Sequence record: MK250021.1
Strand: one strand, 5' to 3'
Length of the DNA stretch: 64,000 bases
The notes beneath the pieces were generated by a model. The model did no database searches and was not told the DNA's origin. It saw only the letters and a program-made list of their open reading frames with translations. Position 1 is the stretch's first letter. The number at the start of each line of letters is the position of its first letter. Made by a program: the position numbers and the translations under genes. This document shows positions 1 to 64,000 of this stretch, in pieces.

Positions 1-3000
1 GCGGAAGGTGCTGGTAATTCAATCTCAGTATTACCTGATTTATATGTTGGAATAATTACATCTTCATCGTCTGAATCTTCATCGTCTGAATCTTCATCGT
101 CTGAATCAGCATCATCTACTTCCTTCATATTAAAACCAAAAGTATCATCGTCATCAGAATCATCTTCATTTGATTCTTCATCATCTTCCATTTTACTTAA
201 AGGATAATCCCACTCCCAATCATCATCGTCATCATCAGAATCAAGTTTCTGTGAAAATACATCACGGTCTTCATCATTACCGTCTCTTAAATATGCATCT
301 TCCCAATCTTCATCATTGTCATCATCTGAACCACGTAAAGCGGCAATTGTTGGACCAACTTCCTCATTTGCAGGTTCAGCAGTATCACAAATAGATGTAT
401 AATCAGGATGTCCCTTAATTGCGTCGATAACAGCGGCATAAAGTTCATTAGTCATAGGTTCGTTATCAAGAATAGGATTATTGTTATCATCAAGATAGAA
501 TTCTATAGTCTTGTTCTCTACATACTTCTTACCTGTGCCATCAATCATAGGAACGATTACGATAACAGAACCTGATTTTTCTTTCTTACCTTCCTTAACA
601 TTCTCATCAAACATTACATCTGCAATCTTATAAGAGAATTTAGGTTGGTATGCATCTTCTTTTTCTTCTTCCTCTGTTTTAGGTGTATTCTCTGGATTTT
701 CTTCAACATCCGTATTTGTTCCAAGAGGATCTTCTGTATCGCCACCAAATACATCTGTAGCTTCGTCACCTGGTTCAGCAACTTCATCATCAGACGTTTC
801 ATCATCTGTACCCATATCAACAGTTGTCATACCTGTATTTTCAGGTTCATCCTCATCAGAAGTGTCACCAATAGTATCATCTTCAGAATTCATTTCATCA
901 TTATCTTCATCAGAAATTGTATCATCTTCTGTTTCTTCTGGTTCGAAAATATCGTCATCGTCCTCTGAATCAATTGAAGAATTATTATCGTCATCGAAAC
1001 TTACTTCCTTAAATGCTTCTTCATCATCTTGATCATTATCATCATCAGAAGTAAACATATCTTCATCTGAATCTTCATCATCTGAATCCTCAAAATCTGG
1101 TTCATCTTCTGTTTCATCATTATCAGCATCTATTGCATCTGCGGCAGCATCATCAAAACCAGTACCATCTTCCTCTGAATCTTCATCATCAGAATCACTA
1201 CCTAAGAACTTAGCGAATTCATCATCAGATACTCTATCATCAGATTCATCAGACTCCTCATCACTAAAGTTATCAGTTGCTTCAGAATCTCCATTTTCTC
1301 CACTTAACGGTTGTGAAAGTTCATCTTTATTCGCGTCAACTTCATCATCAGACATTGGTTCATTTGGTTTTTCCTTAGTTACAGAACCATCATTTGTATC
1401 ATCATCTGTATCTTCTGTATCCGCTTCTGAATCAGTATCTTCATCATCTGAATGATCTTCGCCTGTTGCATCATCTGCTTGTTTTTGCCATTCTTTATAT
1501 TCAGCTTTAATATCATCAAGTTTCTCTTCTGCGTCAGAAATAGCTTTCTCAAGTTTCTCTTTATTTTCATCAGAAGCAGACTCAAGAGCCTTATTAAGTT
1601 TATCAATCATATCTTCATATTTCTCGATAGAATCTTCATATTGATTCTTTGTCTCATTAAGTTTAAGAATGATCTTATCTTGAGATGGAAGCAAATCACT
1701 AAACAATGAAGATACATTAATACCCATATGTTCATTCAACTTATTCTTGCAGAAAATAGGATTTACATTTCTATAGAATGTATGTTGTCCAATAGCATCG
1801 TTATGAGTTGCAATGAAAATATTTTGGTCAAGTCTAAACAAATCCGCATTAATATTATTATTCTCATTAAGAGTTACATGCTTTGCCCAATCAATCTTTG
1901 CGATATTATTAAAGTTCTCCAAAAGGCATGAACACATAATATAGAAGTTTGTATCGTAATCATCATACTTCATGCACATTTCTCTAAGATTACGAAGTGA
2001 CTCTCTTGACTCCTTATGTCCATAAAGGTCTACATAGCCTTCATAAATCGTAGCATACTTATCATTACCATGAAGAATAATATTATCCTCATTAATCTCT
2101 ACATGTGGATCATTTACAAGTCTACAAAGTTCAACAAATCTCTCATCAAGTTCATCTACATACTTCTCATCAAGAACTGTAATGTTATTTCCTTTCTTTA
2201 CATAGAATTGACCATTAACATTGAAAATTGCTTCATTTTCCTTAACATATTGTACTGGTGTATAAATGTTAGAAACTGTAGCGTTCTCTCTAATAATATT
2301 AATTTGGTCCTTAATATTCAATGCTTTCTCTGTAAGTTCATTAGCTCTACGTGAGTTATCAGAATAAATAACATTGAACATTTCGTTAATATATGGATCA
2401 GAAGCATATGGCATTAAAGCATTACGTAACTGAACTCTATTAATTGCATTTGGCTCCTTTACATAACGTGCAACATCTTCTTGAATAAGATCTACATAAA
2501 TGAATGAAGAATGATCATCCTTCATTTCCTCCAAAATCTTAGTAAGTGTGATTTCCTCTCGTTTTGAATCTACTTTCTCGACAATAGATTTCATTGCCTT
2601 ACTAACAGGAAGAAGATAATTAAACTTAGATACATTCTGAAGGAAAGTCTCATAAAGTCTCTCTTCATATGCACCTTGATTAATTGCGTTTGAATAAAGA
2701 TTAATAACCTCCATAAGACGTTGGTTGGAAGAAGCGTCTGAATGACGGATATTATTAATATGTTCGGAAAGATTAATACCTTGATTATTAGCAATAGCAT
2801 TCAAACAGTAATTTTCTTTTTCTGTTAACTTTGCTTTTTCATCTTCATCAAGTTTTTCATCGATATAACGTTGGACCTTTGAGAAAATTTGGTCCATTGT
2901 TTTCTTATCACGTTTTTCCTGAAGCTTCTTCTCAAAATCTCTTTGTTCTGATTCATTTACATAATCTGCATGAATAAAATTAGCGGACATTGAAGATTCT

Positions 3001-3509
3001 TCTGTAATAAGAATATTTAATTTTGTAGCAATAGGATTTCCTTCTTCTACAAGCGGTGACAATACATCTACCAATGTATCCTTTGTTTCCTGACATTTGT
3101 TTGCTACATATTGATTATAAGCATACTTAACCTCATCCTTTATATAAGGATCATTAAGTTGTTCAATAAGTTGATAACCTACAAGATTAGCACCATCTGT
3201 TGCTAAGGTATTGTTCATCTGCTCAATAACAGATTTAACAGACTTATTGCCTTTTGCATATTTAGTAAGTCCTTGTCCGAACTGTTCAAAAAGCATAAAG
3301 TCCTATGCACCATTAGAAAGTGCGTTATTATATTCAACCAAATAGTTCATCAAATCGGGGTTCTTATGACCTTCTTCGATAAGACCATTCACATATCTAT
3401 GAATATTGAACTTAGTAGTGCCATCAAAGTTTTCTGTATCTCTATTAAAACTTTCTTGAATAATATTACGAACACCTGCTAAAAGCTCGTCTTTATTTAA
3501 TTTTCCCAT
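1..3509 (-). CDS. Large (>1169 aa, runs off the window) coiled-coil plus extremely acidic protein; putative prohead core/internal head protein
   Basis: ATG 3509 (MGKLNKDELL); single TAG at 3303-3305 read as Gln, then open to position 1; D/E-rich C-terminal half. Function inferred from composition and context. Confidence 0.7.
61..105. repeat. 15-bp tandem repeat x3 (tcttcatcgtctgaa) encoding DSDDE-type units
   Basis: Three exact copies inside the acidic CDS. Confidence 0.95.
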
Positions 3510-3578
3510 TAAGTTTAAATATTATTTTATTTTTATTATTTATTTATGTAAAAAATAAGCATATTTCACAAAATATGC

Positions 3579-4949
3579 TTAAACTATTAATATAGAATCA
3601 CTTATGCATTTATTCTCTGTATTATAATGATCTCTTAATATTAATTTAACTTGTTTTGTATTTACTTCTCTTGGATATACGAAACATTTGAATTCAATAG
3701 GATTTGTTTCATCTATCATGAAATTCTTAAGATTAAGTTTCGCTGGAATTTCTTTTACCTATCCTTTATTATCTTCATATGATATTATACAATCAACTTG
3801 CGAATTTGCCGTAATAAAATATCCTTTATTTAATACATATACAGTCGATTCATCTACTATACGAGTTTCTGGATCCGGATACATATAGATTTCAGGATTT
3901 GTATATACTGTACATTCTTCTGTATTAGGTACGAGAATATCTATACGTGAAGGATTATCTATAAAATCTGTTGGTATTCTCCAATGATAGAAATTATGGT
4001 TATCTACTGAATCCAATACGAACTATTCGCCTTTTTCATCTTCATATAGAATATCAACTTGAAGAAGATCTCTATCTTGATATGAATATTTCCATTCAAC
4101 TAAAAGGTCCTAACCTGATACCAATATCATATCTTCAAAATCTGTTACCCAATGTAATGGCCCTGTTACTTTTTCTGGATGATTTCTATTTACCCATATA
4201 GCATAACCATTATTCCTTATAACATTATCTGCTGGACGTTCATTATATCTATCAAATATAGGTTGATATGTTTCGCACTATATAGTAAATGGAACTTTAA
4301 TCATAGTCTCTGATGGAAGTTGTCCAAAAGTATAAGTTCCTCCTGCCGTTGGTTGATATGCGGATTCTGGAAACCCCACACGAACAGGAACAACAGTTCC
4401 TTTATAATTAATATGATATGTTAAATTCTTATAAAAGAATTCTCTATATGCTTGATTAATTTTCATTGCCTCTGCCATTGTTGAACATCTTATTTCAACA
4501 TTGAAACTATATGTTAACGGCATAGAATAAAGATAAGATACATAAGATTTAAGTTTACCATTTTCTCTTTTTGTATACTTACCCATTACAAACCTGTTAG
4601 TGATATTTCCCGATTCTATTTGAACACTTGACATTGATAAACGTCCCTAAGGGTATCTATCAAAATTACCGTCTATTTTTTGAAGTCCAATATCTGTACA
4701 TTCATCACTTGTGAAATTTGTATAATTATCTTGGATAAACTTTTCTGAATTTTGATTTGAACCACCAAAATCATAAAAGAATGGAACACATACATTTTCT
4801 ATTCCATCTTCTGTATCATCCCATCTTTGCTCGTAATATAATCTTCTGTTAAATACCTTAAGTAATCCTACCAAAACTGCTCTGTCAAAAATATCTGTTG
4901 TATTTCTATTTTCAAAAAGCTATTTAGGAGTTAATTGTGTTTTTGACAT
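3579..4949 (-). CDS. T4 gp15-like tail terminator/sheath stabiliser with C-terminal extension (456 aa)
   Basis: ORFs 4647-4874, 4278-4634 and 3759-4016 join via TAG; ATG 4949, TAA 3579. PLTYSFNVEIRCSTMAEAMKINQ resembles the gp15 core (PIKMIYELSIFTRYEDDMFQIVEQ). Confidence 0.65.
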
Positions 4950-5041
4950 AATTATAAACTAAAAATTAGTTTCAATATTTATTAAATAAAAAATGAGATC
5001 TATAAATTAATATAGATCTCATTTAATTATATTATATAATA

Positions 5042-6280
5042 TTACTTATCCATTTTTGACCAATATAAATCTTCATCAACTAAATCAATAAGTCCCGACT
5101 AATATACTTTCCAATCGGTTTTTGAATATACATGGTCTTTTACTTTATCATCGTCGTAATCTAATTTATATTGTATTATAATAAAATTACCTTTTTCATC
5201 TTTTCCTTTCTCTATAACTTTATTACTTGTCATATAATTTGATGAATAGTCAGATAAAGACTTTGCATTTAATTTATTATTTTCTTGTAAATGTGAAATT
5301 ACTTTATTTCCAATAATATTTATAATTTCATGCATATCTTTTTTATTACTAAACTTATAATTAGGTATATTATAGTCTATTAAGAATTGTTTAAATAAAT
5401 CCTCACCATATTTAAAACCATTATACTCCGATGGATTCATAATAAGTGGTTGCTGTTCCATTTTGAATAATTTAAATCCTAATTTTTTAAGATATAACAA
5501 AAATAGTTCAAATGTTTTTAAATTTTCACAAATTAAAGAATATCCAAGTATTACATTTTTACATAATTTTGTCAACTTAATAGGGTTTTCATTATTATTT
5601 GTAACAAATATATTAATTTTACTATATAAATTTATATATTCTTCTTTAATAGGAATAACTTTATTTGGATCAATAACTTCTTTCCTAGCATCTCCAATAA
5701 TTATATTTTTTGTTTTATGATATATATCATCTTCTGCGTTCAATATAATATTTTTTATTTTATACCCATTTTCTATATATGTGTTTATAAGATAAAACAT
5801 TTGTAAAAATAATTCATTACCTATATAATCATATGGTATAAACTCCATATTATAATGTGGTTGTCCCATATTAAATATAATATCTGTTATCACTTTATCA
5901 TTAACATGTAATATACAATTTAAATCATATTTGTTTGTTCTACCAAATCCATAAATTTCAATTGTATCAATATCAATTGAATTATCATAGTCTTTAAATT
6001 TACAATTAATCTGAAATTTTTTTACATTATTAAAATATCTTATATAATACTTATTTTTACATGCTTCATTAATATATATTAATCCTATATTGTAAAGATT
6101 TTCAGCCCTATCAAAATTCACAAAACTATCAGGATATTCAGTGATATTATATGGTAGCTTTTTAAGCTATCTTATTTCATTATTATATAATTCCTATGAT
6201 ACTGTACGTTCTGGTGTATCTACAATATCGTCTATATCATCAAAAAGGGACTCAACTAATTTCTTTATTAATTTATTCAT
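5042..6280 (-). CDS. Hypothetical protein with ESLFDD leader (412 aa)
   Basis: MNKLIKKLVESLFDDIDD; TAG readthrough on both sides of ORF 5099-6121; TAA 5042; start overlaps the upstream stop (ATGA). Confidence 0.8.
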
Positions 6281-9200
6281 TTTGTATATTTTTGTTCTAT
6301 TATTTTTATAATAAATTTAATATTATCATAAGCAGGATCCGTATTTACAATAACTTCTCGTGTTCTATTTTCTTGAGTAGGCCAACTATAAGATGAATTA
6401 TATGTTTGCTTTATATTAAATTTAAAAGTTAATCTGTCAAAACTACAATTTATACCATTCTTATTGCTTTCTGTAACACTAAAACTATTAAAATACTACC
6501 AATATACACCTACTGAATTATTTCCATTAAATGAAGAACACAAATAACTACTAAAATCATATGTACTTGTATCATTACTTCTTTCACTATATGATATATT
6601 AATTGTTTTTAATGTAATCGTATCATCATACTATTTATAACCTTCTATATAAAAACATGCACTATTTTTATCTGCATATGTTCTATTAAATACTGTTAAC
6701 CCATTATCAGTACTTTTTTTATAACCATATAAATTTCTAGAATCTAATTGTCCACTTCCTGTTTTTACATTATATGTAAGTCTTGCTAACCATGTATATG
6801 AACTTTTTATATTTGCTTCCTATACAGTTAAATTATATGTTTTTGTCTATTCTTTATTTACTTCTGTATCAGTTGTATTAAAAATATATTTTTCTGTGCT
6901 TCTATCTAATGTTATTGATGGGTTACTCCCTTTATTCTTAAATGTACGATATGTTACTTTTACACGTCCATTACATAACTGACTCCACATATGACCATAT
7001 AAATCTATGTAAATATATTTACATTTGTTTTCTAATAATGTATTACTAATCTATGCTAAAATTTCTTTCATATTAATAAATATAGATTCCTATGAACCTG
7101 ATCTATTATCTCCAGAAAAACCTAGTATATCTTCATATTCTGTATAATTGTTCGTTTGATGCCAATATTCAGTTGTACTTGGATATAAAGTCTCAGAAAA
7201 TCCCATTGTTGTATTATTTAATATATATGTTTTATTATGAGATGTTATATTCATTTTAATATTTTTATTATTTGTAATATGTGTTATTGTATCCAAATCA
7301 GAACCAGTCAATTTATTTTTTTCTGATGGAATATGTGAACTACCAGCATTATTTAAAAATATATATTCAAATAATAAAAAATCAAATGAAGCTAATCCAA
7401 TAGCAAACGCACTTGCTTGATTAATTAACATTATTTTATTGTCAACTGAACCTATATTATATTTTACCGTAAAATTAACACACCTCTCATAATCATAATC
7501 TGAGTCTTTTGGATTCTAACTAAATTTACATTTTAATTCTAATTTATCATCTTTTAATGATGTTTCTTCTGTTTTAAAATCAGCAAGATACTCATATGTC
7601 ATATCACCATCATTATATTTTTCATATGTAACTTCATAATGTGACTAATTAGTATCAATATATGTACCATTTTTTACTTTTGCATAATACTATAAATAAA
7701 AATAGCCTGAATCAGTAGCTTGCAATGCTAATTCTTCCATATCATCTTCAACTTTTGTTGAACCTCTCATATAATATGCATGAACAAATAATTCAAACTC
7801 TCCTGCACCTTGTGATAATGTTTTATCTGCTTTTGCTTGACTATCATGAAATGTATATGTAAATGTAAACGTTAATGTTCTATCTGTTGATGATATACCA
7901 ATTTCAATATTATATATACATCTTGTTCCTGATATTATAGGTTCAGGTATATTTATACTTGAATCTGAGCATGTAAGTTCACCGTCTGATTTTTCATCAC
8001 CATTAAGTTCACCATAACACTCAAGAGTTATAGTTTCCCCTGCATTGTTTATTTTTCCATCTACTGTACCACTCGTTAAATTTATAACAGCATTAATATT
8101 TGATTTACCCTGATATATTATAAAAGTAGACAAATATTCTTTTGTAATATCACTATACTAATATTTTACTGTTATTTTATATATTTTATCAGAAGTTGTA
8201 CTATCATTTTCAGGAATAGTAACAGTTATTTTATAACACGGTTTATCTTCATCTTCATATTTTTCTTTATCACTTCGTATTACACTTATATCATCACATG
8301 TTATATTATAATGTGTTAAATTGTCATCAAATGATTTATCTGGTCCACCTTTAAAATATAGTGTCTATATAATCTTCTTACCATTTTTTCTATAATCGAC
8401 ATAATCAGAACCGTTAAAATCGGGATTGTCTCTTATAATTACACTATACGTTGTGCCTGACTATTTAAGTGTGTCTGATGCATTTAACGACTCATTAATT
8501 GAAACTGTAGCAACTAAATTACGTTCATTCTCTGTGATATTATCTGTTACTGCATATGGATATGAATATACATTATCATCACTTTTTGTTATTTTTGAAA
8601 AATCAATTGATATATTTTCATCGCCTAATGTTAATTTAAAATCATATTTTATTTTTGATAAATCTAATTTATTCTTTTGTTCTTTATCATCAGCTTTTGT
8701 TAAATAATAATGTATATATATTATATCATTATTCTCATTCTTATTATTAGATATAGATGTTATTATTTTATTTCCATCCTTATTATAAAATCCAATATAT
8801 AATGTATAATTAGTAGTATTATATGCAAATCTTTTAATATATAAATAGTTTGATTTTCCAGTAGTATTTACCGACTTACCATTATTATAATTGTAATATG
8901 TATAATTTCGTTTATACTATAAACTATAAGTAGTATTTTCTGTTTTTGACGTTATATCACTTAACTAAACAGTAAATTCATAATAATTATCAGTATCATT
9001 AAATTCTGGGTTTTTTACAATAGTAATTTCATCATTTGATGATAAATAAATATCATCTTTTTTAATTGTTATATGATTTCCTTTAAGTTCACCGGTTTTT
9101 TTATCAAATGGCTATTTATAATCTAAATCTATATGATCATTACAATATAATCCTAAATATAATGTTAATGTTTGTTCTGTAGGATCACAATATATATAAT

Positions 9201-12200
9201 AATCATTTATCTTTTTATAGATATTACCATCTTTATGTCTAATTCCATATATTTTATTGTTATTCGGCGTCTCATTATCTTCAATACTATCCTTAGGATC
9301 ATCTACTAAATACGATAAATTATATGCTCTTGTTGCTTCCTTTTGACATATCTATATAATCCTAGTAGTAGAAGATTCTTTATAATTGTTCTAATAATGA
9401 ATGCAAAAATAAAAATACTACTAAACATCATTAATATTTTCATTCATTGTTATTTCTTGACCTATATAATTAATATTTCCGACTTTTTCACTTGATTGTT
9501 CTGATATTGTATAATATGGTACATTAGATATTAGTGTATAAATTCCTAATTTATTTTTATAATAAAAATTCTTAAATGTTGTATCTATAAGTCTTTTACT
9601 AATATCCCTGTATTGATAAATAACATTATAATATATAATAAAATTTTTAACTTTTGTTGTATCAATATTATATATTACCACATTTGATGTATTAGGACTA
9701 GTTGACATTATTCCTGCTTCTTTATCATTAATTCTATAATGTGATATATACGCATATTTATTTTTTGATGCAGTATATATCTATGAAGCATCATCATATA
9801 ATGTATATACTTTATCTTTGTATAAAACAAACTATGTATATGCATAATCAATATCTTTATACTTTTGTATATATTTTAATATAATTTTATTATCAAATGC
9901 TAATAAATTCTACGGTATATTTAAACAACCATAATAATAATCTTCATCTTCATTATATATTATATTAGAAGTATATGGCATTAAATTATTTTGTGACCAT
10001 AAAGTTAAATTATTTGTGTTATTAAGATTAATAGTTAAGTCACTATTATAGTTTCTTAAATCAATATTTACTAATTTAATATTTCCATTTTCAATAATTG
10101 ACTCCTACATATAATATTTAAAATATAATACAGTATCATGTAAAATATTTTCAATAATATAACTATCTTTTGTTGAGTTATTATATGTTAACTTATCATC
10201 TAAACTACTATTACTATATAATTCTAAATTTAATTTTATATATGTTTGCTATAATGTTAATGTATCTTCTTCAATATTAGAATTAGTATTATACCTATAT
10301 TTTCCTATAATTATTAATTTTCTTATCCTTTGATTATTATTTACATTTGTGTTATCTATATTTTTTATATCTAATTTTATATTTGTATAATCTGAAGTAT
10401 TAACTAATTTTATTTGTGAATTCAAAATATTATCTGAAGTATTGTCTATCACAGCAGAAGTTAAATATGTTGTATAGTATGCGTTTGAACTTGTTCCTTT
10501 ATTTTTTTCTTCCTAATTATTATATAATATACCATAGCCTTTAACTATAAAATTACTATTACCTTCAAATGATATAATATTCGTATCAGATACAAGCTTA
10601 CATTCATACTATAGTGATTCCTATGTGATTTTAATATAATCGGTTCTATTAATTTCAGTATTTCCTAATATATATGATATTTGATAATAAAATTCTCTAT
10701 TACCATTTACATTATAATATTCATTTTTTAATCGAATATTTTGTGCACTAAGGAAATCATCGGTATCTTTAGTAGTTTCATATTCTATATTTTCTAAATC
10801 AAATAATGAATTAGCAGATATAAATTTATCCTAATTTTTCTAATAGAAATTTATGTCGAATAAATTGCTATCAATCACTATAGATTTTTCATTATCATAA
10901 ACATTAACTGCATTAAAAACCAATTTAATTTCACTAAATTGAGGAATACCACCTATTGTGTCAGTTGATAATTTTTCATTTATATTAACTTTAGTTTGCG
11001 TAGTATCAAAATGTTGTTGTATAAAAGTTATATTATTTAACTTTAATGTCGATAAACTTATATTTATATATATTTCTGGATTTATAAATTTAGTTAATAA
11101 TGGGAACTACAAATATAAATTTTTTTTATCAGTTGAATTTTCATTAATATCTTTAATATTATTATAATCAAAATCAGTTAAATTTTTATTTGTTCTCGTA
11201 TAATTAATCTCATAATATTCTGTTATTTCTGTATTATCAATATATTTAATATTACTCATAGATGTAATTATATGTTGTCCGTCACTCGTTCTTGCATAAT
11301 AATATAATGATATATCTTTACCAAATGGTGTTACTTTAAAAACAGATGGTGAATCATAAAATTCATCATCAATTTCATAACATAGCTTCATATCCGTATC
11401 ATATTTCTATATTATAACAATTTCATTACTTTTAATTTTATTCTTATATATAACATATACTTTTACCTTCCTTTCATATAATGTATAATTAGGATTTATG
11501 ATTAAATTTAAATTATACTGTTTGTCTATATATGATGTTATACCTGTTTGATAATTTAATTCATATGTATTATTAATAAACTCAAAATGAACATCCAAAT
11601 CATCGCTTTGTGTATATTCATTATTTAAACTAAAAGTATATATTAATTTCTTTATTTCACCTTGATATAATATATCATCCGCATTTGTGTTATTGATTGA
11701 GTCAATACCTAATTTTATAACATAATTATTAAATCTTTGTGTAATATAATAATCTCTCTACTTAGAATTATATGTTGTTTTAAATATTACAGAAAATTTT
11801 AAATTTTTGGTAACTGTATTTATATTTTCATCGATTAAATAAATTAAATCTATTTCATTCTATACTGTTGTTCTTAATGATTTAATATTACTTGTATCTA
11901 ATTGTTTGTCATTAATTAATAATGTAACATTAGACTAATTTATATCATTAAGAATTCCATAATATTTAATATGAAGTTCTTGTTCATTACCAGATATTTT
12001 ACCTCCAATTATATGTTCTGTTACTTTACCATTTTTATCAATCCAATTTTCTTTATTATTTAATTCATCAGTTTTTTGCTATTCAGTAGGAATAAATTCT
12101 AAACGTACATCAACATCTTCATAAGGAGCTTGTGAAACTTTTGCATATATATGATTAATACCAGAAATAAAAGATGAATCTGCTGGTATATTATTACTAA

Positions 12201-12477
12201 CAGCAAATTCCATTATACCTTTACGTAATTTCTTTTCTGTATTATCATTAATAGATGTAATAGTTAATTTATTATAATACTTATTTTCTGTTGTAAATTT
12301 ATATCCAGTAATCCAATCAGGTTTATATATACATTCAATAGTAGATGTAATAGGTATATAGTTTTTTTCCAATACTGCATAATATTCCGTATCAGTACTG
12401 GTAAACTTATTTGCTGGTAATATAGGTAATGTAATTGTGTCTGATAATAATTTATTAAATTTATAATCGTTCATCAT
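6277..12477 (-). CDS. Giant 2066-aa beta-rich protein with BACON/Ig-like repeats; putative tail fibre/virion adhesin
   Basis: One frame from ATG 12477 to TGA 6277, interrupted only by about 35 TAG; links seven listed ORF fragments; segments such as WITGY...LTITSINDNTEKKLRKGIMEFAV...KVSQA fit the BACON pattern. Confidence 0.75.
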
Positions 12478-12499
12478 TTATATGCAATTAGTTTTTTAA

Positions 12500-14218
12500 T
12501 TAAAGAAATCCATGGAATATAAAATCTCCAAAGATTGATCTTGTAGTTGGTGCCCATGTAGTTAAAATGGCGGCAATAAACCATATATTTGTTAATTTAA
12601 GTCTTTCATATGTCGGTAAGAAATCACCACCTATAACTATTGTTCCTTCTAGTAATCTTACAAGTTTCTCAATAGCTGGAGCATTCTGATCACTTAATGC
12701 TAATCTGACATCAAACAATTCAGGATCCATTAAATATTCTGGTGCAGTAATAGGCGGAAATGCTTTACGAACAATAGTGTTTATTTTCTAAAAATCTACA
12801 TTCTATAATGCTGACTTCATGCCAATATCCAATTTAAATTGGCACTTACTCATATCAAATGCTATATTCATAACTCCCATTCCCCAAAATGGTTTTCCTA
12901 ACTATCCTGCTTTATATACAGTTGGATCAGTTTTATAAAATGGGCATACAGCCATATTAGATTTTAATGTAAAGAAAAAACCATATTCCTATGGACCAAT
13001 ATAGAATAATCCACTTACTTTATTAATAGTGTTATAAGCTGCTGCCAATGCATTTTCCAATGCTTCTTTAGCTAATTGTACAGCTTTAATAACCTAATTG
13101 ATAACGGCGAATAAGGGTGATAATTTCGCGTCTATCGTGCCGAATTTAATACGCCTTAGTAATTTTATTATTAACTCATCTTTTTTGATTAGAAGCAAAT
13201 TTATAATCTTTTTTAACTCAAGAAATACTATGTTAACTTTCGCAGTTACATAATTTCTGTACTCTTCTGGCATAGATGCTGTTCCTGCTAAAATATCAGG
13301 AACTTTAGAAACAACATTCAATACAAGATTAAAGTAATCAAGAATATTTTTTATTCTTTCTATAATCTCTGGAGTTTCAACAGTATATTCACCTTTTAAT
13401 GTTTCCGATATTTTCCTAAGTAAATCTTTCGCGGCACATGTAAGCGAACAATATCCATTACTAGGCATAAAATCTATATGCTTTCCACATACCGGGCATG
13501 TACCACCTTTCATTAAATAATGTCCGAACTAATCTATTCCAGAAGCTAATCCAATTGCTGCTTCCAATGTACTCTTTTTCTTTTTATTTCCATCGTCATC
13601 TATGGAAATTTCATCATTAACAGCCTTAATTGTATCATCATCCTCAGCGTTCTATACAGAAGAACTCGCTAATGTGGTAGTATCTTCTAATGCAACTGTA
13701 TCTTTTATTTTACCATTTAAATCTGTATCATCTCCCTAATGATACTCATCATTAGAAATTTTTACGCCAAATGTATCTTCTTCTATAATATTAGATTCAT
13801 CAAATATAGAAGCACCTGTATATTCTTCAAGGTCTTCATCTGTTTGCTCTGTATGCCCTGTTGTATTTACAAATTCTTCCGATGAATTATCATTTTGATC
13901 TTCTAACTGTTTCTATGTAAAAGAATTTACATATTTTTCCAATTCATCAAATGATAAATTTCTCTTAACTTCATCCGTTGTTTTATTTGTAACATTATAT
14001 GATAAATCAACCTATATTTTTGTATTTGTTAAATTTCCGTTCTAATCAACTTCATAATAATCATGCCAAGAAACAAATATTTCATTTCTAGGTTCACCGA
14101 CATAATATGTTTTATATCTTAAATTCTATCTATAATATTTTTTGTTTGACTCAATCTAAACATCATCGTCATCATACTCATAATATATAGTTCCTGATTT
14201 TGATGTAATCGTATTCAT
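12500..14218 (-). CDS. Hypothetical 572-aa protein: acidic N-half, CPVC...CSLTC zinc finger, helical C-half
   Basis: ATG 14218 in frame through TAGs with ORFs 13094-13513 and 12500-12730; TAA 12500. Confidence 0.75.
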
Positions 14219-14220
14219 TT

Positions 14221-14934
14221 TCAAATAATTAAGTTTTCAATATTTCCTAAATATTCAACATCATTTAAGTTAAATCTCTACTTTATGTTGTTATCAAACT
14301 TAACAATACATGTATTCATTTTTTCTTGTATAGAATGTAATGTACCAAATTTATCTTTAGATATAATATAAACTTTATTTTCCTATAATTTATTTTGTTT
14401 AAATTTATTATAGTTTTCCTATGTTAATGGATATTTGGTTTTCTTATTCTACTTATTAGCGATAATTTTACCAAATACTCTTGGTACACCATCGAATGTT
14501 TTAATATTGTTAAAGTTAGCATAGAGATTTCCATGTATAATATATGGGAATGCAGTCCAATCAGGTAAGTTATTTCCTGTATAGTTACAAGAGCCATCTA
14601 CCTCATCGAATTTAAATAACTGCATTCCCATTCTATTTAATCCTTTATTAGAAAGGTATAAATTATCATGGACATCCACCAAAATACCATGACCTGTACA
14701 TTTAATCTCATAGTTCTCTACATCAAGTTCATCTAAAATTCGTTCGACTCTTGGTTTTATTTCTGTTTCTTCATATTCTGATGATATGTTGTCTGACAGT
14801 GTTGTATCACTATCAAGCCCTAAAAAATCATCATCTTCATCATCAAAATCATCAAACAGAGATTCATTCAACTTTGAGATTTTTGTGTTGTTATATTTTC
14901 TTATTTTCTTATATTCTGGAACTGAAATAATCAT
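14221..14934 (-). CDS. LNESLFDD-leader protein with short LRR-like repeats (237 aa)
   Basis: ORF 14449-14934 extended through TAGs to TGA 14221; GSCNYTGNNLPDWTAFPYIIHGNLYANFNNIKTFDGVP repeats resemble those of 42985-43527. Confidence 0.75.
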
Positions 14935-14974
14935 AATTAAAAAATAAATAATATTTTATATTATTTATTTTTGT

Positions 14975-15427
14975 TCATTTATCATCATTCATTATTAGAG
15001 TTGTTTTCCCTCTATCATCTTTTTTAATTCCCTAACATTCAATTATCTTATTCTTATAAAAACGTTCATAAAAAAATACTTCTTCACACAAATCGTACAA
15101 GTCTGTATGTTTTGGCAATATTCCATTATCCAAAAGTACAATCTTGCTAATTTCCTTAATCTATTTAAATTTAGACGAGATATTAAACAATAAATTTTCA
15201 TCTAAATTTTTATTAATATAAATAATCCCCTGATATTTCTTTAATTTAGAAGCTTGCTAAATAGCGTTTAGAATTTCTGTATTAACGAAATATATATTTG
15301 ACTATTTGTTTAGATCCAGTTTAAAACTATTTACGAACGACTATACATCAAGAATAAAAAAACTTTTAATGTTAGTGAATAACATTCTTAGTTTATTTTC
15401 AGATTCAGTTGTTACGTATATATTCAT
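14975..15427 (-). CDS. Hypothetical protein (150 aa), TAG-recoded, absent from the ORF track
   Basis: ATG 15427 to TGA 14975, open apart from TAG codons. Confidence 0.65.
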
Positions 15428-15481
15428 TAGAGTTATTAAATGGTTAGTTTTTAATTAAAATTACCAAATATTTATTAACAA

Positions 15482-16600
15482 TTATTCAGTACTTTGATTT
15501 TTATTATCTGACAATGAAGTCTCATAATAATCAGTTAAACCTTTTGCTAACGCTTCCTTTAACATATTATTATCAACTCTTCTTGATATACTGGTAACAA
15601 AATGTTCTGACATTCCATCAGGATATACATCCTTTATAGTCTTGTAAACTTCCTTAGGTGGAAGTTCAAGTTCAACATCAACACCAATGGTATATACTTT
15701 CTTCTTACTCTTATCAATCATATTAGTGATAAGAATATCTTCTGTATAATTTGGATCTTCATAAGGCGAAACTTTCTTTTCAGTTTTTACTGTAACCTCA
15801 TTATTTAACCTTGAAATAAATTGTTCTATAGAAAGTTCTGTTGTCTTACCATTTGATATTACATTAATCTTATCATATTCAGAATTTGAATTAATATTAT
15901 CGAGGTTAATTGTAATGCTTGCGTGTCGTACTGTTTCTATAACAGATGTTGTTATAGGTGAGTCTGCCTGAATTTTTCCTGTAGTTATAACTTGTTTTTC
16001 AACTGGTGCTGTAATTTCATTAACAATTTCTTTTTTATTTGCTGTAATTGTTGGTTCTGTTTTCTTTACTACAGTACCAAATGTTACATTATCAGCAGAT
16101 TTATTAACTGGTTTACCACCATTCAACAATTCAGGATGTAATGAAAGTAAATAATTTTCTTTATCTTCTACCTTCGGATTTTTCACAAAAGTAGGTGGAG
16201 TTGCATCTGTTCTTTTTCCTTCATTTCCTATTGTTCTTGATGTTGATTTGCCTTCGCTATTAATTCCAACACTTATATGTTCACCATTCATTCCAATACC
16301 AGGTTGAGGAACTTCATATGGATTACCATCTTTATCATAAACAGTTTTTGTCTCATTTAAATTAAACTCATATGTTTTAAAATCCCATTTATTAAGTGGA
16401 GATGATAATTCAGACATAACAAATTGCCCATTAAACGCGTCCATATTATTGACTTCCGCAATATAAGATTCATCACATTTTGTTTGATCTTCAAATACAT
16501 AAAGTGTTAACTCATCATCAGATATATCGTCGATATATTTAAGTTTTGTAATTTTACCAAGTGTATCACCTGGTTGCATGTGCTAATAAAACTTTGCCAT
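15482..16600 (-). CDS. Hypothetical protein (372 aa)
   Basis: ATG 16600 (MAKFYQHMQPG), one TAG at codon 6, TAA 15482; the ATG at 16579 is an alternative start. Confidence 0.75.
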
Positions 16601-16609
16601 ATTTCCAAA

Positions 16610-16780
16610 TTAGTTTTCTTTTTCTTTTACATATCGTACCTTTACAGATATGACATTAATATTATTTTTTTCTAAATTATTTTCTTTATTTATATCGGTA
16701 TGTTCATCCGGTATATTTTCATCTTTACTGGTAAATATACCGATGAACCAATACCAACATTTCTTAATGAATTGAATCAT
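16610..16780 (-). CDS. Small hypothetical protein (56 aa)
   Basis: MIQFIKKCWYWFIGIFTSKDEN...KEKEN-TAA, co-oriented and closely packed with the next gene. Confidence 0.5.
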   Translation of the reverse strand: MIQFIKKCWYWFIGIFTSKDENIPDEHTDINKENNLEKNNINVISVKVRYVKEKEN

Positions 16781-17068
16781 GAAGTAAATTTATCCAATAT
16801 TAGTTTTATCCTTATAATTAGATATTTAACTTAATAACATATATGAATTTTATAATATATGTGAAGTTAACCTAAGAAAACTATATATGATATATAGAAA
16901 GATAATTATCTAAATCTTATCTTTTTAAAGATATGAATTAATCTAAATTTTATATACATAATTTATAAACTAAATTCTTCCGTCGACTTAATCCATAAAT
17001 ATTCAATATATATAAAACATAAATATTCATTTATTATATTGGATATTATATTATTAGTTTATTAATTA

Positions 17069-17464
17069 TTATTCACATGTATCACTGCTTCCTGTATTAT
17101 CTTCACCTTCTAATTGTTCTGGTTTATTTGAAGTATTTTTCTTTGGTTGCTATACAATTTCTAATTTACTCTTACCAAATGAACTTGTAATAGATTTAAT
17201 ACCCATAAGACCTGCTGATACTGTAAAATATGTAATTGTTCTATCTATAAATTCTAAAATATTTGCACATTCCCCGGGATTAATAAAATAATATCCAACG
17301 AGAATTACAAATAAAAATAAACATACACATGATGCTATAAATCCTACTACTTTTGTTGAACTTGTCTTTCCGTTATTATTTGAAAAGATTTCAACTGGAG
17401 AGAATTTATGAGCATTAAACATTGGCACGCCATATACATTATTTGATGTTGTTTCCTTACTCAT
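17069..17464 (-). CDS. Two-TM small membrane protein, holin-like candidate (131 aa)
   Basis: Hydrophobic VVGFIASCVCLFLFVILVGYYF and ITYFTVSAGLMGI; TAG at 17150 read through to a charged tail, TAA 17069. Confidence 0.5.
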
Positions 17465-17536
17465 TATTTAATTGTTTTCATTTTAGTTATTTATCACTTA
17501 TAAATATTATATGTAAAATTTTTATGTTAATAATAA

Positions 17537-18577
17537 ATGAAAAAATTCAGCTTTGATAAATCTATATATAAATGTTTAAATGAATCTTTATTTGATGATA
17601 CAGATGATATATTATCCAATGGAAATACAAATAGTATATCAGACTTATATATTAATGACGATTATCTATTGGAAAAGTTTAATGAATTATATAGTAACCA
17701 AAAATTAGGTAAATATAATTTATTAGAATATCCTGTATTTAGTAAAATAGAAACATATAATATTAATGGAACTGATTATAAATTTATAGCCGAAGCATCT
17801 AAAAATGGCGGATATACAACAGGGTATCCAACAGGACTAAAATATTCTGGACTTTTCTGTTATTTTATAACAACATAGGAATTAATGGATTTTATTGATA
17901 CTTATAATATTATAATACAATATCCTGTGGATGATGGTAAATATGATATTTATAATTATATAACATATATATTAAATGATATAACAATACCACATAATTT
18001 TTTAAATAATTTCCATTTATATGAACATGAAAACGTATAGCAAAAATCATATTCAATAGGATTAATATTAAATAATTGTAAAGTTATAGGACATGAATTA
18101 ATTTCTTTATTATAGTCGGGTAATCATAATTATTTAAATATCAAATATGTATTATTAAATAAATTACATATTAATTCATTAAATTTACCAAACATGACAT
18201 ATGGTTATCCATTAGAAATAACAAATTGTAATTAGCTAACAGATTTAAATATAAATTATAATATTAATAATTATACAGAAGGTTCATTATTAATAAAAAG
18301 TTGCAAAAAATTATCAAATATAGAAATTAATGATAATTCAAAAATGGTACAGCTATTGAAATTAAAAATAGATAAATGTCCGAATATAAATACAGATACA
18401 TTAATATTACCAAATCATAATACTAAAATGTATAACGCATAGTTGTTTAATGATAAGACAAAATAGAGAAAAATAAAATTCAGAGGCGATATAGTAAAAC
18501 AATTTTATACAGAATTGCATCCTGATTATAAATATAAATATTATCAATCAGGTTATAAAAATATGTACTGGTTATAA
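17537..18577 (+). CDS. LNESLFDD-leader protein with LRR-like C-half (346 aa)
   Basis: ORF 17537-17878 extended through TAGs to TAA 18575; ITNCNQLTDLNI / IKSCKKLSNIEI / IDKCPNINTDTL repeats. Confidence 0.75.
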
Positions 18578-18582
18578 AATAA

Positions 18583-18615
18583 AAGGTGAATAACAGATTT
18601 GTTGTTATTCACCTT
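18583..18615. terminator. Bidirectional intrinsic terminator
   Basis: aaggtgaataac/gttattcacctt stem between convergent ORFs. Confidence 0.7.
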
Positions 18616-18621
18616 CATTTA

Positions 18622-18804
18622 TTAAAATAAGTTATTAATTCTGTTAACTATATTTTTCCGTATTTTATAAAATATTTTATACATAGTCCAAACTTTTGGA
18701 CGGAACAAATACAGGTAAAACTTATAAAGCTTTTTAATTTCTTTATAAGAGTATATATGAATTCCATCTGAATTCGTACTTAAAATATTAATAAACGTAA
18801 ACAT
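18622..18804 (-). CDS. Small basic hypothetical protein
   Basis: 60-aa ORF only; no motif. Confidence 0.3.
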   Translation of the reverse strand: MFTFINILSTNSDGIHIYSYKEIKKLYKFYLYLFRPKVWTMYKIFYKIRKNIVNRINNLF

Positions 18805-19012
18805 AGTATTTAGAAAACTTATTTTAATTATTATATAATATTTATTGCAAAATGTCTAAAATAAAAAGAGAGACGATACATCACGTACAGTCTCTCTTAA
18901 ATCTAAATAATTTAGAAAAATGAAAACTAATTGAAAAACGAGCAAACGTTTTTTCTTAGTTTTTTTCTATATCTATATATTTATCTAATTTTCAAAAATA
19001 ATTTTTTACAAA

Positions 19013-21220
19013 TTAATTTCCACCGAATAACTTATCTAATTCTTCTTGTGACATTGCATCTACTGCATCATCACCATTTGTAGATGGTTCATCGTCTTTC
19101 TTATCATCTGATTTATCTTCATCAGAATCTGAATCACTATCATCTGAAGAATCACTGTCATCTGTTGAATCAGAATCGTCATCAACAATTTGTCCACCAA
19201 TCATATCTTCAAATTCTTCTTTAGTAATACCATATTCGTTATTCAAAACATCTGCAAGATCATTTACATAATCTGTATTTGTTAAAACAACTTTAACTGG
19301 TTTATCATCACCATCTGCATTATCATCTGTTGAATCATCTGCATTTGCATCATCAGAATCTGAATCACTGTCGTCTGAATCATCTGCATTTGCGTCATCA
19401 GAAGAATCATCATTATTATCTTCAAGTAATTTCTTGAACTTATTATAATGTAAAGACTCATTTGAAGCATTATCATCTGTATCAGAAGAATCATCTGAAT
19501 TTTCATCATCAGTAGATGTATCATCTGCATTGTCATCTGTTGACTCACTATCATCTTTAGAATCATCAGTTTCATCATCTTCATCTTCAAACTCAATAGC
19601 ATCATCTGGAACACCAGCATCTACAAGAGATTGCTTAAGCTCATCTGCTGCTGCTTGATTTGCAACTGTAATTACAACACGTGATAACTCAACTTCTTCA
19701 TCTGTATCTGGATTTTCATCTGTAGATGAATCATCAGCTTTATCCGTTGAACTATCATCTGCATTATCAGCATCATCACTTGCATCATCTGAACCTGTTG
19801 GATCTACTGGTAATGGTTCCAATGGATTATCTTGTGTTTCTTCATCCTCATTCAACTTAAGACCTTTAGCTTTAATTAATTTCTTATATGTTAAACGGTA
19901 TGTAAGTTCTTCATCAAGAATATTCATTAACTTTTCTTTATTAAGAATTGAATCACGAAGTTCTCTCTTTGTTGATTTAGAAGCAGACTCATTCAAAGAC
20001 TTATAAGATTTCATAAGTTTTGTATGCTGTGCTTTAACAGTATTTAACAATTCAAGAAGTTCTTTTGCTGTATATTCTGTAATATTCTTACCATTAATAG
20101 TTTTCTTCTCATAAAGATTCTTCTTACCAGACTTCATTGCTTTACGAATGAACTCAAACTTCTCTGAACCAATTGATTCCTTTAATGCAAGAAGTTCTCT
20201 TCTTTTCTGTTGAAGTTTTGCGTTTTTATTAACAGGTTCACTCTTAGCTTTATTAATTGCACGATTAATAATAGATTCATTAAGTGTTGTTTTCTTTGCA
20301 GATTTTACAATATCCTTTGTGGTAAGTCCATTCTTTCTCATCTTCAATGCTTCAGAAAGATTTACAAGACGTTTACCATTTCTTCTCTTTCCTGGACAAC
20401 ATCCTTTCTTTTTCTCAAGAAGCTTCTTTCTTTTTAAACGACGATCATTCTTTGATTCATAGCACTCAAACTCTTCATCTTCCATGCATTCATCAAATTC
20501 ATCATCTGAATCATTCAAAGAATCTTCATCTGCAAATTCTTCATCTGCATCTTCATATGTCTCATCATAAAGATCATCATCATCATCAAGTTCACCTTCT
20601 GCATCCATATCTGCATATGCATCATCTCTTGCATCCAATGCATCTGGATCATTAGGATCTACCTCATCATAATCTGGAATCATATCATCATAATCATCTT
20701 CGTCATCAAGATAGTCGTCATCAATAGACTCATCCATATCTACATAATCATCACCATATTCATCCTTCATATCATCAATAGCTGTATCTCTTGCATCATC
20801 ATCTTCTGGAATATCAAGCCATTCACCTTCATCATCAAGGCCATAGTCTTCATCCATATCTTGATAATCATCACCATACTCATCTTCCATATCTGCTTCA
20901 GCTGCAGCACGTGCATCATCATCAGACTCTACATCGTCAAGTTCATCATCTGCGTCGTCATATGTAAAATAAGTATCAACATCATCAATATTATATTCGT
21001 CTTCAAAAATATCAATAATATCATCTTGTGTAAGTCCGTCAATTACCATATATACGGTATCTCCATCCTCTTCCTTTGATACTGTAGCGTCTGCATTCGT
21101 ATCTTCAATATGTGTAGCCAAATCATCCATATTACCTTGAAGTTCAGGATAATCATGAACAAGCTATACAACATCAATCTTTACAGGAAATGCATAACTT
21201 TCATTAAGTTTTCTTTTCAT
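19013..21220 (-). CDS. Highly acidic 735-aa protein with basic core; putative prohead core/scaffold-like protein
   Basis: Likely start MKRKLNESYAF at 21220, TAG codon 19, joins ORF 19013-21130; several internal LNE/LSE motifs resembling T4 gp21 cleavage sites. Confidence 0.7.
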
Positions 21221-21280
21221 ATTATATAAATAGAATTATTTTCTTTTTTATTATTTATCTTATTGAAAAATTACTATAAA

Positions 21281-21904
21281 TTAACTTAAATTAATTAATT
21301 TATTATAATATTCTTTCAATAATTGTTCACTTATTATATTATTACTCAACATATTAATATATGAAGTTTTAAATTCTTCATAATCTTTATGTTTTATATC
21401 ATTTCTTATCACAGTTGATGAAACACATTCATTATTATATTCATCATCTCTATTTATATAATGAATTGGTTCTATATTTGCATTTATATATATAGTTTTA
21501 ACACCTATATCTTTATTATAATATTTGCCATTAATTGAATAAAGATTACAAAATTCTTCTTTACGTTTTATATCTGTTCCTTTATCTGATGTAACTAAAC
21601 AGAATTTATCATTGTTCAAAGAATTTCCAACATCATTATAACATTTTCTAATAGGTGCAGGATATTCAGATATATTCACTTTTATTTCTGTACTATATAA
21701 ATCTGATAATTTATCTTTTATACTATTTAAAAACCAAAGACTAGAATCTGCTGTTATTGAATCTCTATCTTTATATGAAATATAAATACGTGCTTCATCA
21801 ATATGAACATTATCTGTATTAAAGATATGTGACCTTAATATAGATAAATGTCCATCATGAAATGGTTTAAAACCACCCGGAAATAATAATATATTTTTAC
21901 TCAT
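21281..21904 (-). CDS. Cytidylyltransferase-like (HxGH) nucleotidyltransferase
   Basis: FPGGFKPFHDGH and C-terminal SSTVIR motifs. Confidence 0.8.
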   Translation of the reverse strand: MSKNILLFPGGFKPFHDGHLSILRSHIFNTDNVHIDEARIYISYKDRDSITADSSLWFLNSIKDKLSDLYSTEIKVNISEYPAPIRKCYNDVGNSLNNDKFCLVTSDKGTDIKRKEEFCNLYSINGKYYNKDIGVKTIYINANIEPIHYINRDDEYNNECVSSTVIRNDIKHKDYEEFKTSYINMLSNNIISEQLLKEYYNKLINLS

Positions 21905-21916
21905 TCATTTAATTTT

Positions 21917-24481
21917 TTAAATACCACGTTTACCAAATTTAGAAGTATCAATACCAATTAAATTCTTTAATGATATACCTCCTAATTTCTGCATTTCTGC
22001 AAAAGTCTTTAATATAAACTTGACATTTTGATTAAATACAACAAAAACAACATCTTTTCTTATTTTTGATGGAATTAATTTAAGTTGTTCCCAACCTGTA
22101 TCTTCACCATCTGTAAATACAATTATTGTTGTATGTTTCTCTCCATTATCGTAATAATATGGTTTCTTAAGTTTTGTAACACTTATAGTATTACCAGGAA
22201 TATCTGTACCACCAGAACCACCACGATCTCCAAGAAGTTCAAGACGTTTCTTTATAGGTGTCTTAATATTCCACATTGCTACATTTTCAGGAAGAATACG
22301 GCCTGTTGTAAAATATGCTCTGGCAGAATTCAATACCTTACATGTTTTCTCCATTGTACAAATTTCCTTGAATATCTGATAGAATATTCCATTTCCATTA
22401 CCATACATAGAACCTGAATTATCTATAAGATAAAATATATTAGCCGCATTGTTTTCTTCAAATGGAACTTTCTTATATGGATTGAATCTATCATCACGCC
22501 ATGATTGTGACATTGTTCTTTTCGAACGTTTCATTTGTGTTCCCGCTTCCATTGCAGCTGTGAAATGTTTTCTTAACTTTTGTTTCCAGTTAGCCAATGA
22601 TTGCATATTCTTTAATTTATCTGCAATATCATTAAGTTTGTTTGCTAAATCAGGAGAAATATTTCTTAACTGATCCATGTGTTCTTCATTATACTTTCTT
22701 GATAATTCTTTAGGATCACATGTTAATTCTTCAGCTGTATAAGGATCACCAGATTCTTTTGCAATTTCTGCCATTTGTTCTTGTGACAACATATCAGCGC
22801 CACCGAAGGTAGAAGACGTAGTAGTATCAAATTCTTTACCTTCCAATTGTTTCTGAACTTCATCTTCATTAGGTCCCGCTTGCATATCTCTATCGATTTT
22901 ATTTTTCATATCATCAATAGCTTTCTTGACATCCTTACGCGCTTGTTCACGTGCAGCTTTTTCTTCTGCAGACATTTGTCCAGAATTTCTACCGGATTTT
23001 GAATTGCCAGTTGAACCTTGATCAGACATATCACCATTCATTGATGAACCATCATTATCAGACGAACTATTACCAGATTGAGAATTACCTCGTTCATTTC
23101 CTTGTTCTCCTGATTGATTTCCATTACCAGTTTGTGAATCATTTTCTGAATTATCTCCTTCTTGATCATCACCTGAACCATTACCATTCTGATTATCATC
23201 TGAATCTTCATCACCGTTACCAGAACCTTTACCCATTGCTTTATCTAATTCTTTCTTTACTTCATCATTATAAGCATCTTGATATTCACTAGATTTATTT
23301 GTATTATCAGGCATTTGATCCATACCATAATCAGACATTGTATCTGGATCAGCTGCACTTAAATCTGTATCATCATAATTTGATGAACCTCCTTGTTGAC
23401 TACCGTCGCCAGATTGCTGTTGTCTAGATTGACCTGACTGATTTTCAGAATCACTTTGACTTCCAGACTGACTGGATTGTTCACTCTGACCTTGTTGTCC
23501 TGATTGTGATTGACTTCCAGATTGTCCTTGTTGACCATCTTGCTGTCCGGATTGTCCACCTTGTCCTTGTTGCTGTTGTGAACTACCACTACCTTGACCT
23601 TGTTGTCCTTGCTGTTGTTGATTATTAACAGGATTTTGATTAATAGGTTGATTTGGTGTAGAAACCTTATTATAGAAATAAGCATCAAAAATTAATTGCC
23701 ATGGTTCCATTCGGAATCTATCATCAAATATACCCTCACATTCTGCAGTTGCACCTGCAAAATATTTAGGAATTTGTTTTTCAAGATCTCTATTAATCTC
23801 TGCATCCATGGCAATATTTGCCAATTGATGATTCTTTCCTCCTTGTGTTTCTGTTTTTCTTTCAGCTTGTTCTCTATGTCTATATATTTGATGATATGCC
23901 TCATGACAAATAACATATAATACTAAACGTGCCATAGTAATAATTCTATCATTAGACGACATGCGTTTACCTTGTGCAAGCATTTCCTTTACTTGTCCTT
24001 TTCCTTTATATAAAAGTTGTTCAGCAAATATAGGATTAAACGCAATACGTACACCATCACTTGCCGCAGTATCAATATTAAATGTCCATAAAATAGGTTT
24101 ATTAAATCGTCCAAGAATTGGTCCTAATTCCCTTGTACTTGCAGCTTGCGTCTTTGCCATTTCGCAAAATTGAGCAATCTCTGCAGGAACTATTTCCTCT
24201 TCTGTTTGAACACCGGTTATTGCATCAGTTATCTTCACTTTTACAGGAACACGCATTTTAGCAACAGGTATTGCCATACCCATATCTGCCATTGTTTTCC
24301 CTTTATATAACTTTCGTATATCAATACTCTTCTTTTTCATGAGTCTTCCCCATAATCCTTGAAGTTCTCGTTGTTTTTCTTCAGCAGTCTTCAACTTAAT
24401 ACCCATTGTTTGTTTAACAGTATTATTTGAATATGCTTCATATACTCGAGTTTTATTAGTTTTTAACTTTACTTTTACCAT
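21917..24481 (-). CDS. DUF2201-like metallopeptidase + G/S/Q linker + VWA domain protein
   Basis: TAASDG...HEAYH (HExxH)...NIAMDAEINR; C-terminal FYLIDNSGSM MIDAS, GGTD, IVFTDG. Confidence 0.85.
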   Translation of the reverse strand: MVKVKLKTNKTRVYEAYSNNTVKQTMGIKLKTAEEKQRELQGLWGRLMKKKSIDIRKLYKGKTMADMGMAIPVAKMRVPVKVKITDAITGVQTEEEIVPAEIAQFCEMAKTQAASTRELGPILGRFNKPILWTFNIDTAASDGVRIAFNPIFAEQLLYKGKGQVKEMLAQGKRMSSNDRIITMARLVLYVICHEAYHQIYRHREQAERKTETQGGKNHQLANIAMDAEINRDLEKQIPKYFAGATAECEGIFDDRFRMEPWQLIFDAYFYNKVSTPNQPINQNPVNNQQQQGQQGQGSGSSQQQQGQGGQSGQQDGQQGQSGSQSQSGQQGQSEQSSQSGSQSDSENQSGQSRQQQSGDGSQQGGSSNYDDTDLSAADPDTMSDYGMDQMPDNTNKSSEYQDAYNDEVKKELDKAMGKGSGNGDEDSDDNQNGNGSGDDQEGDNSENDSQTGNGNQSGEQGNERGNSQSGNSSSDNDGSSMNGDMSDQGSTGNSKSGRNSGQMSAEEKAAREQARKDVKKAIDDMKNKIDRDMQAGPNEDEVQKQLEGKEFDTTTSSTFGGADMLSQEQMAEIAKESGDPYTAEELTCDPKELSRKYNEEHMDQLRNISPDLANKLNDIADKLKNMQSLANWKQKLRKHFTAAMEAGTQMKRSKRTMSQSWRDDRFNPYKKVPFEENNAANIFYLIDNSGSMYGNGNGIFYQIFKEICTMEKTCKVLNSARAYFTTGRILPENVAMWNIKTPIKKRLELLGDRGGSGGTDIPGNTISVTKLKKPYYYDNGEKHTTIIVFTDGEDTGWEQLKLIPSKIRKDVVFVVFNQNVKFILKTFAEMQKLGGISLKNLIGIDTSKFGKRGI

Positions 24482-24591
24482 ATTAAAATACGTTAAAAAT
24501 TCTTTTTATTATTTATTGTAAAAAGAAAAGAGTGAATATAATTCTAATAAATTATACTCACTCTCTTTATATATTGTTTATTTATCTAACA

Positions 24592-27381
24592 TTATTTCTT
24601 TGCTCGTGATTTAGCGTTTGAACGAGTCTTATTAAATTCATAAGATTCAGATCTTGCCAAAATATTCATCGCAGGTAAAATTGGAACTTTAGATTCTTCT
24701 ACTTGATTTTCATGTGCAATAGATTTAAGATCAGAAGATTTCTATTGTCTAGCATTCTCTAACGCAATTTTTGTCTTTCTAATAGCTACTGTATTAATGA
24801 ATTCCTTACGAAGATCTGTATCAATATTATTAATACTATCAAACAATGTTGTATTCATATTATGAGCGATACTACCAATTTCCGTTTGAATGCTAATCTT
24901 AGCAATCCATGATGCAAAATGTGCATAAAGTTGAGCAACACGAGAATTAACCAATGAATTAACCTTATTACGTAATGTATCCATATCTGCTAATTCATTC
25001 TCATCAAATAACAAATTAATAGATTTACCATTAATATTAAATGAATATTCCTTGATAAGATTCTGTGCTTCAGCAGCAACATCAGAATCTGACATTGGTT
25101 TTGCTTTCTTTAATGCTTTCAAATCTGCTGCAACATCATCTTCAAGATTACCTGGATAAGATGCGAATACTTGTATTGGTAATTCCTTTGCAATACTAGA
25201 AATACACTTCCACTTAGAATATTCCGAAGTTGCATATTGATCAACAGATAATGGTTTTCTATCATCATCATCTTGATATTCCTTAGGCATACTACCAGTT
25301 TCCCAAATAGTATCCATAACATCTGGTGTAAATACCTTAGCATATTCATTATATGTTTTCCATGCACTCATAACAGGACCGGTTGCTGTAGCACCATTTG
25401 TACCTGTATCATCACCAACCATATCTCTCATGTTATCAGTGAAATAATTCATGAAGATATTATAACGTCCACGAATACCTGTTGCAGTTCCAGCAGGATC
25501 TAAGTCATCAATACCACCATGTTCTTCTACCCAATAATTCCAATAATCATCATCAAGACTATTCAATGCATCTTGAAGAACATTAGGAAGAATACCACCA
25601 TAATATTCCTTGTATGTATTACCTTCATCATCAGTCTTTTCTTCTACAGATTGATCAATTAATTTCTGATAATATTCTTTACCTGAAATACCATCAGGAT
25701 TTTCATCAAATAATTCAATTAATTCATTCTTATAGAATGGACCTACTGTATTAGCCCATGTACGAGGAGTAACCATTCTCTTAGTACGAAGAATAACTTC
25801 CTAATTAAGAACATCCTGTATAGATGATAAAGAATCTTCATTTTCATGTGCCCTCTTATCTGCCTCTGGATTCTCAAGCATATCATCATAACCACCGTTT
25901 GCAATAGTAGAATACCATACATAATCAGGAGATGCTTCAATGAAGTCTACAATAAATGGAGGTACATTTGCCTCATGTGTCAATGGATCAACTGAACGTG
26001 CCCAAGTAATCCATTCGTCCTTAGAAGGAACATATGTATAATGGATAAAACGGTTTGTCTGCGCAGCAGTTGGGAAATATCTCTTATCTTCTGAATCTGC
26101 TTCACCTTCATCAATAGATCTATTAGAAGCAAGAACAAATCCCCATTTAGATGCAACAACATAATTATCACCAAACTTATGATCATTTACGATACCCATG
26201 ATAATATTCTGAACATTAGGTTCAACACGTGAATATTCATCCATAAATACAACGCCACCTTCAAATGGATGTCCGTTAGATGCAGTGATTTCACCATCAT
26301 CATCAGTTGCAAGGAACTTACATGTATTACAGAAATAATCGCGACGTTTCTTTTCCTCTGGATCAGAAGTATTAAGATATACTGGAAGCCAGTTCTTAGG
26401 AGTATCAGTAAATCCTTCTCTCTTATATTTCTTAGGAACACTTGTTCTATCTCTCTTCTAACCAAGTTCTACACCATAATCAATTTCACGTGTAGAGTCA
26501 CGAGGTAATGTCCAGTTTTCAATAGTATAGCCAGCAAGCATAATAACTTCAAGATTCAAGTTAATTGCCTTATATTTAGCATTAGCCATATCTTTGATAG
26601 TTTGCTTAATAATTGCAGTTTTACCAATACCTGGAGCACCCCAAATAAGGAATGGTACAACATCTGAGTGTCCGCCAAGAGGCCCAGAAATTTGATTCTT
26701 AATATTAGTCTTAAGCTTAGCGATTAATTGTTTTGAATTAACAGCGACGCCGAAATGACTAAACCCTTTACTGTCCTTTACTGCATCATATGAATAAACT
26801 GCTTCATTCAAAGCCTTATGTAATTTAGATTCTTTATAATATGTTTCATTTACATACTTAATAGATTCTGTGATAGTCTCATCTGTTGTACCAGCACGCT
26901 TAATAACACGACTCCAATAATTAACAATATTTTTCTTATCATTAGCAATACCTTCTGCGAATGCTTGATCAATAGATAACCCACCAACTCCAGCGGTAGA
27001 TTTAAGAGAAGCAGATGGCGCGAAATAAACACCTTTAGGTAATTGATGTTTCTATGCCATGATAGCAAGATTACCGACATTATTAAGAGACCAATTAATA
27101 ACAGCATCTGTTGTCTCATCAATAAGTGCAATAAATCCCTTTACTTTATCTGTAATATATGAAGCTACTTTCTTTCCGTATTCCTTAATCTTATCTAAGA
27201 AACCTTCATTAATTAAAATCTTATTTAATGGAATATTGTTCTCTGTGTAATTATCATCAAAACGCATTGAACAAGTATCGTTAGACTCGTTAATCGATAA
27301 AAGAATACCGTTAATCTTATACTATGTACCATTTACACAATGTACAAGAGTAGCAGGTATATTTAACTTAGTTTTTACCAT
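24592..27381 (-). CDS. MoxR-like AAA+ ATPase (929 aa)
   Basis: Four listed fragments join via TAG; Walker A IWGAPGIGKT, Walker B VVFMDEYSR, VLASNR; adjacent to the VWA gene. Confidence 0.85.
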
Positions 27382-27471
27382 ATTTTGAAAATCAAAAAAT
27401 TATTTTTTATATTTATTATAAAAAAATGGATAGTATTTTGTAATACTATCCATTTAATATTATTAATATAA

Positions 27472-28011
27472 TTATTTCTTAAAAATATCTATATCATTAT
27501 CAATTCCAGTTTCCATAACAGCTTTTGATTTACTTGATGAAACAACCGTATATTCAATATCCGATGTATTACTGATAAACCATCTACCAGGATAACGTGC
27601 ACACAAATCTTTATGTTCTCTTACAATATCAAGCATTCGTTCCTGACTCTTCTGAAACTCACTTCTCAATACTTCAACACTTTCCATAATATTCTTATAG
27701 AGAGATGAATCAAATTGAGGATTTGCCTCGGTAATCCACTTCATAAGTGAGCCATCATTTGCATCATAACGTTCACTCATAATATGTGTATAAATACTAT
27801 CAAAACTCTCTGCATACTTATCACTAATTTGTGCTTGTTGAGAAATAGTTTTCCACATACGATCATGCATGCCTTCAATCTTACCTCTCTGTGCTTCAGC
27901 TTCATTTCTCAATGAAATCTCCTGATTATTATAAGAGAAATACATTGATACTCCAGAAATTACAAAAATTCCAATAATAACTGAAACAATAATAATTGCA
28001 ATCTTTTTCAT
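27472..28011 (-). CDS. LemA-like membrane-anchored protein
   Basis: N-terminal TM then YNNQEISLRNEAEAQ helical region. Confidence 0.55.
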   Translation of the reverse strand: MKKIAIIIVSVIIGIFVISGVSMYFSYNNQEISLRNEAEAQRGKIEGMHDRMWKTISQQAQISDKYAESFDSIYTHIMSERYDANDGSLMKWITEANPQFDSSLYKNIMESVEVLRSEFQKSQERMLDIVREHKDLCARYPGRWFISNTSDIEYTVVSSSKSKAVMETGIDNDIDIFKK

Positions 28012-28044
28012 TTTTCTAAATTATTTATTAAGTTAAATTTATTA

Positions 28045-28188
28045 TTAATTACCATAAACTAATGTATGAATATCTTCATATGTAAAACCATTTGTTGATA
28101 TATTATTTAATGATGGTTTTACTTTTCTAAAATCTATTTTATCCATACATATAGTAGAATAATTTATGCCATTATAACTTCTATTCAT
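28045..28188 (-). CDS. Small hypothetical protein (47 aa)
   Basis: ATG 28188 directly after the upstream stop, TAA 28045. Confidence 0.45.
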   Translation of the reverse strand: MNRSYNGINYSTICMDKIDFRKVKPSLNNISTNGFTYEDIHTLVYGN

Positions 28189-28189
28189 T

Positions 28190-28453
28190 TTACATCACTT
28201 TTCTATAAAATACATTTCCTTCTTCTTCAAATCCTTCAATAGAAGAAATATCATAATCAGTATATTCTTTTCCATCAGAAAAATCTGTTAACTTTCCATT
28301 TTCTGATTTAATAAACCCAGATACTGTCTCATCACCACATGGATGAATTTCAAATACACCATTAATTTCTTTAATATCAGAAATACTTCTAACTTTATCG
28401 CCTAAAAATATTTTATTATTCTTGCGTGATATATTAACATTATTAAATTCCAT
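28190..28453 (-). CDS. Hypothetical protein
   Basis: 87-aa ORF in an early-promoter operon. Confidence 0.65.
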   Translation of the reverse strand: MEFNNVNISRKNNKIFLGDKVRSISDIKEINGVFEIHPCGDETVSGFIKSENGKLTDFSDGKEYTDYDISSIEGFEEEGNVFYRKVM

Positions 28454-28464
28454 ATTACTTCTAA

Positions 28465-28833
28465 TTAAAGTTTCTCAACAATTACAGTAGGATTAATAAC
28501 AAAATCATACAAATCTGTCTTAATCTCAGTATTATTAACTTCAGTAATAGTTAATATATTATAATCATAATATACTTTATCACCAACTTTAAGTGTTGAC
28601 GCAAGAACTTTTTCAGATTCACCATAATTAAAAGTATCTCGCTCAAATTGATTCATTCCATCTGTAGGAATAGGACAAATTGCATCAAAATTATCAATCA
28701 ACCATTCTTTTGATACATTACCTGAGACAATCTGAGGTCCACCAAGCTTAGAAAGTCCAAGATATGCCTTTACTTTAGACATCTTATCTGCATACTCAGA
28801 AACACTATACCATTTAATATTATTGTTATTCAT
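28465..28833 (-). CDS. Hypothetical protein
   Basis: 122-aa ORF directly downstream of the TATCTTTG promoter. Confidence 0.7.
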   Translation of the reverse strand: MNNNNIKWYSVSEYADKMSKVKAYLGLSKLGGPQIVSGNVSKEWLIDNFDAICPIPTDGMNQFERDTFNYGESEKVLASTLKVGDKVYYDYNILTITEVNNTEIKTDLYDFVINPTVIVEKL

Positions 28834-28880
28834 AATTGTATATCTTTTTAATTGTTCAACTTATTTGTTTATTAACAATA

Positions 28881-28888
28881 CAAAGATA
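28881..28888 (-). promoter_or_regulatory. Bacteroidetes sigma70-type -7 element (TAnnTTTG)
   Basis: Reverse strand reads gtgTATCTTTGtattgttaataaac, same context as five other copies. Confidence 0.75.
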
Positions 28889-28912
28889 CACAATTATTTC
28901 CAAAATAAAAAA

Positions 28913-30169
28913 TTATTCATAAGAATTTTCATAATCTTTTAATTTTTCTTTCGCATATTCTATAGTTATATGAAATTCTTTTTCATTAGACGCCGGTAAA
29001 TTATACATTGCATCATCCATAAGATTCTCTACTATTCCTCTTAACCCCCTAGCGCCTAATTTATTCTTAATAGATAACTTAACTATATAATCATAAACTT
29101 CATCATCTATTATAAGTTCAATACCATCTAATTTAAACAACTTCTTAAATTGTTTAATAATAGCATTTTTCGGTTCTGTAAGAATTCTCTTCAAATCATC
29201 TTCAGTTAAAGGATTAAGATATGTAATAATAGGAAGTCTACCTATTAATTCTGGAATCAAACCATAATTCTTTAAATCTTCCGCATTTACATATTTAAAT
29301 ATGTTTTCTTTATTATCAGAAAAATCTTTCTTATCCTTTGATACAAATCCTAATGTAGATTTATTAAGTCGTCTCTCTATAATTTTATTCAAACCAACAA
29401 AAGCACCACCACAAATAAATAAAATATTTTTTGTATCAACCTCTACCATTTTAGCATCCGGGTGTTTTCTTCCTCCCTTTGGTGGAACATTTACAACAGA
29501 ACCTTCAATTATTTTAAGTAATGCTTGTTGAACGCCTTCACCTGAAACATCTCTTGTTATAGATGGATTTCCTCCGGATTTCCTTGCAATCTTATCAATC
29601 TCATCAAGAAATACTATTCCGTGTTCTGCTTTCTTAACATCATAATCACATGCTTGGAGAAGTCTTGTGATTGCAGTCTCAACATCATCACCAACGTATC
29701 CAGCTTCAGTGATAGAATTAGAATCCACTATACTAATTGGTACATCTAACATTTTAGCAATAGACTTAACCAAAAGTGTTTTACCAGTACCAGTGTCTCC
29801 CAAAAGTATACAGTTACTCTTCTCAATCTCTACATCATCAAATCCTTTTTGCTTAATTCTCTTATAATGATTATAAACTGCAACTGCTAACCTTTGTTTC
29901 GCTTTATCCTGACCAATTACATATTGATCCAAAAATTCTTTAATCTCTGTAGGTTTTTTTACATCATCCTTATGGAAATTATCATCTGGTGATAAAAACT
30001 GTGTATTATGATTTACTATACTCAAATTCATATTGTAAATCTGGTCACAACATTCATTACAAATACTTCCATATTCACCATTAAAAAGTAATGCAACTTG
30101 GTCTTTCGTCTTACCACAAAATGAACACTTATTTTCTTTTTTATTTGTATCTTTCTTTTTTTCTGCCAT
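28913..30169 (-). CDS. clpX: ATP-dependent Clp protease ATP-binding subunit ClpX
   Basis: CSFCGK zinc-binding domain, [56 protein letters not shown]. Confidence 0.97.
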
Positions 30170-30272
30170 ATATCTTTTAATTAAAAAATCTTAAATAACA
30201 ACAATAATTATACCATAATATTATAATATTGTTTACATTTATAAATAATAAAAATAACCGGTTAATTAATAT

Positions 30273-30470
30273 ATGAAAACTATTAAAAAGTCTTCAGTTA
30301 AAAATAAAAATATAAAAGGTAAAATAGGATAGGATGGTGGTTATTATGTTGATAATTGTCCAGTCTTAATCCCTAAGGAAAATATTAAGTTTTTCACTGC
30401 TATGCAAAAAGCATGTTCAATAAATCCATATGGAAAATATGGTAATGCATGTAATGTTAAATTATTGTGA
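30273..30470 (+). CDS. Small hypothetical protein (65 aa, one TAG)
   Basis: ATG 30273 to TGA 30468. Confidence 0.45.
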
Positions 30471-30620
30471 TAATAACTAATAAAACATAAAACTCGAAAT
30501 TTGATACAATATCTCTCCTGCATCGCGTCAAAATCTCTTTACCTTATAGTTATTAGTCTTAATTAAAAATAATGTGATACAGAGAGAATTTTATTAAATA
30601 ATAATTTTCATAAAATAAAA

Positions 30621-30660
30621 AAGAGATTAATAAGTTTTGTTTATTGCTTATTAATCTCTT
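30621..30660 (-). terminator. Intrinsic terminator after the displaced uvsY 3' end
   Basis: aagagattaataag/cttattaatctctt stem with a T-run on the minus strand. Confidence 0.75.
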
Positions 30661-30685
30661 TACTTTTCTATTTAATATAATTTCA

Positions 30686-30739
30686 TTAAAACTTCAAACC
30701 ATGTATCATTTCAAAAACCTTAATCTTATTATTTATGCC
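30686..30739 (-). repeat. 54-nt direct repeat copy 2 (out-of-gene GINNKIKVFEMIHGLKF-stop); putative TnpB guide/original gene end
   Basis: 49/54 identical to 32031-32084; all 5 differences are at synonymous third codon positions. Confidence 0.95.
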
Positions 30740-30900
30740 AATATTTGTGTTTATATACTAATATATAAACAATTATTTCTTGTTTCATAGACACTCTACT
30801 TTTTAGTATAATCATTAGTAATGATTTAGTCATCCATAGTTGGTATCTCCGCAAGCGTAAATTCGGGTAAATATACACCTATTATATTTTAATAATTTAT
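30720..30900 (-). ncRNA. Putative TnpB omegaRNA (scaffold plus about 20-nt guide)
   Basis: Directly downstream of the tnpB stop; contains ATAGGT..CCCGAATTTACGCTTG..ACTATGGATGAC..GAAACAAGAA and a perfect hairpin gtttatata-ttag-tatataaac just before repeat copy 2. Boundaries inferred. Confidence 0.65.
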
Positions 30901-32022
30901 TTGTTTTAATCCTTCTGCTAAAATATTTAATGAAGCATTATAATCTCTATCAATCTCTTTACCACAATGTGGACATATCCATTCTCTCTAACTTAATTTT
31001 AAATCTTTATAAATATGTCTACAATTATGGCAAGTTTTAGATGAAGGATAGAATCTATTTATTATAACCAGCTATTTTCCATACCATCTACATTTATATT
31101 CTAACTATTTTCTAAATTCAAATAAAGATAACTCTTGAATAGATTTAGCAAGTTTATGATTAGACATCATTCCATTTACATTTAAATCTTCAATACAGAT
31201 AACTTGATTTTCATTAACTAGTTTTGAAGTGATTTGATGTAAATATGTATTTCTCTAATTTTTTATTTTCTCATGAACTTTTGCAATTTTAATTCTAACT
31301 TTATTCCGATTATTACTTCCTTTCTATTTCTTACTTAACAACCTCTATAATTTCTTTAATTTCTTTTCTTGATTTCTATAGAAATGTTTATTTTCATATC
31401 TATTTCCATTAGAATCAACGATAAAATCTTTTATTCCTAAATCTAAACCTATTACGGTATCTAATTTTTCTTTTTGTATAATATTATAATCTATTAAAAT
31501 AAACAAATAATATTTTTCTGTAGAAGTTTTAATAAGCGTAATTGAATGTATTTTATTTTGATTATGATTTAAATATATTTCATCTTTTTTAGAACATTTA
31601 AATAATATATTCTTTAACTATTTAATTAATGTTATCCTATTACCATTAATTTTCTTCTTTTTAAATTTAAATATAGTTCTTGTAAATCTACAACTTTGCT
31701 TAATATCTTTCTTTGATTTGAATTTAGGATAACCATTATGTAATTTAAAGAAATTATCATATGCTTTAATTAAATCCTACATTGATTGCTATAAACACAT
31801 AGCATATACATCATTTAAAAAAGTATATTCATCTTGTTTTTTTAAATTAGTCAAATATTTACCTAATTGTGTCCATGATACAACTTGTTTATTCTACTCA
31901 TACTATGACTTCTTATAATCCAATAATTTATTATATATAAGTCTACAACAACCTAACTGTTTAGAAATAAATTCTTTCTAAACATTATCAGGATATATTC
32001 GTATTTTAATATATTTTAACAT
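30889..32022 (-). CDS. tnpB: TnpB RNA-guided endonuclease (IS200/IS605 family), 377 aa, 12 TAG codons, RuvC triad intact
   Basis: [69 protein letters not shown]; TAA 30889. Missing from the ORF track because of the TAGs. Confidence 0.95.
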
Positions 32023-32030
32023 AATATTTT

Positions 32031-32084
32031 TTAAAATTTTAAACCATGTATCATTTCAAAAACTTTAATCTTATTGTTTATACC
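32031..32084 (-). repeat. 54-nt direct repeat copy 1 (in-frame recoded uvsY 3' end)
   Basis: ggt ata aac aat aag att aaa ... tta aaa ttt taa versus ggc ata aat aat aag att aag ... ttg aag ttt taa. Confidence 0.95.
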
Positions 32085-32561
32085 GTAAATAATATTATCA
32101 ATAGTTGAGATGGTATCTTTCATATACTTACAGAAATTATCCAATAAATCAACTGATTCTTTTTCTGCTGATAGTTGAGATTCAATCTGTAAATTAATAG
32201 CACTTTCATTCGTATATCTAATTCCAGATGAACCAGATTTTAAAGCTAAATAAATTCCTGATGCTTTAGACTTATAATCTCTCGTTTGCTTTTGTAATAT
32301 CTTTGCTGTTCCATAAAATAAGTCTATTGCTTCTTGCCTCTTTAAATAAACTTCATTCATCAAACCATCAATAGATTTCAAATCTTTCATTCGTTCATTT
32401 AAATTCTTAATAATATCTGTCCACTTATCTTGAAGATTACTCAATGAATTTTCCAATGAATTTTGTTGTGAATTAATATTATTATTCTGATTAGTTTGTT
32501 GAACTTGATTATTATCTATAGAATTATTATTTTCTGTTACTACTTCATTTTCTTTATCCAT
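32031..32561 (-). CDS. UvsY-like recombination mediator protein
   Basis: All-helical, UvsY-like size; C-terminus LLDNFCKYMKDTISTIDNIIYGINNKIKVFE resembles T4 UvsY LLDFCSGALDAIKSRGFAIKHIQDM. Confidence 0.6.
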   Translation of the reverse strand: MDKENEVVTENNNSIDNNQVQQTNQNNNINSQQNSLENSLSNLQDKWTDIIKNLNERMKDLKSIDGLMNEVYLKRQEAIDLFYGTAKILQKQTRDYKSKASGIYLALKSGSSGIRYTNESAINLQIESQLSAEKESVDLLDNFCKYMKDTISTIDNIIYGINNKIKVFEMIHGLKF

Positions 32562-32697
32562 AAATCAAAAGTTTATAATAATACTTTATATATTATATCA
32601 TTTAATAAAAATAAAGTTTTATTCTCAAAAAGAATTTCAACCAATAAAAAGAAAGAGTCAAAGAAAAAGTTTTCAAAAAGAAATCATAAATTAAACT

Positions 32698-33204
32698 NNN
32701 NNNNNNNNNNNNNNNNNNNNNNNNNNNNNNNNNNNNNNNNNNNNNNNNNNNNNNNNNNNNNNNNNNNNNNNNNNNNNNNNNNNNNNNNNNNNNNNNNNNN
32801 NNNNNNNNNNNNNNNNNNNNNNNNNNNNNNNNNNNNNNNNNNNNNNNNNNNNNNNNNNNNNNNNNNNNNNNNNNNNNNNNNNNNNNNNNNNNNNNNNNNN
32901 NNNNNNNNNNNNNNNNNNNNNNNNNNNNNNNNNNNNNNNNNNNNNNNNNNNNNNNNNNNNNNNNNNNNNNNNNNNNNNNNNNNNNNNNNNNNNNNNNNNN
33001 NNNNNNNNNNNNNNNNNNNNNNNNNNNNNNNNNNNNNNNNNNNNNNNNNNNNNNNNNNNNNNNNNNNNNNNNNNNNNNNNNNNNNNNNNNNNNNNNNNNN
33101 NNNNNNNNNNNNNNNNNNNNNNNNNNNNNNNNNNNNNNNNNNNNNNNNNNNNNNNNNNNNNNNNNNNNNNNNNNNNNNNNNNNNNNNNNNNNNNNNNNNN
33201 NNNN
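32698..33204. other. Assembly gap (run of N)
   Basis: 507 n characters. Confidence 1.
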
Positions 33205-33230
33205 TAATTGAAACTAAATAATTTAGATAT

Positions 33231-34001
33231 ATGGCAGATAGTAAAAATAATACAAAAAAGGTAAAAACTGGTGTAGTTGAGTCTATTGATGATCCAACAT
33301 GTTCAGGAAGAGTAAAAGTTAGGGTTGCAGGTTTACATGATAACATATCAACAGAGAATTTACCATGGTGTAATTACGCGGGAAGTGGTATGTTTTCAGG
33401 TTCAGGTGGTGGATAGATTTCTATACCACGTGTAGGAACAAAGGTAAGAGTTAGATTTGCATAGGATGATGTAAACTCCATGGAATGGTATGGAACAAAT
33501 ACATTGGACAGAAAACTTTCAGAGGAATTGGCGTCTGATTATGCAGGTTCATAGGTTCTTCTTTATGACTCGGAATATGATTTGTCTATTAAGTTTCAAC
33601 CAGGTTCTGGTTTAGCTTTATATTATAAAGGTTCTTATATGTAGATGACACCTGATAATACTATAACTATTCATTATGGTCCTGACGAGACAACAGGTGT
33701 ACAAATATAGTTAACAGACGGTAAGGTTTATATATAGGCACCATAGTAGATTAATATAACATCAGGTAATGAAGTTAATATAGAGGGAAAGGTTATAACA
33801 TTAAATGGAACATCCGCTGTCCGTATAAAAGGAACAACACCTAATACATGCGCTGTTAATGCTACACAACTTATGACATTGTTATAGACAATGGCTGCTA
33901 ATATTGATACAAAATTAGGTTAGTCAAAATCTGGTATATGCGCTGCTACTGTTTCAGGTTCTAAGGAGAAAATAATGAATCAACATATCCTTTATATTTA
34001 A
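33231..34001 (+). CDS. T4 gp5-like baseplate hub/spike protein (OB-fold + beta-helix, no lysozyme domain), 256 aa
   Basis: GVVESIDDPTCSGRVKVRVAGLH..LPW..GGGQISIPRVGTKVRVRF; Q from TAG; TAA 33999. Confidence 0.9.
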
Positions 34002-34178
34002 TAATAATGTACGCGCGTTATAACGTGTTTAAATAGACATTTTCATTCGTTACAGTATAGATGTATTGGTTGAGAAAAAAGTTGAAAATTTTGCAAGTTT
34101 TCTTATGTTTTTCTTAAGAATTTTGAAGAAAAATTGAAGTTTTTCTTAGAAATATTTTTTATTTCAAAAAATTGTGTG

Positions 34179-34186
34179 TATCTTTG
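34179..34186 (+). promoter_or_regulatory. Bacteroidetes-type -7 promoter element
   Basis: gtgTATCTTTGtaat preceded by ttga..tttttcttagaa.tattttt, as at 63940-64000. Confidence 0.75.
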
Positions 34187-34235
34187 TAATAACAAATAAA
34201 ATAACAAAGTAACAAACAATTAAAAAATAAAAATT

Positions 34236-34892
34236 ATGGATATTATTGATATTTTCAACGGTACAAGTAGTTCTTCAATTAAGATAGAGAATGATGTAAG
34301 AAATATGTTCATTTTTCTTAATAATAAGAACACCACATATAATTTGGGTTATAAGGGTATTCAGCAGTTTTTGTTTACTACTCTTTGTAATGTATTGAAG
34401 AAACATTTTTCATATAATGAGCTATATTCATTTTTGAAGACTTATGATATTCAATCATCGGAGAAGTTGACAGATGCTATTATAGATAATATGGATTATC
34501 TTACTGCTGTTGTGAAGTTGGATCTTCATAATTTTACATATACAAAGAAGATGACAAGTCGTGAGCGTTTAGCAAAAGAAATCTTTGATTCATATGATGG
34601 ACATGGAGAAAATCCTTATAAGGATGAAGTTGATAAAGATAAGAAAGAGAATATTCTTGTTGTTCGTACACATTATGGAACTCATAAGCCATTAATGTAT
34701 ACATTTGATGGCGAACTTACAGAAGATAAACGTCATCAGATTCGTATGATGTATTATTACGAGACAAAATGTAACTATTTTGAAACTCGTGATATTCTTT
34801 ATTCTAATTGGATTAATCTTCCTGAAGAGTATCAAATGGCATCGGCACCTTATGAAGAAGAAATTGAAGAACTTCATTTTAAGGTTAAATAA
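34236..34892 (+). CDS. Early hypothetical protein
   Basis: 218-aa TAG-free ORF after the promoter. Confidence 0.8.
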   Translation: MDIIDIFNGTSSSSIKIENDVRNMFIFLNNKNTTYNLGYKGIQQFLFTTLCNVLKKHFSYNELYSFLKTYDIQSSEKLTDAIIDNMDYLTAVVKLDLHNFTYTKKMTSRERLAKEIFDSYDGHGENPYKDEVDKDKKENILVVRTHYGTHKPLMYTFDGELTEDKRHQIRMMYYYETKCNYFETRDILYSNWINLPEEYQMASAPYEEEIEELHFKVK

Positions 34893-34941
34893 TAAAATAC
34901 ATAATTTTCATATTTTTAAATTTTTAATTTTTAGACAAAGT

Positions 34942-34975
34942 GAAACGTTTGAAGTATAAATATTTCAAACGTTTC
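34942..34975 (+). terminator. Terminator hairpin with TATAAATA in its loop
   Basis: gaaacgtttgaa-gtataaatat-ttcaaacgtttc followed by a T-run. Confidence 0.7.
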
Positions 34976-34986
34976 TTTTTTATTTT

Positions 34987-35508
34987 ATGAACAATAGAAA
35001 ATATCTTAAATATGTAATTGATGAAGTTGTATTCAGAGAGTTTCCAGATGAAGTTACTCTTGCATTAAATATATCAGGCTGTCCAAATCATTGTATAGGT
35101 TGTCATTCATCTTATCTTGCAGATGATATAGGTGAAGAATTAACAGAAGATGTATTGGATAAACTTATAGATAAGAATAAAGGAATTACATGTGTAGGAT
35201 TTATGGGCGGCGATAATAATCCTCAGGAAGTTGTTAGATTATCTATGTATGTGAAAGATAAATATCCAAATTTACATACAGGGTGGTATTCGGGAAGAGA
35301 AGTATTTCCACTTCATCATGGTACATTTGATTATATTAAATTAGGTCCGTGGAAAGAAGAATGCGGACCATTAACATCAGAAACAACAAATCAAATCATG
35401 TATCAGAAGGTAGATGGAGGAATTGATAATCCTACGTTTATGGATATAACAAAGAAAGCATTTAGATCTCATAAACCTTGGGAAACTGAATCATTAAATG
35501 ATGATTAA
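34987..35508 (+). CDS. nrdG: Anaerobic ribonucleotide reductase activating enzyme (radical SAM)
   Basis: VFREFPDEVTLALNISGCPNHCIGCHS, CVGFMGGD, YIKLGP. Confidence 0.93.
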   Translation: MNNRKYLKYVIDEVVFREFPDEVTLALNISGCPNHCIGCHSSYLADDIGEELTEDVLDKLIDKNKGITCVGFMGGDNNPQEVVRLSMYVKDKYPNLHTGWYSGREVFPLHHGTFDYIKLGPWKEECGPLTSETTNQIMYQKVDGGIDNPTFMDITKKAFRSHKPWETESLNDD

Positions 35509-35753
35509 TGTAAATTTTGGAACAAAATGATACAATTTAACAGATCTAGATCAGAAAATGTTATAATTTTATGTTATAAAGCATATTTTTTGAAAACAAT
35601 TAGATAAATAAAATGTAAGATAGTTATAAATTGATTAGTTAAAGTAAATTATAATATAAAAAGAAATTAAAATACGGTTTTCACAAACAGTATCTTAACG
35701 ATGGTTATGTTATAAAGATAGTTAAAATTAAAAATAAATTTACGTTAAAGATT

Positions 35754-35858
35754 ATGAAAACAATTATTAATGCAGTTAAATATGCATGGAATGCATATTG
35801 CAATGGAAGCTACATTATGAATAAATCCGTTTATGAAGCTGGACTTATTCCAATGTAA
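35754..35858 (+). CDS. Microprotein 1 (34 aa)
   Basis: MKTIINAVKYAWNAYCNGSYIMNKSVYEAGLIPM; leader acgttaaagattATG. Confidence 0.6.
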   Translation: MKTIINAVKYAWNAYCNGSYIMNKSVYEAGLIPM

Positions 35859-35929
35859 TTTTCAAAATTTGATAGTTAAAAATTAGATGGTTAAAAAGAA
35901 GTTTTAAAATTAAAGTTACGTTAGAGATT

Positions 35930-36064
35930 ATGAGTAAAATTATTAGTTTATTGAAGCGTGCTGGTAAAGCATACTGTAATGCATATGCTGAAGCAAATAC
36001 TATTAAGATGGGTGATGGTACTGTTGCCTATATTGGTACTAGCGGAATGGTATATGTAGCTTAA
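35930..36064 (+). CDS. Microprotein 2 (44 aa), related to microprotein 1
   Basis: MSKIISLLKRAGKAYCNAYAEANTIKMGDG...; leader acgttagagattATG. Confidence 0.6.
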   Translation: MSKIISLLKRAGKAYCNAYAEANTIKMGDGTVAYIGTSGMVYVA

Positions 36065-36084
36065 CCAAAGTTAAGTTTAATTAG

Positions 36085-36153
36085 ATGAAGTATGAAATTA
36101 TTAACACACATCAAATGGCAATACGGCCATTTGATTTTGATTGTAATGGATAA
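36085..36153 (+). CDS. Possible 22-aa peptide (overlapping alternative frame 36092-36160)
   Basis: MKYEIINTHQMAIRPFDFDCNG; frame ambiguous. Confidence 0.3.
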   Translation: MKYEIINTHQMAIRPFDFDCNG

Positions 36154-36185
36154 TAAATAATGTAAATTGTTAATGTGTTAATATT

Positions 36186-36308
36186 ATGTATTCATCTTTA
36201 TTTTTAGAAACAATGGCAATCCTAAAAGGATATATTTATAATAAACAAGATATGATTTAGAATTACTATGATCATATTAATGTCAATCAAAAAGAGGAAA
36301 TAGTTTAA
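36186..36308 (+). CDS. Microprotein (40 aa, one TAG)
   Basis: MYSSLFLETMAILKGYIYNKQDMIQNYYDHINVNQKEEIV; its 3' end overlaps a terminator hairpin. Confidence 0.45.
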
Positions 36309-36384
36309 TTTTTGTTAAAACTATTTCCTCTTTTTCATATATAATAATTAATAACTATTTTTTAGAAACATAAATTATTCTTAA

Positions 36385-37503
36385 ATGACAACAACAAAGA
36401 AAACAATATAGATAAAGGCAAATAAATGTTTATTCTTAGCAGATATTCACTTAGGTGTTAGATCTGCATCAGAAGAATGGCAAGAAAATATATCATCTTA
36501 TTTTTATAATTGGTTTATTCCTTATGTTAAATCATTAATAGCAAATGATCCTAATTATTTTTTAGCAGTATTGGGAGATGTTTATGATGATAGAAAATCT
36601 ATCGATATTAATGTAAATGATTTAACTATTGATATATTTGAAGATTTAGGTAAATTATTACCTGTTTATATTATCAATGGAAATCATGATTTATCTAAGA
36701 GAACGAATAAAGGTAATACATCATTAAGAAGTTTGGAAAATATTCCTAATGTTACAGTTATAAAAGAGCCGACACTTATTAAGATTAAACCATCAACTAA
36801 AATATTATCAAATATCATTGCGATACCTTATTTAGGTTCACATGAAGAAGAAAACAAAGTATTGCTAGATTATTCAGGGAAAGCTAATTACGCATGGATG
36901 CATACTGATATTTCACAAATGAAATTTGATAATGGCATGACAATTATAGGTGCAGTTGATTCAAATATATTTAAAGGACGAATCTTTTCAGGACATATAC
37001 ATAAACGTCAAGAATTAGGAAATGTTATTTATGTAGGCTCGCCTTATCAATTAAGAAGATCAGATATAGGAAATACTAAAGGAATTTATAAATTAGATTT
37101 CTCCAATAATGAATTATCATTTGAAGAAAATGCTTATAGTCCAATATTTCATAAAATAAAAGTTGAAGATTTTTTAAAGTTATCAGTAAAAGAAAGAGAT
37201 GAATTTCTTGATAATAATTATAATGATATTATTATAGAAGAATCAGATTTAAGAAAATATAAGTCAGGAACTATTTATGACATGGCAAATCTCTCTAATG
37301 CAAAGAGAGTTCAGATTATAGTTAATAAGTCACATCATGATTTAGATAATATAGATGATGAAGAATATAAAGAGTTGTCTATTGAAGAACTTATAAATGA
37401 ATCAATATCACAATTGGATGTTGATGATGATACTAAAGAAAGATTGAAGAATATAAGTAGAGAAAGACTTAAACAAGCAGAAAATGAGATGAATGAAGTT
37501 TAA
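36385..37503 (+). CDS. gp47/SbcD/Mre11-like recombination nuclease subunit
   Basis: LADIHLG (upstream of the listed ORF, after a TAG at codon 9), GDVYD, NGNHD, SGHIH, YVGSPYQ. Confidence 0.92.
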
Positions 37504-37592
37504 CATAATAAATAAATTAATTATTATAAAGGATATAGCATTTATTTGTTATATCCTTTAATTATAATTAAAAATGTTAAACAAATAATTAT

Positions 37593-37790
37593 ATGGATAA
37601 TATAATATTCATAGTAGTATATGTTTTAATAGGATTAATAACATATGGATATTTTTTATATATAACAAAAGATAATGAAAATATAGATAGAAAATATAAG
37701 ATAAAAATGTTTATTATTTCATTAATCGCGAGTCCATTGATGATCCTGTTTGAATTATTTCTTTTACTATTAAATAGATATGATTACTAA
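37593..37790 (+). CDS. Small two-TM membrane protein
   Basis: Two hydrophobic segments, 65 aa. Confidence 0.6.
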   Translation: MDNIIFIVVYVLIGLITYGYFLYITKDNENIDRKYKIKMFIISLIASPLMILFELFLLLLNRYDY

Positions 37791-37793
37791 AAT

Positions 37794-39470
37794 ATGAAGA
37801 TAGAAAAAATTGAATTTCGTAATTTATTTTCTTATGGTGAGTAGGTATAGGAAATTAATTATGATGATACAGGTAAGTTAATCCTATTGAAGGGACAAAG
37901 TGGCGCAGGAAAGTCTGCCATTCTTTCATTACCATGTTTATTGTTATATGGAAAGTTGGAGAAGGTTCCAAAGACTTCTATAGCAAATCGTATTAATAAG
38001 AATGGTTGGATGCGAGGAACAATTAAACAAGGTTAGCATACTTATGTGATAGAAAGAAAATTTTCACCCAATGGTGTAACTGTTTTTAAAGATAATGAGA
38101 ATATAGAGAATTACGGTACAAAAGATGCATAGTCATTTATTGATTCTGAAATTATCGATATTCCACAAGCAACTTATTCAAATATGATTTCTATATCTAT
38201 GAAGTCGTTTAAGTCATTCCTTAAAATGTCACCAGCAGATCGAAAACAAATCATTGATAGAGTTTTTGATTTGGAAATTATTAATGTTGTTTTTGAGAAT
38301 CTTAAGAAAGATATGAGAGATTTAGGTTCATCTATTAACGCTGATAATTCTACCATATTTTCTTTAAATTAGACTATTCAAAACGCTAATAATGAGTTAA
38401 TTCAAATTCAGTAGAAAGTATAGTCAAAAGAAAATCAAGATAAGATATAGGAAAATAATTTAATGATAGAAGAAAATAATAAGAAATTAAAAACATTAAA
38501 TGATGGATATAACCAATATGTTTAGAAACAATAGGAAATATCAAATCAATTTAATGTTATTAAGAATAAGCAAATTGAAAATTCTGTTAATATAAGATAG
38601 ATTCAAGAGAAGATAAATCTATTTAAATAGGAAAAGTGTCCAACATGTGGATGTTCATTTTCATCTGAATAGTTTAATGAATTAAGAGAAAACCTTAATA
38701 AGTTAATGCAAGATAAAATGAATATTGATACTACATTACAAGGATAGATGAAGACACTTACTGATAATAGTAAAGTTGTTACAGATTATCTTAATAAAAT
38801 TACGTCTGCTGTATCAAAAATTAATTAGAGTATAAATACACTTAATTCCGAAAATCTTGTGATACAAGAGAAATTAAAGTCTAATTCTGAATATAAAGCT
38901 GTATAGAATATTATAAAGAAAACAACAGATCAACTTAATGTAATTAAGAAAAGTATTGAAGATAAAAATCAATAGATGTTGGATTTACAGAATTTATCAT
39001 TAGTTTATTCTATAGATGGTGTAAAACAAAAGGTAATTAATAATTATCTGCCTTTATTAAATAAAGAGATAGAAGATAATCTTATATTATTAAATGTTCC
39101 TTATGGATTAGAATTTGATAGTAAGTTTGATCCTCATCTTAAAGATTTAGGAAATGAATTAGATCCAGTTACATTAAGTGACGGTGAGATGACACGTGTA
39201 GATATTGTTGTATTATGTAGTTTGTTTAAGTTACTTAAGCGCAGATACCCATCTATTAATACATTTACGTTAGATGAAGTAATATCTACATTGGATAACT
39301 CAAATTCTGGAGCTGTATTGGAATTCCTTAAGAATTTTGCAAAAGACAATAAGTTGAATTGCTTTGTTGTTTCACACACTGATTTATACCTTGAGAATTT
39401 TGATGAGATAATAGAGGTTGAGAAACATAATGGGTTTTCTAGATTTTCTGTTATGTTAACTTCACAATAA
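37794..39470 (+). CDS. gp46/SbcC/Rad50-like ATPase subunit (558 aa, 17 TAG)
   Basis: FRNLFSYG, GQSGAGKS, CPTCG zinc hook, LSDGE signature, TLDEVISTLD, VVSH. Confidence 0.92.
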
Positions 39471-39476
39471 AATAAA

Positions 39477-39518
39477 AATGTGAAAAGAATAATTACTATA
39501 AGTTATTCTTTTCACATT
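39477..39518. terminator. Bidirectional terminator
   Basis: 16-bp stem between convergent genes. Confidence 0.75.
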
Positions 39519-39565
39519 AATTATTTTTTAACAGAAAACATATAATTTGATAAATTTATTTTCTA

Positions 39566-39991
39566 TCATCTATCATATTTTCCACCAAAAATTTTTGACA
39601 TATATTCACATAAACTTGCATATAAATCTGCATTTGGTGATTTTACTTGTTTATATGTAAAGAAATAATATTCATTTTTTTCTACTAATATATTATTTAA
39701 TTTTCTTAAAAAATTAATATTAGTATCAGGTGAAACTGTTATTACCCATGCGGTAAATTCATCAAAGTAATATACTCCTTTTACACGATTTCTTAAAAAT
39801 TCCTCATATTCTTCAAATGTATTATTTGAAATTAAATATATATAATCGTCTTTACTTGTTTCTTTACATAAATATGTTGCTTCGTTCTCATCATCTTCAT
39901 CAACATAATCTTCATTAAGTTTTCCTTTTACTGTTTTAGAAATACTTTTCATTATTGACTCATAAAGTCTTTTCTTTTGTATTTTATCCAT
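39566..39991 (-). CDS. LYES..LNE leader protein
   Basis: MDKIQKKRLYESIMKSISKTVKGKLNED; TGA stop. Confidence 0.75.
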   Translation of the reverse strand: MDKIQKKRLYESIMKSISKTVKGKLNEDYVDEDDENEATYLCKETSKDDYIYLISNNTFEEYEEFLRNRVKGVYYFDEFTAWVITVSPDTNINFLRKLNNILVEKNEYYFFTYKQVKSPNADLYASLCEYMSKIFGGKYDR

Positions 39992-40081
39992 AATAAAATT
40001 TATATTTTTATTATTTATTATTGAAATATAAATTTAAAAATATTACTTACTATACAATATATTATTTTACATAACTATATT

Positions 40082-40234
40082 TTATTTTTCTTCTTTTAAT
40101 TTCCAACACCAACAACCATGATCATTTGCATATGTATGTCCGAATAAACCTGATTTACATTCATTCCAATTTTCATCAGGGTTATAGAAAATACAATTCT
40201 TACAATAACGCTGGATATAATTATTCTCTTCCAT
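40082..40234 (-). CDS. Cys-rich 50-aa protein
   Basis: MEENNYIQRYCKNCIFYNPDENWNECKSGLFGHTYANDHGCWCWKLKEEK. Confidence 0.6.
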   Translation of the reverse strand: MEENNYIQRYCKNCIFYNPDENWNECKSGLFGHTYANDHGCWCWKLKEEK

Positions 40235-40290
40235 TTATTAAAAATTTATTTTTATTACTATATTTATTTTTTTATTCCAAATATTATGTG

Positions 40291-40298
40291 TATCTTTG
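40291..40298 (+). promoter_or_regulatory. Bacteroidetes-type -7 promoter element
   Basis: atgtgTATCTTTGtatcgttaataaaac. Confidence 0.75.
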
Positions 40299-40334
40299 TA
40301 TCGTTAATAAAACAATAAACAATTAAAAATAAAA

Positions 40335-40655
40335 ATGAATATGAAAAAGATTAGTTCAAATGCAGTTCATAACTTTACTGTTCGTCTTCGTGTTGTTTCT
40401 GAATTTATCGACGACCAGAGAATTTCTGATGTACGTAAAGTAATGAGTACACAGTTGATTTTACCGCTTGGTACAGATAATACTGTATTGAAGAGAGCAT
40501 ACGCATATAATAATGATAAGGACGAAATTAATTTTAAGATTTGGTTCTTGAATACTGTTAAGCAGTGTTGCCCATCAGATATGAGTATTTCTTTTGATGA
40601 CGCTATGGAGATGACATGGTGTATGTTGCTTCAAGCATGTGGTATAATTTATTAA
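40335..40655 (+). CDS. Early hypothetical protein
   Basis: TAG-free ORF after the promoter. Confidence 0.75.
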   Translation: MNMKKISSNAVHNFTVRLRVVSEFIDDQRISDVRKVMSTQLILPLGTDNTVLKRAYAYNNDKDEINFKIWFLNTVKQCCPSDMSISFDDAMEMTWCMLLQACGIIY

Positions 40656-40677
40656 TCTTTAAAAAATAGAATACATC

Positions 40678-41208
40678 ATGGAATATAAGAATAAGAAAAT
40701 TCGTATTGTACGTAAACAAAAGGATGGAATTACTCTTCGCGTAAAGGGTAATGAAGTTAAATTCTCATGGGAGGAATTTAATTCTGGATATAATATTGTT
40801 GATAACGTTTATGCTGTTATGAATGATACTATGGTTGAGCGTATGAATAAATTGGATGATTTGATTTCTACTGCAACCACTGCATTTTTCATTGTTCAGA
40901 ATTCTGTTCCTGATATTAAGCAATTGAGTTACGCAGCTGTTCTTACAAATACAATTGAGGAAATTCAGAAACTTCTTAATTGTACAGGACTTGAAGCTAT
41001 CCAACTTGTTCGTAAGAATATTGATTCAATGAATAGTATGTTCAAATCAGATAAGTCTTCACATACACGTGAATATTATAAGAAGCAAAAAATGGAAATG
41101 AATAGAGATAAATTTCCAAAGCGTGTAGAAACGCCAGTGAATTCAACATCATGTGTATTAGAAGATAATCCTGCATTGCTGAAGTTGAAAGAGAAAATGT
41201 GTTCATAA
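40678..41208 (+). CDS. Early hypothetical protein
   Basis: 176 aa; hairpin follows at about 41235-41270. Confidence 0.8.
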   Translation: MEYKNKKIRIVRKQKDGITLRVKGNEVKFSWEEFNSGYNIVDNVYAVMNDTMVERMNKLDDLISTATTAFFIVQNSVPDIKQLSYAAVLTNTIEEIQKLLNCTGLEAIQLVRKNIDSMNSMFKSDKSSHTREYYKKQKMEMNRDKFPKRVETPVNSTSCVLEDNPALLKLKEKMCS

Positions 41209-41367
41209 TAAATAATATTTTTAATTGTTAGACTGAAGTGAGATTAGATAATATTTTTAATCTCACTTTTCTTTTAATTCGTTTAACATTTATTAATATC
41301 ATGATTATAAACAATAAATGTAATACTTTGTATACTATATAAATTTTATTTTTAATTTAAATTTAAT

Positions 41368-41850
41368 ATGGTAAAGAAATACGACGAAAATGCATATGTG
41401 GAGTTGATGAATACACTTAATAAACATATTGATGGTGGAAATTCACTTCCTGTATTTACAAAGATGATTAATGAAGTAAATGAACAATTTCCTGGTTTGA
41501 AGGATAATTTTATTCATGATATGGGAAAGTTCTTGACACATTGGTTTGAACTTGTTAATGATTGTAAATCATGTTCATTGAAGCTTCAGGCAAAGATTTT
41601 GAGTATTGATACAATTTCAGAATATAGCGATTTTAATAGATTTGTTTCTTTTTGTTATGATGTAATAGATCAAACAATTAATCCACATACAAATAGATTA
41701 TATGCATCTGACTTGACTAGTTATCTTGCATGCATTGTTAAAGCTGTTATTCAGACGACACGTAGAGCAAAGGGATTGGACTTAAACAGTAAGAAGTATG
41801 GCAACACAACTAAGGATGACACAACAGCAACTGGAACAGCTGAAGCATAA
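41368..41850 (+). CDS. Hypothetical protein
   Basis: 160-aa TAG-free ORF. Confidence 0.75.
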   Translation: MVKKYDENAYVELMNTLNKHIDGGNSLPVFTKMINEVNEQFPGLKDNFIHDMGKFLTHWFELVNDCKSCSLKLQAKILSIDTISEYSDFNRFVSFCYDVIDQTINPHTNRLYASDLTSYLACIVKAVIQTTRRAKGLDLNSKKYGNTTKDDTTATGTAEA

Positions 41851-42088
41851 AAATATTAGTAATTTTCCAAATGGTGTTGTACGATTAATTAAAAGGAATA
41901 ATAATGAGTTTCTTGTAGTAAACATATTTAAATTATGTAATATAAGTGGATGTACTCGTGCAGAATTTTTAGATTTTATTATGCAATATGAAAAGATAGG
42001 ATGGAAGTTCTATACGAGTTTTTCACAATATGTTTATTTTAAGAAGAAACAAACATTAATAGAAAAAATTAAAAATATATTCAAATAA
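41798..42088 (+). CDS. Hypothetical protein (start uncertain)
   Basis: Overlaps the previous ORF. Confidence 0.45.
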   Translation: MATQLRMTQQQLEQLKHKNISNFPNGVVRLIKRNNNEFLVVNIFKLCNISGCTRAEFLDFIMQYEKIGWKFYTSFSQYVYFKKKQTLIEKIKNIFK

Positions 42089-42174
42089 AGTAGACAATTT
42101 GAATTATTTTTAATATAGTTTAAAGATTTTTGAATAAAGATTTTTTAGTAACAAATATTTAATGTAATTTTGTA

Positions 42175-42840
42175 ATGAATAAGACAAAGAAGAATGAGTT
42201 TAAGCCTGAGTATAAGTACGAAACGCTTACAGGCAAGTTTACTGATTATCGTGGAATGGTACGTGATTTTACAATGGTTGCAGTTTCAATTCCCATGAAG
42301 AATGATGATGCAGTTGTAACACGTCCAATTGAAGTTGAAGATGAATATGAGATTCCTTCAAAGAATGTATTGGACCCAGAAACAGGACAGATCGTTTATG
42401 TACCTGAGTCTACTGAGAAGTTTGTAGATGAGTATGATGAGCTTCTTGCACCTATTACTAAGATGCTTTCCGTTGGTGTTGCAACACGTTGTGTACGAGA
42501 TACACATGATGCAGACCTAGGTGTTCGAATTGCATATGGTAAGGCATTGAAACTTTGGGACCATACATTGTATGTTTCACATCCTGGTATGATTAATACA
42601 AAGATGGTTAAGGCATTGCTTGAGCAAGAAGCAGAGCATTTTAAGAAGGACCCAGGTTCTTATCTTGTAGGATATAATGATGCTAAGGCACGTTATGCAA
42701 AGGATGGTAAGATTGCAGAGGTCGAGATGACAGATGAGGAGATTGCTGATACAAAGAAATCAGAAAAGAAGAATTTTCCAGTTAAAGCAACAGATGTAAA
42801 GAAGAAGTTTTTGAAGGAAGCTGATGAGAATCAGAAGTAA
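42175..42840 (+). CDS. Hypothetical protein
   Basis: 221 aa, TAG-free; terminator at about 42873-42913. Confidence 0.85.
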   Translation: MNKTKKNEFKPEYKYETLTGKFTDYRGMVRDFTMVAVSIPMKNDDAVVTRPIEVEDEYEIPSKNVLDPETGQIVYVPESTEKFVDEYDELLAPITKMLSVGVATRCVRDTHDADLGVRIAYGKALKLWDHTLYVSHPGMINTKMVKALLEQEAEHFKKDPGSYLVGYNDAKARYAKDGKIAEVEMTDEEIADTKKSEKKNFPVKATDVKKKFLKEADENQK

Positions 42841-42984
42841 TAATAAAAACATATTAAATAAATAATTTTACGATAGTCATAGGTGATAGAGTTCTTCTAT
42901 TACTTATGACTATTTTTACATATATAAATATTAACTAAGATAAATGATAACATAAAATATTAATAATTTTAAATAATAAACATT

Positions 42985-43527
42985 ATGGATAATGAAGTTT
43001 TAACATTAATGAATATGCTTAATGATAAGTATGTTCATGTATATAGAGATGAAAATAATAATATTATAGTAGATGGTTCTATTATAATATTTGATAAGCA
43101 ATATGATGAGTTTCCTGTAAAGATTCATCAGATAAATGGTTCTATTAATTGGTATGGTAATATATCGGATGATTCACATGGTTCATTGAAATCGTTAAAG
43201 AATTTTCCTGATATTGTAAATGGAAATGTATATATATTTAATAATCCTAAATTAACATCATTAGATGAATGTCCAAAAGAAATTTTAGGTTCATTGGTAT
43301 GTGATCATTGTAATATTTCTGATATATCAGGAATTGCGAAGAGGATCAATAATTGCTTTATTGCTTCACATAATCCTATTTCTGATATTAGCGTATTAGA
43401 AAATGTAAATATTGGAGGTAATATAGAGTTAATAGATACAATATGGAGTAAAACACATAAAGAAGATACATCTATTAAAGATTCATCTGTTATCGTACAT
43501 GAAGATAATACACCTAAATTATTTTAA
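42985..43527 (+). CDS. Short LRR-like repeat protein
   Basis: LKSLKNFPDIVNGNVYIFNNPKLTSLDECPKEILGSLVCDHCNISDISG. Confidence 0.75.
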   Translation: MDNEVLTLMNMLNDKYVHVYRDENNNIIVDGSIIIFDKQYDEFPVKIHQINGSINWYGNISDDSHGSLKSLKNFPDIVNGNVYIFNNPKLTSLDECPKEILGSLVCDHCNISDISGIAKRINNCFIASHNPISDISVLENVNIGGNIELIDTIWSKTHKEDTSIKDSSVIVHEDNTPKLF

Positions 43528-43570
43528 CAATTTATAATAAATAATTTAAATTTATTATAAATGAGTTATT

Positions 43571-44209
43571 GTGCATACATTTGATGAAGTCTTTGATGAC
43601 GAATTTTATAATATAATAGATGAAAGCTATGATGATAGTATATACAATATAATAAAACCTAAATTTGGTGATTTAGTTGTATATAATTATGAAACAAAAT
43701 AGTTTGATACGATGTCTAAAGAAAGATGTGGTATTGAAGATGATAAAGCTATAGTAGGTATAGTTGTTTAGGTAAATGATGATATGACAATGGATGTATT
43801 AATGAAGAATTATTTGACAACTGAACCTTTATTAATACCGTATAGATATGTATAGAATCCTAGTTTTATACCTGCATATTTAAAAGATATGTTTGATAGA
43901 TATTGTAATAAATATTAGAGAACATCTGTTATAGATTTAAGTTCATTTAGATATAAAATTCCTTAGATTGCTCTATTAGATTTTGTTAATAAAAATTTAT
44001 ATACATTATTAGATATTATTAAAACAATATGGGGTGATGATAGACATGATTAGTTTATAGAAAGACTTTATAAACATGGATTATTATCGCAACATAAAGG
44101 AAAATATTATCGATGGATTCCTAAAATAAGTGAAAAACGAAAAATAGAGAATCTTTTAGGATTAACAAGAATTGAATTTTTACCAGTGTTCACATTAAAA
44201 TACAATTAA
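43571..44209 (+). CDS. Hypothetical protein (212 aa) with a P..GD.(V/L)Y..(P/V)IGIV domain, TAG-recoded
   Basis: GTG 43571 to TAA 44207; not in the ORF track; start uncertain. Confidence 0.65.
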
Positions 44210-44219
44210 CTTAATTTAA

Positions 44220-44906
44220 ATGGAAGAAATGTAGGATAATAATATACATAAAAATCTTTATAATAAAACAAGAGAATATGACATACGTGGTATTATGATA
44301 CCATGTATAGGAGATATTTTATATTATGATACAGTAGATATGCAAGCTATCATTTAGGAAGTTAATGATGACAGATATATAAATCCTAGATTTTTACCAA
44401 TTGGTGTTATTGCTGATATATCAACAGATTTAAAAACAATAAAACTTATAACTCCATATCTTATTAAAGTTTCATTAGACATGAATGAAAGAATATCTGA
44501 GAAGAATATAATGAAAGAACTTAAATCTTTTGTTCGGACATATACAAAGGATTTATTTAAGGAAGATATAGAAGATATGAAGTTTAATATTGCCACTACT
44601 GCAGATTTACAATTATTAATTAATAATTCTGATGCGGTATTAAAAGGAATAGATTATTTCAATAAACTTAATGTTCCTGAAAATTTAGATATAAAAGAAT
44701 TAATATCAGATGGAATTCTTATATATGATAATAAAGGAAACATAAAACTCACATATGGCATTAAAGATAATTTCCATATGGAATATAATAAGAAAGATGA
44801 TGATACTGCATGGAATAATGTTAAGACATTAAAAGATTTTAAAGAAACTAATATGGAAATATTAGATTGTTATATTATTCCAATAGCAACAATTAAATTA
44901 GATTAA
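44220..44906 (+). CDS. Hypothetical protein (228 aa), related domain PCIGDILYY..LPIGVI
   Basis: ATG 44220, two TAG, joins ORF 44481-44906. Confidence 0.7.
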
Positions 44907-45006
44907 TATAGAGATTATTACTTTAATGTAGTAATCTCTTTTTAATTTATAAACTTTATCTATTATTTTATCTATAAAATAATAGATAAACTATATTTAA
45001 CAATAT

Positions 45007-45852
45007 ATGAAAGATATAAGGAAAATTATTGAAGATAAAAATAATTAGATAAAGCAAGAATATAAAGGTTGTGTATCTGTTTCAAAACTTTGTAATGAAT
45101 ATATAAAGAAAAAATTTGATGATCAAGTGCAAGCAGAAATATGTGCTAAGAAAGGTTTGAATGATCCGAATTATAAATATGCTGGTATGGATGCAACTCA
45201 AATTCTGGAAGCATGGCATGCAAAATCATCTGAATCAAAAAGGTATGGTTCACTACTTGATGATTATGCAGGGATGAATCTTAATAATGAAACAGATAAA
45301 TTAGACTTATGGAAATTAGATAATGGTTATGATTATGATGATAGATTGAAATCTATTTGTAAAGGATTTGATGATTTTTATAATTATATATTAACAAAGA
45401 CAAATTATAAGTATGTAGCAAGAGAATTACCATTATATTGCAAGACACCAAAAGATGGATTAATTAATGGTAGATTTGATTGTTTATTCTATGACGAGAA
45501 TACCGATGCATATATTATTATAGATTGGAAAACAACGGATGGAATAACGACATCATCTAAATACGGAAAGAAACTTCAAGGACCTGCATATATGTTAGAT
45601 GAATGTGATATGAATACATATACAATTCAATTACATATTTATAAGAAAGCATTGGTTGAAACATATGGGTTATCTTCATATGATAAGATAAGTGTTTATG
45701 TATGTAACTTACTTAAGCAACCAAATGAACAAGGATTAAATTTTAAATTATTTAAACAAAATTTTGATTTTGATGTTAATAGATTAAATTCATTTATTGA
45801 TTTTGGAAATCAAAAGTTTAAGTTAATGAAAACAATTCAAGAATCATGTTAG
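45007..45852 (+). CDS. PD-(D/E)XK exonuclease (Cas4/RecB-like)
   Basis: RELPLY..GRFDCLF..IIIDWKT..YTIQLHIYK; start at 45007 with TAG codon 14. Confidence 0.85.
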
Positions 45853-46556
45853 AAGAATCAAACAGTATAATTGATATATTATCTACAAATGATAATGATG
45901 TTATTTTAAATAAAGCGAACGAGTATATATTTAAAGTATTTCATGATAATGATATTAATCCACATAATTTATTTTGCGGGTGGTTTTTATTTACAAAGAC
46001 ATGTAAACATTATTTTGATGATTATACTTGGAAAGAACCAATACAAAATAAAATATTAAAATTTTTTAATATTAAAATTAATGAGCAATCATATATTGAT
46101 GACGAATTAACAAAAATGTTTTGTATATATGTATATTCTCTTAAGTATAAAAGAAAAATAACAGATTATGATAGATTGACCCCAATTGCTGAGACTCTTT
46201 CTAATCTGTTGATTAGAACAAAAGAGACTTACTATGGAATAAGAAAATTACTTAGAGATTTATGTTTAGGTTTAATATGTAAACCAAAAGGAATAACAAC
46301 ATATAATGTTATCGAACATTATGAAGATATGATTACTTATAAATTAAATAATGTTGCATATCATTGTTATAGTTGTAAATTAGATGTAAAAGTAGATAAT
46401 GAGCAAAATAAATTAATAGTGAATATTAACTTTATTAAAACAGATACATATTCTAGATATATGAATTTATTTGAACAAGTGGAACCATTATTTAATTTAT
46501 TGCAAGAAGATTTAGCATATTTTAATACATATGGATATTTCTATGACATGAAATAA
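45846..46556 (+). CDS. Hypothetical protein
   Basis: 236-aa ORF. Confidence 0.7.
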   Translation: MLEESNSIIDILSTNDNDVILNKANEYIFKVFHDNDINPHNLFCGWFLFTKTCKHYFDDYTWKEPIQNKILKFFNIKINEQSYIDDELTKMFCIYVYSLKYKRKITDYDRLTPIAETLSNLLIRTKETYYGIRKLLRDLCLGLICKPKGITTYNVIEHYEDMITYKLNNVAYHCYSCKLDVKVDNEQNKLIVNINFIKTDTYSRYMNLFEQVEPLFNLLQEDLAYFNTYGYFYDMK

Positions 46557-46589
46557 ATAATGTAAATATCAAATTGTTTATTTGAAATT

Positions 46590-48026
46590 ATGATAATTAA
46601 ATCACTATATGAATCATTGGTAAATTGTTTGAATGAAGCACGTGTTTAGAGAACTATAGATAAGAAACTTTGGTTAAGTATAGCATCTACATGTTCACGA
46701 AATAAATCAACTGAAGCTGAAAATATTAAACCACGACCAACATAGACGAAAGAATAGTTGTTACCGAGATATGTAGCTGCTCTTCTTATAATGAAGAAGC
46801 AATGTCCAGAAAATGAATAGGATATTGATGATATAAAGACATTTAAATTAGTCGGTAAACGTTTACTATAGTTAGGTTGCACAATAGATGAAATAAAGCA
46901 AGAGTATATTAATAACGGAGGTAAATTAGTTACTAATACAATTAATGTAAATTCTTAGAAAACTACATAGGTTAATCAAAAACTTAATCAAGAAATAAAG
47001 AAAGAAGATTAGGTTAAAGTTGATAAAACAAAAGAAGTAAAGAATGAGAAACCAAAGGTATAGAAACCATTACCGCCAGGTATTAAATCTTATGATGAAG
47101 TATATGATTTTGTAAAACGTTCATATAATGATTTATATGAAATCTGCAGTGAAATATATGATATTCTTGATATGACATATTTTACATTAAAGAAATCTTT
47201 TTATAAGATAGAAACTCCTAAATATAAATTGTATTTCAGAGATGTTACAACAGATGAGAATCAGAAACTTTATTACAATGATAAACATTGTGTTTATATA
47301 ACATGGATAAAAATTGTTAAAACTAAAGTAGTTGAAGGTACATTTTGTATATTAACTAATAATATGACAATTAATGATGACCCTATTGGTAATACTATAT
47401 AGTTAGATGATAATACAGTAATTACTAAACAATAGTTATATGAAATATGTTTAACTATATTAGCAAAATTAAGATATGCTACATAGAGTAATTATAATAA
47501 TCCATTATTACCTAAAATAAAAGAGAAAACAACTTCATTCGGTATATTTGGAAATAAATCACGTGATTTTAATTCTATAATAGATAAAGGTGAAATTGAA
47601 AAGATATTACCATTTGTAATTAAGAAATATAATACTATGAAAAAATGTAATGATATTCTTGAATTATTTTTATATAAAGCAAGGATGGGTAATAGAAATA
47701 GTGGTAAAGTATTAGAATTAGATGAACCTATATATACAGGTAAATTCTTTAATTCATAGGAAACTTTTGATTTGATTGGATATGGCTTTAAACCAGCCGC
47801 ATAGTTTATTATTCAATTTAAGTATGATGATAAATATACGACACAAATAATATATGGATATGAAGCTAGAGAATATGGACCTCCAGCAAATATTGCATCG
47901 TATTATACATCTAACAAAGATTTTTCAGCATATAGGGTAGATATGAAAGAATTACAAAAAGCTTTATGGTATACTATAGCTGTTTTATTATATTATAAAA
48001 ATAATTATAGTAATGTAATTAAATAA
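46590..48026 (+). CDS. LYES..LNEA leader protein (478 aa), heavily TAG-recoded
   Basis: MIIKSLYESLVNCLNEARVQR; open to TAA 48024. Confidence 0.75.
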
Positions 48027-48070
48027 AATAAAGGAAAGGATAGAGAAATACATCTCTATCCTTTTATATT

Positions 48071-48526
48071 TTAAATACCAACAAAAACTAATTGATTTTT
48101 CTTTTGTATATTTTTTATATGATTTACACTTATATGAATCCACTTGGGACCTAATTTTTTATTACCATATTCCCAAATAATCTATCTACATGAAATCTTA
48201 CCTTTATTCTTTAAGGTGATAATTAAATCCCATAATTTTTTGTTATCTTCATATGTGTTAGAAACTGTATGTATATCAGCAGCAGCACCAAATAAATGAT
48301 CCGAATTTCTTGCGCCACCAACTTTTGAATTTAACTATGAACAACGGTAACCAGAACTTATGATAATAGGTTTACCATATGCTTCACGTATAGGTTGTAA
48401 AATTTTAGTTGCAAGATTTTTTAAATTGGTTAATTCCAATTGATTTGGATTATTTTTAATTCCATATTTATTAGCTGTATCTGATTTGATAAGTTCCTCT
48501 AAAGAAAAATTATTACTTAATTTCAT
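48071..48526 (-). CDS. Peptidase M15-family endolysin candidate (151 aa)
   Basis: NFSLEEL..SDTA..LQPIREAYGKPIIISSGYRCSQLN..VGG..SDHLFGAAADI..WIHIS; 2 TAG; TAA 48071. Confidence 0.88.
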
Positions 48527-48614
48527 AATATATAATTTATATATTTAAATATTTATTAATAATCTATATTTATAAAAACAGACTAAAAAGAATATACATT
48601 GTATAAATGTTAAT

Positions 48615-49745
48615 ATGGATAGTAATATATTTGATACATCATCTTTGACAATTAAGAATATGTCAGATGATGAGTTTTATGAAGAGACAACATCAAAATT
48701 GTCTGAGATATTACAACATGAATTTAGAGGAATTCCATATAAGCAACAAATAAAGAAGACAGTAGATGGCTTAAATTTTGCATGTCCATTTTGTGGTGAT
48801 TCAGCAACAGATGTAAGAAAGAAACGTGCACATTTTATTCTTAAAGGAAATTGGTCTGGAAATTTTAAATGTTTCAATTGTGGAAAATTTATGAAAATTA
48901 ATAATTTTTTTAGAGCATTTGATGTACCGATGTCATTATCCGCAATTTCTTATGTTAATGAACATGTAACTAATTTAACACCATTCCATACAAATTCAAA
49001 TGAAGTTACATCAGAAGTTTTAGATAAATCTTCTGTTATACAATATTCCGTAAAGAAAGATTATATAAAGAAATATTTAGGATTATATGAGATTGATAAA
49101 AATAATATAAATTCTGTAGAAGGATATAATTATTTAATAGATAGATGTCAATATAATTTTAATAATTTTTTATATGATCCAAGGGGGAAATATATAGTTA
49201 TTTTAAATATAGTTGATACAGATAAAGTATTCGGTATTCAAATAAGAGATATAACAGGAAAGAAAAAAGCGAAGTATCTTACTATGTCTTTATCAAAAAT
49301 TCATAATAAGATATTAAAAGATGATATTGAAATACCGTCAAATGTAGAAGCATTATCAACTGTATTTAATATATTTAATATTGATTTATATAGGCCTATT
49401 CTTGTTACAGAAGGTCCATTTGATGCATTTCTTTTACCAAATTGTATAGCAACGTCAGGAGCCTCTAAATCCATAGGAATTGATTTGCCATTTTGGTTTG
49501 TATATGATTCTGATAAAACTGGAAATGAACATGCGATGAAAATGTTAGAGAAAGGATATAATGTTTTTATGTGGGAGAAACTAAAGAAAGATTTAGGATT
49601 ACCAAATAAAAATCCATATTCATCTAATAAGTTTAAATGGGATATTAATGACGTGATTAAATGGTGTCGTGATAATAATTATACACAAAAGATATATTGG
49701 TCTAAATATTTTTCTAATGATATGTTAGATGGATTAGACATTTGA
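48615..49745 (+). CDS. DNA primase (T4 gp61-like)
   Basis: CPFCGDS...CFNCG zinc finger; TOPRIM VTEGPFDAFLL, YDSDKTG, KWDIND. Confidence 0.92.
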   Translation: MDSNIFDTSSLTIKNMSDDEFYEETTSKLSEILQHEFRGIPYKQQIKKTVDGLNFACPFCGDSATDVRKKRAHFILKGNWSGNFKCFNCGKFMKINNFFRAFDVPMSLSAISYVNEHVTNLTPFHTNSNEVTSEVLDKSSVIQYSVKKDYIKKYLGLYEIDKNNINSVEGYNYLIDRCQYNFNNFLYDPRGKYIVILNIVDTDKVFGIQIRDITGKKKAKYLTMSLSKIHNKILKDDIEIPSNVEALSTVFNIFNIDLYRPILVTEGPFDAFLLPNCIATSGASKSIGIDLPFWFVYDSDKTGNEHAMKMLEKGYNVFMWEKLKKDLGLPNKNPYSSNKFKWDINDVIKWCRDNNYTQKIYWSKYFSNDMLDGLDI

Positions 49746-49803
49746 TAATAATTATTATATAATATTTAAAAGTAATAACATAAATTTTTAAATTGAATTA
49801 ATT

Positions 49804-50826
49804 ATGAAGAAAGAGAATATTTCAGAACTCTTGTCTAACGCGGATCAGAAGTTGTTGAAATCTGTTAAGGATGAATTTGGTAAGTTGTCTAATGTAGACA
49901 AAAAGAAAGTTATCGATTCTACTAATAGTATTATGGATTCATTCTGTGATGTATTGGGTATAGAGAATAAGTATAAGGTAACAGAAGATATGTTTACTGA
50001 TTGTAAGGATAAGTGTAAAGATATTAAGTCTAAACTTAAGAATAAAAAAGAAGATCTCAAAGATCTTGCATCAGATACACTTTCAAAACTTGGTATTTCT
50101 GATGAGTTTATTAAGAATTGGAAGATTGATGGAGATAAGATTTACATTGATGTTCAAATGCCTATTGAAGATGATAATGTTGCAGATATTGATTTGAATG
50201 TTGATGATGGAGGTGTTTCTTACGATGATTCACTTTATACTAGTATTAATAAGGATAATGATCCTGAATATGATGAAGCTGTAAAGCACGGAAAGATTAA
50301 AGAGGAAGATCATCCAGAATATTTTGATACTATAGGCGATGACGTAAATATTCCTAAGTATACACGTAAAAATAAAGTAAAGGATAAGAAATCTCGTAAG
50401 ATTAAGTTTAAGAATAATCTTAATATGCAACAGGTAAAACCTGTAGTAGAGCAAGAACAAGTTAAACCGTCTGTTCTTGATAGACTTAAATCTGAAGCAA
50501 AACCTGTTGAAAAGAAGAAAGAGATTGATTGGAATGAAATTAAGAAAATTCTTCTTGATAAGATTTGCGCAATTCTTGAGGATGAAAATACTCATGATTA
50601 TGTTGTATATCCACGAGAAGGTAATATTCCTGCATCTGTTCAGGTTGATTTACATGAAGTTTGTTCATGTGTAGTGGATAATTATAAAATTCTTGATGAT
50701 ATTGCAGAAGCACTTAAAGAAAAGTATGATTTTCCTGATGTATATATTCATGCAACAGAAGTAAAGGATTCATGTGATAAAGATTCAACAGTAACATTAT
50801 CAGTGGTAATGACATTGGAAGATTAA
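49804..50826 (+). CDS. Charged hypothetical protein
   Basis: 340-aa TAG-free ORF followed by a terminator. Confidence 0.8.
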   Translation: MKKENISELLSNADQKLLKSVKDEFGKLSNVDKKKVIDSTNSIMDSFCDVLGIENKYKVTEDMFTDCKDKCKDIKSKLKNKKEDLKDLASDTLSKLGISDEFIKNWKIDGDKIYIDVQMPIEDDNVADIDLNVDDGGVSYDDSLYTSINKDNDPEYDEAVKHGKIKEEDHPEYFDTIGDDVNIPKYTRKNKVKDKKSRKIKFKNNLNMQQVKPVVEQEQVKPSVLDRLKSEAKPVEKKKEIDWNEIKKILLDKICAILEDENTHDYVVYPREGNIPASVQVDLHEVCSCVVDNYKILDDIAEALKEKYDFPDVYIHATEVKDSCDKDSTVTLSVVMTLED

Positions 50827-51012
50827 ATTCTTTCATACTATAATAATTGATGAGTTTAATGCTAACCTATTTTTATAGGTTAGCATTTTTTATTTTATAC
50901 TGTTTTACTATCTTATAAATATAAAAATATGTTTATAGTTATTATTCTAAATTTATTCAGTTAAGAATAATAGATAAATAATAAAAAGAAAATTTATTTA
51001 ATAAAACATAAT

Positions 51013-54000
51013 ATGGGAAAAATTTCTATTGACTTATCTACTATAAAATCAGCTGGTATTTATACTATAGAAATCGATAACTCACAGAGAGAAGTAACTA
51101 ATCCTACTTCACTTCGTTTGTTACCTGGTTTTAATAACAAAGGTCCATTCAACCGTCCTGTATTCATGCAATATGAATCTGAACGTCAGAAGATCTTTGG
51201 TGATATTGACAGTAAGCTTGAGTAGAAAGGTTGTTTCTTTAATAGAATGGCATAGACTATGCTTAAGGATGGTCCTGTATTGGCACTTAATTTATTAAAG
51301 GTTGATGAATCAATTGATGGGCCTGATTAGGTAAACTATGCGGCTATGTCATTAGACTCATGCAAGGCCAACCCTAAGGTTGTAAATGCCGGTACAACAT
51401 ATGGTGAGTATGATTATTAGACAACAGAAAAAAATGATGGTATTGATAATATTTTATATGGTATTAAGCGTGGTGATGTAATACCATATGTAGGGAAAAC
51501 ACCATATGCAAGTTTATTTGATCGCGCGAGATTCTGGATTCCATCTAAGAATAATCTTCAAGCAGTTGCGGCAAATGGTTTGTCATCTAATGATCAAGGT
51601 TCATATGAGCATACAAACTTACTTAATTTCGCTAATACCGGAACAGATGAGATTTCTATTCTTGTTTATAAGCCGGAAAATATTACAGGTTATGATGTAA
51701 CAGCGAAAGAGTGGTATGGTGGCGATGAGAATATTCCTTATGGTTGGATTCGTCCATCAGATTATATTTCTGACTATTTCATTCGTGTCGTTGCTATAAA
51801 AGGAAACTGGACAAATTATCCTATTTTGTCAAATGATCCAATATGGGGAAAATACTTTGATAAAAATGGTGTAATTAAAAATAAGGTATCTACATTATGC
51901 TCAGCAGAAGGTGTTACATTTATTGGTTCTTGGACCGGTACAATTATTCCAGATTTTACAGATAAACAGGGTAATTACATGTATATTGAATCTAAAGTAA
52001 ATGCTAATACAGAACAAACAGGTCTTTTAATGTCTGTTAATGAAGATGCTCTTCAAGTCATTTCATATGATAAGAATGGTATTGATAATCCAACTGGTAA
52101 TAAAAACGGTAGAGGTACATGGATATTTGATTTTGATGAGAATAAACAAGGTGAATCTGAGTTAGGTGAAGACGCAATTCAAGATAGTGGTTATCTTATT
52201 GATATGGTAGGTCATAATATTCAATATGGCTTTCAGAAAAATGATTACTATTTGAATCTTGCACACCCTTTGAGTAATAGTACATTAGAAAAATATCCTA
52301 CATATTATTTCTTAAAAACAAAAGGCAGTAATAATATTAGTACTGATGATAATACAGTTAGTAATGCGGTATTCCCATTAATGTTTAATGGTAGAAATAC
52401 GGAAGATACATCAGATGATATAAAAAAAGAAGCAACAGTTAGAGTTTTATATACTAATGAAACTCAAAAAACTAATACTCCTGATTTTTATAAGGCTTAT
52501 ATTGTATGTGATAAAAAATCAAAGAATAATGATGTTGCAGATACATTAACAGGTGATAGAAATATTTACGTAATATTACCAGTATCTGATAAAAATGCGT
52601 TGAAAAAAAGTACTGACGAAATTAAGACACTTAAAGCATATTCATAGAAGGATAAGAATGTATCTTATAATATTAGTACTGATGAGATAACTAATAAAAC
52701 AATTGCTCAAGTTATAAAAACAACAGTAACAGAATTATCACTTAAGGAAGTTCCTGTAAAAGCAGATACAAACGATAATTATGTTTATCAAAATAAATCA
52801 ATGTATTATGGTACATATGGTTTAGCTGATTATACAAAAGCATCAATTTAGATTTTCTCTATTATTGGTGGTACTACATCTGAAAGCTATGCAGTTATAA
52901 GAGATAATGGTATTATATCAACTAAAACATTAAATAATACATTGATAAAAACTAATGTTGCAACAAAAACTAAAATATCTGATACGGCAACTTCAGAAAA
53001 AGATGTATACACATTTAGTTATGCGGGAAATGATTATGCATTTGATGCGTAGAATATCTTATATAAGAATGTAAGTTCTGAAACCTCTGCATATACAGGT
53101 GTTAACTTTATGTCTTATAATTATCTTACAAATGATCCAGGAGAGATAATAACAAATGTATATAGTGCATATTATTTCAATGGATATATAAATAAGTCTG
53201 ATAATTCAGCGGTAGTTAGCTTGTCAGATGAAAAATTGCTGTATGATGTAGATAATACACCGGTATCAAAAGATAATTTGAATATGTTTATTATAACAAA
53301 TGATATAGAAGCTACAAATATATCTGTTGGTGATTATGTAAATAATATATCATTTAACAATAATATAGGTGAAGCAGAAACATATAATTTGATTCCAGGT
53401 ATTACAAGAATTATTACTAAGGTATTTGTCAATGTAGATGCGTGTGAAGAGTTTACTTATAAAGGTAAGAAATATCATATTAATGTTGCTAATTTAAGTA
53501 ATGGACAGTTAATTGAAACCAAAGCCGGTAAGAGAGGATTTTATTTGTTTACTGCATTGGATCCTGTATATATTTCTAATACAAATTATGTTAAACGTCA
53601 AAAACCTTTAACATCAGATATTATTTCTCATACATTGAAGTTCATTCCTCTTAAAGGCTTACATATTTCTGCAAAACATCGTCCAGGATATGATGCTAAT
53701 GGTAAACCTGATATTGAAGGAGGTATTGAGAAGATTTATTCAATGCTCGAGGACGACGGAATTCACAGAGGACTTTGTAATCCTAATATGGTTGATTATC
53801 GTTATATCGTTGATTCAATGTCATATGGTTTATCAAATGAAATGGGTGGTAAGAAATACCTTGCAATTCTTGCGAAGGATCGTATGAAGACAACAGCTTT
53901 GCTTAATCTTCCATCTAAGAGACAGTTTGAACTTTCTACAGATCCATGTTTCTGCGATACTTATGATTAGGGTGTTTATACAAAACCTTCATTCGATACT

Positions 54001-54702
54001 AAGTATATTCCTCAAGGTGGTAATACTGATATGTATTCAACTACAATGTTTACACTTCCTACAGAAGATGATGGTTCTAAGTTCGCAGCAGCTTTCTGGC
54101 CTCACTTAGTATATAATGTAAACGGCAGAAAGATTAATGTTCCACCAGCAGCTGATGTATGTAACGTGCTTATCCGTAAGTTCAACGGAGGTGATCCGTA
54201 TGTAATTGCAGCTAATAGAAACGGTATCATTAGAAATTCTGATGTTTCTGGTATTGAGTTTAATGCAGATACTACAGATAGAAATTATCTTGAGCCATTC
54301 GGAGTTAATACAATTATTCAGGAAGGTAATAATATACTTATCTACGGTAACCAAACATGTTATCAAACAACAAAGAGCGATTTCAATAAGTTACATGTTC
54401 GCGAGAACCTTAATACTCTTGAAATTGCATGTGAGGATGTTCTTAAGCAATATAACTTCTTGTATAACACTCCAGCAGTTCGTGCTTCAGTTGTTACTGC
54501 GCTTACTCCAATTCTCGAAACTATGAAATTGTCTAACGCGATTGAAAGTTATGAGATTGTATGTGATGAGTCAAACAACACACCGGACATCATAGCAGAA
54601 GATTTTGGAATAGTGGACATAAGTGTTATAATGTCACATGGAATGGAACGCATTGTCCAAAGAATTACGTTGAATCGTAGAGATACATTACAAAATTCAT
54701 AA
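51013..54702 (+). CDS. Contractile tail sheath protein (gp18-like), 1229 aa
   Basis: SAGIYTIEIDNS N-terminus; C-terminal VPPAADV, AANRNG, IYGNQT, KLHVRE, CDESNNTPDII; four fragments joined via TAG. Confidence 0.93.
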
Positions 54703-54814
54703 TATATTTAAATAGGTTAGAATTATATATTCTAACCTATTTTTTATTTTTAATCTTTTTATATAACTTTTTCCATAATTTATTATATAATATATAAATA
54801 TTAAAATTTTGTCA

Positions 54815-56632
54815 ATGAATGATAATTTAATAATACAGCGATTTATAACAAGTAAAGATAAAATTAATCCTCATTATAAACAAATTATAAATAGTAATCA
54901 AGAAATAAAAAATTATTTAGATAATCGTTATACTGATGGTAATGATGATTATTGCGAAACATTATATAGAATTCAACATCATATAGAAACACATCCAGTA
55001 TGTCCAAATTGTGGGAAATATGTTAGATATATAAATGGAACGGGCTATAGAGAATCATGTTCAGTAAGTTGTAGTAAAAAATATATAAAAGAAAAAAGTA
55101 ATAATATTATTACAGATGATATAATTAAAAATGATTATTTAGAGAATAATAAGATAAACACAAATAAATTACAAATTAAATATATTAAAGAACATGGATA
55201 TGAGAATTATTTATTAAATAGATATAAAGATACTAAAAATTTTGGGGAAGTAATTTACAGAATATGTAATAATATATCTGAAATACCCAAGTGTAAAGTA
55301 TGTAATAAACAAGTAAAATTTTTAAGTTTAATAAATGGTTATGATGATGTATGTTCAGATAGATGTAAAAATATTTCATTATTACCAGAAATAACTGATG
55401 ATTATATAAAATCATTAGATAAGAAAGGTGGTTTATTTAAAGGTATATGGTATGGTCATGATAAAATTGAGGAATATTTAAAAAATAAGTTTAAAGAAGA
55501 ATATAGGTCATATGATGAAGCAATTTATATGGTATTAGAAAATTTAAAACATATTCCAAGATGTCCAGTTTGTGGGAAACTTTTAATGTTTAAAAAAGAT
55601 AGATCTCAGTTTAGTAGTAGATTTATGAAATATTGTTCACATGAATGTCAATCAATAGGTAAACGTTTAAAAACAATTAATAAGATAAAAAAATTAACAG
55701 GGTTTAATATTGAGTTAATTAATAACAATCAATATAAATTTATTAATGTATGTGATATTCATAAAGAATTCATTTTAACACATGATCAATTTCATAATAG
55801 GTGTTCAACGACAAGATATATGTATGGAGTATTATGTCCAATTTGTAATCCTGAAAGAAATCCACAAACTTCTATTGAAACTATTATGAAAGATATATTA
55901 GATAATTTAAAAATAAATTATATTCAACATGATAGAAAAATAATAGCTCCAAAAGAATTGGATTTTTATTTACCTGATTATAAAATAGGAATAGAATGTA
56001 ATGGCACATATTGGCACAGTACAGATAAAAAAGATAAAGATTATCATATAAACAAATATAATTTATGTAAAGATAAAGATATACAATTATTATCGTTTTG
56101 GGAATATGATATTAAACATAATGAAAGTTTTATTACTAATATTCTAAAGATATATACAGATAAAATAGATAATTATATTATATTAAATAATAATTATGAA
56201 ATTAAGTCTATTGATAATAAAACATATAAGAATTTTTTAAAAACTTATGATTTGGATAGAAATAATAAAAGAGTTTCTGAAAAGTATGGATTATTTGTAA
56301 ATGATAAATTAATATATGTTATAGGATTTAATTATAATAAAACAAATATGCATATTATTAAAATATGTTCAAGGTATAATTATTATATAAATGATATTAT
56401 ATATTATTTTATAAAGTTTTTAAAATATGATAATAAAATAATTATAGATGTTAATAATGATATTGGTGATATTTATAATATAAAGAAATATAGTAATTAT
56501 TTAAAAACTGTTGATAATTATACAGAATTTAAAGTTAAGAAAGATGATACAGTATTAGCAAAAAAGAATGATAAATTTATAGTAAAATGTTATGGTAGTG
56601 GAATAATACAATATGAATTTAATAAATGTTAA
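54815..56632 (+). CDS. Free-standing homing-endonuclease-like protein (three Zn-ribbon repeats + Vsr/DUF559-like nuclease)
   Basis: P.C..CGK/CNK...CS..C x3; KELDFYLPDYKIGIECNGTYWHS..K...C..KDIQLLSFWEYD. Confidence 0.75.
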   Translation: MNDNLIIQRFITSKDKINPHYKQIINSNQEIKNYLDNRYTDGNDDYCETLYRIQHHIETHPVCPNCGKYVRYINGTGYRESCSVSCSKKYIKEKSNNIITDDIIKNDYLENNKINTNKLQIKYIKEHGYENYLLNRYKDTKNFGEVIYRICNNISEIPKCKVCNKQVKFLSLINGYDDVCSDRCKNISLLPEITDDYIKSLDKKGGLFKGIWYGHDKIEEYLKNKFKEEYRSYDEAIYMVLENLKHIPRCPVCGKLLMFKKDRSQFSSRFMKYCSHECQSIGKRLKTINKIKKLTGFNIELINNNQYKFINVCDIHKEFILTHDQFHNRCSTTRYMYGVLCPICNPERNPQTSIETIMKDILDNLKINYIQHDRKIIAPKELDFYLPDYKIGIECNGTYWHSTDKKDKDYHINKYNLCKDKDIQLLSFWEYDIKHNESFITNILKIYTDKIDNYIILNNNYEIKSIDNKTYKNFLKTYDLDRNNKRVSEKYGLFVNDKLIYVIGFNYNKTNMHIIKICSRYNYYINDIIYYFIKFLKYDNKIIIDVNNDIGDIYNIKKYSNYLKTVDNYTEFKVKKDDTVLAKKNDKFIVKCYGSGIIQYEFNKC

Positions 56633-56684
56633 TTTATGAACTATTGTATATTTTTATTATATAGTAATATAGAGTTATTAAATA

Positions 56685-57161
56685 ATGAAGGTTATGAAGA
56701 CAAATATTAATATAAAGAATAAGAAAGCATATTTTGATTATACTTTTATAGAGACATTTATAGCAGGTATTATATTAACAGGAACAGAGATTAAATCTAT
56801 AAGGCAAGGTAAAGCATCTCTTGTAGATACATTCTGTTATGTTAAAGATAATAGGGAAGTATGGATGACAAATTCTTATATAGCACCATATGAAAATAGT
56901 GGATATATTAAACATGAAGAAAGACGTCAGAGAAAACTTCTTCTGAATAAGAATGAGATTAAAAGATTATATAGGGAAACAAGAATTCCGGGTATTACAA
57001 TTGTTCCTGTGAGAATGTTTATAAATGAAAGAGGATTATGTAAAGTAGAGATTGCTTTATGTAAAGGTAAAAAAGAATATGATAAGAGAGATTCTATTAA
57101 GGAAAAAGATAATAAGAGAAATCTTGATAGAGTTATGAAGAATTATACATATGTTAATTAA
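56685..57161 (+). CDS. smpB: SsrA-binding protein SmpB
   Basis: [49 protein letters not shown]. Confidence 0.96.
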
Positions 57162-57231
57162 ATTATAGAATATCATATTGTAATATTAGTTAATTGATAA
57201 ATATATTAAAGTATATTTTTCTAATCTAATC

Positions 57232-58137
57232 ATGAAATATATAAAATTATGTGGTACTAAAAAAGCATTAGACGAAACAATATGTTCAATTAAACATGGA
57301 GATGGCGCTTATGTATTTAATGTAAAGAATACATCAGATAATTTAACATTTTATAATGAAATACATCCAGGACCAAACTGTATACATGTTGAAAATATAA
57401 ATATGAAGCCATTAAAGATTGATTCATCATCAATTAAATAGAATTTTGAAATTGGAGATGTTTTATATTCAACACTTGATGGTAAATTAACATTAGATGA
57501 AACAACAGATGATAAGAAAAATATAGCTATTGCTATTTGTGTAATTCCTTCTGTTTTGGAAAATTTTGAAAAAGGTGATCAATCAGATGACGCTGTTGAA
57601 ACTGCACGATTTATTGCTCTTGAATATATGACATATGATATAGAGCATCTTGAGTTAACAAGAGATACTGATTAGGAAAATCGAAAAATAATGTTTGGTA
57701 ATTATAGTGTAACAATAGGAAATAGATATGGAGATAAAACTTCATGTGTTGGTGGTAAAATAAATACATAGAAATGTTTAGATAAGTCATATAATTAGGA
57801 TTCACGTTTATGTAATGGAATTACTAATAATCCTGGTGCTGGATATTGTCCAGCAGCATGTTCTTGTGTTGCATATTCAACAATAGGTACAAAACCAGGA
57901 GATTGGTATTTACCTTCACCTGGTGAAATGACAGCGTTTATTAATAATAAAACACTTATAAATAATAAGAAGAAATAGTTAAACGGAACTACATTTGGTA
58001 ATTATTATTATTGGACTTGCTTAGAGTATAATAATAATTATAATTATTGTGTACATTTTAGTGATCCAACGCCACGCTGGCAAGGTGCGAAAAATGTAAC
58101 TGCACATGTTATTTCTTTTTTATCAGTTTCATTATAA
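57232..58137 (+). CDS. DUF1566/C-type-lectin-fold protein, DGR-target-like (301 aa)
   Basis: GTKPGDWYLPSPGEM...YYYWTCLEY..CVHF..K....HVISFL; TAG readthrough to TAA 58135. Confidence 0.7.
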
Positions 58138-58215
58138 TATAATTTTATGTAATATATTAAAACTAAAATCTAATTTTACAGTATAAATTATTGTAAAATT
58201 AGATTTTTTATTTTT

Positions 58216-59106
58216 ATGGAAAAGTATAATGTATTCCTTGGAGGAACATGTGCGGAATCTACATGGAGAGATTAGTTAATACCTATGTTGGATTAGTATA
58301 ACATAACATATTTTAACCCTGTAGTTGATGATTGGACAGAAGAATGTCAGGTAATCGAGAATTGGCATAAAGAGAACGATGATTATAATTTGTTTGTAAT
58401 TACGAAAGAAATGCAAGGTTGTTTCTCTATTGCAGAAGTTGTTGATTTATCTAATAAGAAACCCGCATAGACTTTATTCTGCGTCTTATATGATGGAATG
58501 GAAAAGTTTATGGTTAAATCATGTAAAGCTACATCTGATCTTGTTAAAAAGAATGGAGGAATTATATTAGATACATTGGAAGATATTGCAGATTATCTTA
58601 ATGGAAAGATTAACCAAACAACAGATAATGATATGTTTGAATATACTAATATACAAGAGATTAAACCAGATTCCGAAGTTCAAGATATTAATGATGAATT
58701 TAATGATGTTCCAAAGATATTTCTTGCAGGAACAATAGATATGGGAAATTCAGTAGATTGGTAGAATTATCTTTGTAAATTCCTTGATGAACATAATAAG
58801 AGATGCGTGATATTTAATCCTCGAAGAAATGTTTGGTCTGATAATAAATTAGATGAATTCGAATATCAAGTTAATTGGGAATTAAATCATCTTGAAGAAT
58901 CTGATATTATATTGATGAATATTTTAGGAACAAGTAAATCTCCTATTACATTATTGGAGATGGGATTGTTTATGAAATCAGGGAAGTTGGTAGTTATATG
59001 TGAAAAAGATTTTTATAGATATGGTAATGTTGAAATAACATGTCATAAATATAATGTTCCGTTATATAATAATTTAGAGGAATATCTAAATAATAATATA
59101 AATTAA
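58216..59106 (+). CDS. Tandem nucleoside 2-deoxyribosyltransferase-like (Nuc_deoxyri_tr2) double-domain protein, 296 aa
   Basis: Domain 1 VFLGGTC..WRD..YFNPVVDDW..SIAEV; domain 2 IFLAGTIDMG..WQ..FNPRR..QVNWEL..SPITLLEMG. Confidence 0.8.
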
Positions 59107-59108
59107 TT

Positions 59109-60134
59109 ATGAAAAAACTTAATATTAAGAAGATATTAAAGAATACATGGTTATGTATTAAATATCCATTTTTGTATCCAAGAAATAGATTTACAGATGA
59201 ACATTATAATAATAGAAAAATATCAAATAAAATTTGGGATTTAAGAAATAATGGTATTAAAACAATATCAATAAAAGTATTAAAAGAAGATGATTTTAAT
59301 AACGAATTAAAATCATTATTAGCAAAAAAAGATAATGTTGATAGGAAAACTACAATATCTTTTGATTATAAAGGTTCCAATATAACATTAAGACATCATA
59401 ATATTCCAAATTGTTCTATAGAGTTAACAGTAATTCGTGATGGTAAAGAAATATATAATACTATATATAAGTTAGATGAATATCATATTATATATAATGC
59501 ATTATTTTATATAACAACAAGGAAAACATTATCAGGTGATATTATAAATCCTGTTATATATGTTTCAGTTAAATCAATAGATGATGCAAAAGATAATCTA
59601 TTTAAATATGTAACCCTTAATATAATTAAATATGCAAATATTAAATTATATCTATATAAAAAATTAAATTCATTTTTAGGATTATTCCATATATTACCAT
59701 CTTATACAGAATTAGATTCATTAGATAAAGGATGGAGAATAAGATTTGGTGAAGATATATGTAAAGACATAAGGAATAGTTTATTGCATACATATACTAA
59801 AGAAATTAAAAATAAAATTTCTATTTCTTATATAATAGCATATGTAAAAGGAATACGTATGTTATTGAATTACAGGATTGAACAGATTAAAGAGAAATAC
59901 GGAGGTCTCCGTTGGTATTCTAATGGAGATACAGAAGAAATACATAATATTATAAACAAATATGAAACTATTTCTTATAATACATGTATAGTATGCGGTA
60001 AACCTGCAAAATATATAACTAAAGGATGGATTTGTCCTTATTGTGAAGAACATGTTCCAGATAAAGATAGAGCAAGTTTAATAAAAAAAGGTGAAACTCC
60101 ATATGAAACTATTAATAATGAAAATCCTTTTTAA
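59109..60134 (+). CDS. Hypothetical phage protein with QIKEKYGGLRWY and C-terminal CxxC-CxxC
   Basis: Motifs read in the ORF. Confidence 0.75.
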   Translation: MKKLNIKKILKNTWLCIKYPFLYPRNRFTDEHYNNRKISNKIWDLRNNGIKTISIKVLKEDDFNNELKSLLAKKDNVDRKTTISFDYKGSNITLRHHNIPNCSIELTVIRDGKEIYNTIYKLDEYHIIYNALFYITTRKTLSGDIINPVIYVSVKSIDDAKDNLFKYVTLNIIKYANIKLYLYKKLNSFLGLFHILPSYTELDSLDKGWRIRFGEDICKDIRNSLLHTYTKEIKNKISISYIIAYVKGIRMLLNYRIEQIKEKYGGLRWYSNGDTEEIHNIINKYETISYNTCIVCGKPAKYITKGWICPYCEEHVPDKDRASLIKKGETPYETINNENPF

Positions 60135-60136
60135 TT

Positions 60137-60694
60137 ATGAGTAATAAGATTTTAAAATTACCGGGAAATGTATATTATGAAGTTGTTTCAAATAATGAGA
60201 AAAACTGTGATAATTGTTCATTTGCTGGAAATTGTGGAAATTGTTGGTTAACATGTAACGGTTATCAGTGTGATATAGATAATAAGAAATTTATATATCG
60301 ACGATTACCAGATTTATTTAGTGGTTATCAAAATGATGATAATTATAAACAGATATTAGATATTGTAGAAAATACAAAGGTAAATGATTTTCTATCAGAA
60401 CAAGAACAAGATATGATTAAGTTGGTTATTAATACATATCTTAAACATGATGAACATTATCTCGTGAAAGATGGTAGAATTCTCTATAACAAGACTTTTG
60501 CATTGAGGCTATATAATTTCTTATCTGATATAAAATCGGATGATACAGAAGAAATAAACAAGCTTAATGGAAGTGTTTCATTTGCTAAGGGATTATTGAA
60601 TTTACAATTGAAAACTTGTACAGATGAAAAAGAGTTTGATTATTTCAAGAATGTTGGGTTGTGTGATGAGAATAATAATGTTAAATTAGTCTGA
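60137..60694 (+). CDS. Hypothetical protein, Cys-rich N-terminus
   Basis: 185-aa ORF. Confidence 0.7.
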   Translation: MSNKILKLPGNVYYEVVSNNEKNCDNCSFAGNCGNCWLTCNGYQCDIDNKKFIYRRLPDLFSGYQNDDNYKQILDIVENTKVNDFLSEQEQDMIKLVINTYLKHDEHYLVKDGRILYNKTFALRLYNFLSDIKSDDTEEINKLNGSVSFAKGLLNLQLKTCTDEKEFDYFKNVGLCDENNNVKLV

Positions 60695-60700
60695 TATATT

Positions 60701-60838
60701 ATGGAAGAAATAATGGATGCATTACGGATAAAGGATAATAAATCCGTAAAGGTTAAAAGAATGTCAAAAATTCAATGGATTGATATAGAAACAAATGAAA
60801 CTTATTTGCTTCATATAGATATTGAGCTTTTATATTGA
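60701..60838 (+). CDS. Small hypothetical protein (45 aa)
   Basis: ATG 60701 to TGA 60836, closely packed. Confidence 0.5.
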   Translation: MEEIMDALRIKDNKSVKVKRMSKIQWIDIETNETYLLHIDIELLY

Positions 60839-61000
60839 AAAATATTTTAAAAAAATTATTGATAAAAATCAAACTTTTGAATATTTTATCAATAAATATT
60901 ATAATCAATAACGTAATTTAAAATTTATTTTAACTATCTGGTCCTGTCTGTTTGTGAAAATCGTCAGGACTTCTTTTTATTTAACATAACTCATATTATT

Positions 61001-61294
61001 ATGCAAACATTAAAAATTAAATATAAATCAGATAATATAGATATAATTAAAAAATATATACAGTAGTATAATTCTGTATATAGGGTTGCATATAATAAAT
61101 TAAATAATTCTGAACATGTTTCTTATAAAATATTATTAAAGTTGAATAATATAGAATTATTAGATAGTTGGTTTATATTATCTGCATTAACTGATGCTAA
61201 AACATTATTATCTATTATTGGTAAAGGTAATCGTAAATTTAAATTAAGCTATAATTTGACATCAGTTATTTTAAAGTTAAAAGATAAAAAATAA
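61001..61294 (+). pseudogene. Truncated, internally deleted TnpB-related gene remnant
   Basis: MQTLKIKY..QYNSVYRVAYN..LNNIELLDSWFILSA..DA then KGNRKF; no RuvC region; 97 aa, one TAG. Confidence 0.5.
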
Positions 61295-61330
61295 ATTTTA
61301 AATTGATTTTTTAATTCCAAAAATTATGTG

Positions 61331-61338
61331 TATCTTTG
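61331..61338 (+). promoter_or_regulatory. Bacteroidetes-type -7 promoter element
   Basis: atgtgTATCTTTGtattgttaataaa. Confidence 0.75.
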
Positions 61339-61388
61339 TATTGTTAATAAAATAAGATAATAAACAATTAAAAATAATATAAAGAATT

Positions 61389-61955
61389 ATGGCACAGAAA
61401 TCATCAATAGAAAGACAGCATGAATTTGATATTGCATATATGAACATGGCTCTCGCTATGAGTAAACTTTCATATGCAATTAAGAAACAAGTAGGTTGTA
61501 TTATTGTATCTAAGGATGATCAGGTAATTTCCCAAGGATTTAATGGTATGCCTATTGGAATGCCTAATATCTGTGAGGAAATCTATAATATCAATACAGG
61601 TGAACATACAACACTTGAAACTCCTGAATCATATCATGATAAGAAGAAGCAAGAGGAAATTCTTGTACAGTACCGTAATATCAATAAAGGTATGATGCCA
61701 GGCTTTCGACTTATTACAAAGGATATTACCTTGCATGCTGAAAGCAATGCAGTAACGAAACTTGCTAAGTATAATTCATCAGCAAAAGGTGGAACCGTAT
61801 ATGTAACACTTTCTCCTTGTATTCATTGTGCTAAACTTTTGGTACAATCAGAGGTATCTCGTGTTGTTTATCTTAATAATTATAAGAGTGATGCAGGTAT
61901 TAAACTTTTGGAAGAATGTGACATTGTAGTAGAGAAACTTAATATTGATGAGTAA
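61389..61955 (+). CDS. dCMP deaminase
   Basis: QVGCIIV..GFNGMP..HAESNA..VTLSPCIHCAKLLVQ. Confidence 0.95.
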   Translation: MAQKSSIERQHEFDIAYMNMALAMSKLSYAIKKQVGCIIVSKDDQVISQGFNGMPIGMPNICEEIYNINTGEHTTLETPESYHDKKKQEEILVQYRNINKGMMPGFRLITKDITLHAESNAVTKLAKYNSSAKGGTVYVTLSPCIHCAKLLVQSEVSRVVYLNNYKSDAGIKLLEECDIVVEKLNIDE

Positions 61956-62872
61956 TGAATATAGATAAATTAAAAAAAGATATATCAATATCTATTAAAG
62001 ATACATTAAAAAAATATAATTTTAATGATTCCAAAATTAATGATATTTTGGAATCATTAAATTCATATATGGATGAAGGAATAGAGTTTGATGATGAAAC
62101 ACATATTGTTTCATTCAATCCAAATCATCAAGAATATGTAGATACAAATGATCCTTGGAACCCGAAACCTATATATAATGAAGTAGAAGGTTATAAGGTA
62201 ATTTCGATATTTAAACGTAAAGAAACAGAAGATAGATATGATGGTAATCCATTAATTTATGCATTAAAAGGTTTGCATGGATGGAAATTTTCAAATCCAT
62301 CATATGATATATTTGCTTTATTACGTAGATTCGTTGCAGTTACAAAAGAATTAAAAGAAAAGTTTGATGTAATTATTACTATACCTTCTTCAAATAAATT
62401 AAATACAGAAGTATTATATAGAGTTAAAAAACTTATTACGTGCGAACATACATATACTGATTTTTTCCAGAAGCTTGATGCAAATGACGTATATGAAGGT
62501 TTTTTAAATACTGATTGGTTTGATACTCATTGTAAAAATAAAGAAGAGGAAGAAAAAATACATAAGTTAATATCAAGATCAATACGGCATATGAATTTAC
62601 CAAAAAATAAAAATGGCAATGATGGAATATTTTCATATAAATTTTTAGGTAAACCATTAAGGAATGCAATTATTCAATCTATGTATATTAATGATATATA
62701 TAAAGATGAAATTACATATGGAAAATATCTTAATGATAAGAAGATATTGGTTATAGATGATACAGTTACATCAGGTAAAACTATATCAGATTCTGCTGAT
62801 GCTATATTGGAAACTTATGCACCAAAATCAATAACATTTTTAACTTTATTTTCTCCATTAACAAAAAATTAA
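61955..62872 (+). CDS. Type I phosphoribosyltransferase-domain protein
   Basis: KKILVIDDTVTSGKT PRPP-binding loop; IITIPSS. Confidence 0.75.
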   Translation: MNIDKLKKDISISIKDTLKKYNFNDSKINDILESLNSYMDEGIEFDDETHIVSFNPNHQEYVDTNDPWNPKPIYNEVEGYKVISIFKRKETEDRYDGNPLIYALKGLHGWKFSNPSYDIFALLRRFVAVTKELKEKFDVIITIPSSNKLNTEVLYRVKKLITCEHTYTDFFQKLDANDVYEGFLNTDWFDTHCKNKEEEEKIHKLISRSIRHMNLPKNKNGNDGIFSYKFLGKPLRNAIIQSMYINDIYKDEITYGKYLNDKKILVIDDTVTSGKTISDSADAILETYAPKSITFLTLFSPLTKN

Positions 62873-62963
62873 TATTTTTTGAAAAAAAGTTTCAAAAATG
62901 AGAGACTTTTGAAAAAAATTTAGATATATATAATAAAGAAATAATTTTTAAAAACAAAAAACT

Positions 62964-63077
62964 ATGAAGCAATTTAATAACATATATAAAAATAACGTTG
63001 ATATTTATGCTGATTCATTTAATTGGTATGAACAAGATTGTTATGCAGATATGTTACGAGATATTGTGATTAGTTAA
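62964..63077 (+). CDS. Small hypothetical protein (37 aa)
   Basis: ATG to TAA after an A-rich leader. Confidence 0.4.
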   Translation: MKQFNNIYKNNVDIYADSFNWYEQDCYADMLRDIVIS

Positions 63078-63186
63078 TACGTTTATAAATAAAGAAATAA
63101 TAGTAAAACGATTAATATATTTTAAATCTTGAAACATTCTGCAATAAACAGAGAGTTTCAAGATTTTTTTCATTTATTATAGAAAT

Positions 63187-63277
63187 ACACAGATGTGCGA
63201 GTGGTTGATGCAGTTGGTCTCCAAAACCAATAACGGTATATATGTACTGTTCGAGGGTTCGAATCCTTCTCTGTGTG
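63187..63277 (+). tRNA. tRNA with CCA (Trp) anticodon and long variable arm
   Basis: Acceptor ACACAGA/TCTGTGT, D-arm TGCG..TGCA, anticodon stem TTGGT-CTCCAAA-ACCAA, about 21-nt variable arm, GAGGG-TTCGAAT-CCTTC, G73; no encoded CCA end. Confidence 0.85.
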
Positions 63278-63469
63278 CAAATTAAAAATTTATACAAATA
63301 AAATAAGAATAATATGACAAAGTTAATACGACATATACATAAGCATCGAATACAGTTATAAATTGTTGATCTTATATTATACATTATTATATATAGGATT
63401 GACATAAGAAATCATGTTCCTATATGTTTAATGATATATTGTTGTATTATATTTAGGAACACTCCATAG

Positions 63470-63544
63470 TGGGGTGTAACTCAAAGGTCAGAGTGGTATT
63501 CTTAATAAGAATACTGGTAGTGGGTTCAACTCCCACCACCCCAA
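63470..63544 (+). tRNA. tRNA with AAT (Ile) anticodon and 6-bp anticodon stem
   Basis: TGGGGTG/CACCCCA acceptor, ACTC/GAGT D-stem, GTATTC-TTAATAA-GAATAC, GTGGG-TTCAACT-CCCAC, A73. Confidence 0.75.
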
Positions 63545-63568
63545 CTAAAAATAAATTAAATTAGAAAA

Positions 63569-63817
63569 ATGGAAAAGATTAATTTAAAATCTTTAGTTAA
63601 GGGTACAGCAGACATTGTTTGTGTAAATTCAGGTGGTATTGTTGTTTATAACATTACATCAGATGATAATCATATATATTAGTTAGAAATAGATTTATCA
63701 GATAAACATGATGTAGGTGAAACAGCAGCATTCTTGCCACATTATGATAGAGCTCTTATTCTTATGAGATGGATTAGACGTTCTATAGATAATGATACTA
63801 TAATAAAGATTAAATAA
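63569..63817 (+). CDS. Hypothetical protein (82 aa, one TAG)
   Basis: ATG 63569 to TAA 63815; C-terminal LMRWIRRSI. Confidence 0.7.
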
Positions 63818-63869
63818 AAATATTTTTGATTTTTTATCAGACAAATTTTTTTATTTGAAATATATTATG

Positions 63870-63877
63870 TATCTTTG
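63870..63877 (+). promoter_or_regulatory. Bacteroidetes-type -7 promoter element
   Basis: atgTATCTTTGtattgttaataaa. Confidence 0.75.
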
Positions 63878-63992
63878 TATTGTTAATAAAATAACAAACA
63901 AAAATTGTTCTTTGAAATATTGATAACAAAATAAGAAAATAAAAATCTTGAAATTTTTTCTTAGAATATTTTTTTAATTCAAAATAAAGATG

Positions 63993-64000
63993 TATCTTTG
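63993..64000 (+). promoter_or_regulatory. Bacteroidetes-type -7 promoter element (tandem second copy)
   Basis: atgTATCTTTG at the window end; upstream block closely matches 34138-34170. Confidence 0.7.

Follow-up and report, generated by a model that had tools for sequence, protein, structure and literature searches.

The window analysed here, a stretch of 64,000 nucleotides from sequence record MK250021.1, carries an IS1341-type TnpB/omegaRNA cassette without transposase or left end, which resides in a TAG-recoded Lak-like giant gut megaphage. The cassette lies behind a ...TAT| motif within a conserved UvsY-like gene, 17 codons short of its stop, and a direct repeat made of the end of this gene flanks the intact tnpB and omegaRNA region on both sides. 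The following features were defined:

30610..30671, minus strand: hairpin and T-run that originally terminated the host gene (inverted repeat I3 with arms of 25 nt, 84% complementary)
30686..30739, minus strand: T2, copy of the gene end that is not translated and that continues into the ancestral downstream sequence
30720-30739, minus strand: predicted guide, the first 16-20 nt of T2 (family rule; PMC8612924)
30740..30888, minus strand: right end and predicted omegaRNA scaffold (conserved core, hairpin and linker)
30740-30747, minus strand: 8-nt linker CAAATATT, the interval from hairpin to boundary
30748-30771, minus strand: right-end 10-bp hairpin, with stem sequences that differ among copies
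30776-30786, minus strand: end of the conserved core, GAAACAAGAAA, from the alignment of paralogues
30889..32022, minus strand: tnpB, 377 aa, with 12 TAG codons read as Gln (Pfam, PHROG and ISDra2 alignment)
32023..32030, minus strand: 8-nt spacer from the host TAA to the tnpB ATG, in place of the ~210-nt left end of canonical copies
32031..32084, minus strand: T1, in-frame copy with the last 17 codons and the TAA stop, which completes the host gene on the left-end side of the cassette
32085..32087, minus strand: TAC (Tyr) codon directly before T1 (TAC in 7/7 occupied alleles, TAT in 9/9 empty ones)
32031..32561, minus strand: host gene from the ORF scan, encoding a conserved coiled-coil protein of 176 aa, UvsY-like by fold only

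The host protein matched neither Pfam nor PHROG families. Its AF2 model (pLDDT 79) gave the UvsY protein of phage T4 as the best fold matches in the PDB (4zwt/4zwr; probability ~1, TM 0.62-0.67, E 0.1; TM 0.5/0.65 for the top chains), and the fold matches in BFVD include the UvsY of phage S-CAM3, a UvsY match in BFVD having an E of 1e-2. Homologues that are 42-65% identical over the whole protein have a common C-terminus, ...IIYGIN.KI..E.I.GLKF. In the window, the last 54 nt of the gene are present a second time, as T1, in frame ahead of the cassette, and it is this copy that preserves the complete gene. As the original prediction had proposed, the reading frame is continuous without splicing, running through T1 to the TAA. 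An Rfam search of positions 30400-32100 matched no intron family at E<=10 and no omegaRNA family, the sole match being a weak one to the hairpin at the terminator.

The two copies of the 54-nt repeat (32031-32084 and 30686-30739, both on the minus strand) are identical at 49/54 positions, and their differences at repeat positions 3, 9, 21, 45 and 48 are all synonymous third positions (5/5), which reproduces the pattern first noticed at this locus. Either copy translates as GINNKIKVFEMIHGLKF*. Such a synonymous-only pattern has a P of 1.4e-4 for random substitutions and of 2.2e-3 when only transitions are considered. T1 is preceded by ATT ATT TAC and T2 by ...CAAATATT; a single ORF crosses T2, and in another frame. 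Homology to empty alleles runs on from T2 into the terminator and the ClpX side. The terminator noted after the downstream copy is indeed there, as an AT-rich hairpin with a T-run (30610-30671) lying 3' of T2 and present at the homologous position in empty alleles. This hairpin was not called by the G+C-based terminator scan; scans for sigma-70 promoters and for G+C-rich terminators were uninformative in this AT-rich phage.

The tnpB frame is only open if TAG is read as Gln, a reading that also opens many other ORFs in the window. Its product contains the Pfam domains HTH_OrfB_IS605, OrfB_IS605 and Cas12f1-like TNB (E 1e-25, 3e-25 and 1e-16), matches phrog_506 (E 4e-123) and aligns with the ISDra2 TnpB structure 8bf8 (E 4e-61) with the D/E/D residues in register. 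The intact RuvC D-E-D triad already noted from the translation is therefore borne out by the alignment to 8bf8 and by the invariance of the catalytic motifs in 11 paralogues; both CxxC pairs are intact as well. All the tnpB paralogues are intact, and dN/dS values of 0.08-0.21 show TnpB to be under purifying selection. Bacterial relatives were sought as a source of information on the TAM (the target-adjacent motif), the nearest being Firmicutes copies only 42-50% identical and thus too distant; one further match, with 67% identity on a 2-kb fragment, is also too distant for this purpose.

Downstream of tnpB, a right-end core of ~140 nt is nearly invariant among paralogues whose ORFs are only ~83% identical, and the consensus fold of the right end contains 5 compensatory pairs. 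Most copies carry the right-end hairpin, with varying stem sequences, followed by a linker of 8-9 nt. The conservation of core, covarying hairpin and linker among paralogues indicates that T2 starts exactly at the position of the guide, which in this family is the flank that follows the right end (PMC8612924). Moreover, in a clean pair of occupied and empty sites (L031/G003) the element boundary lies 8 nt past the hairpin, which supports the early proposal that the downstream copy sits at the guide position. Two other placements were considered and dropped. A guide starting directly after GAAACAAGAAA, with the repeat 36 nt off, does not fit the architecture of hairpin and linker or the empty site of L031. 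The 25-36 nt that follow the core might also have been a common promoter or gene-start motif, belonging to the target and not to the element; this motif is not enriched in the window, and it recurs after the core at the different sites L030 and L031; it belongs to the right end, of which it forms the hairpin and linker.

At the opposite side of the cassette the canonical left end is missing. The tnpB ATG lies at 32022, and homology of the window copy to its paralogues begins only a few nt (<= ~15) upstream, while in the alignment of 11 paralogous sites a structured left end of ~210 nt is conserved at 9 other sites and is missing, besides the window copy, in L022. The absence of both left end and tnpA had been anticipated from the 8 nt that precede the ATG; in agreement with it, no Y1 TnpA (PF01797) was detected in five related phage records (G001-G005), including one of 553 kb scored as 100% complete, with positive controls. 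Mobility by a TnpA from within the phage is consequently excluded.

Seven occupied and nine empty alleles of the uvsY-like locus were compared, so that both kinds coexist at this site among related genomes. All nine empty alleles read ...TAT|GG, and the TTAC tetramer that the original prediction took as the target motif had to be abandoned, the TAC of the occupied allele being in all appearance a derived synonymous change and not a TAM. In clean occupied/empty pairs the left junction has ...TAT or ...AAT as its last letters: the junctions at paralogous sites read TTTAT|, AATAT|, ATAAT| and A(G/A)TAT|, with TTTAT| or ATAT| in the uvsY-like empties and GG(G/A)AT| in those of another site, L020. 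The putative TAM is only loosely defined as ...(A/T)AT, and right ends also finish in ...TAT, which leaves the discrimination between self and non-self unexplained.

Concerning the guide, the natural empty allele has the sequence TTTAT+GGAATTAAT..., and the empty alleles read GGAAT(T/C)AAT..., with mismatches to the predicted guide at positions 3 and 6. An empty allele carrying the target of the guide had been postulated, of which the first half stood, as empty alleles do exist in nature, but none of those sampled matches the guide perfectly and the best has 2 mismatches. T1 has the same number, at positions 3 and 9, both within the 12-nt TAM-proximal zone; the seed mismatches ascribed to the in-frame copy are hence real, but the best empties mismatch equally. 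For comparison, adjacent double mismatches within positions 1-12 abolish cleavage by ISDra2 TnpB (PMC10097598). The alignment of the locus also gave a divided answer as to which codon version the empty alleles carry, with position 9 derived in T1, in line with a recoded in-frame copy, but position 48 derived in T2 and the other three ambiguous.

Contigs from three metagenome runs (X1-X3) skip exactly 1345 nt (30731->32077), which reveals a relative of about 90-94% identity with an unoccupied site. This closest empty allele is known by its joint only: look-ups with the protein and the contigs gave a more distant type, a metagenome scan yielded 6 loci, none of them both window-type and empty, and a degenerate-pattern scan of IMG/VR for a window-type empty allele had zero matches. 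Every sampled genome of the lineage of the window is occupied. As a side aspect, a single SNP separates the cassette from the nearest record over 30500-32100 (~1.6 kb), against 1-2% in the flanks; a recent sweep of the cassette was dropped as an explanation because equally clean, SNP-free tracts of 1.5-3 kb are common across the 64 kb.

The comparison of 11 paralogous insertion sites, from related TAG-recoded megaphages of 0.3-0.55 Mb, placed the duplication in a wider frame. Target duplications of 18-54 nt flank the element at 5 of these 11 sites, versus 2 of the 62 viral TnpB loci that are more distant, and both cases among the latter have other explanations. Searching for tnpB genes flanked by synonymous-only repeats, as had been suggested, uncovered a second case in an unrelated gene, at L020, where the last ~14 codons and the stop (about 50 nt) are duplicated directly after the right end. 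All the differences between the L020 copies are synonymous (4/4; P 1.3e-3) and, judged against two empty alleles, three of the four are derived in the in-frame copy and one in the untranslated copy, a bias toward the translated copy that is opposite to the neutral expectation. T1 and T2 of L020 have lineage-specific changes in common, from which it follows that the duplication arose in that lineage. The same layout is thus present at two independent loci, the UvsY-like gene of the window and L020, and T2 shows no indel or non-synonymous-type change at either of them, although it is untranslated. Over both loci, the differences between T1 and T2 are not significantly enriched in the seed, with 4/9 within the first 12 nt. 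Other sites were less regular: the guide-side copy of L021 is the diverged one and has a non-synonymous difference, L021 and L022 present messy rearrangements, and L027 is an intragenic insertion that persists without rescue.

From this anatomy we would tentatively regard the cassette as a variant TnpB/IS1341 element that plausibly works as an RNA-guided home-and-rescue or intronless-homing element. We infer the expression and ends of the omegaRNA, the TAM, cleavage, homing and the origin of the duplication from the arrangement of the sequences. In this scheme, the likeliest of those considered here, the omegaRNA would take T2 as its guide, and TnpB would cleave the alleles of co-infecting relatives in which the target motif is followed by a T2-like sequence; the break would be repaired from the occupied genome, so that T1, cassette and T2 would be copied over. 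The occupied genome itself may be protected by the differences of T1 at guide positions 3 and 9, by the change of the TAT before T1 into TAC, and by the right end, instead of a target motif, that precedes T2.

Several other accounts have to be weighed against this proposal. That the repeat is an artefact of assembly or a chimera has a negligible probability: mis-joins can create direct repeats around genes of the insertion-sequence kind, but the identical arrangement is also found in the nearest virus record and in 3 IMG/VR and 2 ENA assemblies from different samples, which makes seven assemblies from different samples and pipelines with the same structure, and contigs from run X5 match stretches of the occupied form, with identities of 95-100%. 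The main rival, which we consider possible but rather unlikely, is a passive rescue scar, in which an IS1341-type element inserted into the 3' end of the gene, and the gene was rebuilt by a rare recombination with a second allele. This could have been an illegitimate or homologous event with the allele of a co-infecting strain, with loss of the left end, and possibly a single unequal crossover or a Campbell-type integration of a fragment that contained the end of the gene. On this account, T1 and T2 would be two natural alleles, which would explain why their differences are synonymous only, T2 a young unselected remnant, and TnpB without any role in upkeep or spread. Strains of this phage are mosaic, with patches 10-20% divergent, and an allele differing by 9% would have been at hand; differences 45 and 48 lie beyond any guide, polarity at the window locus is mixed, L022 and L021 are examples of messy rearrangement and L027 of plain intragenic insertion, and neither the sampled alleles nor the scans provided an empty allele matching the guide. 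A passive origin is, however, hard to reconcile with the independent arrival at the same outcome in L020, where T1 and T2 have lineage-specific changes in common and 3/4 of the changes fall in the translated copy, with the intact T2 of both loci, with the strong constraint on TnpB and scaffold, and with the start of T2, which matches the right-end boundary to the base; it also gives no reason why TAC should have replaced TAT at the motif position.

The same anatomy as in the home-and-rescue model would be expected if the phage retained TnpB for exclusion, as an RNA-guided nuclease directed at the UvsY-like gene of competing relatives in co-infection, leading to localized marker exclusion or killing, with transfer of the cassette being unnecessary. 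We find this improbable, even if free-standing phage endonucleases do both things (PMC13565253), all the sampled genomes of the lineage are occupied, and the 12 TAG codons of tnpB imply that TnpB would be made only once the suppressor system of the phage is active. The alleles of known competitors differ from the guide at positions 3 and 6. Moreover, both flanks are homologous, and repair from the occupied genome would transfer the cassette in any case, making exclusion hard to tell from homing. Returning to home-and-rescue, a broader version, in which the TnpB cassettes that TAG-recoded megaphages carry without TnpA would make up a natural class of such RNA-guided drives, seems to us a doubtful extension. 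The cassettes of this class would store the sensitive version of the end of a neighbouring gene as guide template, a resistant and synonymously different copy would keep the gene working, and unoccupied alleles would be cut in co-infection, resulting in spread or in exclusion of rivals; duplication of the target would then be a regular step in the life cycle of the clade and not an accident.

Among the known systems, the cassette shares with ISDra2 and other IS200/IS605 elements of IS1341 type (PMC8612924, PMC10097598) the HTH, RuvC D-E-D and zinc-finger parts of TnpB, the conserved RNA-coding right end of ~140 nt with its subterminal hairpin, the flank at the guide position and insertion 3' of a short 5' motif. 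It departs from them in the lack of TnpA anywhere in the phage, the deleted left end, the TAG=Gln code, a location within a coding sequence whose missing end is replaced in the DNA itself, and the 54-nt target duplication, as the family makes no target-site duplication. IStrons, which combine a group I intron with an IS605/IS607 TnpB (PMC10690162), also place TnpB in a gene whose function is preserved, but by RNA splicing, whereas the cassette has no intron match in Rfam and restores the gene with a DNA copy of its 3' end. The Seg and Mob free-standing homing endonucleases of T-even phages, responsible for intronless homing and localized marker exclusion (review PMC13565253), resemble it in being nuclease genes among conserved phage genes with a target in an adjoining conserved gene of phages without the nuclease, in a donor protected by nearby polymorphisms, and in spread by repair in co-infection, the last two proposed for the cassette. 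Unlike them, the cassette would be guided by RNA, would keep the presumed sensitive sequence beside the nuclease gene as guide template, and would have its protecting polymorphisms in the duplicated gene end.

Some integrases, too, target the 3' end of tRNA or protein genes and bring along a substitute for the part that they displace. The cassette recalls this situation in that it lies between two slightly different versions of a 3' end and leaves the gene intact, but it has no integrase or att-type recombinase, and its duplication starts exactly at the IS right-end boundary. TnpB, for its part, is able to protect its own transposon after excision. Spread driven by TnpB into unoccupied replicons has been demonstrated in multicopy plasmids, where TnpB of IS605 cuts the unoccupied co-resident replicons and thereby biases inheritance in favour of the occupied ones (PMC11870625), as we propose for the cassette; the plasmid element is, on the other hand, a canonical intergenic IS with TnpA, without gene rescue or duplicated target, and for co-infecting phages homing by TnpB is so far a proposal (PMC13565253). 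The layout is that of the engineered home-and-rescue (HomeR) and cleave-and-rescue drives (PMC7968924), in which an RNA-guided nuclease is aimed at the end of an essential or conserved gene and a recoded, cleavage-resistant replacement of this end is carried along, the aim and the resistance being predictions for the cassette. The analogy is one of design only, between synthetic Cas9 systems of diploid insects and a natural TnpB cassette of a phage, in which the copy of the target that has been kept would serve as template for the guide.

A literature search returned no account of TnpB in Lak-type megaphages and none of duplications that restore a gene. If the proposal is true, a natural element in which an RNA-guided nuclease is joined to a stored target copy and to a synonymous rescue copy of the gene end would be new in three respects. 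It would represent a third route for TnpB elements within genes, besides IStron splicing and intergenic insertion, the first RNA-guided counterpart of T4-type intronless homing, and a precedent in nature for the home-and-rescue drives that have been engineered. The multiplication of tnpB in giant phages without a transposase would be explained as well. TAG interchanges with CAA and CAG at aligned codons of the tnpB paralogues, which points to a long residence of these genes in recoded phages.

On the minus strand of the window, the host gene of the cassette (a 176-aa UvsY-like ORF, whose in-frame last 54 nt at 32031-32084 we call T1) and the untranslated copy of its end (T2) are laid out as follows:

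32561..32031 (-), host ORF, 176 aa
between host ORF and tnpB (-), spacer of 8 nt
32022..30889 (-), tnpB, 377 aa, 12 TAG codons
after tnpB (-), non-coding stretch of ~150 nt
30739..30686 (-), second copy of the host ORF's last 54 nt
30671..30610 (-), AT-rich hairpin and T-run

The two 54-mers differ at positions 3, 9, 21, 45 and 48, and both translate as GINNKIKVFEMIHGLKF followed by the stop, all differences (5/5) being synonymous as the original prediction had stated (P = 1.4e-4 for random placement, or 2.2e-3 for transitions only). An assembly artefact as the origin of the repeat, which would have undone that prediction, is ruled out because the same structure occurs in seven assemblies of different samples. 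The host gene gave no match in Pfam or PHROG, and its AlphaFold model (pLDDT 79) has T4 UvsY chains as best fold matches in the PDB and a cyanophage UvsY in BFVD, all with weak E-values; the label UvsY-like, taken from this modelled fold, is reasonable but unproven. Just upstream of the gene, a run of N at 32698-33204 is masked sequence or an assembly gap, on which no result depends. The segment that separates the terminator from the ClpX-like gene (30496-30596) matches another part of the nearest record (G001:133374-133474) at 76%.

Across 1-64000, many long ORFs that are broken in the standard code become open when TAG is read as Gln, such as those at 6277-12477 (2066 aa, 35 TAG), 37794-39470 and 46590-48026, and the nearest records are viral contigs of 250-550 kb, which together indicate that the window is part of a TAG-recoded, Lak-like megaphage. 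These long ORFs are probably late or structural genes. With its 12 TAG codons, tnpB is one of the TAG-using genes; other genes have no TAG, among them the UvsY-like one and the ClpX-like one (28913-30169). Two hyper-divergent patches (28001-29000 and 51001-53800, with 10-20% differences from the nearest record, the rest of the 64 kb being ~99% identical) show mosaic exchange between strains.

The TnpB protein carries HTH, OrfB_IS605 and zinc-ribbon domains and aligns end to end with ISDra2 TnpB (8bf8, E 4e-61), with the RuvC D, E and D residues and both CxxC pairs in place, so the triad is intact as first described. Its paralogues in IMG/VR sit at 11 different sites, spread over six related phage genomes with as many as four or five in one genome, and all the paralogues are intact, with invariant catalytic motifs and dN/dS of 0.08-0.21 against the window copy. 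Since TAG interchanges with CAA/CAG at their aligned codons, the family has long resided in recoded phages. The lack of tnpA noticed at first extends to five of the related phage records, including a complete 553-kb genome, in which no Y1 transposase (PF01797) was found and controls were positive. Bacterial TnpB relatives are at most 50% identical, except for one 67% match on a 2-kb fragment (L174, JALFMW010000168.1, 2082 nt, binned as Clostridium sp.), the only 'bacterial' record with a close relative and probably a phage fragment.

A structured left end of ~210 nt before the tnpB ATG (locus position ~2290-2500) is common to 9/11 sites (L017, L019, L020, L021, L024, L027, L030, L031 and L034) and missing in L022 and in the window copy, where its absence had been correctly noticed. 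Its long-range stems covary among copies (e.g., GACGGGTTG/CAACCCGTC, GGCCGGTTAA/TTAACCGGCC, GGGAGAGTT/AACTCTCC, ATCGTTTATATT/AATATAAACGAT), and it resembles a structured element acting as DNA or as RNA. The right end comprises a core of ~110 nt, nearly invariant in all copies and terminating in GAAACAAGAAA, a hairpin whose stem varies by copy (10 bp in the window, 30748-30771; 12 bp in L020; 9 bp in L030), and a linker of 8-9 nt terminating in ..TAT(T). L030 and L031, two different sites, have hairpin and linker in common, the clean empty site for L031 in the related phage G003 puts the junction 8 nt past the hairpin, and in the window the same 8 nt (CAAATATT) precede the GGC at 30739. By these comparisons, T2 begins at the right-end boundary, the base from which the ~16-nt guide of characterised TnpB elements is read (PMC8612924), and the downstream copy thus holds the guide position proposed for it. 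A guide starting right after the core, with the repeat then 36 nt off (the length of hairpin and linker), is rejected on the same grounds.

The proposed target tetramer, TTAC, did not hold. The clean occupied/empty pairs read as follows up to the left junction:

L021, TTTAT
L017, AATAT
L027, ATAAT
L031, A(A/G)TAT

At the UvsY-like gene, ...TAT is followed across the junction by GGAAT... in 9/9 empty alleles, and TAC by GGTAT... in the 7 occupied ones. Taken with the ...TAT/...AAT junctions, this means that the IS608-like TTAC is not the motif of this TnpB family: it is ...TAT whose last position has undergone a synonymous, derived T->C, a sixth silent change, placed where the TAM would be read. 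The motif is loosely defined, with GGGAT/GGAAT in the L020 empties and TAT also closing the right ends.

Empty alleles, expected to match the guide, do exist: single-copy alleles without tnpB are found in the 553-kb and 416-kb relatives and several shorter contigs, and contigs of three metagenome runs, from a relative ~90-94% identical, pass from 30731 directly to 32077, leaving out exactly 1345 nt. Every one whose sequence was retrieved has TAT upstream and carries two mismatches to the predicted guide, at its positions 3 and 6, the closest relative being known by its joint alone; a scan found no window-type empty allele. Both T1 and T2 have ATA and ATACAT where all empties differ, so the duplication arose within the window's own lineage. 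The polarity of its five differences is mixed (9 derived in T1, 48 in T2, and 3, 21 and 45 ambiguous).

Canonical IS200/IS605 transposition makes no duplication. In this clade, target duplications flank the element at 5/11 sites:

window, 54 nt
L020, about 50 nt
L022:2430-2475 and 3775-3820, 46 nt, intergenic or terminator segment, in the window's own lineage and without left end
L021, about 52 nt, restoring the downstream gene's promoter and its first nine codons
L017, about 20 nt

Among more distant viral TnpB loci, flanking repeats of at least 22 nt occur in 2/62, one being a neighbouring tRNA gene pair and the other a terminator. Two sites of the clade do not fit a simple picture: L021, whose guide-side copy is the diverged one and differs non-synonymously, and L027, where an insertion nine codons before the stop is simply tolerated.

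The L020 site, in another phage contig and another gene (ending in ...MKERMDTNASVKLF and the stop), keeps its left end intact and is a second, independent case of the window pattern. About 50 nt of the gene end and 9 nt past the stop are repeated immediately behind the right-end linker, with four differences, 4/4 at synonymous third positions (P 1.3e-3); the empty site is present in G002 and G004, and both copies have two lineage-specific changes in common. The translated copy holds the derived state at three of the four, the untranslated copy at one, the opposite of what is expected for a neutral remnant, which should change several times faster than the synonymous sites of a live gene. If the linker is taken as 8 nt, positions 3 and 6 of the guide are mismatched in the translated copy.

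The favoured, still tentative reading is that of home and rescue, an RNA-guided nuclease against the end of a conserved gene combined with a resistant replacement of that end. T2, at the right-end boundary, would provide the guide against the UvsY-like gene, and T1 would be the replacement, with two mismatches within the 12 TAM-proximal positions and the T of the motif also lost (TAT->TAC). Adjacent double mismatches in this 12-nt zone abolish cleavage by ISDra2 TnpB (PMC10097598), and TnpB-driven conversion of unoccupied replicons is established in plasmids (PMC11870625) and proposed in phages (PMC13565253). With T4 Seg/Mob endonucleases, it is nearby polymorphisms that guard the donor, and engineered home-and-rescue drives have the same design as this cassette (PMC7968924). 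The main rival, which we consider rather unlikely, is a passive scar left by an intragenic insertion rescued through recombination with a slightly different allele: it would also yield synonymous-only differences. In its favour are those differences that lie outside the guide, a window polarity that points both ways and the failure to find a matching empty allele; against it stand the polarity at L020, untranslated copies that are clean at both loci, a T2 start that falls exactly on the right-end boundary and the change of TAT to TAC. A pure exclusion weapon, hard to tell apart from homing, seems quite improbable. Our literature search turned up no account of TnpB from these megaphages, nor of gene-restoring target duplications, and the home-and-rescue mechanism, if true, would be a finding of high interest.

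Other repeats were observed around these sites. In L022, a unit made of the right end's last 8 nt and the next gene's first 18 nt (AAAACTAT followed by GAAGAAG...) occurs twice, also ~130 nt further downstream, an indication of recurrent local rearrangement. Two kinds of dispersed repeat lie near TnpB sites, one of ~90 nt (L017:1658-1749, 86-96% identical, with at least 12 copies across G002/G003) and one of ~250 nt (L020:1502-1753, 75-91%, with copies in G001, G002 and G004); they may be miniature mobile elements or regulatory repeats. Finally, a distant TnpB (46% identity) sits within the tRNA array of a 222-kb viral contig (L133:1190-1438, 2780-2912), with a tRNA 3'-half-like fragment (GGTTCGATTCC...) directly after its right end.

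What the first reader, a model, noticed from the sequence alone, without database searches (positions are those of the whole stretch)
63187..63277. CCA-anticodon tRNA on a class II (long variable arm) body
Seen: a clean 7/5 cloverleaf with anticodon CCA, a D-loop AGTGGTTGA and an 8-bp variable stem (AACGGTAT/GTACTGTT). Known: bacterial tRNA-Trp has a short variable loop. Long arms mark Ser/Leu/Tyr/Sec tRNAs, and SerRS uses the long arm plus G73 while ignoring the anticodon. A1-U72 and G73 fit Trp identity. Inference: either an unusual tRNA-Trp (possibly evading host anticodon nucleases) or a Ser-charged tRNA that misreads UGG.
Basis: partly seen in the sequence, partly recalled or inferred. 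Interest (0 to 1): 0.7.

Follow-up and report, generated by a model that had tools for sequence, protein, structure and literature searches.

The report
Long-armed tryptophan tRNA of Lak megaphage
A giant gut phage carries a tryptophan tRNA built on the long-armed body normally used by serine, leucine and tyrosine tRNAs; the same design is frequent in phage tRNA clusters, almost absent from bacterial genomes, and I found no paper on it.

Summary
Window 63187-63277(+) is a 7/5 cloverleaf tRNA with anticodon CCA, an 8-bp variable arm, A1-U72 and G73 (ARAGORN; Rfam tRNA 48.6 bits). The window is a Lak-B-type Prevotella megaphage.

- **Conservation:** the gene is invariant in all Lak contigs found except at the tip of the variable arm, where changes keep the pairing. 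Flanks are 81-86% identical.
- **Only tRNA-Trp:** it is the single tRNA-Trp in a complete Lak genome. That genome encodes no TrpRS or SerRS.
- **Body versus acceptor end:** the core matches a Bacteroidales tRNA-Ser. The acceptor end (A1-U72, C2-G71, G73) matches Bacteroidales tRNA-Trp and lacks the G1-C72/G2-C71 pairs found in over 90% of phage tRNA-Ser.
- **Distribution:** at least 82 distinct long-arm CCA tRNAs occur in IMG/VR contigs, nearly all with U72 and G73. The same pattern hits only 22 contigs in 185,579 bacterial and archaeal genomes.
- **Codon use:** TGG codons in Lak genes behave like Trp.

Most likely it is a Trp-charged UGG decoder on a class II scaffold. Serine mischarging is disfavoured but not excluded. 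The idea that the arm protects against tRNA-targeting enzymes is inference only. Charging and expression were not tested.

The parts
63187..63277 (+). tRNA gene, positions 1-73: anticodon CCA on a class II (long variable arm) body. No CCA end is encoded (the next bases are CAA).
   Evidence: ARAGORN; Rfam RF00005 at 48.6 bits; invariant outside the arm tip in all Lak copies found.
63187..63193 (+). Acceptor stem 5' strand ACACAGA. It pairs with 63270-63276 (TCTGTGT), giving A1-U72, C2-G71 and A3-U70. Discriminator G73 is at 63277.
   Evidence: A1-U72, C2-G71 and G73 are shared with 17 Bacteroidales tRNA-Trp. The pattern is unlike tRNA-Ser.
63196..63212 (+). D arm: stem TGCG/TGCA and 9-nt loop AGTGGTTGA. 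The loop is Ser-type, 8 of 9 bases identical to Bacteroidales tRNA-Ser (AGTGGTCGA). Pair 11:24 is G-C.
63214..63230 (+). Anticodon arm TTGGT-CTCCAAA-ACCAA, with anticodon CCA at 63221-63223. The 13-mer GGTCTCCAAAACC equals the tRNA-Trp anticodon arm of the host order.
   Evidence: The 13-mer is present in 135 of 151 Bacteroidales genomes and lies in their tRNA-Trp.
63232..63251 (+). Variable arm: 8-bp stem AACGGTAT/GTACTGTT and loop ATAT, flanked by U44 (63231) and C48 (63252). The proximal 5 bp are invariant. The distal 3 bp and loop vary with compensatory changes.
63253..63269 (+). T arm GAGGG-TTCGAAT-CCTTC.
   Evidence: The TTCGAAT loop is the one seen in host-order tRNA-Ser and tRNA-Tyr.
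63124..63173 (+). 18-nt inverted repeat (63124-63141 / 63149-63166, 7-nt loop) followed by a T run. It looks like a terminator and ends about 14 nt before the tRNA.
   Evidence: and the sequence. The consensus scan did not call it because it has too few G-C pairs.
63470..63545 (+). Neighbouring tRNA of the same small cluster, called Ile(AAT) here and Ile(TAT) in Lak-A2 and Lak-C1.

Best explanation
This is a functional, phage-encoded tRNA-Trp that decodes UGG.

- **Charging.** Host (Prevotella) TrpRS charges it with tryptophan, using the three main bacterial Trp determinants it carries: anticodon C34-C35-A36, discriminator G73 and the A1-U72 first pair. The phage encodes no TrpRS.
- **Body.** Its core is not that of a tRNA-Trp. 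The D loop, junction nucleotides, the 8-bp variable arm with one unpaired 3' nucleotide, and the TTCGAAT T loop are those of a Bacteroidales-type tRNA-Ser. The simplest origin is a class II tRNA gene whose anticodon and acceptor end were switched to Trp identity. The Ser-specific acceptor and D-stem pairs were lost in the process.
- **3' end.** The CCA end must be added after transcription, because none is encoded.
- **Why the arm is kept (inferred, not shown).** The arm leaves the surfaces read by TrpRS untouched but makes the molecule structurally unlike the host's compact tRNA-Trp. The anticodon cannot be varied, because there is a single Trp codon and TrpRS reads all three anticodon bases. 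A changed body is therefore the only way for a phage tRNA-Trp to escape proteins that inactivate or deplete host tRNA-Trp during infection.

The Lak gene is one member, with the longest arm, of a large phage-restricted set of long-arm tRNA-Trp genes.
For: **Shown**
- **Real and constrained.** Rfam 48.6 bits. There are no differences outside the arm tip among Lak-A, Lak-B, Lak-C and metagenome copies, against flanks that are 81-86% identical. Changes in the arm are compensatory.
- **Only Trp tRNA.** It is the single tRNA(CCA) among 31 tRNAs in the complete Lak-A2 genome. Devoto et al., Table S2, list one Trp per Lak genome.
- **No phage synthetase.** No PF00579 (TrpRS/TyrRS) or PF00587 (SerRS family) match in Lak-A2.
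- **Trp-like ends.** A1-U72, C2-G71, G73 and the 13-nt anticodon arm are shared with Bacteroidales tRNA-Trp.
- **Wider set looks like Trp.** Of 81 distinct long-arm CCA tRNAs in viral contigs, 80 have G73 and 74 have U72 (A-U 43, G.U 31), while pairs 2:71 to 7:66 vary freely. That is the profile of 87 short phage tRNA-Trp, not of 117 phage tRNA-Ser (G1-C72 91%, G2-C71 95%, A3-U70 89%). Among the 14 long-arm Trp with a Ser-like arm geometry, none has G1-C72.
- **Phage-restricted.** At least 119 viral contigs carry the pattern, against 22 contigs in 185,579 species genomes. The long-arm share is 19 of 117 viral matches and 0 of 32 matches in 29 sampled Bacteroidota genomes. In Collinsella the long-arm copy sits in an 11-tRNA array, next to a normal chromosomal tRNA-Trp elsewhere.
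- **Codon behaviour.** TGG is the most conserved codon class between Lak-B and Lak-A2 orthologues (36 of 41, against 65% for Ser) and never exchanges with Ser.

**From the literature** (PMC9976931)
- Bacterial Trp identity rests on the anticodon, G73 and the first base pair.
- C2-G71 is an antideterminant against E. coli SerRS.
- G73 is an antideterminant against LeuRS and TyrRS.

**Context for the inferred role**
- Phage tRNAs are known to rescue translation from defence tRNases (PMC10264068, PMC11555353, PMC11464382).
Against: - No aminoacylation, expression or proteomic data. The run search found no usable RNA data.
- Acceptor pairs 3:70 to 5:68 (A-U, C-G, A-U) differ from host tRNA-Trp (G-C, G-C, G-C). 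In B. subtilis these pairs contribute to TrpRS recognition.
- The core is strongly Ser-like, and SerRS is reported to read the shape and length of the arm rather than its sequence. The Lak arm (8 bp, one unpaired 3' nucleotide) is more Ser-like than that of most other phage long-arm Trp tRNAs, which are Tyr-like. Some serylation therefore cannot be excluded.
- Nothing here shows that TrpRS tolerates the arm, other than the evolutionary persistence of such genes.
- The protective role of the arm has no direct support. I identified no tRNA-Trp-specific nuclease of Prevotella or of Lak.
- The long-arm share depends strongly on the T-loop type: 16% with TTCGAAT, 2% with TTCGAGT.
Confidence: 0.6

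Rival explanations
1. Same Trp-charged UGG decoder, but the long arm has no function of its own. It is a tolerated leftover of the gene's origin from a class II tRNA (anticodon shift from a tRNA-Ser-like gene). It stays well paired only because a misfolded arm would be harmful.
For: - The core is nearly identical in layout to host-order tRNA-Ser.
- The closest cultured-phage relative of another long-arm Trp (L064) is annotated tRNA-Ser.
- The arm tip is free to vary.
- Long-arm versions of many other class I isotypes occur at a few percent in phage tRNA arrays, as expected if phage tRNA genes often switch identity.
- Long-arm Trp tRNAs go with the class II-type TTCGAAT T loop.
Against: - The architecture has persisted without loss across the Lak-A, -B and -C clades, and the proximal 5 bp are invariant.
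- Very diverse lineages keep arms of different geometry.
- Such genes are almost absent from bacterial chromosomes, which argues for phage-specific selection rather than mere tolerance.
Confidence: 0.22
2. The tRNA is charged, wholly or substantially, with serine by host SerRS through its long arm and G73. It then inserts Ser at UGG.
For: - Ser-type D loop, junction nucleotides and arm geometry, with an arm at least as long as host tRNA-Ser arms.
- G73 and A3-U70 are present.
- SerRS ignores the anticodon and reads mainly arm size and tertiary shape (PMC9976931).
- Precedents exist: nematode nev-tRNAs (PMC4033280) and allo-tRNAs (PMC5389517).
- Ser-type CCA tRNAs with GGAGAG acceptor stems do exist in some bacterial MAGs.
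Against: - It lacks G1-C72 and G2-C71, which are kept in over 90% of phage tRNA-Ser and in host-order tRNA-Ser.
- It carries C2-G71, an antideterminant against E. coli SerRS.
- Pair 11:24 is G-C here, where the host-order tRNA-Ser have C-G.
- Its acceptor end is the one of host tRNA-Trp.
- TGG codons in Lak genes are the most conserved class and never exchange with Ser codons.
- It is the phage's only tRNA for Trp.
Confidence: 0.1
3. It is not used in translation. It could be a decoy, regulator, primer or decaying gene that merely keeps a tRNA shape.
For: - No expression or charging data.
- The host already has its own tRNA-Trp.
- No clear promoter match directly upstream.
Against: - All universally conserved tRNA features are intact: U8, A14, G18-G19, T54-C56 and A58, a 7-nt anticodon loop with U33 and A37, and a full acceptor stem.
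- The anticodon, discriminator and first pair are the specific Trp set.
- The whole molecule shows complete sequence conservation.
- It lies in a tRNA cluster in a phage that, according to its describers, also encodes a CCA-adding enzyme.
Confidence: 0.05

Closest known systems
Canonical bacterial tRNA-Trp (class I), e.g. that of Bacteroidales
   Same: Anticodon CCA with loop CUCCAAA; the identical 13-nt anticodon arm core; A1-U72, C2-G71 and G73.
   Different: The host genes are 74-76 nt with a 5-nt variable loop and a class I D arm (GCTCAATTGGTAGAG). The Lak gene has a 22-nt variable region and a class II D arm. Acceptor pairs 3:70 to 7:66 also differ.
Bacterial tRNA-Ser (class II)
   Same: The core layout is the same: U8-G9, D loop AGTGGTYGA, G26, U44, a long paired arm followed by one unpaired C48, T loop TTCGAAT, G73 and A3-U70.
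   Different: It has no G1-C72 or G2-C71. Pair 11:24 is G-C instead of C-G. The anticodon is CCA instead of NGA or GCU. The arm is 8 bp, against 5-7 bp in the host-order genes.
Nematode nev-tRNAs and bacterial allo-tRNAs (class II bodies with anticodons of class I amino acids)
   Same: A long variable arm combined with an anticodon of a class I amino acid (PMC4033280; PMC5389517).
   Different: In those, the acceptor identity stays that of the class II amino acid, so they are charged with Ser, Leu or Ala and act as missense or nonsense suppressors. Allo-tRNAs also have 8/4 or 9/3 helices. Here the helices are 7/5 and the acceptor end matches the anticodon's amino acid.
Irregular phage tRNAs reported by Mukai et al. 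[quoted passage not shown]
   Same: Phage tRNA clusters are known to hold tRNAs with non-standard architecture for a class I amino acid (His).
   Different: Those were defined by an 8/4 acceptor/T geometry. That paper does not mention any tRNA-Trp or CCA anticodon.
Phage tRNAs that resist defence tRNases (T5 tRNA-Tyr against Retron-Eco7 PtuAB, T5 tRNA-Lys against PARIS AriB, mycobacteriophage tRNAs against VapC)
   Same: A phage-encoded copy of a host tRNA that keeps its decoding function but differs from the host version (PMC11555353, PMC11464382, PMC10264068).
   Different: The differences described there are point changes, mostly in the anticodon loop. Here the loop is identical to the host's and the whole core is exchanged. 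No matching nuclease is known, so this is an analogy and not a demonstrated membership.

Membership tests
Bacterial tRNA-Trp (TrpRS substrate) | Anticodon C34-C35-A36 in a 7-nt loop | tested here: met
   CTCCAAA loop, CCA at 63221-63223.
Bacterial tRNA-Trp (TrpRS substrate) | Discriminator G73 and an A1-U72 first pair | tested here: met
   Same as in 17 Bacteroidales tRNA-Trp. These are the identity elements listed in PMC9976931.
Bacterial tRNA-Trp (TrpRS substrate) | Class I body (4-5-nt variable loop) | tested here: not met
   The variable region is 22 nt with an 8-bp stem. The host-order genes are class I.
Bacterial tRNA-Trp (TrpRS substrate) | Aminoacylation with Trp by TrpRS | not testable with these tools
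   Needs an in vitro charging assay or charged-tRNA sequencing.
Bacterial tRNA-Ser (SerRS substrate) | Long variable arm in the Ser-type orientation (one unpaired 3' nucleotide, Ser-type D loop) plus G73 | tested here: met
Bacterial tRNA-Ser (SerRS substrate) | Acceptor stem G1-C72, G2-C71, A3-U70 | tested here: not met
   It has A1-U72, C2-G71 and A3-U70. The three Ser pairs occur in 91%, 95% and 89% of 117 phage tRNA-Ser and in the host-order genes. C2-G71 is a reported antideterminant against SerRS.
Bacterial tRNA-Ser (SerRS substrate) | C11-G24 in the D stem | tested here: not met
   G11-C24 here. The host-order tRNA-Ser have C11-G24.
allo-tRNA | 8/4 or 9/3 acceptor/T-stem geometry | tested here: not met
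   The geometry is 7/5.
Bacterial tRNA-Sec | 8/5 geometry, 6-bp D stem, anticodon UCA | tested here: not met
   7/5 geometry, 4-bp D stem, anticodon CCA.
Phage long-arm tRNA(CCA) group (defined here) | CCA anticodon, variable region of at least 9 nt, U72 and G73, carried on viral contigs or in tRNA arrays | tested here: met
   The Lak gene has the longest arm stem of the 59 members that ARAGORN drew with a simple arm hairpin.

The most novel reading that the evidence does not exclude
Phages carry a widespread and so far undescribed class of tRNAs. In these, the acceptor end and anticodon of a class I amino acid sit on a class II (long-arm) core. Trp shows this clearly (2-16% of viral tRNA(CCA) matches, depending on T-loop type), and Cys, His, Lys, Asn, Met and Ile show it at a few percent. 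The exchanged core would be an adaptation that lets the phage copy keep working while host tRNAs of the same specificity are cleaved, modified or depleted during infection. It would be a body-level counterpart of the known anticodon-loop escape mutations.
Probability: 0.3. Interest if true: 0.8.

Novelty: new variant of a known kind. Interest (0 to 1): 0.6.

Why it matters
Textbook tRNA classification ties long variable arms to Ser, Leu, bacterial Tyr and Sec. A tRNA that joins a Ser-type body to Trp-type ends shows that TrpRS, EF-Tu and the ribosome probably accept a class II body for Trp.

- **Identity rules.** It tests how SerRS and TrpRS compete for one molecule, and which features stop mischarging.
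- **Phage-host conflict.** If the arm is protective, it extends the known ways in which phage tRNAs evade tRNA-targeting defences to changes in the whole body. That would help explain why large phages carry near-complete tRNA sets.
- **Annotation.** Isotype predictors and curators should expect class II bodies for class I amino acids in phage tRNA arrays. They should separate these from true missense tRNAs, such as the Ser- and Leu-type CCA tRNAs seen in some MAGs.
- **Engineering.** Naturally orthogonal-looking tRNA scaffolds are useful starting points for genetic code engineering.

Tried and rejected
- **Expression.** The run search found no RNA run holding the locus. The four runs I laid matched only AT-rich low-complexity stretches at 62903-62945 and 63844-63894, not the tRNA. 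No conclusion on expression.
- **Own genome.** No whole genome is held for the window. I used the complete Lak-A2 record instead.
- **Link to stop-codon recoding.** My ORF-length heuristic flagged most loci under any relaxed code, so it was uninformative.
- **Trp positions in ClpX.** The Lak ClpX homologue aligns well to solved ClpX structures, but the aligned part holds no Trp, so it is useless for the TGG test.
- **Cultured phages.** BLAST of five representative long-arm Trp tRNAs found only three things: one uncultured gut phage, the Brevundimonas jumbo phages (an 82-nt tRNA-Trp with an 8-nt variable region), and a Ruegeria phage tRNA-Ser. No well-studied model phage with a full long-arm Trp was found.
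- **RNA repair genes.** RtcB was not found in Lak-A2. Several RNA-ligase-family matches exist, but they are only circumstantial.
- **Promoter motif.** A Bacteroidetes-type motif (ATGTATCTTTG) is not significantly enriched in the window.
- **Rejected readings.** tRNA-Sec and allo-tRNA are ruled out by the 7/5 geometry. Charging by LeuRS or TyrRS is unlikely because of G73. An intron is unlikely because the insert lies in the variable region and is paired.
- **Literature.** Ten full-text searches found no description of long-arm tRNA-Trp. The library lacks most subscription journals, so prior description cannot be excluded.

Full report
**What the window is.** The last 2 kb of the window are 99.7% identical to Prevotella phage Lak-B2 and Lak-B4, and about 86% identical to Lak-A1, A2 and C1. 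These are the ~540-550 kb megaphages of Devoto et al. 2019, which read TAG as a sense codon. The ORF just downstream (63570-63817) has an in-frame TAG, consistent with that. No whole genome is held for the window, so I used the complete Lak-A2 record as a proxy.

**The observation.** ARAGORN finds tRNA-Trp(cca) at 63187-63278.
- 7-bp acceptor and 5-bp T stem;
- D loop AGTGGTTGA;
- anticodon loop CTCCAAA;
- 8-bp variable stem AACGGTAT/GTACTGTT with loop ATAT;
- a single unpaired C before the T arm;
- A1-U72 and G73, with no encoded CCA.

Rfam's tRNA model gives 48.6 bits (E 7.4e-9), with the arm as a 20-nt insertion in the variable region. The folding-energy z-score alone is modest at -2.08.

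**Conservation.**
- Nine copies were compared: Lak-A2, Lak-C1, one of four IMG/VR contigs, five metagenome contigs and the window. They differ only in the distal three pairs and the loop of the variable arm.
- Three arm-tip variants exist, and all keep the helix. Two pairs changed on both sides and one changed on one side.
- The surrounding DNA between Lak-B and Lak-A2 is 81-86% identical. Zero changes in the roughly 80 remaining positions therefore indicate strong purifying selection.

**Place in the phage's tRNA set.**
- Lak-A2 has 33 Rfam tRNA matches and 31 distinct ARAGORN tRNAs. The long-arm gene is the only tRNA(CCA).
- Devoto et al. list exactly one 'Trp CCA' per Lak genome (tRNAscan score 55.6-57) and do not comment on its length.
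- Lak-A2 has no match to the TrpRS/TyrRS family (PF00579) or to the SerRS-type class II core (PF00587). Host enzymes must therefore charge it. The same supplement reports a phage CCA-adding enzyme.

**Which synthetase? Comparison with the host order.**
- Seventeen tRNA-Trp genes from Bacteroidales genomes are all class I (74-76 nt). They read ACGGGNN...NNCCCGT-G, that is A1-U72, C2-G71 and G73, and contain the 13-mer GGTCTCCAAAACC. That 13-mer is present in 135 of 151 genomes sampled.
- The Lak tRNA shares exactly these elements: the anticodon arm core, A1-U72, C2-G71 and G73.
- The class II tRNAs of one complete Bacteroidales genome show that the rest of the Lak molecule is built like tRNA-Ser. 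Shared features are U8-G9, D loop AGTGGTCGA (8 of 9 identical), G26, U44, a long helix followed by one unpaired C, and T loop TTCGAAT.
- The Lak gene departs from tRNA-Ser precisely where serine identity is reported or conserved. The acceptor stem is ACACAGA instead of GGAGAGN. Pair 11:24 is G-C instead of C-G.
- According to the identity review PMC9976931:
  - bacterial Trp identity rests on the anticodon, G73 and the first pair;
  - Ser identity rests on the arm's size and shape, reinforced by acceptor-stem pairs;
  - C2-G71 acts as an antideterminant against E. coli SerRS;

**A much larger family.** I scanned IMG/VR contigs for GGTCTCCAAAACC, then 14-40 nt, then GGTTCGAATCC.
ARAGORN called 117 tRNA(CCA) of 81-92 nt, of which 82 are distinct.
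- Their acceptor stems are very diverse. Even so, 80 of 81 have G73 and 74 of 81 have U72 (A-U 43, G.U 31).
- Short phage tRNA-Trp have the same profile. Phage tRNA-Ser from the same loci have G1-C72, G2-C71 and A3-U70 in 91%, 95% and 89%.
- Arm geometry differs among class II types:
  - phage tRNA-Ser have 4-7 bp and one unpaired 3' nucleotide;
  - phage tRNA-Tyr have 3 bp and three unpaired;
  - most long-arm Trp are Tyr-like (32 of 59);
  - 14 long-arm Trp, the Lak gene among them, are Ser-like.
- None of those 14 has G1-C72.
- One gut-phage example (L092) even has the Bacteroidales tRNA-Trp acceptor stem ACGGGTG/CACCCGT on a class II D arm and variable arm.

**Phage-specific distribution.**
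- The same long-gap pattern hits only 22 contigs among 185,579 bacterial and archaeal species genomes. Those hits are a mixture:
  - Trp-type tRNAs;
  - Ser-type tRNAs with GGAGAG acceptors, in Acidobacteria and other MAGs;
  - Leu-type tRNAs with A73.
- With the gap opened to 9-39 nt, 19 of 117 viral matches were long-arm. All 32 matches in the 29 matching genomes of a 200-genome Bacteroidota sample were class I.
- With a TTCGAGT T loop, the viral long-arm share is only 2 of 118. The overall share therefore lies somewhere between about 2% and 16% and depends on the anchor used.
- In Collinsella aerofaciens, the long-arm copy lies in an 11-tRNA array, while a normal tRNA-Trp sits elsewhere on the chromosome.
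- Long versions (80 nt or more) of other class I isotypes, keeping their own acceptor hallmarks, make up 2.8-9% of such tRNAs in these arrays. They are commoner where a long-arm Trp is present: 57 of 626 against 28 of 823. The isotypes include Cys, His, Lys, Asn, Met and Ile.
- Among cultured phages I found only partial cases, such as the Brevundimonas jumbo phages with an 82-nt tRNA-Trp.

**Meaning of the codon.** I aligned 18 orthologous ORFs (3,847 residues, 72% identity) between the window and Lak-A2.
- TGG positions are the most conserved class: 36 of 41 (88%), against 65% for Ser.
- The five replacements are H, H, L, R and Y. None is S.
- This is the normal behaviour of Trp, and it argues against substantial Ser insertion at UGG. 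The sample is small.

**Mechanism.**
- *Shown:* the gene is real and constrained. It is the phage's only tRNA(CCA). It carries Trp determinants and lacks Ser acceptor determinants. It belongs to a phage-restricted family.
- *Inferred:* host TrpRS charges it.
- *More weakly inferred:* the class II core is kept because it makes the phage tRNA unlike host tRNA-Trp for proteins that attack or deplete host tRNAs. The anticodon loop cannot be altered without losing TrpRS recognition and the only Trp codon.
- Known cases of phage tRNAs rescuing translation from defence tRNases give the precedent. None of the papers I read discusses variable arms or Trp in this role.
- The main alternative for the arm is neutral inheritance from a tRNA-Ser-like ancestor.

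**Limits.**
- No charging or expression data could be obtained.
- The family counts rest on two exact sequence anchors and on capped scans.
- The host genomes are anonymous Bacteroidales, not identified Prevotella.
- The literature search covers open-access papers only.

Noticed in passing
window 63470-63545 (+); L001:2107-2180: The next tRNA is called Ile(AAT) in this Lak-B-type window. It has a 6-bp anticodon stem, or alternatively a 9-nt loop CTTAATAAG. Its orthologue in Lak-A2 and Lak-C1 is an ordinary tRNA-Ile(TAT). An A34 anticodon is unusual for bacteria-type systems.
   Followed up: partly
window 63570-63817 (+): A small ORF with an in-frame TAG at 63681-63683, consistent with the TAG-as-sense code reported for Lak phages.
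   Followed up: no
window 63124-63173 (+): An 18-nt inverted repeat plus a T run ends about 14 nt before the tRNA. It looks like a terminator, so the tRNA may need its own promoter or read-through. No convincing promoter match lies directly upstream.
   Followed up: partly
Lak-A2 record MK250019, about 33,800-33,915 (in loci L014, L027, L036): The Lak tRNA-Cys(GCA) is 81 nt, with a class II-type D arm (GCCTGAGTGGTCGAAGGG), a variable region of about 11 nt and U73 kept. It is a second class I amino acid on a class II-like body in the same phage.
   Followed up: partly
IMG/VR loci L037-L152, L197-L294 and L319-L435: tRNAs of 80 nt or more for Cys, His, Lys, Asn, Met, Ile, Gln, Arg, Pro and Thr, keeping their own acceptor hallmarks, make up about 3-9% of class I isotype tRNAs in phage tRNA arrays.
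   Followed up: partly
L161, L166, L170, L159 (Ser-type); L163, L165, L169 (Leu-type): Bacterial MAG contigs (Acidobacteria, Acidimicrobiia, Dehalococcoidia and others) carry class II tRNAs with a CCA anticodon. Their acceptor ends are tRNA-Ser-like (GGAGAG.., G73) or tRNA-Leu-like (A73). They are candidates for true UGG-to-Ser or UGG-to-Leu missense tRNAs.
   Followed up: no
G350 (Collinsella aerofaciens) C22:207009-208035; L303: An 11-tRNA array contains a long-arm tRNA-Trp (class I D arm plus an inserted 4-bp hairpin). A normal tRNA-Trp lies at C1:35656-35728.
   Followed up: partly
Lak-A2 record MK250019: 166932-167561, 213377-213730, 401639-402163, 361427-362128: Four matches above cut-off to the RNA-ligase family PF09414, one of them beside the main tRNA cluster. 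There is no RtcB match. This may point to RNA repair.
   Followed up: no
Lak-A2 loci L019-L021: Lak-A2 carries two tRNA(CUA) with Gln-like bodies and one tRNA with anticodon UUA (which would read UAA), alongside the reported TAG reassignment.
   Followed up: no
window 28913-30169 (-): A full-length ClpX homologue (zinc finger plus AAA+ domain; E 7e-125 to solved ClpX) with no recoded codons.
   Followed up: partly
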